A stretch of 63,507 nt of DNA, filler included, from Hausera hauseri (lineage: Eukaryota): NCBI GenBank assembly GCA_046269625.1. It is 10 parts of 10 records of this genome, joined end to end, with 100 filler letters (N's around TTAATTAATTAA, not from the genome) between each part and the next. Parts side by side here need not be neighbours in the genome. Positions count along the whole stretch, not along the records: positions 19,715 to 28,098 come from JBJURY010660996.1; 9 more parts are not named here. The stretch is one strand, 5' to 3'. Below, one piece after another: positions 1-63,507 of this stretch (positions within the stretch are counted from its first letter, which is position 1; every line of letters starts with the position of its first letter). Made by a program: the position numbers and the translations under genes. The notes beneath the pieces were generated by a model, which worked only from the letters and a program-made list of their open reading frames with translations, was not told the origin of the DNA and ran no database searches.

Positions 1-3000
1 GGGTGAACAGATCTTATAGGGGGGTGAAAAAAATATCAGAAACTAGTTTGTCTGGACCCCACAAAACGATTCCCCTTTCCAGATATTGAGATAGCCGAAA
101 TTTGAGCTCGATTAAACGACGTTAACCCGTGCCGCTCGTCGCTCAAAGTTTGAAACAATCTAGATTTTTTGGCAAAAAAACGAACATATCGAGTCATAAC
201 TTCAGAACGGTAAATATTACAAACACACTTAATATCTCAAAAGAAAGCTAATGTTGTTCATAAAAATGTATATTCTATACATAAATGTTGTTATTTTAAG
301 TCACACCGAGTTACAACAGCCTATAGCCCCAAAACCGTGACCTTGTACCATGTGGAGCCAGTTTGTTAAAATTTAACCATTTCTTACCTGGTGATTACCT
401 GACTGGTTTACAAACGAAAGACCCGTTTAACAGGTACAAAGTAGGAGGGTGAATGTAATTTCTATTTTAGGGATGGTGATTTGACTTCAGTGCAGAGCCG
501 TCCTTTTATTTATTCAGTTTAGTTTCTAAACCGCCTTTGCGCTGGTTAGATCGGACAATTATATAGTGTCTGTGTTATTGTTTGTATAACTATTTTAGTA
601 TTATTGGAAAAGACATTTGAAAACATTTTATTGAAATTGAAATTAATTTTCTATAGGACTCGACTCGGACATGGCATCCACATCAGGTGTACAAAGCCGG
701 ACCAAGGATAAAATATTTCTTGTGGGCCATCCCCGTCACCAGATCACCGGTTGTAAACTACCCTCAAATCGTCAAGTGTTGTGTATTTTATTTTATAATT
801 TACGTATTGTAAAATTAACTGTAAGAGAAGCAGCAAAGCTTGTCATACGAGAAGTGTTCATTTTTTGGGAGAAAGCTCGAATCCCGACTAAACATGACCA
901 AGATGCAATTACTAAGCTGGAAAAACTTCACGCCGAGTGGAGAACTCTTCAAAAAGACCGGAAGAAAACATCGGAAACGGTCAAGAACAAATGTAAAATG
1001 TTTCTTGAAAAGTTGGAGGACGTCTTCGATATTGCTCATCAAGATGCCTTGGCTCTGATGAAATCGGAAGAAGATAAGGCGTTTCTCTTGAAACAGAGGC
1101 AGAAGGGCCGCCCAGGTTCCATGACTGGAGTGGATGTCAAGTTGTCTCGAGCTGAAGAAATGAAGGCGCAAAAGGAACTTGCAAAATTGAACCGACAAAT
1201 CCAAGAAGAAACTCTAGATATTGGTGAGTTTTTTTATTATTATTATTCTACAAAATATATAAATAATAGATAATAGATATTTTTAACAAACTATCTATTG
1301 ATAATTTAAAGTTGGTAATTTAGTTCCTATGTATTATTACTATTCTGCTAGAACATGTTTTTATAGTCTTTTTTTCCTCTTTCTTTGGTTGCTTCTTAGA
1401 AACGGATGATGAAGACAACTTCGAAGAAGGAGAAGAAGAAGACACTGAAGAGGACAGCATTTATCAGGACCATGAGAGCTTGGATGAAATGGACATCCCT
1501 GAAGAAGCTGTAGAAGATCCAGGACCATCTGAGAGCAAGAGGATGAAAGTTTCATTTGCAAGGGGCGTTAAAGAGATTTTAAACATGAAATTGTCCATTT
1601 TGTTAGATCGATGTAAGGTATCCGACAGAAATGCCACGAGAATTCTAATAGCTACTCTAGAAGCACTAAACCTTGATCCTCTTGAGTACAAAGTCTCGAA
1701 AAGTTTATTACATTATAGAAGGCAAATGTTCAGAGAACAGTTTACTAAAGAACTTTTAGGTAAATTAAACATTCCTGAAAAAGAGCCCGTAGTTGTCCAT
1801 TGGGACGGTAAACTTTTACCGGGAGTTTTAAAAAATGAACAATGTGAGCGAATAGCTATCGCTATTTCATATGGCGACAAGGAACAGCTGCTGGCAGTTC
1901 CTGTAACAGCAAACAGCTCTGGAGAGGAGCAAGCCATAGCCGTATATGAATGCCTACATGAATGGGGTCTTCCCAACATCGTCAAGGCGATGTGCTTCGA
2001 CACTACAGCATCCAACACGGGAAGACTCAAAGGAGCTTGCGTCATATTGGAGCAAATGTTAGGAAGAGAATTGTTATACCTACCTTGCCGTCACCATATC
2101 TTGGAAATAATGTTAAGAGGCGTATTCGACACAAAAATGGGATCAACCAGTGGCCCTCATCCAGACATTTTTAAGAGATTCCTCACTGCGTGGCCCAAGA
2201 TAGACAAGGGAAAATACGACACAGGTATCAGTGACAATCTAATACAAAAGCAGGTAACACCTGAAGTAATTGCAAATGTTACTGCTGAATTCGAGACAAA
2301 ATTAACTGAGAGCCACCCCAGAGATGACTACAAGGAGCTATTACAGTTGGTTCTCGTATTTGTTGGATCAATAGACGGCAATGTTGTGGGTTTTAGAACT
2401 CCAGGAGCCATTCATCACGCAAGGTGGATGGCAAAGGCTATTTACTGCTTCAAAATTTTCATTTTCCGTCATCAATTTAAGATGTCTGCAGAAGAAGAAA
2501 CGTCTGTGCGTGCCATTACTGTTTTCCTAGTTAAAATTTATTGTAAAGCTTGGTTCAATGCTCCAAAAGCTCATCTTGCACCAAAGCAGGATTTAGGTAT
2601 TTTGCATAGTCTGTTAGACTATAAAGAATGTGAGAATGACATTGCAGAAATAGCCCTTACCAAATTTTCGAAACATTTGTGGTATTTGAATGCAGAGTTG
2701 GTGGGATTATCTTTTTTTGACCCCACTATTACAGACGATGAAAAGGTGTTAATGGCTAATACATTGCTCAGTAGCACAGATGACCCATCAGAGCACACTA
2801 GGGTTGTAAATCCAAAAGTTATGAATGAAACATTAAAGGAGGTAGTCGATGGAGGTTTGGTAAAGTTAATTAACAAAGAAACGTTTACATTCTTTCACAG
2901 ATTTAATATAAAAACCGATTTTCTACGACAACATCCAAACACCTGGCCACAAAATAATGACTTCCAAGACGGATTGAAAATTGTCAAAACATTAAAAGTA

Positions 3001-3162
3001 GTTAATGACATGGCAGAGCGTGGAGTTAAATTAATCACCGACTTTAACAACCTTCTGACAAAAGATGAAGACCAAAAGCAATATGTCCTGCAAGTTGTAA
3101 GCAAATGCCGAGCATTATATCCTGACGTTTCAAAAACTACTTTATCAAAGGCTCTACAATAG
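1..3162 (+). mobile_element. hAT-superfamily DNA transposon (hATm-like), left part; right TIR not found
   Basis: Contains the transposase gene below; window starts GGGTG, resembling a clipped TAGGGTG-type terminus; no inverted copy of this start seen in the contig. Confidence 0.7.
671..3162 (+). CDS. hAT-type DDE transposase, 2 exons (671-1223, 1400-3162), 771 aa, apparently intact
   Basis: Phase-1 intron 1224-1399 (GTGAGT...TTCTTAG) joins ORF 671 in frame to ORF 1480. Motifs VHWDGK, FDTTASNTG, CRHH (CxxH), HHARWM, NDMAERG. Confidence 0.85.
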
Positions 3163-3393
3163 CCGTGTTTCCAGAATGTTTGACTTTGTTTGACTGCGTT
3201 TGACTCCGTTTCCAGCTGTGTGACTTTACGGGTAATGACGTCAGTTCAGATCGACGGCCAGAGGAAAAACGTCATGAATTTCTCGCCTCCAGAGTTATAC
3301 GTCATATGTTGGCGGTTTGATTGAAAGTTGAGATTTCCGTCAAACCGGGCCTAGGCAGCATACGTCCTTACTTTTGATTAGCCGTGTTTCCAG
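3160..3393 (+). repeat. 15-bp direct repeat TAGCCGTGTTTCCAG (3160-3174, 3379-3393) with TTTGACT subrepeats; possible end of another non-autonomous DNA element
   Basis: Exact repeat read from sequence; the first copy supplies the transposase stop codon. Confidence 0.55.
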
Positions 3394-3604
3394 CTTTTAG
3401 CCAGATTTAAATTTCGATTTGTCACTCTGTGCTAAAAAAAAATTTACCACATTTTTAGCATGGATTTTTTTTCCAAATCGAAGTTGACTGCCAAATCTGT
3501 ATTAAAATTTCGTCTGTTTGTTTACATTGTGAAACAGCTGTTGCGATGGTGTTCGTTGCAAAGGAGGAAGAATTGCTATTTTTATCAAGAAAAGAATTTG
3601 AAAA

Positions 3605-3840
3605 TGGTTAGGCTATATACTGGAGATGCAAAAGAAGAAACACTCGTCCACTGGCCCTAAGGCAAATTTTGACAGGGAAGGTGGGAGGGAGACCTAGGGA
3701 AATCTGAAGATGAGTTGCAGAGAGAGAACTGATAGATGCTGGTAAGATCTAGTGTGAACCTTGCCCAAGATAAATCTAGATGGTGAAAATTCCTTGATAC
3801 CTTATACTTCATTGGGAGCAAAGAGATGAAAAAGAAGACT
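3605..3840 (+). mobile_element. Decayed 3' end of an RTE-like non-LTR retrotransposon
   Basis: Translates GGRP...LAQDKSRW*KFLDTLYFIG, like the RTE ORF C-terminus, followed by a GAA-rich tail. Confidence 0.4.
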
Positions 3841-4185
3841 GTAGTTATATTTGTATGCTTGTGAATGCCGGCTGTGTGACCAGTGAACTAAGTGAATATA
3901 AGATTTGTATGCCCAGAAATTACATTTGTTTTATTTGTATATGCACATATTTTACCACAATGTTGTAACAGTTTAATATGAGACAGATAATCTGTAAAAA
4001 AGATAGATTTTCTCCACTTCCTTCCTGAGCTACTACAACCAAAAACGACCAATCAGAGCCAGGAGGAGGGTCTTACCTCTGTGCTCACATTCTCCCTCTT
4101 GCTGTTTGCTAAGCTACAGCTGGTTCGTCACAACATAACCTGCTACCAATGCTAATGCTAGTTAGCATAGCTACCGATGACGGCA

Positions 4186-4285
4186 NNNNNNNNNNNNNNN
4201 NNNNNNNNNNNNNNNNNNNNNNNNNNNNNTTAATTAATTAANNNNNNNNNNNNNNNNNNNNNNNNNNNNNNNNNNNNNNNNNNNN
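4186..4285. other. Artificial contig linker
   Basis: 44 N + TTAATTAATTAA (stops in all six frames) + 44 N. Confidence 0.97.
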
Positions 4286-5236
4286 ATATGTATTTTGTTC
4301 TCTTCTGCTCTTGTCAAATTTTGTATAGCATTTGTTCCCTGTTCCCTCTATTATGACATCGATTGCATTTTATTTTTATGCAATTTCGTCTTATGTGCCC
4401 TTGTTGACCGCACTTACAGCATACTATGGGTTTTTCTTCCGGGCAATTCCTGTTAATATGTCTTTCTTTCCTGCAACCAAAACATCTTGGTGCTTGTTGG
4501 AAGTTGCATGTCCGACTTGTATGCCCGTATTTCTGACATGACTAGCATTTCATCATCTTCTTTACCTGCGTATTGTGCACTTTGAAATTTCTTCTTTTCT
4601 TACTTGGTTTGTCAAATGTGTGTACCACCATATCTCGATAACTCCGTCGACCCTCTCTAGTGTATTCTCTGATCGTGTTTATTTCTTCCGTCTTTGTTGC
4701 CACTTTGTGGACTTTCCGTATTTTTTCTTTGATCTTTTCGACGCTTTTTGTCATTGTCGTTGATTTCCTTTCTCATTTCTGGATTGTCGCAACAGTGGAT
4801 CTGTCATTTTGTGGCTAAGGATGCCCTTCACCAGCTGTTTGATTTTTGAAGTAGGCGTTCGGTTCTGCCCCATTCATTCTGTAGTCCAATGCCTCACGCA
4901 GATTTCCGCACAGCATTGTGGGTTTGCAAAGGCTTTTCTCAACCGGTTTTGGTAACCTTTCACCTTGTGGCTCACCAAATGATATTTTTCCTGTGCTTCG
5001 TCCGCCAACAGGCACAGGACTGCAGTTTCCCCATTCGCCTCCGATATCTTTATGAAGTCGTAGTATTTCTCGCACTTTCCAATAAAGATTTCCACATTGT
5101 CACCTTTTCGAAAATCTTTTGACATCAATTTCTTCTCGAAACAGTCTCTTGAAGCGTTGGTCGCCATGTTAGTACATTGCGTCTCTACCATCCCAACCTC
5201 AACCTGACTTGATGATTGTAAAATAGAATTATTCAT
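4286..5236 (-). pseudogene. gag: LTR-retrotransposon gag remnant with tandem CCHC zinc knuckles
   Basis: Frameshifted capsid-like ORFs (4874-5236, 4542-4754); minus-strand CFGCRKERHINRNC and CCKCGQQGHIRRNC at ~4380-4490. Confidence 0.75.
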
Positions 5237-5403
5237 AAGAGATTTATTATAAAGGTTCGTATAACAATTATCTAACTTCCTGAGCCTTAAATGAATCTTA
5301 TTTTTCTTTTCTGAATTTGTTGACTTTTTATAGGCTATTTATTGAATTAACCTCGAATTGAATTTAAACGTAAATATGCGTTTAAATTTCTCCTTACATA
5401 AAG

Positions 5404-5760
5404 AAATACACAAATGCAACTCGTTGACAAGACAAATGCAATACGATGGCAATCCAAGTAGCATAATCACGGATTTATGCATGTGAGCAAAGTTTTACCT
5501 TAAGTATTGTTTAAATTAATCAAATTACGTGACAAGTTCATGCATTTGATGCATTAAAACAAATACACAAATGCAACTCGTTGACAAGACAAATGCAATA
5601 CGATGGCAATGCAAGTAGCATAATCACGGATTCATGCATGTGATCAAGGTTTTACTTTGAGTATTGTTTAAAGTAATCAAATTACGTGACGAGTTCATGC
5701 ATTTGATGCATTAAAACAAATGTACAAATGCAGTATGTTGACAAAACAAGTGCAAAATGT
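5404..5760. repeat. Tandem repeat, 157-bp unit, ~2.3 copies
   Basis: AAATACACAAATGCAACTCGTTGACAAG starts at 5404 and 5561; a diverged partial copy starts at 5718. Confidence 0.9.
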
Positions 5761-6029
5761 TGACAACAGTATGCAGTGCCAACTGTACCCTACCATTAAA
5801 ATTTATTTTTTCCTTACAAGTTATTTTTGTTTTACTGCATCAATTATCCAAACTAAAATAAAAATCAACAAAAATAGACAGTGCATGTTGACATGGCTAA
5901 ATATTTCATTATTTCCAAATTCACTTTTAAGAATAGTGAGTTTTATTATTTGTGCTCCTCAAATAATTGGTTTGTTTAGATTTGCAACTTCTATAAATTT
6001 TGCATGGCCCAGAAACACGAGGAGCAGAA

Positions 6030-9000
6030 GCCACAGTGTAATGCAACATTATTTTGGATACCAATACAATAGGACTCAATACTGTGTCCTGCATGTGGGA
6101 TAGTGTGTCGGACCGGTTACGAGGAATATTACAACCAGCATAAACAGCATCTGGATTCGTTCACAAAATTGAAGAAAGAAATATTCAACAGTAATATGCC
6201 AATAACAACAAGTGTCCCAAAAGCAAATCAGATGTGCGGTTCCTATGCTTATTACACATCCAAATCACATAATCCGCAACAGTGTCATGAAACTATGCAG
6301 CGGTATTATGGACACAAATCCAAAAGCATCCAATATTATATATGCCCGGGATGCGAGATTGTATGCGATGCAGATTACATACAGTTTTAATATGATCACA
6401 AACATCATTTGAGTTACTTCGCATCAAAATTAAAGAAGGCCATCTTTAATGATAAACATAATATTGATACATCTGCTTCGCAGTATTATGCCGCTGGATC
6501 TGGTGCAGCAGCTGCGAAGCATATTAAAGAATTGAAACGCGCAGCCGCATCATGCGCAGCAGCACCAGGCACGTCCACATCAGACGCACCGGCTCCATCA
6601 AAAAGCCAATGACAGAGGCCAGTTGATGCTGCAGCATTAAAGAGAAAATGCCACAGATATGTTGTTGAGGTAACTGATCAAACAACCCTCCAAGACTTCC
6701 TCTTATACACAAAAGACGAGGCAAAAGGAATTCTTCAGAACAACGTGGCTGAGCTCAAAGCCATTAAGGAGAATATGGAACTGGAGGATACATGCATCAA
6801 TGTTGATGGCGAAGAATTCAATAGGGCATTCAAGACAAAAAATAGACCCATATTAGAAAACAACTACATAGCAGAATGGATGCAAAAGGCGCACGAAAAA
6901 CTGATCCACGAGGCTGAGGATATCCAGGATAAAAAGAGTGGATGGACTCTGGTAACCATCAAGAGATTGCTTGTGTATGTTCACAAGTACTCTCCCATGC
7001 GGGGTAGTTCATATATTCAGCTCCCTAATTGGATCGCTAATAAAAAGTATGTGTCAATGTCAATAATAACGACAACATATGTTTCATGTATGCCATTGTA
7101 TCAAAACTCGTACAAGATCAACATAATACTTCACGAGTTTGGCTATATAAGGATGTGCATTATAACTATGACTTCCAATGTATTAAGTTCCCGCCATCCA
7201 TAGATGAAGTCAAGGAGTTTAGCCAAATTAACAATATATCCATCAACATCATTGGATTGGATGATGAGGACAAATTCTATCCCTCAGATATGTGATGCTG
7301 AATTGGAAGATCATAGGGATCTGCTCTTACTAGACGATGGGGAAAAGAAACATTATGTTTGGATCAAGAACTTTGAGCGTCTATACAGATTTCAAATTAC
7401 GAAACACACAACAAGAATCGAAATATGCAAACGATGCTTTTCCAATTTCAGCGGTGATGAGGCCGTGAACAAGCTTGCAAAGCACAAGATGTACTGCAAC
7501 AGCAATTATTGTATCAGACCAGATTTTCCCAAGGAGGACTACATTGAATTCAAGGATTTCAAGAAGATTAAGGTCCCAATAGTTATCTATTGCGACTTTG
7601 AGGCTATTCTGCGTCCAGTTCAGAGTTGCAGTCCTAATCCCCAACATAGCAGCACAACGGCATAACAATATCATGAGCTCTCATCATATTGCATGTATGC
7701 CTAAGGACTGGACAGTGAACCATTTCTATTTAGGGATCCAGGCGCAGCAGATCATTTCATAAAACTACTTGAAGGTATGGATCACAAAATTGGAGATATG
7801 CTGCAGCAGCATAAGGATACAATTAGCATGTCGAAGCAGCAAGAAGAAGAATGGCGCAAGGCAACAGCATGTTACTTGTGCTCCAAATCATTCACTAAGG
7901 ATAATTATAAAGTCAGGAATCATTGCCATTTTAAAGGAAAATATGGAGACGCGGCATGAAAGAACTGCAATCTACGTTGCAAAACATGTACAAATGTGTA
8001 TGTACAAATGTAACATAATCTCAGTGGCTATGATTTCCATTTCATTGTTCGGGAACTGGGCAGCACTGAAGAAAACATTGATGTGATGAGACGTACATGG
8101 CGAAGTACATCACCTTTAAGATGCATGTTGGGAAAATCAGGCTTCGCTTCGTAGAGAGTTTTCGTTTCATGTCGTCTTCACTTAACAGTTTAGTGATGAA
8201 CCTCCCTGCAGAAGAACTCAAGGAGACGAAACGGTTCTTTCCCGCGACATTTCGCCTTTTCAACAGGAAAAGCGTGTGTTTCTTTAATTGCATAACATCA
8301 TAATCAACGCTGGATGAAACGTCATTGCCACCCAATAAGTACTTTTACATTATCCTTTCTGATTGTGATATCAGTGATGAGGACTGCCAGCATGCTCAAC
8401 ATGTCAGGAATGCATTCCAGTGCCGAAAATTAGGGGGACAGCGACATATACCTCAAGACGGATGTGTTGCATCTTACGGATGTCTTTGAGAGTTTCAGGG
8501 ATGTTACGATAAACAGCCATGCATTGGATTTAGATGATTTCTTTACGGCTCCAGGGATGAGTTGAGCAGCTATGCTGCCCTATACCTGTATTAGGCTGCA
8601 AATATTAAAGGATTACGATATGATCCTCGTGAGTGCAAAAGGCATTAGATGTGGTATATGCCAGATAATTCACCGGTATAGTGAGGCCAGCAACAAATGT
8701 ATAACCCAGTACGACTCATCCAAGGAATCCTCATATATCATACTTGGATGCCAACAACCTATATGGATGGGCAATGAGCACTCCGTTGCCATATAACAAC
8801 TTCAAGTGGATGGAGCATCCTGAAAACATCCAAATATTGGACCTATATCCCACTGAAGCTACAGGCTACATACTAGAGGTGGATATGGAATATCCGACTT
8901 ATATCCATACAATGCATCAAAAGCCACCTTTCCTCCTTGAGAACAAGCCTCCGCCTTTTGGAAAGCATACAAAGCTGCTGTGCTATGTGAATAATACGGA

Positions 9001-9790
9001 GAGGTATGTAGTCCACTACGTAAATCTACAGCAAGCGGTCAGGAATGGACTCCGCATTATTAAGATCCATTGGCCCCTAAAGTTCATATAGTCCAACTGG
9101 CTGTAGCCATACATAGACCTCAATACCAAGCTGCGGACAAATGCCCAGAACGATTTTGAGAAGGACCCGTTCAAGCTGTACAACAACAGAGTTTTTGGAA
9201 AAAACATGGCGAATGTCCGCCACAGGATCAATATCGAACTAGTCTCTTAGTAGAAGCTTGAAAATAAGCTCATTGCCAAACCTAACTTCCACAACAGCAC
9301 CATATATGCTGAGAACTTGGTCAGCATCCATATGCTGAAAACATCGCTTAAGTTCAACAGGCTCATATATGTGGGGATGGCAATACTAGATCTGTCAAAG
9401 ATCTTGATGTACATATTCTATTATGACATCATGGTCCCCACATTTAAGTCCTTAAAGCTGATGTACATGTATAATGATAGTTTCATCTATTATTTCGATA
9501 CGGAGGACACTTGTGAGGACTTTGTTAAGTTGGCTCAGCACATGGATACGTCGGACTATCCGACGGATCATCCCAACTATTCAATTACCAACAAAAACGT
9601 CCTTGGGAAATTCAAAGACGAGATGAATGGGGCAATCGTCTCGAGATTTGTTGCTCTTAGGTCCAATATGTATGCCCTTGGTATATGCGACCAAGTAAAG
9701 AAGCGGGCTAGAGCGGTTGAAAGGGCGACCTTAGCCAAAAAGATTGGGGACAATTTTTGCAAAACTGGATATTATATTCTTCCCACGTCA
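6030..9790 (+). pseudogene. Protein-primed family-B DNA polymerase (Polinton/adintovirus-type), fragmented
   Basis: Ordered motifs SGW, SYIQLP, HYVWIK, YCDFEA (ExoI), CxxC..HCH (EndoVII-like), HNLSGYD (ExoII), YLKTDV (ExoIII), DANNLYG (A), [10 protein letters not shown] (B), YMYNDS (degenerate C), GKFKDE; many stops and frameshifts. Confidence 0.92.
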
Positions 9791-10089
9791 GTTTGTGATG
9801 ATGTTGCGTCAATTAGGCATCAGTTGCTTGTGCCTTGTTTGTGAAACAATTTATTGCAGGTCTAAAATAGCATATATTGCATGTACTATACTACAAATAC
9901 ACTTACGCAAATACATAATGTAATAAATTAAACATATTATCCACTGGCATTATACACAGCTCCTTTATAATATTTTCAATATTATTATCCACAAATCCCT
10001 CAAAGACAATAAAAAAGTCAACCATTATTTCATGACATTTATTAACGCAACAGCAACGTTTATAACAGTTTTATATACATTGACATCTA

Positions 10090-10932
10090 ATACAGTCCGC
10101 ACAATAACTCCCACATAGAAATGTCAATGGATGTTGATCAACGTCAAAGTCCGGTGCCAAGACAAATGTGAAGAAGGGATACTTCACTTTGAAGTCATCT
10201 ATGGTGATGCCTTTATTCATATCTTTATTCACAAGTCCCATGTTTAGTAATATGGACCGATAATATGCTTCAGTAGAGTCATTAGCTCCAAAGTCTACAA
10301 TATATCAATCCCTAGTGTCAATTGCTCGAGATAGGGTTGTGGAACTAATATTGCAGTGATCAAATGCTGAACAGTATGAGGTGTATTCACCACTGACTTT
10401 AGTACTATTCTGAAATGTCGCCAATACAAATTTTGGTAGACGTTCATCACTAAATAGATTGTCCTTGTATTCTCCATGTGACATATTTAGCTCTTCGTAT
10501 GGGATATATGGCATTTTGACTATCAAGACTATATGTGTGGGCCATTCTCACAAATTTCTGAGCAGGAACACGTCGTATCGGTAATTTAGCTTCCACCGGA
10601 TACATGTTAGGCATAATTTCTGTTTCAGTACCACTCTTTTCATAATTAAAGATAGTTAGACTATCATTCCTATGCATCTCGATTGTTAGATTGTCATTGC
10701 GTATAAGATATTTCAGCTACTGAAGAAAGTCAAAGTTTAATGGCCCACATAATGTCATCGAAGCTGATTTCTGTAACCATTTAGTTCTCTTTGTTGCATC
10801 ACCATATTCCATGCTTTTTGGAAATGACTTTTTAATATCTTTACTCAAATTAAATACAGTCTCAATGATAGCTTTTTGAAAGTAATTATCACTGGTATAT
10901 TCAACGTTTGTATTATTGAGAAATAAGGTCAC
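10090..10932 (-). pseudogene. Polinton/adintovirus double-jelly-roll major capsid protein, C-terminal part
   Basis: NYFQKAIIETVFN, LCGPLNFDFLQ, DNLFSDERLPKFVL, FFTFVLAPD match the Polinton MCP pattern; convergent with pPolB; cut by contig end. Confidence 0.75.
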
Positions 10933-11032
10933 NNNNNNNNNNNNNNNNNNNNNNNNNNNNNNNNNNNNNNNNNNNNTTAATTAATTAANNNNNNNNNNNN
11001 NNNNNNNNNNNNNNNNNNNNNNNNNNNNNNNN
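10933..11032. other. Artificial contig linker
   Basis: 44 N + TTAATTAATTAA + 44 N. Confidence 0.97.
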
Positions 11033-14000
11033 AAAAATACACATAATCTATTTTTGTAATCTTGATCATCTGATTTTATGTACTATGATTGCTAAAAATA
11101 ACATGTCACCTCATAAAACAATACTTCTTATTGTTTGCCACATTTATATGTAATAAGCGCACTTAATTGGACGCCACGTTTGGCGTAAAACTGAACTCAC
11201 TTCGTATATATATAAATTTTATAATTGTGGTATCATAGTCACCTCCTTTTTTTTGGTGTAAATTACTCCTTTGCGATGTTGGAATTATACGTACATATTT
11301 TGCAGAATCATCATTATTGAGCACAGGTGAGAAAAAAAACGGTAATGGCGTCTCCTGGATATCTTGAGGAAGGTAGCACGTGGATTCCTTCTAACACATG
11401 GTTTAAAATGTTGAAACTCGAACTCAATTCACATTCTCGCTCGTTGAGTGCACTTTTCCGAAGATATTGTATAATTACATGAATCACATTACGGCCGACA
11501 TTATGCTTTCTTTTCCTTATCACTGCACACCTCTTGGCATCATCCACAGCACTGCCTGTCCATCCCCCAGGGTCGCCCCTTGCTCTACTGAGCCGGGCCC
11601 CGGAGATCGAAAAAAAGACGCTTCTCAAAACCACTTGTTACCAGTTCAAATGCCCGAAAAGCACGCTGGATTTCCACGAGGTACAGTTCGTGAACTCTTG
11701 TTGGGAGTCGTTCACCTGTGTTCCAACGGCATCCGACATTGCCGTGACGTCGCTGCGCGCTCATTGGCTGAGTGCCATTGACGCATGATAGTAGAGGAGT
11801 GGCTTGTTGCAGCAGCGATGAATCGGTAAAACTATGTGTGTCATCTTTGACACCACAAAAAGTATGTGGGATAAGAGAATTTCAGGCTTCAGGATACCAA
11901 ATAACTGTAAAAAGAAAAAAAAAAAAAAGGGTGATAAACAGAGAATTCAAACGTTGACTACTGAAAAAAAAAAGCATGAATTAGACAGAGGAAACATGAC
12001 TATTGGTACCAATAGGGGAGTTAAGCGAAGGTTATATAAAAAAAAATAAATAAATAAATAAATAAAAGAAAAATCATTAAATGGCAGAAAAATTGCGATC
12101 GAGAATTAAAATCAATAGCTAACGATTAAAACGCGAATCACAGAATTCGGTAGTTGGGAATAGGCGACACGTGGGATCTTACGAGGCTTCAGAGATTTTC
12201 TTAAATACCTGAAAGAAAAAAAAAAACACATGATTAATAACAACAATTACAAGTTTTAGAAGTACAGGAGGTTTGACCGGGACGCCGAATTCGAATTACT
12301 TGTACTTCTGGAATGGATAGTGGAAATTAGACAGTTTCACCTGAAAAAATAGAAAAAGAAAATAAGTCATAAGAAAATAATTTAAAGGTCAAAGGGGTTA
12401 AAAAAAAATTGGACCGAAAGTATTTGATAGTTCATAAGACTGCAGCTTATGGATTTGACAATACTATCGGTGGGAAAAGAAATAAATTTCGATAAAGAAA
12501 TAATCCAAATTTCATCGAGACTTATATATATTTAAACCTAAAATAAATAAAGAAATCAAATAAAAATATTCGCAATAATAGTCTAGAAATAGGAGAAAAG
12601 GAACACAGAATACAACGAGAATTTATAATTAAATATGGGATAAAAATCAAAAGAAGTACCTGTTAAAATCAGACCACGTTTTCAAACTCCGCGCGAGCAA
12701 AGAAAAAAGAGAAAAACGTGATATCTCGAGATGCCAATAGGAATTTAGAAACTTTACTACCGGGCAAGGATAATTAGTCAGTCAGTTAAGATTACAATCG
12801 GAAGAACCAACGGAGAAACCAGTTTTGATTCTTATCTACTTAATGGAAGAATTTTTTTCCCTCGGTTGCAAAGCAGAAACCAGTCGAGCCTAATAGACTT
12901 CCAAAAAAGATGCGCACGCATGCAATAACAGAGAGATTTTTTTTTTTTCCCTCTCTTCGCGTTCTAGAGTGGGAATTGCAACAAATTGTCAGGGCGCGGT
13001 AGTTTTCTTAACGGAATGAAGTAATATAGTCACGGAGAATCATAGAATTAGCAAATTACAATGAAATAAAGTCATGAAAATTGATTGAGAAGGTAGAAAG
13101 ATATGGATATTTTTTTTGTGTATGATTGTCCAACCATTATAAAGATATCTATATATATATTTTTGTGTGTATTTGTTCAGTCATGGTTAAATTTATAAAT
13201 CGTACAGGCCACCTTCAAACGTACTCTGAATCTATAATAAACATATTCTGAGATAAAAGAATAATGTTACTGTAATTAGATTGTACATAAGTTGTAATGT
13301 ATTGAATTTGTGATTATATACCCTGGAAAATAATAATGAAACAAGAATATTTGTACTAAATGTTAAAAAAGGTAACACAAATGTTTTGTATGCTAAATAT
13401 CTGAATTGAGTGCACTAGAGAAAAAAAAGTGTTTGTGTGTAAGAAAGAATATGTAATTCATGTATAGTTGAAATAATGCTGTGTGATAAATTTACGGATT
13501 TACACGAATGGTGAATGCAGGTAGAAGGAACAAACGCGTGTGATGAAACGTAACTGTGAGTGATAACGGATATCGCATAGAGCGACGTGGTTACACATAG
13601 ATGGTGGAGGACGGAAGCTGGCAGCCAACTTGGCCGGAGACCGAGTTTTAGATGATGGACCTTCGTTGACTTTTCTAAGGAGGGGGTGATTATGTCATGG
13701 ACAAAAATATGAAGACCACCCATGCACAAGCTAAGTCAGAAAACAGAGCTATAAAAAAAGTACGGCGACAAAAGTCTGAGCTAAAAGGAAGATGGTTGAA
13801 AAGATAAGTGCAGAGTTACATGGGGGGTAATAAAATTACCTCCAACGAAGTGAAACCGCAAAATGGTGAAATATAAAATAATCCGGATAAACATGGGTGG
13901 TACAAAAAAGAAATGGAACCAATGGAAGAGGATGAAGAGAATCGTCAGAGATAGCCTAACGAACGAGAAAAAAGCACAAAATATTTATGCAAAAAAGGGG

Positions 14001-14800
14001 TTGGAGAAAACCGCCCCCAAGAATTGAACCGAGAGAAAAAAAGAGAGACTCTTGACACACACTTGCTCTCTGCTTCTTGACGGACTTGCTCCTAATTCCC
14101 CCCGCTCGGTTCTCCGAAAAAGTGAAAACGAAATTGTGCGTAAGAGTATGTGTGTTCCGGCAAGTGGCCGATGTATTTGCGGTACTTGTGAAATGGTGTG
14201 AAAAAGCCCAATAAATTTGGATATACAGAGCCGCTCAATGTCTGTGAGTTGGCAAGGTGCAGCGATCCACGAACCTGTAAAAATAGAGGTAATATTCAAT
14301 ATATTTTCGGAAAGAATGACTACCATATGAAGTGCTCCCAGAGTTAAAAGACAACCCTTTGTCGAAACAAGGACCCTGAATATTAAAGGAACTGTAGGTG
14401 TTTAATATGTCAACAAATTCAATCAAATCTTCAAATTATGTTATATATTATATTAATTTAAAAAATCCCTAGTGCACTCGAGGAGGAAATTAGTTTGATT
14501 TAAATTTGAATAAATATTTGTGTCAATCTAAATTCTGGTGTTGATGAATAATTTGAGTAATGTCAATTAATATTAATGACTATAATTTTCTTCCCTTAGC
14601 AGGAATGATATTTTATCTTTCAGGTACATTAAAATTAAATATTAAACTAACCACTTTACGATCACGAAATTAACTGTCAAGGAAAATTAAATAACAACTT
14701 GACATAATGGTGCCTAAGACCAGGTGTGTCTAATGTGGGTGAATTATTAAATTTAATAATTATATGTGTAGGAAGTGTGTGATATCTGAGCACCACATAA

Positions 14801-14816
14801 TGGTGCCGCGACTAGC
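14801..14816 (+). promoter_or_regulatory. Putative primer-binding site (tRNA-His-like) of a gypsy element; a second PBS-like motif starts at 14708
   Basis: ...CA-TAA-TGGTGCCGCGACT, ~540 bp upstream of gag; resembles the complement of the tRNA-His 3' end (TGGTGCCGTGACT). Confidence 0.55.
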
Positions 14817-15336
14817 CAATTTTGAACTTGGTAGGAAATATTTAATTGTATTAATAGAAAAAATTTAAAAAATTTAAAGTTAAATTAAATTACAAACTGG
14901 TAATAATTTTAGTCCAAAAGTTTGCAAAATTAATTTAAAATTAAATGAAAATGATGAATAATTGTGAGTGCACAGGGATCAAAAATTTGTAAACTCAGAA
15001 TACGTTTGAAAAAGGGTGACCATAAAAAATGTTGAAATTATGATATTTTTATTAAGTTGAATTAGAAAATTATAAATGATAAGATTAACTTAATTAATTA
15101 TCAACAGAAAATTATCTGTTGGAATAAATGCAAATATTGAAATTAAAAATTATGTGATGTGGATTTTAGATATGATTGATAATTTTATTTATAATTAGTG
15201 CATTTATATATGTGAGTGATTTTATGTATTTGTTCATGTAATGTATTTATTGTGTGCATAGGGGTAAAAAAATTAAATAGGTACGGCAATTTGCGTAAGG
15301 AATTAGATAGGTAAGCGAATTCAAAAAAAAAAAAAA

Positions 15337-16314
15337 ATGCCTAAACAAACAAAAAACAAGCGAAAAACGAGACAGAGTTCTCCGTCCCCTACCCGTAGTC
15401 TCAGAGAATTGTCCATCAGAGAAAAAGATGAGGAGATAATAGAAAATAGAAATACAGATAATAGAGAAAAAAACGCAATAGAAGAAATTAAAAGAATGGA
15501 GAATAGCCGCAGCATGGCAATGCCCAAAGCGGTGGAATTGATTAAAACATTTTCAGGTACGACGGGGGAGAATATAAAACACTTTTTGTTAAATGTGGAG
15601 GATGTAGCAGACCAATATAATTGGACACAGAGCCAGAAAGCATTTGCCATAAAAAATAAATTAGATGGAGAGGCAAGGAAATACATAATGGATAATGACC
15701 ATTTATATAGTCAGGGAACATATACACAAATAAAAGAATTCCTCACAGATTTATATCCCATAGAAAAAACTGTCTCCCGACATATGCAGGAATTTGAAGA
15801 TATTAAACACACGCCAGGGATGACGGTCCCACAATTATGCCTAGAGATACGACAAAAAGGACAAAAATATTTGGGTACGGAAGGCCCCGAGGACTACAAT
15901 TCTACCAAATTGCAGAGGGTCATGTTAGGGAAGTTACTGAAGGTAGTGAGAGCTGATATACGCCGAGAGTTAATCAAGGAAGATTTTTCAGACTTTGAAG
16001 CTGCCGCTAAAAAGGCAATTTTTCTCGAAAGAAATATGGAAGAGGAAGACGTGGAAATAAACCACATTCCCGTAAAAATAACACATAAACCTCAAAGAGA
16101 AGATCGGAATCAATTTCAGAATTTCCGACAAAATAACTATGAAAAACGAGAGATAATTATATGTCAAATTTGCGACAAAAGAGGGCATACAGCGAAAACA
16201 TGCTGGGAATTAGTAGGAAGAAATACACGTAAAGAACCAGATAACAAATATAATTATAGAACAGAGACAGGTCGACGAAATAGATATTACGACAACCGCC
16301 GTCAGGAAAACTAA
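15337..16314 (+). CDS. gag: Ty3/gypsy Gag, intact 325 aa
   Basis: Capsid pattern FSG..ENIKHFL...W...L.GEA; CCHC knuckle CQICDKRGHTAKTC. Confidence 0.9.
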   Translation: MPKQTKNKRKTRQSSPSPTRSLRELSIREKDEEIIENRNTDNREKNAIEEIKRMENSRSMAMPKAVELIKTFSGTTGENIKHFLLNVEDVADQYNWTQSQKAFAIKNKLDGEARKYIMDNDHLYSQGTYTQIKEFLTDLYPIEKTVSRHMQEFEDIKHTPGMTVPQLCLEIRQKGQKYLGTEGPEDYNSTKLQRVMLGKLLKVVRADIRRELIKEDFSDFEAAAKKAIFLERNMEEEDVEINHIPVKITHKPQREDRNQFQNFRQNNYEKREIIICQICDKRGHTAKTCWELVGRNTRKEPDNKYNYRTETGRRNRYYDNRRQEN

Positions 16315-17534
16315 GTCAGGGGTTGTCGTCAGAAAATTATAAAATTAGAGGGAATATACGAGGCCAATACCTAGCAGATAGAGATTGGCAACCCCGTAAA
16401 ACGGAGAGGGTGAGAGATAACAACCGAAATAAAAGGTACGAAAATAATAGAAATGATAGGAATAATGGTCAAGAATTAAATATGGATGAAAGAAAAAATT
16501 ATAAAAATAAGGTGCAGAACAAACATGGGAATAAATACGTTTATAAGTCCCAAAGGAAAGAGAATTATACAACTAAAAAATATGACAGCGAAGGCACAAA
16601 ACAATTAATGTCGGTGCGGGGAACAAATCGAGGAAATTCAGACTTACCAATAGTCACAGTAATTATTGCAAATAATAAATATACCGCTCTTCTTGATTCA
16701 GGCGCCCAGGTATCCTTAATTGAGAGAGATTTATTTCATGAAATTAAGGACCAGATAAAGATAAATTATCTCTCTAGAAATATTAAATTGCAAACCGTAA
16801 CAAAAGAAGAAATTCAGTTTGAAAAAACGATTGAGTTCAAGTTAAAAATAAGCAAAAAAAATTGTAATGGAGTATTTTACGTGACAGGTCAGAAAATAAA
16901 TAAAGAATATCAGATAATTTTAGGGTATGATTTCTTCCGCATGAATAAAATTAACTTAAGAGCAAATGAAGAAACAATTGAAATTAATGGGGAAGTAATA
17001 CCTTTAGGACAGGAAGAAAATCAAAATACGATTAAATACAAAGTAAATACTATACAACAAGAGAAGGGAGATGATAATCAAACTAAGAATAAAATAAATT
17101 TCGCTAGAACTAACAAGAAAATTATTATCGAGCCACAAGAAACAAGGATAATCAATTTACAGGCAGATAAACCGATAACACAAGACCAACAGATAATATT
17201 ACAAAGTCAGATACAAAAAATTGTAGCAAACGAACAGGATATACAAATATTTAATAACGAAGGAGAAATTAAAACTAAAATTGTGAACAATACACAAGAA
17301 AAAATTCATTTAAATAAAAATATGAAAATAGCCAGTATCGAAGTAATAGAAAACGAAGACATACAATTAGAAATTCCACAGACAGTGGAGGCAGAAATAC
17401 AAAATATAAGACATATTGAGATAAATAAAATGTGGGAATTGAGAAAAGCAGAATTAAAACCCAGTGACTTTAAATTAGACCACTTAGACCAGAAACACAG
17501 GACAATATTTTTAAACTTATTTTTTATTTATTAA
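16284..17534 (+). CDS. pol: Ty3/gypsy Pol N-terminus (aspartic protease), truncated before RT
   Basis: LLDSGAQVSLI and ILGYDF motifs; A-rich coding style ends abruptly at ~17510. Confidence 0.85.
   Translation: MLRQPPSGKLSQGLSSENYKIRGNIRGQYLADRDWQPRKTERVRDNNRNKRYENNRNDRNNGQELNMDERKNYKNKVQNKHGNKYVYKSQRKENYTTKKYDSEGTKQLMSVRGTNRGNSDLPIVTVIIANNKYTALLDSGAQVSLIERDLFHEIKDQIKINYLSRNIKLQTVTKEEIQFEKTIEFKLKISKKNCNGVFYVTGQKINKEYQIILGYDFFRMNKINLRANEETIEINGEVIPLGQEENQNTIKYKVNTIQQEKGDDNQTKNKINFARTNKKIIIEPQETRIINLQADKPITQDQQIILQSQIQKIVANEQDIQIFNNEGEIKTKIVNNTQEKIHLNKNMKIASIEVIENEDIQLEIPQTVEAEIQNIRHIEINKMWELRKAELKPSDFKLDHLDQKHRTIFLNLFFIY
16305..16311 (+). promoter_or_regulatory. Probable -1 ribosomal frameshift site G_GAA_AAC (gag-pol)
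   Basis: Heptamer immediately before the gag TAA; the -1 frame is open 16284-17534. Confidence 0.6.
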
Positions 17535-18118
17535 TTATCAATGTGAAGGTCATCGTCTTATGGAACTTTTGCTTTTACAAGAGTAATGTTACTTAAATAA
17601 ATCATATGTTCAGAGGCCTAACATGATATAATATACTTCGGTGTAACTTTTTTTCAACCATATAAAGGTCAATCAATGATCACACGATATTACACTTAAA
17701 GACTGTACTCTATCTAGCATTTATTGTAAATTAATCCGTACTGGTATTTAGCTATGACTCAATGAGTTAATGACTTATATTTTTAAATAATGAACGAGAT
17801 ATTACAGTCTAGAAACATTTCAAAAACATTTTCAGTCATTTTTACGGAAGAACAAGAAAACTCATTTGATTTACAATTGTAATAATCTGATTGAATATTT
17901 CGTTCGAAAGCACTATTTACTCAACGTTGTGTAATCAAACCAGATAAGAAGTAATTTTCATAAAATTGAAACAAACCACCTAAGTTAAATATTTAAATAT
18001 ACAAATTTCAAACAATCGAGTTAATGAAATGTTTATGTCACAAAGAGACATGCACTAGTAAACATTAACGATCAAATAAAAATGACGAAATAGTCAATCA
18101 ACATGTTTGCTCGAAACG

Positions 18119-18126
18119 TATAAAAA
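18119..18126 (+). promoter_or_regulatory. TATA box of the CAP gene
   Basis: TATAAAAA starting 36 bp upstream of the ATG at 18155. Confidence 0.5.
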
Positions 18127-18154
18127 CGAATTCATTTTGTGGGAAAACACTCGA

Positions 18155-18921
18155 ATGAATATTTTAATACTATCCATTTTAAGTCTCTTTCTTATTCAAG
18201 TAAATGCCGGAATATCTGGCAGTGAAAAGCAACAGATCCTTGATTTTCACAACAAACTTCGAAGAGATGTTGCTCAAGGAAAGGTTAGTCGACAACCTCC
18301 TGCTGCGAACATGAAAGAATTGGTACAATTATTGTTATTTGATTATGATAATAAAATCTAACCAGAAATGGAGTGACGAAGCAGCTAGAAAAGCTCAGGG
18401 TCATGCTGACAGATGCAATTTTGCTCACGATTCAAATGAGAATCGTAAATTTGGAAAATATGGATGGGTAGGGCAAAATATTGCGTATTGGAGTGATGAC
18501 AAGGTCACAAGGTCTTTTATTCTTATTTCCTACTCACTGTATATATTTTCCTCAGTGGCATTCAAATGTGGTTCGATGAAGTTAAAGGTTACGACTTTAA
18601 TAGCAAACGATGCACTGCTTTCACTTGCTTACATTATACAGCAGTAAGAACTTACTTGAATATATGCATTACGTTATTAAGCTTGTATGGGCAGAAACCG
18701 AATTTGTAGGTTGCGGATTGGCTAATTGCAAATCAAGAGGCCTCGGTTCGAAATTTCTAATCTGCAACTATGCTCCGGGGTATGAATTTCACTTTTGTAA
18801 GGTCACATCTTAACTATGAACTTTTAGAGGGAACATGCAAGGTGACAAGATGTATGAAGTTGGGCCCGCATGTTCCAAATGTGATCGAGGAAAGTCCTGC
18901 AGAAATGGGCTGTGCGCATAG
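18155..18921 (+). CDS. Secreted CAP/SCP-TAPS (venom allergen-like) protein, 197 aa; exons 18155-18322, 18366-18511, 18556-18643, 18682-18779, 18828-18921
   Basis: Signal peptide; HNKLR, QPPAANM, GQNIA, WFDE, HYTA-LVWA, VGCG, CNYAPGGN, Cys-rich tail; four GT-AG introns of 43, 44, 38 and 48 bp restore one open frame. Confidence 0.93.
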
Positions 18922-19614
18922 ATTCTTCGATAAAAATGTTATAGTGATGTATTAAATATTGAAGTCATACGAGACTTATCATTATGAATTGTATATCGTC
19001 GTTCTTTGCATATTTTTTAATTTTTTATTTAATGAACTGTCAAAAACTTTGAATTCTTGTGCAGATGGGATCAGTAACAGAATGTTTAATATTCTGAATG
19101 GCCTTGAATTTCCTGTATTGTACCGCTGTAAATTTGAAAGGTATTTTAAACCTAATTGAACTACTTAAAATAAGTAAATTAGTTTAACATCATTATTTTA
19201 ATTCAACTTATTGTATTTGAGATTAGATATATAAAAATTTTCTCATTTCTGTTGATTAAGTAAATTACCACATGTGAAATTTTAGCTATATTTTTAATAA
19301 AATACAACGACAATGTTTTGGTAAACTTTCAGTCAATTTTCTTTTGAGCCTCTGAATAGAATAATGAATAATACAGAATACTTGTTTAGCTATCGTACAT
19401 GACATTCCATTCGACAATAGCACCTAAATAATGAAAATTTTATAAATATAAATCGTTTAAATTATTTAGGCCAATAAATAAAATTTTGCAATTTAGTAGT
19501 TGTAGTTTTTTTTTTCATTATATTTTAACAAAGTCAATAGCAATTGAAAGATAGCGAAATTAAGGTCATCCGGTTGCTATCCAGGAACTCCCAGCGGTTG
19601 TTTTAAAACTAATT

Positions 19615-19714
19615 NNNNNNNNNNNNNNNNNNNNNNNNNNNNNNNNNNNNNNNNNNNNTTAATTAATTAANNNNNNNNNNNNNNNNNNNNNNNNNNNNNN
19701 NNNNNNNNNNNNNN
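19615..19714. other. Artificial contig linker
   Basis: 44 N + TTAATTAATTAA + 44 N. Confidence 0.97.
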
Positions 19715-20980
19715 ACCTCCCGTGTCAAAGTGAAAGCTATAAAGGTTAAGAAACAGAAAGAGAAAAACTGCAAAACGAAAAAGTGTCAGTCGGTCTTAGC
19801 GTGGACAAGACGTTGGGTGCCTTCTACTGATTTTCCCTCCTATACTTCCTGAATGTGACTGCGTGTTTTGTCTTTGTGCGGTGTGTTTGCTTGCAGAGTT
19901 TGAAGTTGGGGAAAAATTGTCGGATTTTGTTGTGTTGTGTCGGGCAAAGATGAATCAGAATGAAGAGAAGGTGAAAAAGGAAGAGATTGATGAAGACAGA
20001 TGGTTAAAGGTATTCAAGGTGTTAGAAGGAGGACTGATAAAGTGTAGTGGCGGATAAAGGAGAGAAGAGAGTTAGAGTAGAAGTTGGAATTGAATTATGT
20101 GAAAGAGTAGAAGTGGAAGATGAAACAGAGGTAGTGGTAGAGATAGGAATAACGATAGGGATAGAAGTAGAGAGAAAGTTGTGAACCGGAAATGAAAGGG
20201 GTAGAAGACGATGTGTGAAGAGAAAGGGGGAAAGAAAGCGCCGAAGATGGGGAAGGTGTGGAAGGAGAAGGAGAGAAAAAGAGAAGACGGCAGAGATACA
20301 AAACGGAAGAGCAAGAAGATAGACAAGGCAAAGGAAAGTAGTTAGAGGGTGGTGTGCAAGAGGTTGGAATGATGAAAAGTGTAGATGGAGAGATTGGTGA
20401 AATCGAAATGGTGTTTGGTGGAGGAGGTATTGTAAGAGGAGAGAGCAGGTTTTTATCATGGGATGAAGGTGTTAAAAGGCTTGAAGGTGCAAAATCGCAT
20501 GGGAAGAAAGAGGCTAAATTGTGAGAAGAAACTGAAATGGAAGTTTTGGGTAAAAATAGGAGAAAGTGGATTAAGACATTGAGGAGAGATGGAACGCGAA
20601 TTGTTGGACTGCTGCGCCTCGTATAAAGATGTTGGCGGAGAAGCGACTTCGATGGGAGACGTATCGTCAATGAAGAAAGCCGGCTCAGCGTTGTTGATGT
20701 GAACTGTTACTTCTTTGTAGTATTTGAGAATGATAATGTTGTAGGAGTGCAAGCGAATTACTTTGTAAGGACCGACATAGAGGTTGAAAACCACATGGCG
20801 TTTGATTCTTTAGCCAACCCGAATCGTCGGGTATGTAGGGTTTATTTGCGTGAAACAACCTGCAAAATGTGTCTTTGCTGATCTCAACGAAGCGTCTCTG
20901 TGCTGCTTGTATGGTTTCGTCTGCCGGAGTGTTGTCCAGCTCAGCTCGAATAATGATCTGATAGAAGTGCCAAATAATGA
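19715..20980 (-). mobile_element. CsRn1-clade gypsy family, 3' fragment (integrase C-terminus, S/P/T tail, PPT)
   Basis: Homologous to 25400-26672; contig ends at the PPT. Confidence 0.85.
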
Positions 20981-21101
20981 TTTTTTGCATTCTAAATTTA
21001 TCGTCAATCGAATTTAATTCATATAATCGCAGATATCGTGCAACTCTCAACTATTCCAAGAATTTAGAGCTGAAGATTACGTTGAACTAAAAGAGGAGTC
21101 A

Positions 21102-21114
21102 TGGGTCACCCCGA
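21102..21114 (+). promoter_or_regulatory. Degenerate tRNA-Trp-like primer-binding site
   Basis: TGGGTCACCCCGA versus canonical TGGTGACCCCGA, preceded by CA; the second copy has TCGGTTACTCCG at 42992-42981. Confidence 0.5.
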
Positions 21115-21256
21115 AATTTTTCACCCGTCGCAGCGAGGCTGAGGTCCCGACCGCTCATCCTGCGCCATTGGGTCGGACGGCGCCGTTCGCTGCCGCCCCG
21201 CAACAGGCCCCAAGGCACATCACCCCTTCCTACTCCATCTTTCTTTTTTTAAATAA

Positions 21257-21439
21257 CATATATACACATACACGGCATTACACTCACACACTGCAGCCAT
21301 TCAAAATTTCATCTCTACCTTACTCCACTCCTCTGACTTTTATCTAACACACAATGGATCTCTAGTACCCCTCGCTGGAAATCTACAATCGTCCTCAACC
21401 CACATTTGTCTTCACATTCACCTCTGCATCCGTGGTGGC
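21257..21439 (+). pseudogene. Ubiquitin-like (Sde2-like) domain in frame with the start of Gag
   Basis: TAAIQNFISTLLHSSDFYLTHNGSLVPLAGNLQSSSTHICLHIHLCIRGG followed directly by MDSS (ATG at 21440). Confidence 0.65.
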
Positions 21440-24400
21440 ATGGATTCGTCACCCACAACTGATACCATGGACAAACTCACCAACTACAGATCCCCATCAT
21501 TCACTTATCCAATCAACGTGCTTCCAACATCTCTACACAACACACCTTCCGAACTCATTCACCCTGCACCGAATACTTCCTCGACAGCCAAAACTCTACT
21601 CAAACTTGGCTAAAACTGTACCAATTTTGGCTCCAATCGCAAAACGTCGTCGAATCTTTATCCAAAGCCAACAGCCTCTTTTTCCATTTACCAGCTTCCA
21701 TCAAAACTAAAATTACCAATATCATCTATATCCTTTATCACACTGACCCATATACTCAACTTCACAATGCCGGTCTCAAGTTTACTAAGCCTTCAATCGA
21801 TTCAATCATTCAAAGTTTCTTCAACGATAACGCCATGGACATTCAAAAGCCCTCTGAATTCTTACGTGCATTGTTGTCTCAGCTCAACACCCTTGGCGTA
21901 ACATCTGAGCATAGTTTAGAACTTGTTTGTCGCTATTTTTTAATGCATTGCCGCTTCAAATAATAACTTTGCTTACCGTGATCGAGGTCTCCACGGCTCT
22001 GGACAAGCTAACCGAACTGGCGGACAAAGCATATAAAGTACTACACTCCCACACAGCAAGAACTGTCTCTGCAGCATTAACAACAGACCAACAACAACAA
22101 AATGCAATGTTGCAGCAACAAATTGCGCAATTTCGCACGGAAAATGAAAAGTTACAGAAGACAATTAACAACATAAACGAAAAATTAAACGAATTACCGC
22201 TGCCTCGACGGGGTTTTTCTAGGCCTGCTTCCCCTAATGTATTTAATCAACATAAAAAACGGTCGCCTTCGCTCGGGCGGCCGTCTATTTGCTATTATCA
22301 TAACAAATTTGATAACAATGCTCAGAAATGCTGCATCGGTTGTAAATTTTACTCCCCTGAGTTTAATACAAGCAACATCCTTTGCATCTATCACTCAAAA
22401 TTTATCACAAATCACACAAATGCCTATCTGGCTGTACCTGCAACACACACATTAACACCAACACTACTAAGTTCACACAAAACAGTAGGTCAAACTCACC
22501 AGCTCTAAAAAATTGATTTCGCCGCTGGGACACACGGCAAGTCCTAGCAAATGCAGTAACCTGCAAAATGTTAGCCGACATATTTCTTTTGCTGTATTCG
22601 CGTTGGAAGCAGCAGTTGTCACGGCAACAAAGCAAAACATTAACTTTATTATAGGCACCGGCGCAGCAATCTCTCTATTGCCACCAATACAACATATCCA
22701 TAACAATTACACTTCACAAAAGCAACTGTTCACTGCGTCCGGTGAACCTTTACAAATTCTTGGAGTTACCAAATTAACATTTACTCTTCCACACCTCCCA
22801 AACTCATTCACATGGAAATGTACAATAGCCAATGTACGTACACCTATATTGTGTGCAGACTTTATGTCCCACTACAATTTACTTGTAGATTGCAAACGAT
22901 GTTCATTAAAGTGCGGAAATAATCTTAATCAAATTAGCAGAATTTTGGTGACCACCTCGGCGATCGCTTTCAAAAAGTCAATACTAAAGCAAAAGACCTA
23001 GGATTTAAATTATTTTTATACTCATACATTATACAGAAATTTTTATTACGGTGACAAATACGATATTGCCAACTGCGTGGCACATATTACTAATAGCACA
23101 GCTGCAAATACCATCTTCAACACAAACATCCTGCACCAAATACCACCCAGTCACAACACCTCGTCACAATACCAGTCACAACTCATACCTCAACTGCATC
23201 CAGTCACGATCCATCGACACCATCGGATAACTTTTCATAATTGCCTTCTAATCTACAGCAATGCATTTCGTACTCCTGTATGCGTCTGTTGCAGAAGGAG
23301 AAATCATTTATACCACCTCAATACACTTTCCATCACAGTAACAGCACATCAGAGACCAATACGTCGAAAGGTCCGTCTGCTATTGCCTCGTCGTAGACAG
23401 GCAGTAGAGGCTGAGTTTCTCGTACTGGAAAGATCAGGCATAATCAGAAGATTCAAATCCCCCTGGTTTTCACCACTGCATGTAGTTCCAAAAAAAGATG
23501 GCACCTTTCGCCCATGCGGTGATTACCGCCAACTCAAGACCATAACAATAATGGATGCCTACTCTCTACTATTAATCAATGACATCTTTCACAGGCTCCA
23601 CAGTTCGACCATTTTTCATGCATTGATTTGCACGAAGCATAACACCAAATTCCTGTGGCCCCAGCAGACATTCCGAAAACGGCTGTCATTACACCTTTCA
23701 GCCTTTTAGAATATCTCTTCATGTCTTTTAAACTCCGTACCGCTTTTCAGACCTTCCAAAGGCATACAGATACAGTCCTATCAGGTTTAGACTTTGTCTA
23801 TCCCTATATTCATAATATCCTAATTGCATCATCTTCTTCGAAGCAGCACCCTGAACATTTACGTTTGATCTTCCAACGCTTGCACCAAAACAACTTGCAA
23901 ATCAATTTTTCTAAATACTCTTTTTTTCAACATAAGGTCAACTTTCTAGGACATGTTATTAGCTCCTCCGGATATTCACCTCAGCCAGAGCGCATCACCC
24001 AGCTCAAAAACATACAACTACCACGTACACTAACAGAGATGTGTTCTTTCCTCGGAACCTTGCATTTTATTCATATGTTCTACACTGCTGCACTCTAATC
24101 GCTCCATTTGCATCCCTAAGCTCTGGCAAGAAAAAACAGCCTATTCAATGGACCGCCAAGCTAGTCAACGCTTTCGATTACCTCAAAGATAATCTAAAAA
24201 CCGTAGAAATACTGGCCTATCCCGACTCCCATGCACAACTCTTCTTAACCACGGACGAATTCACAACAGCTGAAGGTGCTGTCTTCCATCAAGTCAAAGA
24301 TGGATCCCATGAGCCACTGGAATTCTTTTGTCGAAAATTCACATCACAAGAGCAATGATATTCTACCTTAGACCGAGAGTTGCTTGCAATGGCCATTGCC

Positions 24401-26673
24401 GTAAAACACTTTAAACATCTACTTACGGCACGAACTTTTACCATACAAACGGATCACAAGCCCTTACTTCAAATTCTGACCATAAAATCGACTTATTCAG
24501 GCCAGGAGAGGCAAATATCGTATTTGTCCTCATTTAATTTTGTAATTAAGCACTTAAACGGAGTCAACAATTTAATAGCTGACTTTTTGTCCCGATCGCT
24601 CAGCTCGATTAACTTCACACCAATTTTTCCTCATTCCAAATTTCAACAAAACAAGCCACCTCCTGACATTCTTAAGTCTTTTAAATCGTTCAAAGCCATC
24701 GACGGTGTTGCCTTCGACACTTCCAAACCTAATAATCCTAAAGTCATCCTTTCTGAATCGCTTCAAAAAGAATCATCAACAGCATCCATTCGTTGCATCA
24801 TACCGGTGTCAAGGCCACTTTTCTCCTCTTACAACGCCAATTAGTATGGCCGTCGATGCACTCTGACGTGCAGGTACGGGTTAGGCAATGTGTGGCATGC
24901 CAAAAATACATAGTTACTAAGCACCTAACGCCACTACTACTTCATTTCTCCTGCACTTCTCGCTTCGAATCTGTTCACATTGACCGTGTATGCCCATTAT
25001 CCTTAGTCAACAGCCATCAGTTTATCCTCGCAATGATGGACCGTTCCTCGTGATAGCCAGAGGCCGTCCCGCTTCGGAGCACCAACACAGAAATCATCGC
25101 AGACGCTTTCATCCGCACTTGGATTAGCAAGTTTGAGTCACCACGCAACATCATTTCTGACCAAGGTCCACAGTTTGAATCCAACCTGTTTAAAGCTCTT
25201 GTCAATCGACTGAGAATTAACCACATTCACACGTTACCATATCATCCTCAATCGAATGACCTTCTGAAACGCTTTCAACGAACGATGAAAACGTCTCTCA
25301 AAATCCTTGCTGAGTCTAATTGCAATTGGACTACACTCCTTCCGTACGTTCTGCTTGGCGGGCGGAACACATCATCTACTTCTACAGGATGTTCACCTAC
25401 AGAAGCATTAATTTTCACTTCCATCAGATCATTATTCGAGCTGACTGAGCTAGACAATATTCCGACAGACGAAACCAAACAAGCGGTACAGAGACCCTTC
25501 GTTGAGATTAGCAAAGACTCATTTTGCAGATTGTTACACGCAAATAAACCCTACATACCCGACGATTTATATACTGCCAAGTTAATTTGGCTAAAGAAAC
25601 AGACACCGTATGGTTTTCAACCTCAGTATATCGGCTCTTACAAAGTAATTCTCTTACACTCCCACAACATCATCATTCTCAAAGACGACAAAGAAGTAAA
25701 ATTCCACATCAACAACGCTAAACCGGTTTCTTCATTGACGACACATCTCCCATCGAAACCACTTCTCCACCAACATCTTCACACCATGCGCAACAATCCA
25801 AAAATTCACCCTCCATCTCTGTTCAATGTTTTAATTCACTTTCCCCTCCGTTTTCTCCCAAAACATCTACTTCAATTTCTTCTCACAATTCAGCCTCTTT
25901 CTCCCCATCCGATTTTGCACCTTCAAGCCTTCCAAAAACTCCTCCATCCCTTGGTAACAACCTTCTTTCTCCTCTTACAGAACTTCCTCCATCAAAAACC
26001 ACTTCTACTTCACCAATCTTTCCATCCACCCCTTTAATCATTTTAACCTTTTGCATACCACCTTCCAAATACATTCATTCGCCTTCTCCATCTTCTTGCT
26101 CTCTTTTGCTTTGTACCTCTTCGCCGTCTCCTCTCACTTTCTCTCCTTCTCCTTCAACACCTTCCTCATCTTTGGCGCTTTCTTTCTACCTCTCTCATTT
26201 CCGCTTCGAAACTTCCTCCTCTTTTTACGTCTATCCCTACCTCTGTTTCTGTCTCTACTACTACTTCTGTTTCATCTTCCACTTCCACTCTCTCACACAA
26301 TTCAATTCCAACTTCTACTCCAACCTTTCTCTTCCTTTATCCGTCACTACACCTTTTATCATTCCTCCATCTTCTAACACTTTCTTGAATACCTTTAACA
26401 TCCGTCTTTAACAGTCTCTCTTCCTCCTTCACCTTTTTCTTCTCTTCCTTCTGATTCATCTTCGCATAATACAACACTCAACAAAATCCGACAATTTTTT
26501 CCACAACTTCAACCTCTGCAAACAAACATATCGAATAAACACAAAACACGCAGAGTCACATTCAGCAAGTATAGCAGAGATAAATCATTAGAAGGCACCC
26601 AACGTCTTGTCCACACTAAGACCAACTGACACACACTTTTTCGTTTTGCGTTTCACTTTGCCACGGGGGGTGA

Positions 26674-26773
26674 TGTGGTGCCCACAGCGGCCGGTGCCCT
26701 CTGGCCAATTTCGTTGGACACGGTCGGGCATCCGCCGCCGCCGCGTCGGGCACATAGCCGGGGCGGATCTCCC
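26674..26773 (+). repeat. 100-bp GC-rich 3' terminal segment (U3-like, starts TG after the PPT); imperfect inverted complement of 21100-21226
   Basis: Same 100-bp length and same TCTCCC end in the other copy (37355-37454). Confidence 0.75.
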
Positions 26774-27079
26774 GTTTAGAGAATCGTGTCATTAACTTAA
26801 AAATATTCGCAATGATCTACGAATCTTTTCAAGAAATGGAAAGTACATTAATTACTATAAAAGTGATTTGAATTTAAGCATCCACGACATTTGTACACAA
26901 TATCAGTCGTTTTCATCAGACTCTAAAGAAGTAAACATTCTAGCTGTTGATGATGATTCATTTAGTCATATACATGACCAAACGTTACCATTACTAAAAG
27001 AAGAAAGCGTACTATCTTTCATTAATAAGCTAGATCTAGAATTATCTGTACAAACGAATTTTCCGAGATTGGGATGTTG

Positions 27080-27560
27080 AGACGCGATGTCAAGATTGCC
27101 CATTTATCGTAACTTGCTATGGAAGTAATGGAAACGTATCCAGATAAATTGCTCAAAATCCTCGGCATGCCATTTCCAAAATTCGTTATCGGTAAAGTGT
27201 TATGTGCAATACTCAAAGCATTGCAGTATCTGAAAACGAAACACAACATTATGCATCTGGATATTAAGCCATCGAATATGCTACTCAGTACTTGAGGGGA
27301 AATTAAATTATGCGATTTTGGAATCTGTGCAAAACTCAAAAATTCAATTGCTAATTCGCGACAACCAGGGTGTATTGGTTATATGGCACCAGTACGATTG
27401 AAATCAACAATATACGACGTTAGAGCTGATGTTTGGTCACCCGATATATCATTAATTGAACTGTCTATTGGGAAAATTCCGATTGATGGCTTTAAATCGG
27501 AATCCGAAAGTATAAAATGTATTATTGATGGTAAACTGTTGATTTCATTTCCAGTATCAG
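27080..27560 (+). pseudogene. MAP kinase kinase (MKK7/MKK4-like) kinase-domain fragment
   Basis: AMEVM..YPDKL, YLKTKHNIMHLDIKPSN, IKLCDFGI, GCIGYMAP, YDVRADVWS; in-frame stops; HRD changed to HLD. Confidence 0.85.
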
Positions 27561-27599
27561 AAAATATCAGACTTCAAATAGAACACGGCTCTCCGATTT

Positions 27600-28098
27600 A
27601 TCAAATTTTTTCAACAATGTCACCATCGCCATTCTGGTTTTGTTGAGCACTGGGTTCTTAGTAAATCAAATGTTCTCTGAACCATTAACACTCCACGTGC
27701 ATAATGTGAAACCAGGAGTAAATTATGAAAGTACGTTTAAAACTTTCTGTTGGACTGAAGGCACATATAATATACCAAAAAATTGAAAATCCAAAATCTG
27801 AAGAATGGAATTCAGCATGAAAAAATACAGCATAGGTTACTACCAATGGATGCCTTTCATACTCTTTGCAATGACAGCTCTGTTTTATGTTTCGATATTA
27901 TGTTGGAAATACTTATCCAACAATATTCCAGGAATAAATATTGAACATCTAACCAAACTAACGAAGGATGGCAAAAATCTGTGTATAGAGGACATTGGAA
28001 AACGATTAGAACAAATTTCGAAAATCTTACTCAAGCTTCTTACTAGTCACAAACAGGTTTCCAATGAAATTTTTGCCAAAGTTAAAAGTGCATTAAAA
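27600..28098 (+). pseudogene. Innexin fragment
   Basis: FCWTEGTY then (frameshift) YYQWMPFIL...FY...W; cut by contig end. Confidence 0.85.
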
Positions 28099-28198
28099 NN
28101 NNNNNNNNNNNNNNNNNNNNNNNNNNNNNNNNNNNNNNNNNNTTAATTAATTAANNNNNNNNNNNNNNNNNNNNNNNNNNNNNNNNNNNNNNNNNNNN
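28099..28198. other. Artificial contig linker
   Basis: 44 N + TTAATTAATTAA + 44 N. Confidence 0.97.
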
Positions 28199-28200
28199 AG

Positions 28201-31200
28201 ATGGCTAAATATGACTCCGTTGGCTCGGACTCATATTTGTGCCAAACCTGCGGTAGTATTTCGACCCCTTGTCCACACCTCGACTTTTATGCGATGCACA
28301 AGCATCATCTTGGCCAGTTTACGCGTGCAAAAAGATGGTTGTGCATTTCCCCATACCCGCGATACTGTAGTAGTAGCAGAGTGAATGACGTTGATGGTTG
28401 CCATAGTGTTATGGAGCAGTACTATCGTATCATAACGGTGCACGGTAAACGGGCCTACATTTTTCACGGTTGTTATATAATTGATAAAATCAATTACGAA
28501 CAATTTTATAACCAGCACAAGAACTACTTGAACCAGTTTCGGCGGTCCAAAAAGGAAATAGTGATGGGGACAAGAAAAACCAGTATCTCCTCAACAAGCA
28601 GAAAACGTCAGGCCTCAAAAAGTCTTGACGACTTAATCCGAAACAGTACCGAACAGTAGCAGCAGCAGCAGCAGCTGATGCAACAGCAGGAACCTCCCAT
28701 TACTATCAAGTACGATCTAAACAAATCGTACGTTGACGTGAAAGTAAACATGTCTGGGACAACAATACTACAATTGAAGCATGTTCCGTCTAATGTGCGC
28801 AGCCGGTTGGAATTAGAGGCGAGAAATTCAAACTTAACAACTGCAAAGTGCAATATTATGCACTTGCAGAATTTGAAAACGTTGACGGTTAGAGGAAACA
28901 ATGATGCATGTCACATCGAACCGTACCGTAATCGGAAGATTTTATTGCCGATGTAGGCGAAAAGTTGGATGTGAAAATCGCCAACTATACCGAAAAGGGT
29001 AGTGGATGACAAATTACACAAATTGTCACATTCGGCTTTATCATAACAAAGTCGAGTGGCATGGTATATTTGTCTGGACGGTCATTTGTACCGACACCTG
29101 CATCTCCGAAGCAGTCTCTGGCGTTAGTGAATGTACAAAATACTGACGATGAATACTGTTTTCTGTACAGTATTCTGGCTGTATTGAAGTACAGCTAAGT
29201 GAACAGATATCACGCAAATCATCCAAACTAATATCGGCAGTATTTTTCCGAATTGCAATTTGATGAATGCTGGATGCCGATGAAACTGAAAACCATTTCG
29301 GGTTTTGAACGGCGTAATCCTACGCTGTCAATCAATGTATTCCGGTACAACACAATAATTGAAATACCGGAAGACGAAGAAATTTATAAGAACTCCCATG
29401 TGGCATAATTTATCGTAGTCGGAACCCGAATGGACGCTCGGTAAACTTGTTGCTGTTGGAGCAGGCTGGATAGACTGTTGAACATGGAGCATGGTCAGTT
29501 CATCAAAAAGCGAATGCAATGAAAATTGTGTCCTGTATGTCTGCATGGATTCAGATAGGAAACAACGTGGGGGAAACATGTCACGCTATGCAGGCGAAAC
29601 GCATCAGGGACAGCAAATTACATAATGTGCGTCAGGAACTCAGATTTAGTCATTGGTCTAAAAGGGGCAGTCCGACATATGTAGTGTATGCCGATATCGA
29701 AGCAATTCTACCACAGCACAATGCATACGATCAAAAGCACACTCCCGTTGCCGTCGTTATGTTGCTAGTATCAATAAAAAACCTCCGTATTACGTTTTTC
29801 ATGATTGGAACTGTGTACGTGATTTCTTGCAACAGTTGGAAACCATTGTGGAAACGGAAATCGCGCCGTGGTATCGCAACAATTGCAATAAGCCATTGAT
29901 TTTGGCAGACGAATATCAACCGTTCCTTTTCGCTGTTACCGATGAATGCCATATGTGCCACAAAATAATACCGTTTGATGCACAGGAACGGTTCGTACTG
30001 AAGCACGATCATTTTACCGGTCGGTACTTGGGAGCAGCATAAAATTCATACAATTTATCAATGCGAGTGCGACATTCCTACCGGTGATCTTTCATCATTT
30101 GTGAGTTTATGACTGTCGCCATGTTCTCAAATGGGCCATTAACGGCTTTCCGTACTGGGAACTGTCCATAATCCCAAGGACTATGGATAAATACCTATCT
30201 TTGTCGGCACGAGTAAACCGATCCCAGGTACGCTTTCTTGATTCATTGTGATTTCTCAACCAATCATTGGCAAAGCTGGTAAATGCATTGCTAGATGTGC
30301 TGATAGCACTGACGCAGTTCCCTGCACATATTGCACGCAGCAAAGGCATATTTCCATATGACTTTGCGACATCATATGATCGACTCCGGACAGCAGAGGA
30401 ATTACCGCCGCGATGGACATGTATCGCAAAATATGAATATCGGAGCGCACAAGAATTTTGGACAGAATTGGGCTGTAGTAACATGTAGGATTACATGCTC
30501 CAGTATCTTAAACTGAACGTCTATTTATTAGACGACGTGTTCGAAGCACTTTGGACCAAAGCGCTGGCGGAAGATAGGTTGGAGCCACTCAACTTTTACT
30601 CCATACCTGGAATGAGTTGGGCGTCAGCTCTAATGTTACTGGATCGAGACATTGAGCTGCTGCAAGACACGGAAATGTACCGAATGTTTGATGTTTGTAT
30701 TTGCGACGGCATGACATTTGTCAACGTACATCAGGTCAGTGTTACCGACATTACATCACTGCTATATATTGATATTTATAACCTATACTGCTGTGCGATT
30801 TAGTAACCCTTACCGTACGGTTCAATTGAATGGGTAGTCTGCAGACAAGATCTGGATGACCCAATGGTCAACCTACCACGAGCAGGCATGGCAGGCTCAG
30901 TGGGATACCTGATGGAGGTCGATCTGGAGATACCAGATGAGCTGCATGACGTTTGGGACGATTTACCGGTTGCACCATTTAACCTATGTCCGCCAGGCTC
31001 AAAAGTGAAGAAACTGCTCATGACGCATGAACCGAAGCTGAATTACGTGGTCCATTGGCGTCTGATACAGTTCTACATGCAGCTCGGTGTTCAGGTGCAC
31101 AGCTGCATTGTGCAATCCGATTTGCTCAGGCTCCAATATTCAAGATGTGCATAGGTGGAAATTTGGAGGAACGAGCCGCAGCTTGTACAAAGTTCGAAAA

Positions 31201-31930
31201 GGAATACTACAAGTTGAAAAACAATTCTCTGTATGGAAAAACAGTGGAGAATCTGAAAAAGCGGTTCAATGTACGCCTATGCAATAGCGAAAAGCGGTTG
31301 GTTAAGTACACGAGTAAGCCGCAGTTTCGGCGGTCAGATGGATTGGTTGCGGTGCTGTTAAACTGAGAAGAAGTTGTTCTGGACCGGCCAAGTTACACCG
31401 GACAAGTGGTATTGGACCTGATCAAGTTTATGATGTATGAGCTACAGTATCGCAATTTGGCACGTTACCGCCAAGTGTTTGACCGCTGTGACATTAGTAT
31501 AATTGCCGGTGACGCAGACAGTTTATTCCTGTGGCTGAAAAAAGTCAATCACGTACAGCTACGGCAGAAAATGCAGTCAGATGGATTACTGGACACGTCC
31601 AACTACCCACCAAATCATCCATTGTACAGCAGCGCGATCAACAATAAAATCGGCTGCTTCAAGAATAAAAGTGAAGGTCGGTTTAGTATCGGGAATGTTA
31701 TAGTTTTTTAACCGACGGTGGACGAAAAATGCCCGCCAAAGGAACTCAACTGGGCCAGACGGAAATAAGCCACGGTATTATCGCCGTATCTATGAAGAAG
31801 AAGGACAATCGATTAAACGCCAGATGTATACGGTGACCAATACAAAAGTCGCCTTATCATGCAGTGATGATAAGCGTAAGTGGGTGGGGTAAAATAAGAG
31901 TTGGGCGTACGAACATTGGCGTTTAGAATA
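28201..31930 (+). pseudogene. Second Polinton/adintovirus-type protein-primed DNA polymerase B, fragmented, with N-terminal Cys/His repeats
   Basis: YADIEA, CHMC..HDHFTGRYLGAA, RFLDS, KGIFPY, YIDIYNLY, KLKNNSLYGKT, GDADS, LDTSNYP, SDDKR. Confidence 0.9.
28654..28689 (+). repeat. CAG/poly-Q tract containing a CAG-to-TAG nonsense change
   Basis: CAG TAG (CAG)5 CTG ATG CAA CAG CAG; ORFs 28201 and 28678 are in the same frame. Confidence 0.8.
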
Positions 31931-32141
31931 AAACACGCATGAAATCGGTACAGACGATACAGATAGATCAAATAATTGTGACAATATATTGTAATCTGCA
32001 TGTTTTGTATAAATAATGTATTTTGTTCGTTGTTTTTGCCTTTTGTTTTATTATCATTTAATTTATCTATTTAACTTATTGTGACGAGAAACAATATGAA
32101 AAATAAAATTAATAAAATTTATTAATCATCATAAGCTAAAA

Positions 32142-32241
32142 NNNNNNNNNNNNNNNNNNNNNNNNNNNNNNNNNNNNNNNNNNNNTTAATTAATTAANNN
32201 NNNNNNNNNNNNNNNNNNNNNNNNNNNNNNNNNNNNNNNNN
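32142..32241. other. Artificial contig linker
   Basis: 44 N + TTAATTAATTAA + 44 N. Confidence 0.97.
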
Positions 32242-33189
32242 TGTTGAAATTCAAACACAATGAGTCAACCACATAATTCCTTTATTGATAATTTCATACC
32301 TAGTCACATTCTATCCATTGGTAATAATACATTCATTATAACATCATCAGATAAGGATTATAATTCGTAAAAGTGATGTGGTTGAAAAACGAAGCAAAAT
32401 ATCAATTATTGAAAATCCTCATGTATATATGGGGAAATTGAATAAGTGCTCAAACAATGTGCACATTTGTTTACCCCAATTAATCCGCCTAAAATATTGT
32501 ACTTGTATAACTTATTTTGGAAATGTTGTTATTACCGATATAACAAACATTCTTTTGAATATATTTCGTGATCAATAAAATTTAAAGATTGAATTAGTGC
32601 ATTCAACTCTTTTCAGCACTAAATTTGATACAGCTTTTGATGAACCAGTTTCTGAAGATGTAAGTCCAATTTCTATCCGTTACCCTGATATTTTATCCAA
32701 TACAGGATGAAATCATTCAACAACCATGGTACTTTGATATTTCCAAGGATGATGCGAGCCATGTTATGCAAAGTGCTCAAAAGGTTTTGTTTTGTCATAT
32801 AAATAATTGGGACATGTTTTAACAACAGAAACATTCAGAATGGAACGTACATGGTACGAACATCAGCTAATGACCAATATGTTTTGATGATCAAAAGTGA
32901 TAGCGATACCATTAAGAAATTTAAAATTCAAAAATACAAAGACGGTTGGATACTTGGTGATCCCAGTGATAACAAAAAGGTACTTTTTGTATTGAATTTT
33001 CTTTGGGAAAATTATTCAACGGAAACTGCATATAGCGATTGAGTATTAGGTAGAGAAATGATGTTTATTGGTAGTAATTGAGCAGCAAAAATAAATAATA
33101 AGTAAAATTATTATTTATTTTTAATTTGTTTTAATATTGGATATAAAATAAATACATTTTAAAAACTGATTCTAATTCAATTTGAATTA

Positions 33190-34162
33190 CTATGTGCGAC
33201 AAAAATCTAAGCGATATGCAGGATTTCAACCCGCCGAATTTGCCGAGCAAAGTTTTCTTTGCTGACGATCCAACCAGGACAATGGGACCAGGTAATTCAA
33301 GTCCTCCGGACTATAGAACACTTCCGGAAATACTACGATGCCTCACTTGAGCAATTTGATGGATCATTTAAGGATGAAGCAAAACGATGGCGGGACGATA
33401 TGATTCACGCAAACAAATTTTTTTACGGCCGTTTGTGCAGCTATGCGAATTCTTGTTAACGAAAAAGCCAGAATTCTGCTGACGGATTTTAAACAAAAAA
33501 GGGGAACCAACCGTCGGACGAAGAAACCATAATATGGTTTAAAACGACGTTCATGATGAAGGTGAACCTTCTCGATGAGGTGGTCGAATAGGCCAACATG
33601 TATCAGGAAGATGAAGAAAAGTTTCTGACATTTGAAATCAGAGTGGGTCAAGCAACGGATAAAATTTGTGAGTTGAACAAAGATTTTGTTCAAGAAGTGC
33701 TAAGAAAACGAATCAGCTAAAAAGTGCTAAGAGAGCGGTTTGCTTTCAAACCAAAAATGACGGTAGAATAGATGAGGGAAGAGGCTAAAATTTAGGAAGG
33801 TGGCCAAACCGTAGAAGAGTACAGAGAAGTGGCAGCAGTGAAGAAATCCTCCCGGGATGTGGTAAAGGTTCACAACAGAAATTTCAGAAAGGCAACATAC
33901 GTGAAACACATGGAATATGACAGAAGACCGGTCATACACAACAGGGGAACAGAATATCTCAAAAAAGGAAGGTTTGAAACAAGGTCAATGAACAACAACA
34001 TTACTCAGAACAAGAAACCACATTACAGTTTGATCACAGACAGGACAAGACAGGCCCCAACGCATTCTGCGTACCATGAAGCTAGGAAGTTCTACTGCCA
34101 CATGAAACAGTTACCGTCGCAAAAAGATGAAGTGCTATCTAAGGGTGATTGTTTTTGCTGTG
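33190..34162 (+). pseudogene. gag: Decayed gag of another gypsy family (same family as 61955-63507)
   Basis: QFDGSFKDEAKRW shared with ~61980; knuckle start CFCCGK is cut by the adjacent element. Confidence 0.7.
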
Positions 34163-37043
34163 GAAAGAAAAAATCGCTAAACGAAAAAGTGTCTGTCAGT
34201 TGGTTTTAGTGTGAACAAGACGTTGGGTGCCTTCTACTGATTTTTCCCTGCAATACATGCTAAATGTGACTGCGTGTTTTGTTTTGGAGTTTGAGAAAAA
34301 ATTATCAGATTTCGTTGTGTGTTGTGTCGTGCAAAGACGAATCAAGATGAAGAGAAGAAGAAGGTGAAGGAGGAAGAGAGATTGGTGGAGACGGATGGTT
34401 AAAGGTATTCAAGAGAGTGTTAGAAGACAAAGGATTGACAAGAGGTGTAGTGGCAGATGAAGGAGAGGCGAAAGTTGGAGTACAAAGTGGAATTGTATTG
34501 GGCGAAAGAGTAGAAGTAGAAAATGAAACAGAGGGAGTGGTAGAGAGAGGAAGAGTGATAGGGGTAGAAGGTGTGGAAAATGATGAAGCAGAACTAGGAG
34601 CAGAAACAGGAGGTGGAACAGGTGTAGCAATAGATATAGGAATAGCAAAAAGTGTAGGAGTGAGAAAAGAGGTTGACGTGTCGGTTGGTGAAATGTAGTT
34701 GACAAAGAAAGCGGGTTTTAAGTTAGTGATATGCACTGTAAGTTCTTTGCTGGCTTTAGAAATAATACCGTTATGTGAATGCAGCTGTATCAGTTTATAG
34801 GGCCCCAGATACCAGGCTGAAAACCGCACGGTGTTTGATTTTTTAGCCATACGAATTTTGCAGAATACAAATCTTCGGGCAAATGTTTTGTCTTTATGAA
34901 GTAACCTGCAGAACGAATCTTTGCTAAACGTAACGAAGTGATTTTGTGCCGTCCGTATCATTTCGTCTGTAGGAGTGTCGTCCAGGGCAGTTAGTTCGAA
35001 TAATGATCGGACAGGAGCTTCGAATAAGGCTTCAGTAGGGGAGCATCCTGTAGAAGGAGACGGAGTGTTCCGCCAGCCAAGCAGAACAAATTGAAGAAGA
35101 TTCGTCCAACTAGTGTTGGACTCTACAAGAATTCTTAGTGACGTTTTTAATGTTCGGTGGAAACGTTCTAAAAGGCCATTCGATTGGGGATGGTAAGGAG
35201 TAGTATGTATGTTATGGATCCCCAATCAGTTGACAAGGGATTTGAACAGATTGGATTTAAACCGTGGACCCTGGTCCGTGATGATGAAACGAGGTGATCC
35301 GAACCTGCTAATCCATGTACGGATGAAAACGTCAGCTATAGTATCGGTATTTGTGTTCCGCAGAGGGATGGCTTCTGGCCATCGTGAGGAACGGTCTATT
35401 ATGGTGAGAATGAATTGATGACCGTTATCTGGAGGAAGAGGGCCAACGATGTCTATATGCACGGACTCGAAACTCGATGTGAATGAAAAGTGGAATAGTG
35501 GTGGCTTTAAATGCTTATTTGTTTTGTACTTTTGGCAAGCCACACACTCCTTAACCCATGCCTGCACATCAGAACGCATTGACGGCCAAATTACTTGTCT
35601 GTAGAGTAAACGAAAAGTGGCTTTAGCACCAGGGTGGTGTAGCGAATGTACACTGTTGTATGCCTGTCTTTGCAGAGGTGGTGTTAGAATTATTACGGAA
35701 TGACCTGGTTTGGAAGTGTCTAAAGCCACGCCGTCAACAAATGTGCAAGACTTAAAAGAATTAAGCATGTCCTGAGGTGGCTGGTTCTGTTGAAGGTTAG
35801 CTTGCGTAAAAATCGGTGAAAAATTAATTGAACTAACCGACCTGGATAAAAAATCGGCAACCAAACTATTAACCACGTTAATATGTTTTATCTCGAAGTT
35901 AAATATCGATAAGTATGATATCTGTCGTTCTTGGCGTGTGGAAGGATGTTTCATAGCCATGATATTAAGTAATGGCTTACGATCGGTTTGTATAGTAAAA
36001 TGACGAGCGACAAGTAGGTGGGAAAAATGCTTTAAAGCAAGAACGATGGCCAATAATTCTCGATCGAACGTTGAATATCTGGTTTCAGGGGAAGTTAGCT
36101 TACGAGAGAAAAATTCTAGCGGTTGATTTTCTCCTTTGTAGATCTGATGGAGTACAGCACTTACTGCAGTGGTTGAAGCGTCTGTAGTAAGGATGAGTTC
36201 TGAATCAGGCTTGGGGAAAGCGAGAATGTCGATAGTCTTAATTCCTTCGCGTAGCTCATCAAACTTATCAACCAATTCAGGTGTCCACTGGATTGGCTGA
36301 TGTTTTTTGCCACCGCTTAAGTGTGCAAATGGTGCTGTCAATTTAGAACAATATGTTACATATTTATGTACAGTGTAGAGTACCAAGGAAGCTGCGCATT
36401 TCGGTGGTCGTACGTGGTAACTGGATATTTTTAAGTGCTTCAACTCGATCTGGTTGAGGAGAGTGGCCGTCTGGTGAAATAACGTGGCCCAAAAAGTTGA
36501 TGCGTTTTTTGAAAAAATGGCATTTGTCGAAAATGACTTGGAGATTATGGTGGTGAAGGCGTTGAAATATTGCGCGAAGGTGTTCCTCGTGTTGTTTGGC
36601 CGAAGACGAAACGATCAGAATATCATCAATGTAAGGGTACGCGAACGAGAAATCTGAGAGAATCGAATCAATATGTCGCTGAAAGGTCTGTGCGGAATTT
36701 CGCAAACCGAATGGCATAAACAGGTACTGGAAAAGGCCAAAAGGAGTAGTGACTGCAGTTTTTTCTATATCTTCGGGTGCCACCGGTATTTGGTGGTATG
36801 CTTTGGCCAAATCAATGGTCGAATAAATAGTAGTTGAATTAAGGCGATGCAAGATATTTTTGATGAGTGGTAAGGGGTAAGCATCCATGATGGTCAAGTT
36901 GTTCAACTGTCGGTAGTCACTACATGGTCCAAAAGTGCCGTCCTTTATTTGAACAACGTGTTAAGGTGATGACCAATGAGATTTGGAACGGCGTACAATG
37001 CGGGAGCGTTCTAGTTCACGAAATTCGGCTTCTACGGCCTGTC
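34163..37043 (-). mobile_element. pol: CsRn1-clade gypsy family, RT-RNaseH-integrase part (best preserved copy)
   Basis: YIDD, TTDAS, RELLA, HH..CC zinc finger, HIDIVGP, TDQG, YHPQSNGLLERFH; 3' end truncated before the PPT. Confidence 0.93.
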
Positions 37044-37143
37044 NNNNNNNNNNNNNNNNNNNNNNNNNNNNNNNNNNNNNNNNNNNNTTAATTAATTAAN
37101 NNNNNNNNNNNNNNNNNNNNNNNNNNNNNNNNNNNNNNNNNNN
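37044..37143. other. Artificial contig linker
   Basis: 44 N + TTAATTAATTAA + 44 N. Confidence 0.97.
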
Positions 37144-37354
37144 TGACCGTCAAAACTATTAAACATCAAACAACGTTTCTTCTGCAAAATTTTGTTGGAC
37201 TTTTCAAAAAATTTGTCGTATGTATTAGATTCACTAAGGTATTCTATGAGCTTTCCAAGCAACAACGAAATATCGGTGTCGTGGTCATCATCATATACTT
37301 CCATTTGCAGTATTATACAGTGGTAGAGCTGTTTTATAAATAGATTCATGAGGC
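37144..37354 (-). pseudogene. RhoGEF (DH-domain)-like fragment, downstream half
   Basis: LMNLFIKQL...DISLLL...TYDKF continues the DH pattern begun at 43008-43317. Confidence 0.45.
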
Positions 37355-40300
37355 GGGAGATCAGGTCCGACTATGGGCCCGATGTGGCGGTAACGGACGC
37401 CCGGCCGTGCCCGACCAAATAGGCCAAAGGGCACCGGCCGCTGTGGGCACCACATCACCCCCCGTGGCAAAGTGAAAACTATAATGATCAAAATAGACAG
37501 AAAGAAAAAATCGCTAAACGAAAAAGTGTCCGTGTCAGCTGGTCTTAGTGTGGACAAGACGTTGGGTGCCTTCTACTGATTTTCCCCTGCTATACTTGTT
37601 AAATGTGACTCTGCGTGTTTTGTCTTTATGCTGTGTGTTTGCCTGCAGAGGTTCAAGTTGGGGAAAGAAATTGTCGCATTTTGTTGTGAGTGTTCTGTCG
37701 TACAAAGATGAGTCAGAATAAAAAGAAGAAAAAGGTGAAGGAGGAAGAGAGGTTGTTAGAGACAGACTGTTAAAGGTATTCATGGAAGTGTTAGATGGCG
37801 AAGGAGTGACAAAAGGTGAAGTGGCGGATGAAGGAGGAGAGTCCAAAATTGAAGTCAAAATTGAAAATGTATTAGGTGAAATAGTAGAAGTAGAAAATGA
37901 GACTGAGGGAATGGTAGAGAAAGGAAGACAGATAGGAATAAAAGAAGAGAGAGAAGGAAGTTGCGAAACGGAAATGAAAGGGGTAAAAGACAATGTGCGA
38001 GGAGAAAGAGAGGAAGAAAACGCCAAAAATGGAGAATGTGTGGAAGGAGAAAGAAAGAGAGAGAGAAAAGACGGCGAAAAGGAACGAAGCGAAAAAGAGC
38101 AAGAAGATGGAGAAGGCGAAGGAAAGTAGTTGGAAGGTGGTAGGCAAGAGGCTGGAATGATGAAAGGGGTGGATGGAGAGATTGGTGAAGTCAAAGTGGT
38201 GTTTTACGAAGGGGTTCTTGTAAAAGGAGAAAGCAAATTGTCACCAGGGGATGAAGGATGTGTAAATAGGCTTGAAGGTGCAAAATTGGATGGGAAAAAA
38301 GATGACCTGTCAGAAAAAATTGAAGTAGTCTTGGGAGAAAACGTAGGGGAAAGCGAATTAAGAAATTCAGCAAAGATGGAAGGTGAATTTTTGGATTGCT
38401 GCACGTCGTGTAAAGATGTTGGTGGAGAAGTGGTTTCGATGGAAGACGTATCGTTAATGAAGAAAGCCGGTTTAGCGTTGTTGATGCGGACTGTTAATTC
38501 TTTGTCGTCCTTGAGAATTATTATGTTGTGAGAGTGTAAACGAATTACTTTGTAAGGGCCAACATACCGAGGTTGAAAACCACACGGCATCTGATTTTTT
38601 AGCCATACGAACTTGGCAGTATATAAATCGTCGGGTATGTAAGGTTTATTTCCATGTAATAGTCTACAAAATTAGTCTTTGCTGATCGCAACGAAGTGTC
38701 TCTCAGCCGCTTGTATGGTTTCGTCTGTAGGAATATTGTCCAGCTCAGCCAGCTCGAATAATGGTCTGATAGAGGTAACAAATAATGCTTCTGCAGGACA
38801 GCAACCTGTAGAAGTAGATGGTGTGTTCCGCCAGCCAAGCAAAACGTATGGAAGGAGTGTATTCCAGTGCAATTTAACTCAACTAGGATTTTGAGAGACG
38901 TTTTCATCGTTCGGTGAAAGCGTTTGAGAAGGCCGTTCGATTGAAGATGATATCGTGACGTGTGAATGTGCTTAATTCCCAATCGATTGACAAGAACTTT
39001 AAAAAGGTTGGATTCGAACTGTAAATCTTTGTCCGAAATGATTTGGCGAGGTGATCCAAACCTGCTGATCCAAGTGCGGATAAAAACGTTTGCGATAGTT
39101 TCTGTGTTGATGCTTCAAAGCGGGACGGCCTCTGGCCATCGCGAGGAACGGTCCATCATTGTGAGGATGAACTGATAGCCGTTGTCTAAGGGTAATGGGC
39201 CTACGAGGTCAATGTGAACAGATTCGAAACGAGATGTGCAGAGGAAATGAAATTGTGGTGGCTTTAAGTGCTTAGTAACTTTGTATTTTTGGCATGCCAC
39301 ACACTGCCTAAACCATCCCTGCACGTCAGAGCGAATCGACGGCCATACTACTTGGCGTTGTAAGATTCGAAAAGTGGCCTTGGTACCGGGATGATGCATC
39401 GAATGAATGTTGTTGAATGCTTCTTTTTGAAGCGATTCAGAAAGGATGATTCTATGATTATTAGGTTTGGAGGTATCAAAGGCCACAGCGTCGATGGTTT
39501 TGCACGATTTAAAAGATTTAAGGTTGTCAGGAGGTGGCTGGTTTTGTTGAAGTTTGGATTGAGGGAAAAGTGGTGTAAAATCAATCGAGCTGACCGATCG
39601 GAACAAAAAGTCAGCTACTAAATTGTCGACTCCGTTTAGATGCTTAATTTCAAAATGAAATGCAAACAAATACGATATTTGCCTCTCCTGACGTGGAGAA
39701 GACGATTTCATTGTGAGCATTTGAAGCAAGGGCTTGTGATTCGTTTGCATTGCAAAGGTTTTTGTGGTTAGCAGATGCTTAACGTGTTTTACAGCAAGGA
39801 CGTGTTTTACAGGTGGAATATTTTGCTCTTGTGCCGTGAATTTTCGAGAAAAGATTTCTAATGGCTCAATGGACCCATTTTTGACTTGGTGGAGAACATC
39901 ACCTGCAGCTGTTGTAAATGCATCCGTGGTTAAGAAGAGTTCTGCATGGGAGTCTGGATAGGCCAGAATTTCCACGGTTTTAGATTATCTTTGAGGTAAT
40001 CGAAAGCGTTTACTAGATCGGCGGTCTATTAAATAGGCTGTTTCTTCTTGTCAGAGCTTAGTGATGCAAATGGAGCGGTTAGAGTGGAGCAGTGTAGAAT
40101 ATACTTACAAATAAAGTGCAAGGTTCCGAGGAAAGAACGCATCTCTTTTGATGTACGTGGTAGCTGTATATTTTTGAGCTGTGTGATGCGGTCTGGCTGA
40201 GGTGAGTGTCCGGAGAAGCTAATAACATGTCCTAGGAAGTTGACCTTTTGTTGAAAAAAGAGCATTTAGAGAAATTAATTTGCAAGTTGTTTTGGTGCAA

Positions 40301-43007
40301 GCACTAAAAGATTAAACGTAAGTGCTCGAAGTGTAGTTTCGAGGAAGATGATGTAATTAAGATATCATCGATATAGGGATGAGCAAAGTCAAAACCTGAT
40401 AGAACTGTGTCAATGTGCCCTTGGAAGGACTGAGAAGCACTACGGAGTACAAAAGGCATGGAAAGGTATTAGAAAAGGCCGAAAGGTGTAATGACAGCCG
40501 TCTTAAAAATGCCTGGTGGGGCCACCGGAATTTGGTGGTATGCTTTGTGTAAATCAATGCAGGAAAAAATGGTCGAACCATGGAGCCTGTGAAGGATGTC
40601 GTTGATTAATGGTAGAGAGTAGGCATCCATTGTAGTTATGATATTGAGTTGGCGGTAATCACCGCATGGGCGAAAGGTACCATCTTCTTTTGGAACCACA
40701 TGCAGTGGTGAGGACCAAGGGGATTTGAATCTTCTGATTATTCCTGATTTTTCCAGTTCGAGAAACTCAGCCTCCACTGCCTGTCTGAGGCGAGGCGATA
40801 GCGGACGGACCTTTTGACGTATTGGTCTTTGATGTGCTGTTACTAAGTGATGAAAGGTTGATTGAGATGGTACAAATGATTTGTCCTTTTGCAGCAGACG
40901 CGTAAAGGAAGACGAAATGTATTCTGTAGATCAGAAGGCAATAATGACTGGATGCAGTTGAGGTATGAGTTGTAGACGAGGTGTTGTGACTGGGTGGTAT
41001 TTGGTGCAGGATGTTCGTGTTGAAAATGGTGTTGGCAGCTGTGCTATCAGTAATAGGTGCCACGCAGTTGGCAATATTGTATTTGTCACCGTAGTAAAAA
41101 TTTCTATATAATGAATGATTATAAAAATAATTTAAATCGGAAGTCGATTGCTTCAGTATCGACTTGCCGGACGCGATCGCTTGGGTGGTCACCGAAATGC
41201 TGCTAATTTGATTAAAATGATTTCCGCTCTTTAAAGAACATCGTTTGCAGTCTACAAATAAATTATAGTTGGACAGAAAGTCTGAACCCAATATAGGTGT
41301 GCGTACATTGGCTACTGTAAATTTCCAAGTGAATGTGTCTGGGAAACTTGAAAGAGTGAAAGTTAATTTGGTAACAACAAAGGTTTGTAAAGGTTCACAG
41401 GATGCAGTGAACAGTTGCTTTTTTGAAGTGAAGTTGTTTTGGATATGTTGTGTTAGTGGCAGTAAAGAGATTTCTGCGCCAGTGTCTATAAGAAAGTTAA
41501 TGTTTTGCTTTGTTGGAGTGACAACTACTGCTTCCAACGTGAATACAGCAAAGGAAATGTGTCGGCTATCTTTTTCAGGTTGTTGCTTTTGCTAGAACTT
41601 GCCGTGTGTCCTAGCAGCAAAATCAGTTTTTGTAGCTGCTGAGTTTGGCCTACTGTTTGGTGTGAGCTTAATAGTGTTGGCTTTATTGTGCGAGTTGTAA
41701 TTACAGCCAGGTAGGCATTTTTGTGCTTTTGTTCCAAATTTTGAGTGATAGATGCAAACGATGTTGCTTTTTTTAAAATCGAGGGAGTAAAATTTACAAC
41801 CGATGCAGCATTTCTGAGCATTATTACCAAATTTGTTATGGTAGTAGCAAATAGACGACCGCGCGTGAGAAGGCGGCCGTCTTTATGCTTGATTAAATAC
41901 ATTAGGGGAAGTAGCCCTAGAAAAACTCCGTCGAGGCAGCGTTAACTCGTCTAATTTCTCGTTTATGTTGTTGATTGTTTTTGCAACATTTCATTTTCTG
42001 TGCGTACTTGCGCAATTTGTTGCTTCAGCATTGCATTTGGTTGTTGTTGGTTTGTTGTTAATGTCGCAGAGACAGTTGGCGTTGTATGTGAGTGCAGCAC
42101 TCCTTAGGCTTTGTTCGTCAGTTCGGCTGGCTTTTCCAGCGCCGTGGAGTCTTCGACCACAGTTAGCAAAGCTCTTATTTGAAGGGGCAATGCATTTAAA
42201 AGTAACGACGAAAAAGTTCTGGACTATGTTCAGATGTTACGCCAAGGTGTTGAGATGAGACAAAGATGTGCGCAAGAATTCAGAAGGCTTCTGTAGGCCC
42301 ATTGTGTTGTCATTGAAGAATCTTTAAATGATAGAGTCGATTTAGGCATATGGATCGGTGTGCTGAAGGATGTCGATTATGTTTGTGATTTTTGTTTTGA
42401 TGGAAACAGGTAAATGAACAAATAGGCTGTTGGCTTTGGATAAGTAGTCGACAATGTTTTGTGATTCGATCCAGAATTGATGAGGTTTTAGTCATGTTTG
42501 GGTAGAATTTTGGCTATCAAGGAAGCATTCTCTGCAGGGTGAATGAGTGGGGAGTGTGTGCTGTGTCGAAGTGTTTGACGCACTTCGTTCAGGTAAGTGA
42601 CAGAGGTCGGTAGTTTGGTGGGTTTGTCCGTGGTATCAATAGTGGGAGATGAATCCATGCTACCACGGATGCGCAAGTGAATATGAAGACAGATATTAGA
42701 TGACGAAGACTGCAGAGTTCCAACGAAAGGTACTGTAAAGCCGTAATATGTGAGGTAAAAGTCAGGTGAGCGAAGGAAAGTGGAGATGAATTTATAGATT
42801 CCCGCCGTGTTCAAATATGTTACTGCATTTGTACAAATGTTATTTGAGAAAAAGTATGAGGTAAGGAGAGATCGTGTGGCCGGGGGCGTGTCGTGGGGTG
42901 GCAACGAGCGGTGCCGTCTGACACAATGGTATAGGGCGGGCGGCCGGCGCTTCAGCATCGCCGTGATGGGCTGCAAACTGCGGAGTAACCGATCTACTTG
43001 TCTTACT
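37355..43007 (-). mobile_element. CsRn1-clade gypsy retroelement, second full-length copy, decayed, without paired LTRs
   Basis: Colinear with 21088-26773: UBL, Gag CHCC x2, FLIDTGA protease, RT (YIDD), RNase H, integrase, S/P/T tail, PPT, 100-bp end. Confidence 0.93.
42659..42865 (-). pseudogene. Ubiquitin-like domain in frame with the start of Gag (second copy)
   Basis: TSYFFSNNICTNAVTYLNTAGIYKFISTFLRSPDFYLTYYGFTVPFVGTLQSSSSNICLHIHLRIRGS-MDSS within ORF 42488..42976. Confidence 0.65.
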
Positions 43008-43317
43008 GTGAAGTGTGTTCAAAATTGGAAAAAAGTTTTTGAATCGTTTCTTGTGGTAAAATTTTAGATGCATTTTGTATACTGTGGAGACAAATCATCT
43101 TATGCAGGTAATTGTGATTTCGTAACATATCAACTAAAATTCTTAATTTACTGGCGGAATTTATGAAAGCATTGTAATTAGGATGACTTACATGCGGCGA
43201 TATTGCGGCGGTTCCGTTGTAAATGCCCAACGGTCGGGTGGCTGATTTGTTAGTATCATCATTGTACTGATCTTTAGACTCCTCTTCCTCGTCGCCATCA
43301 GTTATTTTTGAATCCAA
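43008..43317 (-). pseudogene. RhoGEF (DH-domain)-like fragment, upstream half
   Basis: ILPQETIQKLFSNFEH resembles the DH motif l..e.i..iFsNie. Confidence 0.5.
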
Positions 43318-43533
43318 AAACGATTCATCAACTCACCGAGCAATAAGGTCATTAAAATTAAAATATTTCTGTTCACTAGCCAATTTCCGTTCCCAAACAC
43401 TAAGAGCGAGCGTTTCAACAACTTTCTGTGAATCGCTTTGCGCAACACCCTTTTTAAAATACCTTGTCAAATCTTTCTCCCAACGACTCTGGACTACGGT
43501 TTCAATGCATGTTTTGGCTTCCGCGAATGACAT

Positions 43534-43821
43534 TCAATTCGGCCGAAATATAATTATCAAATGTTTGTCGTTAATGTACGTTAATTCCGAACAGAAATAT
43601 GCTAGGCTTTCTTTGTTAAGCTTCCGACAAAAGTTCTCGTCAATTTCAACGGAATATAATTTTGGGAATTGTTCCAAAAGCGGAACAGTCAGAAATCGAT
43701 TTCGTCTGAGATTAAGTTTCATCAGATTTGGAAGGAAGAGACATCGGGGCAAGTAGGAAATGGAATTGTTGTACAGACTGAGTTTGACAGGATTGTAGCA
43801 GTGACTGATGTTAATCGGCAT
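43534..43821 (-). pseudogene. Leucine-rich-repeat protein fragment
   Basis: KLSLYNNSISYLP, NLMKLNLRRNRF, KLYSVEIDEN (LxxLxLxxN). Confidence 0.7.
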
Positions 43822-44279
43822 GATGCTTGTAAAGGAACAGTTGCTGAAATACAGTATTCAAACTTTCTTTAATTCATCGGTGCCCGTGTGAATGTAGATT
43901 ACGCTTTCGTTGAGTACGTTGCCTTCGGCTTCAAAATTGACGTTCATATTGCCCAGTACTTCCTGATTCTTAAACTCTTCGGGTTTGTATATGGCTTCAT
44001 CGTCATTATCACTATCCGGCTTCACGGACATTTCTTCACTAACAGGAACGTAAGTGCTACTGAGCATCGAATAAGCTAGTCCGTCTTCTAGAGTATCACT
44101 CAGCACTCGAACTGCCGGGGCCAGATCAAGTTCAGGAATATTTTCCTGATTGTACAGCTACATATTCGTTGTGTTATAATTCTTTTTGTCGCCTATCGTA
44201 CTGTGGCGGAAAGAGTAACCAGATACTCTGGCAGCCTTCTTAGCTAGGTCTGTCAATACTTTTCTGTGTGTAAACAGGC

Positions 44280-45466
44280 CTATGTTGCTTTTAACAAGAT
44301 GGTAGGCCGCCTCCTTGTCAGCAACGTCATGCAGTGAGAGTGGCTGGTGTTGACCACGTTGAGAAGGCATGAAACGACCATTAACTGCCGATGTTTAATT
44401 TCCAGGCTGTTTCTCCATTGTAGTATCGTATCGCAAAATATTTGCGACAGTATTACGGGGAATTCAAAGTCATTTGGAATCGTCAGAACTTTGACAAAGG
44501 AATTTTCAGGCAATTTCAAACTTAAAACCCCATTACTAAGAGTGGTCTTAAATGTTGGATAGAACAAAGTCGCCCGCACTTAACAGGACAATACGAACAA
44601 ATAGTCAAATGCAATTGGATTCGCTGTTTAACCGACACATGCCTTAACGAATCTGGACAGGTTAACCGATCAATAAATCTAACTTTCGAAAACTCCCTGT
44701 TTGAATATGGTACAATGATATTGACACCATACTTATATGCAGACCATCGCCATGCCATATTTGAGTCAGTAAGAAATCGACGACTACATCGTTCACTGAA
44801 ATTCCAAAATAATAAAGAACCTAAATTGGCAGGAGGTCCGCAATACTTAACATTTTGAGTTTGAAGTAAATTGAGCCACTGAATTTTGAAAGCGTTCAAT
44901 AGAATGTGTTTTGGAATGATGTGGAATTTCGTCAAAGACAACGCAGTATTATAAGAAATCATATGGTCCCACCGAACAAACTCGAAAAGTTTCTGACAAT
45001 TGTTAGTTGCTTGGTCGATTTCCGATAAGCAATCATCTGATCTAAAATTGTTTTGAGCAACCTGTGTAAGATTGTTAGTAAATTTTGTTTCATTCGGAAA
45101 CATATTAAGATGTAACCATTTCAAGACTAACAGAAAAACATCCTGTTCGACCTGAATGACAAATAGCTTTGGATTTCTGATTATTTCAATGATCAAATGC
45201 AGTGATATCATTCGTAACATGCAATAAAACACGTCGCAATCAACAATTAGTAAAATTGTCACACTCAACCAATCAACACATTTTAACCACGAATACGTTT
45301 CGTTCTTCGTGTTAAAGAATCTAATGAAATCAACGAAAATCTCATGATCATAATAAGGTAAACATGATATATATGTATAATCTTTAAATTGAAACAGGGT
45401 ATTACCTGATCCAAAACACCGAAATCCGAGCAGCATGGAATATTTGAAAAGATTTTCTGACACCAA
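44280..45466 (-). pseudogene. gcl: Germ cell-less-like (BTB/BACK family) remnant
   Basis: CVDWL, LFVIQVEQDVF..LKWL, RCSRRF..D..WRW...YG.NI match GCL/GMCL1 patterns; intronless and frameshifted. Confidence 0.7.
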
Positions 45467-46944
45467 TTATATGCTTCTCTTTTTGAAATGCGTTTTTGAT
45501 TCGACGGTATTTCGAAACCTTTGTAGAAAAGTATCAACAAAATCGATGACGGTTTAGAAACAATTCCATCCATGCAGTAATTTCGATCGGTAGCATCATA
45601 CAACCAATACTTGTTACAGAAACCCGCCACCAGATGAAAGAAGTCATTAATCGCATTATCAACCAGACTTAGCATCTTTCCCACAACTGTCTGCTACAAA
45701 ATATCATTATTCAAATTTACACGAATCACGTAGCAAAACAATGGCGTCGTGATCCTAATCATAAATTCAATTCAAACCGTAAAAAAAATTTTTATTATAC
45801 AAACAACAGTTGAAATTTACTTAAACACGACTGTCAATAATTAGGCGAAATAGATCTTTATCCTACAATGGTTCATATTTCGGCATCATAGAATTCGCAA
45901 CAATAATAATCTCTTTATCGGTTGATCAACAGATTTGTGTACGGAATCGCCCAATCGATTAACATATTTCTCTGCATCTGGATAACCTTTACGGATTTCA
46001 CTGACCAAAATATTGCATTTTCCATTTTGAAATTGACTGTTTAGGTTTCAAACGAAATTTCTTATCGGAAAATTTTTTATAAATAAAAATAACTATCAGA
46101 AAATTTTACACTGCAGTAAAAACTTCAGTTGTAATTGGCATCGAAAAGTATATTAAAAATGACGCACCAAAGACGTACGAAATTTCATTTTACAAATTTG
46201 AAAAGTTGATAAGAAAGAACTCCCGAATCTGTGATTTTCTGATTGAAAAGTTGAAAACACCCACTGTTGAACAGAGTTTGTTTGATAAGACGTGAAACAA
46301 AATTAACGCGCATCTGGGATAAAAAGAATTTCGGCAACATGTTGAAGTAATTTGTCTGCTGGAATATGTACTGCTCAAGGCGATTGTGAGTTGTTGTTTT
46401 CAGTAGGCTGGCGGATCCCGTTGCGGTTGTCAATACTTCGAACCATATGATTTTTGAATTGAAGTTTGAAGATATTATCCTTTTGAATTTAGTCTTCAAG
46501 ACAGGGTTGTGATACGATGTACTCTAAAAGAAGTAATGTGGCGAAAGGACAATCATCTTGATGATTTTTGTAAAAAAAAGAGGCTCAACTGTGTAAAAAA
46601 AACCCATGGCTTCTGCCATCCATTAATGTTTTTAACGTTTCGTAATAGATAACTTAATAACTCATTTTCATTTGCTCTTAATACTTCTGTGAATACTCAA
46701 CTGAAATTTAGATGCCAACAAACGTGAACACTAGTGTTGGATCGTTGTAGAATCGAGTATCTTTCATCGGCAATAATTTTTGATTTATCGGATTTTTTGT
46801 GGATCTGAAATCCCAGATTTATTGATTAAAGATTTTCGACTGAATGCAAAGTTATATGCATTTAAACCGGACTCTTCAATTCGGTGGGATATTGTTCTAT
46901 ACACTTCCGCATCTTATAAAAATGTTTGAGCTGAGATTGACTGA

Positions 46945-47044
46945 NNNNNNNNNNNNNNNNNNNNNNNNNNNNNNNNNNNNNNNNNNNNTTAATTAATTAA
47001 NNNNNNNNNNNNNNNNNNNNNNNNNNNNNNNNNNNNNNNNNNNN
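46945..47044. other. Artificial contig linker
   Basis: 44 N + TTAATTAATTAA + 44 N. Confidence 0.97.
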
Positions 47045-47101
47045 TTCTAGAAATCGATGCTGAATCACAATTTGTGAGGTCCTCCATACGTTCCCTCTTT
47101 C

Positions 47102-47239
47102 GTGGACTACTGGTATCTGATATGACAGCTGAGCTGGCGAGTCAATATGTTCTCATCTTTACCCTCCATGTCCTCTATGGCTCAGTGGTTAGGACACTCG
47201 CCTTGTGGACTACTGGTATCTGATATGACAGCTGAGCTG
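47102..47239 (+). repeat. 35-bp direct repeat (47102-47136, 47205-47239) flanking a tRNA/SINE-like A-box
   Basis: GTGGACTACTGGTATCTGATATGACAGCTGAGCTG twice; TGGCTCAGTGGTTAGGACACTCGCCT at 47178-47203. Confidence 0.65.
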
Positions 47240-47299
47240 TCAAAACCAAGCAGGATCCCACTCACCATGGACTGGCCATTGTTGTGAGTTTTAGTGGAG

Positions 47300-48250
47300 T
47301 CATTGAAAAGTTGGTATCTCTTGCCGTTGCCCATAAGCACCGCAAGGTGTATGTGTCAATTTATTATTTATATTTTTACCCTCCATGTTGGCTTGGCCTT
47401 GCATGAAAATGAAGGTGACCTTATGGATTGTAAACTTCTACAGTGATTCAAGCCACTGCCTGCATGTCGAACCAAACTTCACCCTCTTAAGAATGTTCAC
47501 CGAGTCAGGCAGAATGCAGAGCCTTTGTCATCACCTCCACAGTCAAGCCTCTTGTGGCCCATGGCAAAGGCACAACTTGTCTTTTTCCACTTGTCGAAGT
47601 CAGTGAATGCCCATATACACTGCTGTTGATGAATGACTGAGCCATCTTTAAATTGCAGCATCTTCTTCATTAGAATATTCACTGATGAATACTCTGGTTT
47701 CAGCCAGCGCTGTGAAATGATTTTGGTCTTGGGGTTTCCTGCCATGAGTGACAATGATTCAAAACGTATTAATACCGGTACCTAATCTTGTTCTGATTTC
47801 ATGATGCTGGCTATGCACAGCTGTGTGACAATGTCTTCTGCTCCACCCATCCAGGACTTGCCTCTCTTCAGCCTGTTACCATTTTCCCTGCTGAGCTCTG
47901 GGGGTAATACATGAGCTTCAATTTTCAGATATGCACATTTTCTCCATATCCTGTGTTCCATTGTCAGAAAATCAAGAAGTAATCTCATGGTGTGAATGGC
48001 CTCATTCTGAATTCATTCAAGTTTAACTATTTGTGTGTGGCTCATTTAATGGCAATGAGCACTAGTCTGGGGTACAACAACACAAGAAGCCGTTGCTCAA
48101 TGTTGGCATCTACCATAACTCTCATTCCAAATAGTCTGTTGCGAGCCAAGAATATTACATGCTCCACATACTCTTATGCGAGCCTTGGATATTGCATACT
48201 CCACTTATGATTTGAAAGGGAGATTACAATCAAATTTCACTCACAGATAT
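47300..48250 (-). mobile_element. Decayed non-LTR retrotransposon (I-group-like), RT C-terminus plus RNase H
   Basis: KLE*IQNEA, then F.DGSV...WAF (RNase H first Asp). Confidence 0.55.
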
Positions 48251-48369
48251 TGTAATGAAGCTGTCCTAGTAATATCTCTGACCACAGGCATGTCAGTGTT
48301 GACAATGTGATTGTTAAGAGGAACCATATTACTGTCTTCCAGAATAAGAAGAGTTAAATCCAAAAAAAA

Positions 48370-49090
48370 GTCGAAATGGAATTATGCCAGAACCAACTGG
48401 GGACATTACAAAAACAAAACATATCGACCAACTTCTTTGTGAAACTGATATAATTCCAGATGAAAACATCAATGCTATTTATTGATCAGCAAACAATTCT
48501 CAAAAGCAACCGCAGAAAATACACAGTTTTTGGAACTGGAACTCCACCTGACGCAAGGCAATAAAGAAGCACAAGTCCGCAAAGCCAAAATGCTTTCAAT
48601 AAACTCACCTCACAGGTCAAACTGAGAAGTAGAACTGCCAAATGAGGTGTCAATGACCTCGGAAAAACATGGAAACTCCTTATTTCTTGGCGGGGATCTC
48701 ATAGATCAAAAATCACACAGCTCCCAAACAACAACACACCAAACAGAAAACGCAAGCATTGAATACTCTTTGCTGATGGTCAACAAGACATGCAAGTTTG
48801 GACAAAACGTATGATGAAAACACAGAAGTCGAATAACAGCATTTTTAATGAAGAATTCAATACATTTGAATTAAAGGCCAGTCTCAAGAAGATGAAACTT
48901 AAAAAAGCACCAGCGCTAGACCACATAACAAGTGATATGCTACTCAAACTTGGTGAAGAATGATCGCAGACAATACTAAATTGTATCACCAAAACAAAAC
49001 ATAGAGACAAGGATGGAAAACAGCTAACGTCATACCCATCATGAAAAGGATATATCACCTGGTGAAATGAATAGCTACCGACCTACCCCT
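48370..49090 (+). mobile_element. Decayed non-LTR retrotransposon ORF2, pre-RT/RT N-terminus
   Basis: KWNYARTNW, FNTFELKASLKKMKLKKAPALDHI, WKTANVIPI.K, SYRP. Confidence 0.75.
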
Positions 49091-50459
49091 CCAGTATTGG
49101 GAACATTGCTTTACTGGTGGTTGGAGAAAGAGAAAATCATCCATCTCAGCCAAGCGAGTTTTTACAAGACCGATTGACCAGCTAATGTTTTTTATCTCGT
49201 GCATTGGTCATGAGCCACTGCTTGTTTGCAATATAGCTATTATCCCAGAATCGCACGAATTGAGCTATGGGATTCTCATTCCAGAATCTCACAAACATGG
49301 CTGCAAGGCATAGACACTTTCATCTCGGTATGGAGACGGAAACTCAAAGCTTGAGACCAAACAATGGAATAAACAAATGTGTATATGAACAGCGCACTCG
49401 ATAGACCGAAAGAAGAAGATAAGAAGGAGAAAAACACACTAGACAAAAAAAACAGGAAATTAGTCATTCCAGGAAACGAACCCGTAACACTAAAATGACA
49501 CCTTGCCATACACGGTCCACTACATTAACTATGCACCCCAAAAACGATGCAATCTTTATAGCGGATTATCCCGTAGCACTGAAAAGACTATTTCCGTATC
49601 TGTTATTCCAGAATACCCTGCTACACTCTCCGCATCATGAGAGCTACAATTTCAGAGTAGTGTGCAGTGCTCCAATACCGTGAGATCTCTCGTCTCAGAG
49701 CATTGTACATTATTTGTGTATCATGATTTCTTTCGTCACAGAGCATTACTCGTGAATTATAATATATGTTATCCCAGATACTTTGGCAATAAGTCCAGAA
49801 TGTCTTGCAAGTAGTCGGAAATAATGATGACTATCAATGTCGTACATTACTCGGGTATCGTGAGATCTTGTCATCAAAGAATATAGTGCATTACTTAGGT
49901 ACCGTAAAATCGCTCATCCCATATGTTCGGTGAGCATTTCCTGTAGAGTGGCCAGTTATCAACCCGAAGATCTCTATTAGGTATTAGATATGAAGATCAA
50001 TCTTCATCGCTGGTGGGGGTGTAAGGTGTCTGAAAAGCCTCCATCTGTTTTTAGATGTTTTTATGTTTAGATGTTTTTAGACTTTGCCAGAATATTCATC
50101 CAATCTTCTCAACAATTATTTTTGATAATCTGCTTTGATGTTTCCAAACTTAATGCATGTTCTGTCTGGGGTATTTGTGCTTCCCTCTTTGCCTGCCGGC
50201 TTTCTCATTGAAAGTGATGTTTTGTGGCCTCGTATCTACTGCATACTCTAGTGTCCACATTTTTGTTTCCTTGACATCGGCACATATATGTCAGCATAAC
50301 GCCAGGCCGCCTTTACTTTCCCAGAGAATTTCCCAGAGAATGGCTGGGCCCATTTTCGATTTAATACAAATTTAACGACCACAGTTGGTATTGATGAACC
50401 CATGGCCACACGACTGGCACGACGAGCGCACTAACCACAACGCCACCGCGGCTCCTACA

Positions 50460-50890
50460 ATGTTGCTTCCAGCAATTGCGAGATTCTGTGATGATCGCCT
50501 ACATGGCTCTATAGCAATGCAAGAGATTGCATTACCCCCATGGGTCCTGAGCAGCCCACGAGATTTAATCCCCTTGGATTATGAGGTTTCCCAATGATGA
50601 GATAAAGGAATAATAACCCACATGGCTGCCGAACAATGCGCGAGATTCAAGGATGATACCAATATAGCTCAAACTATGCGTGAGATTCTAAGAATATAGC
50701 CTCCATTGATCATGACCAATACGCAAGATTCCTTGATTATAGCCCCAGTGACTCGCGAGCAATGCATGATTATGGGTGAGATTATGGGTGAGATTGAATC
50801 GCAGTGTGTAAGGTTCTGTAACAACACAGTTCACGAGCAATGCGCGAGATTCCGGGATGACAGCCCACATGACTCGTGAGCAATGCGTGA
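50460..50890. repeat. Diverged minisatellite, ~40-bp period
   Basis: Recurrent CAATGCGCGAGATT-like core at roughly 40-bp spacing. Confidence 0.5.
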
Positions 50891-51002
50891 AACGAATGTA
50901 TGATTTACCATACAGATTTATAATTTTGTGGCATACTTTTTATTCCTTCTGCATTGCTGTAAAGGTTGCCCATGAATCTGAGAAGACCACAATGGTTCCT
51001 TT

Positions 51003-51325
51003 TCATTGATTTTCTTCTTGTTCACGTTGATTTATATCTGCAAATGTGTCTGTCTCCCTGATGACCTGCAAAGTGTTCTGGAGTTTAATCATGGAACCAT
51101 ATGTGTGTGTAGTGAAGTTTCTCTTGGCCAGTGAGTGTGCATCATACTGGGTGCAGTTTTGGAGGATATGTTCCACAGTCTGGTGTGACTGTCCACACTT
51201 GCTTGCGCAAGGCAGATTCACGTATTTTTAATTTTGTGTACAAGTGGCTACAGAATCTGTTGTGTTCTGGGAGTTTAATCATGGAGCCATATAGCTTTGT
51301 ATCTAGTGATGTTTTTCTTGGCCAG
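51003..51325 (-). mobile_element. Non-LTR retrotransposon 3' end with C-terminal zinc knuckle, partly duplicated
   Basis: KCGQSHQTVEHILQNC; GTGTTCTGGAGTTTAATCATGGA-like segment at ~51073 and ~51262. Confidence 0.65.
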
Positions 51326-51425
51326 NNNNNNNNNNNNNNNNNNNNNNNNNNNNNNNNNNNNNNNNNNNNTTAATTAATTAANNNNNNNNNNNNNNNNNNN
51401 NNNNNNNNNNNNNNNNNNNNNNNNN
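51326..51425. other. Artificial contig linker
   Basis: 44 N + TTAATTAATTAA + 44 N. Confidence 0.97.
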
Positions 51426-51499
51426 ACGAACTAAACTATATTTGATAACACATTTCATTAGCTTTCAAAATTATGTCACTTGAGCCTGTGCAATTCCTC

Positions 51500-52480
51500 T
51501 ATGTCCAATTTTTATTAGGTTCTTGCGACCATGCCTCATAATCGCGATTCCTGAGTTTTCTGCAATTCGTCGGCTGATATTTCTCCATGTTTGGATGAAG
51601 CCCCTCAGTGATTTGGGTTTATCTTGTCGCTTTGAATATGTGCTTTTACATAGAGCCCAAAACCTTTTAATTCCCCTTGCTTGAGGAACGTTAGGGGCAT
51701 TTTCAGATTAATGTACATAATTGATGTTTTTACCTTCCAGGAACTTGATGACATCTTTGGCATAATGAGAGGTTGCAAGGTCTGGCAAAAACAAAATTTT
51801 GTCACGATTGTGAAACTTATTTATAAAGGGCAGTAATCGCTTCTTCAGACACTCATCCAGATATATTTTAGCGTTGATTGTGTCGTCTGAAATGAAAGGA
51901 TCCGAGACGTTACTGTTGTCGTTAATCGCTTGCCAAATTATGACTTTTTTGAAGAACTTTGCCTTGCGCTTGATCATATTTTACTACCGCAGTATTTGCG
52001 CAGTGATACAATTTCTTTTCTGGGACGTCTTCAGGTTTCCAAGGGATGTACTTTTCGTCCTCCATCACCAGAACTTTGCAGATTGAACTTTTGTAGATTT
52101 CTCGGCACTCAATTTTGGCGCGCTGCTCCTGTCTATTAACGTACTTTGCCCAACTTTTGAAGCTTAATTTTCATGAGATTGGATTTGGTTAGTCCCAAAA
52201 CTGTAGCAGTAGGACGAATTGAAGTCGATGGGTTCTTAAAATAATTCGCGATTTTCGCACAGACTTTGGGAGTCGTTTTAATTGGAGGACGTCCAGGAAT
52301 CGACCGGTAATTACGCTCACCAGTACTTTGAAATCTGTTGATTATTTTGTACATGGTTGGTTTTGGTATATCGTCAGCAGTAAAATGTTACACAGTCTCA
52401 AACTTATTACTTTGGGCTACAGTTTCGTAGTAGGAAATCACCATTTTTGTCAATCTTTCTTTCTCCGCGCTTCATTTTTT
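51500..52480 (-). mobile_element. Decayed Tc1/mariner (DD37E-type) transposase
   Basis: HTH with GRPP, WQAI, PDLATSHYA, and 37 residues to NAPNVPQARGI[K]RFW (catalytic E changed to K); stops and a deletion. Confidence 0.8.
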
Positions 52481-55400
52481 GAATTTATAAATTTTTAAAA
52501 CTCCTACACCATGTAAACAAACAAATTATGGAGATTCCAACCATACCAAGCATATGTTAAAAATGTTTTTTTGTTATCATAAAACGTTTGCCATTTCATT
52601 AACTCTATTTCGTGAGCACCTGTTATTATGACATTCCGAAGATTCAGTGTTGATAATGAATAAAAATGTTTGGCGATTTCTGCAAGCATCGAATATACAA
52701 ATGATCAATGTATTACGGAATTCATCTGTCGATTGAATATAAATAAATTAAATTAATTCAACGTGAGATTCGGGTTCATTTTAATCCACCGATAGAATTA
52801 AAGAAGACGACCTTTAAATTAGTTCAAATTTGGAACTACATAGCCCGCTGAATCATAAATTTTTCACAATTGGGACTATACTCAGTATCTATTTCATGTA
52901 TTTGGAATTATTTAACTTAGTTCGTGAAATTTTAATTTTTAGGGAGACTGAACGAAACACTGTTATTCCCGATAAATGTTCATGATATTCACAATGAATT
53001 GGGCCGCTTAGGACGAAAAAGTGTGTAAATATTTAAAGGACATTTTACTGGTTTCACATGCGTAAATCGATTAAACTCCAACAAACCAATATAATATATG
53101 TGCAAAAAGAAAAACAGATGAAACAAGCACGATCAGTTGGTTATTGGTTTTGTTCATTTCAACATTCAAAATGTTGCTGGTATAGGGGTTAATACACTAG
53201 ATAACCTTAAATGATACCTAACATATAAATCCATAGGAGTTCACGTCTACCAATAATTTTGTTACCCATATTTTAACCATATTTCTTCGTTTGTGCGTGT
53301 CATTCTCGAGTGTCTCCAATAACTGAAGGGTTTCGTGAGTTGAGGGTAGACAGATGTTCTTTCTTAGAATAACCTCATATCGTCGGCACATGGGTCGTCT
53401 TTAGACCTTAGCTTGTTGCAAAGTTCAACAGTTTAGGTACCCGCACTGGCTGAAAAAATGTATACACTTCTGCTGATCATCATGATTCCTTCACTCGCTC
53501 CACAATCTGGACCTGTAGATTCATTTGCTCTTTTCCTCAGGCATATCTTCTTACCATGGACTTCGTCGTTTCCCATGATCATTAGTTTTGAAAATATAGG
53601 GAAAGAATCATAGTTATTACTGCATGTTTCTCTAAGTAATCAAGGTGGACACAATCAGTGAACAACAGGAAATATCTTTATTTCGATCAATGACATGGTA
53701 TCTGTTTGGTTTCAGTCAAGTATACTCATGCGATCGTTGAGTTACATTTACAGCGTCTCAGATGTATAAGAATATCTATAATTTCCATACATTTTGTAGA
53801 TGGGATGGTAACATTTAATGGCTATTATCGAAGCTGAATAAGTAAGTAAAGGGTCAATGTAACCGACGAATGTTTTTCCAATATCTGTCAAACGGACGAT
53901 TGAAGACAGGGTAAGGATTTGCAGTCCTCATGACATATCCTCCCATGCTGCCCATATCGTTAAGGCGAATATTGTACCGTAATGAATGAACAACCAGTAC
54001 AAGGATATCGGTTCAGTAATAGCGACATTACTGTCTGAAAGGACGATCGTATCTACTTCAAACGCCAACCTCCAAATATTATTTAAAGTATAGTCGTTAT
54101 TTCCTCATACGTTATAACATCAGACGCAATCCCTACGCGTCGTAATACTCTGTTGATTAAAATTCGATTGAACCGTAAGTCTTCATTATTCCTTGTTTCA
54201 TCCAAACTCCTTTATTCGTAATCATTATTCCCGCGAGTCCGGAGTAGGCATGCATTACTTCTCAAAGCGATCTTACCTTACTGGTACTCGAGTCGGCTTT
54301 CAATATTTATCCCGGCATGATATATAAAGTTCTGAAGTACTTACGTCTGCCAAAATGCATTCGCTTCTTGCTATTTAACCAGAGTACCTCCATTTGTCTT
54401 ATGATCTGAAGGCTTGTGAGATCATTAGCCTTTGTAACTCCTTTCGCATGTTTCCTCTTATACCTTTCACCATGAAATCTTCTCATGCTTTCTATCTTAT
54501 ATGATCTTCGGTTGATCCCCGCTTCTACCAATCGTTCAATTAAAATTTATTCATTCCTCTCCTGGCTATGAATCGATTTAAATGTGGTGATGGAGAATCA
54601 CCATTAAACATAATAATTGGTGACAGTAAGTATATGTCAATTTGTGTGTAATTATTGGAGAACGTAATAATTAAATAAGGATCGGGAATGGGGGAACAGT
54701 ATCGTAACATCTTGCATAATCAATGAACAACTAATGCAGGAAAATTAGTTCCGTCACAACTACATCGCCATGTAGGAAATACCGATTTTTGATTTCGAAT
54801 TCAACGACACAACCCGGCACAACAATACACGCCCCAGGCTAGTGTTAAAATTATACTGTATACTACTCTAGAAAATATTACCCTTTTAAAAATGGATTAC
54901 ACAATATACCAAGGCAACTAAACACACCGCAAAGTTATACACACTAACGCAATCAAAACGAAATCAAACATTGGAAATCGAATGTCATAACTAAATTCTA
55001 TTTATACTACGACCCAAGTATTGCTCGATATAAACCTAATAAACTTTATTTATAGCTGTAATCAGAACGCAGCTCGATTTAAATCAGACATATAAATATA
55101 ATAGTGTATCTATTGTTTACTCACGTAACTTGACTTCACATTTAACGACTAAATCGCAAACACAATCATGCTTATTCCACAGCGAAATTGCACACTGAAT
55201 CAACACCGCAAAGGCGCATGCTGCCATAATTCCACCTCTCCTTGACTTATTTATCGGTTTATCCTTGGCCTGGCTTCTTTAATGCAGGCAATCTCCCGAA
55301 ATTTACCTGTGATGAAATGACCTGAAACGTACAACCTTCGCGCTAAATTCCACTGACAAATTCGATGCAATACTACTATTAATAGATGACAAACCACAAC

Positions 55401-56057
55401 ATCGTTATAATTATACAACGACTAATTCATCAATATATTTCCATAATCACAAATCATTTATTTACCACACCTACGAGATAAAGTCATTCATCATATTGGT
55501 GGATCATCAAATATATTTTCAATATATGTTGTTCCGTTACGAATCTCGCATCCCTTCGACCCTTTCTGACTTTCATCTGCTTCACTATACATCTATGTTC
55601 CTTGGACGATTCGAGGAGTTTTCGGAGGTCCCGTAACCATCATTTTCAATCTTCAGTCCCCTCTGCACGTATTACCTGGCGCATCCCAGTTTCATATCAA
55701 ATTTCAATTTATTTATTTTTAAAATATTTATTATATGACAAAAATTTACAAATAAAAATCATGGGTAAACCAAAAAGAAAAATTACCGAGTGCATCTCCT
55801 GATAAACGGCTGTCATAGGCATTGTTTTCCTCAGTCATTATTAATCTAATAATATAATAATGATTTCATAAGTTGTCATAGGACCTAACCTAGTCCGTAG
55901 TTGTCAATGAAATTGAATATGTTTGCGTGTGTTTTTGAGTGCTTATTGCACTGGTATTTATAGTGGGACGTTCGACACCGTATCGTTTGTTTCCATTTTT
56001 AGAAAATGGAATTTTTGAATTTTAAAATTGGAATTTTCGACATCATGTCGTTTGGTT

Positions 56058-56157
56058 NNNNNNNNNNNNNNNNNNNNNNNNNNNNNNNNNNNNNNNNNNN
56101 NTTAATTAATTAANNNNNNNNNNNNNNNNNNNNNNNNNNNNNNNNNNNNNNNNNNNN
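56058..56157. other. Artificial contig linker
   Basis: 44 N + TTAATTAATTAA + 44 N. Confidence 0.97.
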
Positions 56158-57092
56158 ATTAGACGAAATAATACTTAACCAAATGATAGCAAGACCAATG
56201 GCATTCAAAAGCGGGAGAAGCTGCATAGAAATCATAACAATGATACGATTAGATGATACTCGAAGAATAACGATAAAACTAATAGACACAGTAATTCCAG
56301 AAATCAGAGTTTGCAGGATTAAAGGTAATCAGCAACGAGTTTGTTGTATGGTTACGAGAGGAAAAATATATCATGCCTATTATCTTCTGTTTAAAAAAGA
56401 AATGGAAAATTCAGTTATCCGATAGAACAAAAACGACCAACAATGTTCATACGATATAAAAATCAAAAAGAATACGACGATATACAAGAAAGAATCACGA
56501 CGTCACTTGTGCAATCCTCGGATGATAAAAGGAGATGACTATTTTAATTAAACCCTACGCTTCATATTATCGTCGAAAACGTTCCATATTGGTTAACGTA
56601 ACTATCATAGCAGCCCCCATTGCACTACTTATCTCCGTTAAACCAGATCTAGATTTCGTTAAAATTAAATTCAACTGTAAGAAACAAGATGCCGTAGTAG
56701 CAAAAGGAATCATAACCCCCGAAGATCTGATATTAACGTGTGCGGCCTTATGGCCTGATTTGAAATACACAGTCATTCTACAATTGTTAGATGACAATGA
56801 TAAGATAACCTCTACAAAAATAATGTCTGCAATCACAAAAAGTAACAAAGTAGAATCACCATATTGGATAAATACAGTTAAAAGTAAAACAACTAAACAG
56901 CCATCACAAGCGGTGTATAAGTATTCTCACCTAGAAATAATCATAATAGGCTCAATAGTCCCGATAGCAGTTGCAATAATACTAGTGGTATCGTTTAAGG
57001 TGATACGACGACGACGCAAGAGGAAACGAAGCTGGGTACGAATTAACCTACTAGAGCTAACGAACTCGTTAGCAACTTACAATCTCAGCTGA
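56158..57092 (+). pseudogene. Type-I membrane protein with fibronectin-III-like domain (5' part disrupted)
   Basis: LWPDLKYTVIL (FN3 L.P..Y pattern), S/T stalk, hydrophobic IIIIGSIVPIAVAIILVVSF, stop-transfer RRRRKRKR. Confidence 0.5.
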
Positions 57093-57596
57093 CGGTTAAG
57101 TCTAGGGATTGCTGTTTATGCAACCCTTTCAATAGAGATAACCAAATGTCATCAGGTTACCTATAGCAATAAACTGAAATATAAAAATACAATGATTACC
57201 ACTGTGTGTTTGATAACCGTTGTTTTGTGTGTAGAAATCTGTAATGACTTGCTATTGACATTTCTCTTTACAGTATCAACTTCGACCGCACATCAGATTT
57301 AGTCAATTACCAGATCAAAACACTGGTTCAGCAATGCTAAAACTCACCTCATTAATGCCACCCCAGCCAGTCAATATTACGTGGTCCACAACGACTATAC
57401 CTATAGTCTGAATTATCCCCAGACACCACAGATCCCAAATAATCTTAAGGGATATAGTATGGGCAATCGATCTCTAGAATTAATTTAGTTGACAAAGGCA
57501 ATTTCCTTTTATCTTCAGGACCTGATAATTTTGCCGGAAAGATTCCATTCTATAAACATTTACAATATTGCGGCAAATTTCACATCAAATTAACAA

Positions 57597-58517
57597 ATGG
57601 CAAAAACTTCTATACAGGGAGAGCTAATTAATATGGACCCAGATTATGCTCTCGGCTTCGAATTCAAATTCATAAGGGATAATACACTAAAAATCCTCTC
57701 CCTTTCAAATTGGATTATGATCGCATTCAAAATCATCAAACATAAAATCTTTCAACCTACAATCTCAGAAGGTAAATGCTTTTATCTTCCGGAACCCGAT
57801 TATCTACGATATAAAATAATTCCGTATAGAAGAATTCAAAACATCACGAACGAGGATATGATTATAGCCGCCGTTAATCTAGCTTATGACCAATGGAATC
57901 AGATGCAGCCAATCGGATGTTCAGTCATAACGTTAGATGGTCAAACCCTCTTCTATAGTGTCATCTCACCACGACAAAGAATCAATAATGTTGATACCCA
58001 TCAAACGAGTTTAGCTGAATCACACATAAATAATCAGATGGATACCAATGAGTTTTATCGAAAAATCACAGAGGTTCTAACAAACAAAATCATAATCGGA
58101 GCTGATGTTCTCGAAATGGTGATTAACCACTGCAAATGCCCAGTCAGACGGATAGCCGGAGTTCGCGATATCCTTTATCATGAAGAGGCTATCCGTAAAT
58201 ATCAATTAACGACAAATACCTATAAGGAGTTGGCAAAGAAATTCTACGATATTCGTGGAATGCCACTCCAAAGTACAGCCTTGGTACAATGTTACCAGGA
58301 CATCTACAAACAACTTAAATGGACAGATGAAATCATCATTCAGACTTCGGCCTCCGATTCGGTGCAAAAAACACCAACCTCTGGTGGTAGAAAGAGAAAG
58401 TTCCAGACAGATAAGACAGTAAACATCGATGAAGAAGTTTACGAACCAGAGGCAATCAGATATAAAAGCAGAACCTCAGATAAATTCATACACGTTCCAC
58501 CATCACTGGACCAATGA
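57597..58517 (+). CDS. DEDDh 3'-5' exonuclease-fold protein (REXO4/ISG20-like), probably catalytically degenerate, 306 aa
   Basis: ALGFE (cf. ALDCE), CSVITLDGQTLFYSVISP, EVLTNKIIIGA, VRDI, YKELAKKF in REXO4-like order; basic NLS-like GRKRK. Confidence 0.55.
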   Translation: MAKTSIQGELINMDPDYALGFEFKFIRDNTLKILSLSNWIMIAFKIIKHKIFQPTISEGKCFYLPEPDYLRYKIIPYRRIQNITNEDMIIAAVNLAYDQWNQMQPIGCSVITLDGQTLFYSVISPRQRINNVDTHQTSLAESHINNQMDTNEFYRKITEVLTNKIIIGADVLEMVINHCKCPVRRIAGVRDILYHEEAIRKYQLTTNTYKELAKKFYDIRGMPLQSTALVQCYQDIYKQLKWTDEIIIQTSASDSVQKTPTSGGRKRKFQTDKTVNIDEEVYEPEAIRYKSRTSDKFIHVPPSLDQ

Positions 58518-61500
58518 CAATCCCGTGACTCTCTTTCCTCTTTCATACAGTAAAATTCGGTGCAATTTTCTTCAACCCCCGATTCTTTTTGATGAGTCTT
58601 TCGATTCGTTGAAATGACTCTTGATTCGTTGAATTTTGTTTACGTATATGTGATTAAAATGGAAAGGAAATTATCTGTCGTTTCAAACAGACAATATTTA
58701 AATTTGATTCGTTGAATTTTGTTGATGTATATGTAAATAATTTTCATTATTTTGTCCTAATATGGACGTTTTGTCCTAATATAGATATTTTCATGTTTTT
58801 TGTCTACTATATAAACGGAACATTTTAACCCTGAAATCAGACGTTGTCTATTGATCATTATAAACTCGATACCTATGTCTTGTAAGTTCATTTGTTGATT
58901 TTTAAGTTTTGTTTGGTAACCTCATATCATTGTATTTTAACAATTATATTCCTTTGTTGTAAAGTCGTTCTCCTCCAAAGTAACAAAAGTAACTAACTAG
59001 CCGATAAATAATTTGGCACTCGGTCGACCAGGTCTAACGCTACCTGACGACCACCCGTATAATATTAAATAAAACAAAGATATTAAACAGTAGTGAGTAA
59101 TTTAACTTACTAAAGTACTACCCCATACAAATTACCTACTCATAGTTAGGTAGGTTGGCACAGTACCTCTCTGCATACCCACTGACAGCGGCTAAAAAAG
59201 TTAAAGTTAATTGTTCTCCCCATTAATTAACCATTTACGTAGAAGTCTCTCCCAAAGTAATTAGTGAGGATTGAACAATATTTATGATTTTATTAGATTC
59301 CTTTATTTATTTAAATAATACGAGTTTTAGATTAAAGAAACGTATAAAAAGTTGATTATTATTGGTAATCAATGGGTTATGTAATCTAAGGAAATTTTAA
59401 ATTTGCAATATTTTATTCTGTAGTATAAAAAAGTGAATCTCACCAAAAACCAATTCACAATAATGAAACATTTTTCTGTTGGACACACTTGCAATCCTAG
59501 AAAAACGTCCCTGGGTCGATCCTTTAAAAACGTTTCGCCACATGATTTACCGTAATTGTAAAATACCGTAACAAATAATGATTTGAATTCATCAGCAGTT
59601 ACGTTTAACGTTTTCTCATGTGTAAGTTTATAGAAGAAACGAAGAACATAACAAAGGACACCCACATTAAATCCAAATTTTTGAACATATTCTCTACTGC
59701 CTAAATAACAGTAATTCATATTTTTTGTAATATCACTAAATACTGCTTTCATTTTGTGACCATACAATTTCAAACTTTTTAACTCCACACAAACTTTCAT
59801 CTGGACATTGATCATCATGTTTCCCATGAATTTGATGTGTCTTTACTTCGGAATGTTGAACTGGAATTACTTTCTGTCTTTCAGTAAGATCACATCTCAT
59901 TTCAGTAACACACGTCAAACTAGAAAAATAAAAATATTGTTTGAAATTATACTAAATAAAATTAACCCCCAAAAAATATTGACACACCCAGATAAAAAGC
60001 ATTCTAAAGTTTATAAATTTAAATCAAATTTTGCACTGTTTGCATAATGACGCTCAGTTATTATTGATTTATTCAGATTCTTAGTGTACTAGGAGAGACA
60101 TCATGTCTAAAAAATCACCAATCACAAGTTTTTAATATGAATATCAGAAATTATTACAAGATACTTCTGTATAGTAAGATAATTTTGTAAATTGATATAT
60201 AAATTGATTTTGCTCTTAGCCTGAAATTGTATAGTATTGCATAATAAATTTTGTATTATCGGTACTTTTAAAATTAATGGTTCTCCGATTTGAAATCATT
60301 GAATAAACGCTAACTTTTGTGTTTATGCATGGTAAACCACTTGTGTAGGAAGTGTGTAAAATTAAGTAAATACTTTTATTTAACAAACATTTACTTTTAT
60401 AACAATGGCTTCCCAAATCTTTCAAATGGGTCAAATATTTTGTTTAGCCTAAAATATTTCATTAAAATAATTTTCTTAATAGGACACTTGTTTCAATAAC
60501 AAAGATGTTGCTCTGTGCAATTCCTTCTGCGCCGAATTTTAAAATAGTCACAGTAAAGTTAAGTGAGTGGCATTTCTCACAAACTCCTGTTGCCTTGGAG
60601 ATCATGGTAATTATTGTATTAGATTAAAATATTTCAATTTTGCATGTACTTTTAGTTTCATATTGGAGAACGACTTATACCAGAGGTACCAATTTTTCTG
60701 GATAAAAGCAAAAATATTTTTATATATGAATTCGGATACCCTACTACTCAGAATTTCATAAAAATCTGAGCGTTGCAGCAAGGAAGTGTTCAGCTTAAGA
60801 CTTAGACAACAGTTTCAAATAACATCGGTGTTGTGAAGAGAAGCCATTGATGTAAATAATGGTATAAACCAATGTAGAAATTATAATTATACCAGGATAA
60901 AAATTTTAGAAAAAGCCATGTAATACGATATTGGTTGAAAATTCTAAAGAAAAATTAATAGCTAGAATGGGACTATTTCTTCAAAGCAATTTAATCGAGG
61001 AAACGAGCAAATCTTACCCTGTCAAGGTAAAATTGACAATAAATCATCTTTCGAATCCAAATTGACAGTAACCTAATTGGAAAATCGGAAAAGTGAGGAA
61101 AACACTCACGAGAGCAGACTATATAAACGATCTAATTGAAATTGAGAACAACAAGAAAAGAAAACGCCAAAAATTAGAATCGAACGTGTAAATCTTAAAA
61201 AAATTATTGGTGATTAAATTTGGAAGCGACAAAAGTTTTGACGAGACGATCAGTACCAACAGTTATTGGAGACGTATCCGACTCAATATCATTTTGTGAA
61301 AAAGTAGTAACTCGTTGTTGTACTACTACTATTTTTTTAAAAGAAAAAGCCGCTACAGTTTTCTTCACCATCCCTTAAGGGACGTTCGACAATAGTAGGT
61401 TATAAAATCGTTACTTACAATCTATAGTTAGGTCGAGATTCTGTTAACGTTAGCATCAGATTCACATTCAGTACATGCGCGTAAATTTTAAAGCACAAAT

Positions 61501-61954
61501 CGGTTGAACGAGATTGTAAACCATTTCCTGCATATTAATTTGAATTAACTTGGATTTCATTGTTATCGTTTGGGTGATTGTGTAGGCCCCACCGAAATGT
61601 AACAAGCAATAAAATCCTGAAGTTCAATACTGAATGAAAATCAAATGTTTCTTTTCAGATGAAATGTTATGACACGGCCAATAATCAATTCAATAAGAAA
61701 TTTGGCTGCAGTGGAACAATACACGTTGAATTTGTTAAGAAAGTGACAATGTAATATCCATCATACGAGGTGGACATGTAGTTAACCAATGATACAGATC
61801 TACAAATTTTAGGAAAATCAATCTGTCGATTTAAGATTTGACAGTGGTTAATAAGTCTATATCACAATAGGCTCACAAGCCACAAGCCATGGTGTCTGAC
61901 AAGCTACGCCCGCGAGAAATTATAAAAATTAAATTTGTGTTTCATTGAAAATTG

Positions 61955-63507
61955 AAATAGATACGATGATGCTTCACTTCGGCAATTTGATGGTTCATTT
62001 ACGGATGAAGCAAAACGATGGATAGAAGATATAGTACACGCAAACAATTTTTTTCGACTGTCATTTGCGGAGCTATGTGAATTCTTGTTAACGGAACAAG
62101 TCAGAATTCTGTGGACCGATTTTAAACAAAAAAATGGAACTAACCGTCAGACACAGAGGCTACAATATGGTTCAAAACTACGTTTTTGAGGAAGGCGAAT
62201 CCTCTCGATGAGGTAGTGCCAAAGAGAAAGAGAAAAGTTTTTGACATATGAAATCAGGGTTAGCTAATCCACCGATTAAACCCGATGTGTGTGGAAGAGA
62301 TGTATGAAGACCATGTGGATGAAATGGTGCCATATGAAGACTACGCGAAAGAAACTTTAAATACCAGAAACTATACTATGAGCAGTTCGTCAGTGGAGTT
62401 GGCGTAGAAAATCTACAAAATCGAGATGCAGCAATGGTAATGGGGAATAAAGGGCGGTGGTGGAGTAAAGTGAAGTTGAACAAGTGTGGAATAGTAATGT
62501 TGTTAGATAGTGAATCCAGTGTGTCAGTAGTAAGTGAAATGATTTGGAACGCGATAGGACAACCTAAGCTAACGAAGTGCGCTCTAATATTGACTGGAGC
62601 CTTTTCGAAAAGTGATGATTGTTTGGGGAAGGTAAAAGTCAATGTGGCATGGGATAAGGAAGTACATAGGATTGAATTGATAGTAGTAAGAACAATCAGG
62701 CCAGAAGCTATTGGAGGAATAGATATCTTAAAGGCATTTGGTATGAAACTAATGAAAACTGGCCTTAGTTGATCTAGAACGATAAAGGTAGCAGCCGTAA
62801 CAACAATGGTAAAACCGGAAATCGCAGAGACTTACTGTCTTCGGGTGTTGTCATATAATTGGATGACGTGCTGATTTGCTCAAAGACGATTTCAGAACAT
62901 TGCAAACTACTAGAAGAGGTGATGGTAAGACTGAAAAATGTAAATCTAAAAGTGAATCCCAAAAAATGTGAATTTAGTGTTTCGGAGTTGATATTTCTCG
63001 GACATACCGTTAATAATCATGGAGTGTCAATAAATCAACGAAAAGAAAAAGAGATCCAGAATTTCCCAATTCAATGTGTACGCGGTCGTTGAGATCATTT
63101 TTAGTTCTGGCCAACTGTTACATAAAGTTTGTCAAGAATTACGGGCTCATTGCGGCGCCGTGTAGAATTGTTTTGTCAAAGTTGTGTGAGGTATGTTTTA
63201 ATCTATTGAAATTGAAGCTATATAAAGCGCCAATATTAACCTTCATGGATCCAAAAGTGATTTTACTTTGGATACAGATGCATCGTATGGTGCAATAGGA
63301 GCAGTACTTAGCCAAAATATAGGAAATGAAGATAAGGTAGTTGCGTATTCGTCTATAGCACTCTCATCTTTTGAGAAAGGCTACTGCGTTACAAGAAAGG
63401 AACTGTTGGCCTTACAAGAGTTTATCCTGCATTTTAAACAGTATTTGTCTGGTAAGCACTTCACGGCTAGAACAGATCATAAGGCTTTGATATATATGAA
63501 GACCGCT
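61955..63507 (+). mobile_element. Decayed Ty3/gypsy element (gag, protease, partial RT, RNase H), runs off the window
   Basis: LLDSESSVSV, LDDVLI, KCEF..FLGH, DTDASYGAIGAVLSQ, YCVTRKELLA, RTDHKAL. Confidence 0.88.

Follow-up and report, generated by a model that had tools for sequence, protein, structure and literature searches.

To our knowledge, direct LTRs are the necessary product of two-jump reverse transcription in all integrase-bearing LTR retroelements and in the retroviruses. The ends of an LTR-retrotransposon RNA may also pair with each other, as in Ty1, and the bipartite primer binding site (PBS) of Ty3 is another such 5'-3' cyclisation. Inverted termini are known from Ginger DNA transposons, which reportedly have well-matched outer TIRs starting with TGT and 4-bp TSDs. 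Among the gypsy elements, the CsRn1 clade is marked by the gag motif CX2HX9CX3C (CHCC), defined as its signature, and a PBS for tRNA-Trp is a trait of the same clade (PMC2582038).

Here we describe a gypsy element from Hausera hauseri, found in a window of 63,507 nucleotides (the whole stretch of DNA, filler included). One full-length copy (21088-26773) is the basis of the anatomy, with its start and end as set by comparison of copies in a preliminary description of this DNA. In this copy two unlike, inverted arms stand where direct LTRs would be expected. Our literature search for a gypsy element with inverted arms has found no description.

Coding anatomy and relatives

The segment 21088-26773 is a decayed, inactive Ty3/gypsy element with gag, protease (PR), RT, RNase H (RH) and DDE integrase (IN). 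Between the arms, its parts are the following.

21227-21439, plus strand: leader upstream of the earliest gag-like frames, pyrimidine-rich and G-poor, containing a TATATA stretch
21440-22508, plus strand: gag, its frame broken by frameshifts and stops
22290-22343, plus strand: CHCC zinc motif CX2HX9CX3C in gag (CYYHNKFDNNAQKCCIGC)
22513-26630, plus strand: pol, 1382 codons interrupted by 8 in-frame stops and at least 4 frameshifts
22651-22665, plus strand: protease, active site IGTGA
about 23338-24092, plus strand: RT
about 24095-24775, plus strand: RNase H
24793-24910, plus strand: integrase H2C2
up to about 25500, plus strand: integrase rve core, followed by a Ser/Pro/Leu-rich tail

Pfam matches to RVT_1, RT_RNaseH_2, RT_RNaseH and Integrase_H2C2 were obtained in the element, and the rve core of the integrase is visible in the translation (HID...SDQG...) and by tblastn with pol homologues, which bears out the gypsy identity first proposed for it. 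The domain order gag-PR-RT-RH-IN, as read from Pfam, the translation and the tblastn frames, is that of Ty3/gypsy (Metaviridae). Judging from the CHCC signature in its gag sequence, the element is placed in the CsRn1 clade. It encodes no endonuclease other than the DDE integrase. We have also considered G-to-A hypermutation as the origin of the G-poor strand and rejected it, as the strongest skew is found in a C/T-rich, not A-rich, region, namely that coding for the Ser/Pro/Leu tail.

A homologue search with the gag ORF returned none. For pol, the best relative is P0161 (65% IN identity), which also matches the Ser/Pro/Leu-rich tail at 26468-26623 by tblastn, and the closest RT relatives by similarity, about 50% identical, come from spiders, a pseudoscorpion and a cestode. 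Our scans of metagenome, viral and genome contigs yielded distant relatives only, with IN identity of no more than 43%, and the CHCC motif was seen in L001 and L004 only. L001 is the only canonical CHCC relative found. It has an LTR of ~350 nt (~353), a TATA box and a tRNA-Trp PBS, and shows ordinary LTR biology for the CsRn1 clade.

Terminal arms

The features at the two ends of the element are the following.

21088-21226, plus strand: 5' arm, 139 nt, 65% GC, G/C balanced, repeating the 3' arm imperfectly in inverted form
21102-21114, plus strand: TGGGTCACCCCGA, a motif resembling a tRNA-Trp PBS, 14 nt in from the 5' end
21216-21226, plus strand: CACATCACCCC, which is the PPT/U3 junction GGGGTGATGTG (26667-26677) in exact reverse complement
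26668-26673, plus strand: polypurine tract (PPT) G6, directly before TG
26674-26773, plus strand: 3' arm, 100 nt, with the U3-type LTR start TGATGTGG and the end GGATCTCCC

In agreement with the preliminary description, 14 nt (21088-21101) precede TGGGTCACCCCGA in this copy, and from the G6 PPT to the end of the element there are exactly 100 nt (26674-26773, TG...TCTCCC). The missing direct LTR pair is likewise confirmed: no direct repeat links the ends, or the flanks within 1.3 kb, and the ends aligned in direct orientation score 13 against a null of 10.9±1.9, that is, at the null level. When the 5' arm is reversed, its complement is colinear with 26667-26773 at a local score of 25 (null 10.9±1.9, ~7 SD, 0/2000 dinucleotide shuffles). 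Leaving out the perfect 11-mer lowers the score only to 23 (10.6±2.0, ~6 SD, again 0 of 2000 dinucleotide shuffles). The ends had been called mutually complementary, and every block named for this is present. RNAcofold predicts 81 intermolecular pairs between the arms against 24±9 in shuffles, with a ddG of -22.6 against -10.2±3.8 (2/300 shuffles), so that the real ends outperform the shuffled controls in pairing as well as in alignment. The mismatches between the arms (five G:U and three A:C) give no sign of RNA-level selection, and we observed no match to a tRNA gene or to an Rfam family, ribozymes included, in the arms.

The arms are of 65-72% GC against 34-41% GC in the surroundings, the value of 72% for the 3' arm being measured over 26667-26773 with the preceding G-run included. 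The inverted similarity ends 1-7 nt from both boundaries; it is best conserved at the inner ends and poor at the outer ends. An apparent continuation of the pairing beyond the arms, into the flanks (CTAAAAG/CGTTTAG), is weak and suggestive only, and was not adopted. A search of the interior for a DIRS-type complementary region, with the junction, the tips and the arms as queries, gave top scores of 9-16, no higher than background. The 5' arm is no outer end of some larger inverted element, since the sequence to its right keeps the G-poor polarity of the element.

At the 3' end, the PPT is followed by an LTR that starts with TG, the run GGGGGG and then TGATGTGG (26668-26681) being identical to L001. 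The 14-mer GGGGGGTGATGTGG is common to this junction and to the PPT/U3 junction of L001 (0/1000 shuffles). The perfect 11-mer pair, CACATCACCCC and GGGGTGATGTG, is found once each in the window; a match of GGGGTGATGTG in L013 lies inside a protease ORF and was discarded as chance. Read as its reverse complement, the inner end of the 5' arm with its flank is GTAGGAAGGGG followed by TGATGTG, and the L001 counterpart is GTAGGGGGG followed by TGATGTG. The 5' arm thus carries the PPT/U3 junction in reverse at its inner end, and is more readily taken for a PPT-U3 module, inverted and diverged, than for "U5 + PBS + leader".

This bears on the degenerate tRNA-Trp PBS of the preliminary description, which stands in part. 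The motif does exist at 21102-21114, where GGGTCACCCCGA agrees with the start of the tRNA-Trp PBS, TGGTGACCCCGA, in 10 of 12 bases, but the remainder of the PBS is unmatched: the full 18-mer finds no match even at up to 3 mismatches, and no 5' LTR adjoins the motif. The proposals that the joined ends rebuild a single 114-bp LTR, and that the PBS relic is primed by the 3' end, find no support here; they depend on this 10/12 motif. The canonical LTR of L001 is ~353 nt. The panhandle RNA, the opened 1-LTR circle and the self-priming of the preliminary description would be hypothetical routes.

Flanks and neighbourhood

The termini of the element are TAAAAG... and ...TCTCCC, not TG...CA, and its immediate flanks are GAAC and GTTT. 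No TSD is visible at 21088/26773, the boundaries derived from the earlier copy comparison. The sole 4-mer common to the flanks, CGTT, is 4 nt out of register on one side and not significant. Neither poly(A) nor any other tail follows 26773, where the sequence is GTTTAGAG. A repeat of the 5' 14 nt just past 26773, which would make a complete 3' LTR, was rejected, as 14% of random 20-nt flank windows score equally.

Another copy lies 105 nt upstream of the element:

19715-20982, minus strand: second copy of the same family, inverted and 5'-truncated, corresponding to element positions 25403-26671 (C-terminal part of the integrase to the PPT)

This copy shows 86.5% identity over 1187 positions in 28 blocks. 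The homology ends at 20982 / 25403, and its 3' arm is lost at the sequence part's edge. Downstream of 26773 we observed a broken kinase and a broken innexin. A kinase frame running across the insertion, which would mean a TSD of zero length, was rejected, the Pfam kinase domain beginning about 75 nt downstream of 26773.

Decay of the copy and divergence of the arms

In simulations, neutral decay of about 5% accounts for the 8 stops seen among the 1382 codons of pol; 8 stops or fewer were reached in 7.5% of simulations at 10% decay, and in none at 15%. The arms, on the other hand, are at most 73% identical (at least 27% different), with many gaps and indels. CpG o/e is about 1 everywhere, which indicates that the arms are not decaying especially fast. 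With ~5% decay in pol and arms no more than 73% alike, the arms were already unlike when the copy arose, and decay of two copies of a single LTR cannot account for them. As ordinary LTR replication would not yield arms that were unlike at the origin of the copy, a non-canonical way of copying is reasonably suggested.

Discussion

We tentatively favour, at somewhat under even odds, the reading that this is a CsRn1-clade gypsy copy whose mobile unit ends in two unlike, inverted U3-derived arms and was copied end to end. The 3' arm would be an ordinary PPT with the start of an LTR, and the 5' arm a diverged PPT-U3 module in reverse orientation. Since the arms were about 30% apart at the origin of the copy, each end must have been reproduced separately from one full-length colinear template. 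Unlike in the two-jump LTR mechanism, both ends could not have been rebuilt from a single U3-R-U5 template. The most likely route would be through a full-length transcript whose ends paired as a panhandle of about 80 bp. Such a transcript may have been copied from one end to the other, and its insertion would have done without integrase-type TG...CA ends. We infer the RNA template from these features, together with the part played by the panhandle and the manner of insertion, and other copies would be expected to have the same form. The 5'-truncated neighbour (19715-20982) is of a kind that end-to-end copying from the 3' end would frequently yield. Against this reading speak the missing poly(A), TSD and TG...CA termini, the mismatches with their lack of an RNA-level signal, the DDE integrase as sole encoded endonuclease with no Rfam match beside it, and the ordinary LTR biology of L001.

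A broader possibility, which we regard as doubtful, is that a living CsRn1-clade lineage gave up direct LTRs for two unlike, inverted U3-derived arms. It would transpose by copying the unit end to end, through panhandle RNA without the two strand transfers or through the DDE integrase acting on inverted ends. Its architecture would be either DIRS-like, though lacking a tyrosine recombinase, or intermediate between gypsy retrotransposons and Ginger-type DNA transposons. If a gypsy lineage with gag-pol-integrase and unlike inverted arms does multiply, the LTR machinery can run on another terminal architecture. It would also offer a test case for a DIRS-like or Ginger-like origin from gypsy, for a bypass of strand transfer, and for the role of long 5'-3' RNA pairing in retroelements. 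A single rearranged corpse spread by segmental duplication would have no wider interest.

This last case is the main rival, and an unlikely one in our judgement: a dead CsRn1-type copy, rearranged once, would have lost its 5' LTR, gained an inverted LTR fragment of a related family and had its 3' LTR cut after 100 nt, and copies with the same ends would be segmental DNA duplicates. The region is indeed a graveyard of repeats and pseudogenes, with the inverted truncated copy 105 nt upstream and the remains of a kinase and an innexin downstream. A likeness of about 70% between the arms would suit LTR fragments of two related families, the 100 nt look like a truncated U3 given the ~353 nt LTR of L001, and the copy is without a TSD and without TG...CA ends. 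However, inverted similarity within 1-7 nt of both boundaries, as these were drawn from the comparison of copies, would be a strange chance result if the breakpoints were random, and the 5' arm is joined to a leader of the element's own strand polarity. A second copy with paired differences, as claimed in the preliminary description, and with other flanks would also speak against a single event.

The ends are colinear with an RNA-like unit (a short stretch and PBS-like motif at one end, PPT-U3 at the other) and the neighbouring copy is 5'-truncated, which would also suit a processed retrocopy. Here the genomic RNA of a canonical element would have been copied in trans by a LINE-type RT, with the 5' end as transcription start, the 3' end as RNA end, and the complementarity as a cyclisation structure like Ty1 CYC5/CYC3. 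Precedents exist in the HERV-W processed pseudogenes (PMC5016936, PMC5537654) and in Ty1 CYC5 (PMC3592414). We consider such an origin improbable, as 26773 is not followed by a tail, the two ends share no R repeat, a long TSD is missing, and no leader-U3 pairing was seen in L001. In addition, an R+U5 of 14 nt would be extreme against the about 165 nt estimated for L001 from its TATA box, and this box lies past position 100 of the LTR.

Movement at the DNA level, with the DDE integrase acting as a transposase on the inverted arms of a gypsy/Ginger-type intermediate, appears more improbable still. The best conservation is at the inner and not the outer ends, the outer ends are TA.../...CC and not TG...CA, and no 4-bp TSD is found at 21088/26773. 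Moreover, gag, PR, RT and RNase H are retained, and the 5'-truncated copy suits RNA-templated copying better, even though inverted termini and a retroviral-type integrase do occur in one element and DNA copying would leave unlike arms unlike. Ginger elements show that gypsy-type integrases can serve TIR-bounded DNA transposons (PMC2836005).

Finally, the idea that there is no real feature, the complementarity being a by-product of two GC-rich stretches with misjudged boundaries, has in its favour the GC contrast of the arms and the weak extension of pairing into the flanks, but is largely refuted and very improbable, since the score is not attained in any of 2000 dinucleotide-preserving shuffles, whether the 11-mer is kept or removed, the direct-orientation control stays at the null, and the 11-mer and its complement are each unique in the window.

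Comparison with known systems

With the CsRn1 clade (CsRn1, PwRn1, AgCR, Kabuki, Boudicca; PMC2582038) the element shares the CHCC motif, the PR-RT-RH-IN order and a tRNA-Trp-like motif near the 5' end, and with its CHCC-bearing relative L001 the G-rich PPT followed by TGATGTGG. It differs from the clade in its inverted unlike ends, with only 14 nt before the PBS-like motif and a stretch of 100 nt beyond the PPT, and in having no direct LTR pair, 4-bp TSD or TG...CA.

DIRS1-type elements (PMC5006619) are likewise retroelements with inverted, non-identical repeats at their termini in place of LTRs, and with no evident TSD. They use a tyrosine recombinase, whereas our element has a DDE integrase with an H2C2 zinc domain, arms of about 100-140 nt that are about 70% alike, and no internal complementary region or circle-junction copy that we could find.

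In Ty1, the CYC5/CYC3 pairing (PMC3592414) also couples a 5' leader with U3 at the RNA's 3' end. That pairing covers about 14 nt, against about 80 predicted pairs across more than 100 nt here, and Ty1 and Ty3 keep ordinary LTRs, unlike this element.

The HERV-W processed pseudogenes made by LINE-1 (PMC5016936, PMC5537654) are similarly colinear with RNA, without complete LTRs, and subject to 5' truncation; our copy is in an invertebrate host and has no poly(A), R repeat or long TSD. Ginger DNA transposons, in turn, combine a gypsy-type integrase with inverted termini as this element does, but they are without gag, RT and RNase H, which are retained here.

Coding capacity, decay and surroundings of the element

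The piece at 19715-28098 (JBJURY010660996.1) holds the following features.

Features of the analysed piece
19715-20982, minus strand: inverted, 5'-truncated copy of the same family (86.5% identical, 27 gaps)
21088-26773, plus strand: decayed retroelement
23655-24098, plus strand: RVT_1 (Pfam)
24041-24844, plus strand: RT_RNaseH_2 and RT_RNaseH (Pfam)
24793-25053, plus strand: Integrase_H2C2 (Pfam)
26850-27640, plus strand: protein kinase pseudogene (Pkinase positions 77-211, in two pieces)
27700-28098, plus strand: innexin fragment (Pfam Innexin positions 81-162, YYQWMPF motif)

After the Pfam domains, translation shows a typical rve core (HID...SDQG...YHPQSN) continuing in the same frame, broken by two stops where the relatives have SRW; the protease active site is IGTGA. 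According to tblastn with pol homologues, the frame changes three times inside PR-RT-RH-IN and once more in the C-terminal tail, and 8 of the 1382 codons along this pol path are in-frame stops. This copy is dead. The Ser/Pro-rich tail of P0161, an unnamed metagenomic protein and the closest integrase relative, matches 26468-26623, and the element pol therefore extends to about 45 nt from the polypurine tract (PPT).

The sense strand (21227-26660, plus) is strongly G-poor, with a GC skew of -0.15 to -0.8, while both terminal arms are balanced. The most skewed stretch, 25700-26500, is C/T-rich and codes for the Ser/Pro/Leu-rich integrase tail also found in P0161. G-to-A changes account for several differences from relatives (G>E, G>R, G>D, E>K, W>stop), but C-to-T changes are present too.

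The truncated copy sits head-to-head with the full one, 105 AT-rich nt upstream of it. Its PPT is GGGAGG where the full copy has GGGGGG, its 3' arm is cut off by the end of the piece, and it is G-rich on the plus strand, unlike the element. Copies begun from the 3' end of an RNA are typically 5'-truncated, although a simple deletion would look no different. Downstream, the kinase pseudogene carries an in-frame TGA, HLD for HRD and several upstream frame changes, and stops precede the innexin fragment, which identifies the host as an invertebrate animal. The host DNA is AT-rich.

Clade and relatives

The gag motif CYYHNKFDNNAQKCCIGC at 22290-22343 is an exact CX2HX9CX3C ("CHCC") signature, which defines the CsRn1 clade of Ty3/gypsy; further traits of this clade are a tRNA-Trp primer binding site (PBS) and 4-bp TSDs (PMC2582038). 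Judged by this motif, the element can be assigned to CsRn1. In a library of 1.8 billion proteins, the closest RT relatives, from spiders, a pseudoscorpion and a cestode, are only ~50% identical, and the integrase of P0161 reaches 65%. The metagenome, viral and prokaryote-genome collections scanned yielded nothing but distant relatives. In addition, contigs filed under bacterial MAGs (L004-L018; Bdellovibrionaceae, Sedimenticola, Thiodiazotropha, Ekhidna and others) hold gypsy-type integrase genes, and one of them, L004, has a CHCC gag; most likely, these are animal host DNA misbinned into bacterial MAGs.

Two terminal arms complementary to each other

As the preliminary description had stated, a direct LTR pair is missing: there is no direct repeat between ends or flanks, and the ends aligned in direct orientation score around null level. 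The described layout also holds, with 14 nt ahead of TGGGTCACCCCGA and exactly 100 nt (TG...TCTCCC) after the G6 tract. The proposed tRNA-Trp PBS fares less well: TGGGTCACCCCGA matches just 10 of its initial 12 bases and none of the remaining six, so that the PBS reading of this motif is weaker than described.

The complementarity claimed for the ends is borne out. The reverse complement of 21088-21226 is colinear with 26667-26773, with a local score of 25 (null 10.9±1.9) that none of 2000 dinucleotide shuffles reached. When the perfect 11-mer CACATCACCCC/GGGGTGATGTG, each strand of which occurs once in the window, is left out, the score is still 23 (null 10.6±2.0). Folded as RNA, the ends favour each other over self-folding, with 81 intermolecular pairs against 24±9 and a cofolding ddG of -22.6 against -10.2±3.8 kcal/mol; alignment and cofolding thus both beat the shuffled controls. 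Overall, this anatomy is real, and neither chance nor a compositional effect. The mismatches between the arms (five G:U, three A:C) do not discriminate between RNA-level selection and a DNA-level inverted repeat.

Identity of the arms

L001 is a 4.5-kb metagenomic contig with a CHCC gag; its two ends are identical over 141 nt, and we interpret it as a high-copy LTR element circularised by the assembler. Its PBS is TGGTGACCTCGACGTGAT, and its LTR, as read from the sequence, is ~353 nt with a TATA box. The LTR start, GGGGGG/TGATGTGG, is the same 14-mer as at 26668-26681 (0 of 1000 shuffles), which makes the 3' arm a genuine PPT plus U3 start. On the opposite strand, the inner end of the 5' arm is GTAGGAAGGGG/TGATGTG, compared with GTAGGGGGG/TGATGTG at the L001 junction. 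Since the PPT/U3 junction is reversed here, the 5' arm reads better as an inverted, diverged PPT-U3 copy than as "U5 + PBS + leader". The single 114-bp LTR previously rebuilt from the two ends finds no support in the LTR of L001. The strong G-poor polarity of the remaining element is kept in the sequence right after the 5' arm, where a TATATA stretch lies at about 21260, so the arm is not the terminal part of some larger inverted element. Leader-U3 complementarity is absent in L001, and long pairing is therefore not a general clade trait.

Arm divergence and the age of the copy

We simulated substitutions on the element's own codons and counted stops in 1382 codons. Eight stops correspond to ~5% neutral decay; a count that low or lower came up in 7.5% of the runs at 10% decay, and never at 15%. 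At ~5% decay, ends that were identical at the start, as LTRs are, should still be ~90% alike. Actually, the most favourable gapped alignment leaves the arms 73% identical with many indels, and as CpG o/e is ~1 in the arms as elsewhere, they are not decaying especially fast. By this estimate the arms were unlike already when the copy was made. The process behind the copy reproduced two different ends, unlike canonical LTR replication. Of the new arguments that the architecture exceeds a decayed LTR pair, this is the strongest.

Possible origins

We tentatively favour, at somewhat under even chances, a lineage whose unit would be bounded by two unlike, inverted U3-derived arms and copied colinearly from a full-length template, which would most likely be an RNA with paired ends. 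The preliminary description had put forward a panhandle, a 1-LTR circle opened at a fixed point and priming over a PBS relic as hypothetical mechanisms. Multiplication of one rearranged corpse via DNA duplication is rather unlikely. Processed retrocopies derived from the RNA of a canonical element, in the style of HERV-W (PMC5016936), are improbable; neither poly(A) nor an R repeat was found at the element ends. Slightly more improbable is DNA transposition by the element's integrase acting on inverted ends, as in Ginger (PMC2836005); the termini are not TG...CA, no TSD is seen at the previously described boundaries 21088/26773, and CGTT on both sides, 4 nt out of register, is not significant. 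Chance, against the shuffles, is hardly credible. An internal complementary region of the DIRS type is absent from the element, and neither a ribozyme nor any other Rfam family matched.

The complementarity possibly runs 6-7 nt beyond the described 3' boundary (CTAAAAG within 21087-21098 with CGTTTAG within 26769-26780), which is not statistically secure; if it extends past 26773, the 3' end would lie nearer 26780.

In L001 (2707-3083), U3 opens with TGATGTGGCGACGTGA, which is similar, in direct orientation, to the tRNA-Trp PBS TGGTGACCTCGACGTGA of that element; both contain CGACGTGA. The U3 start in the window, TGATGTGGTGCCCACAG, likewise looks PBS-like. One might read this as a hint of an interaction between U3 and either the primer tRNA or the PBS in the clade, comparable to the bipartite PBS of Ty3.
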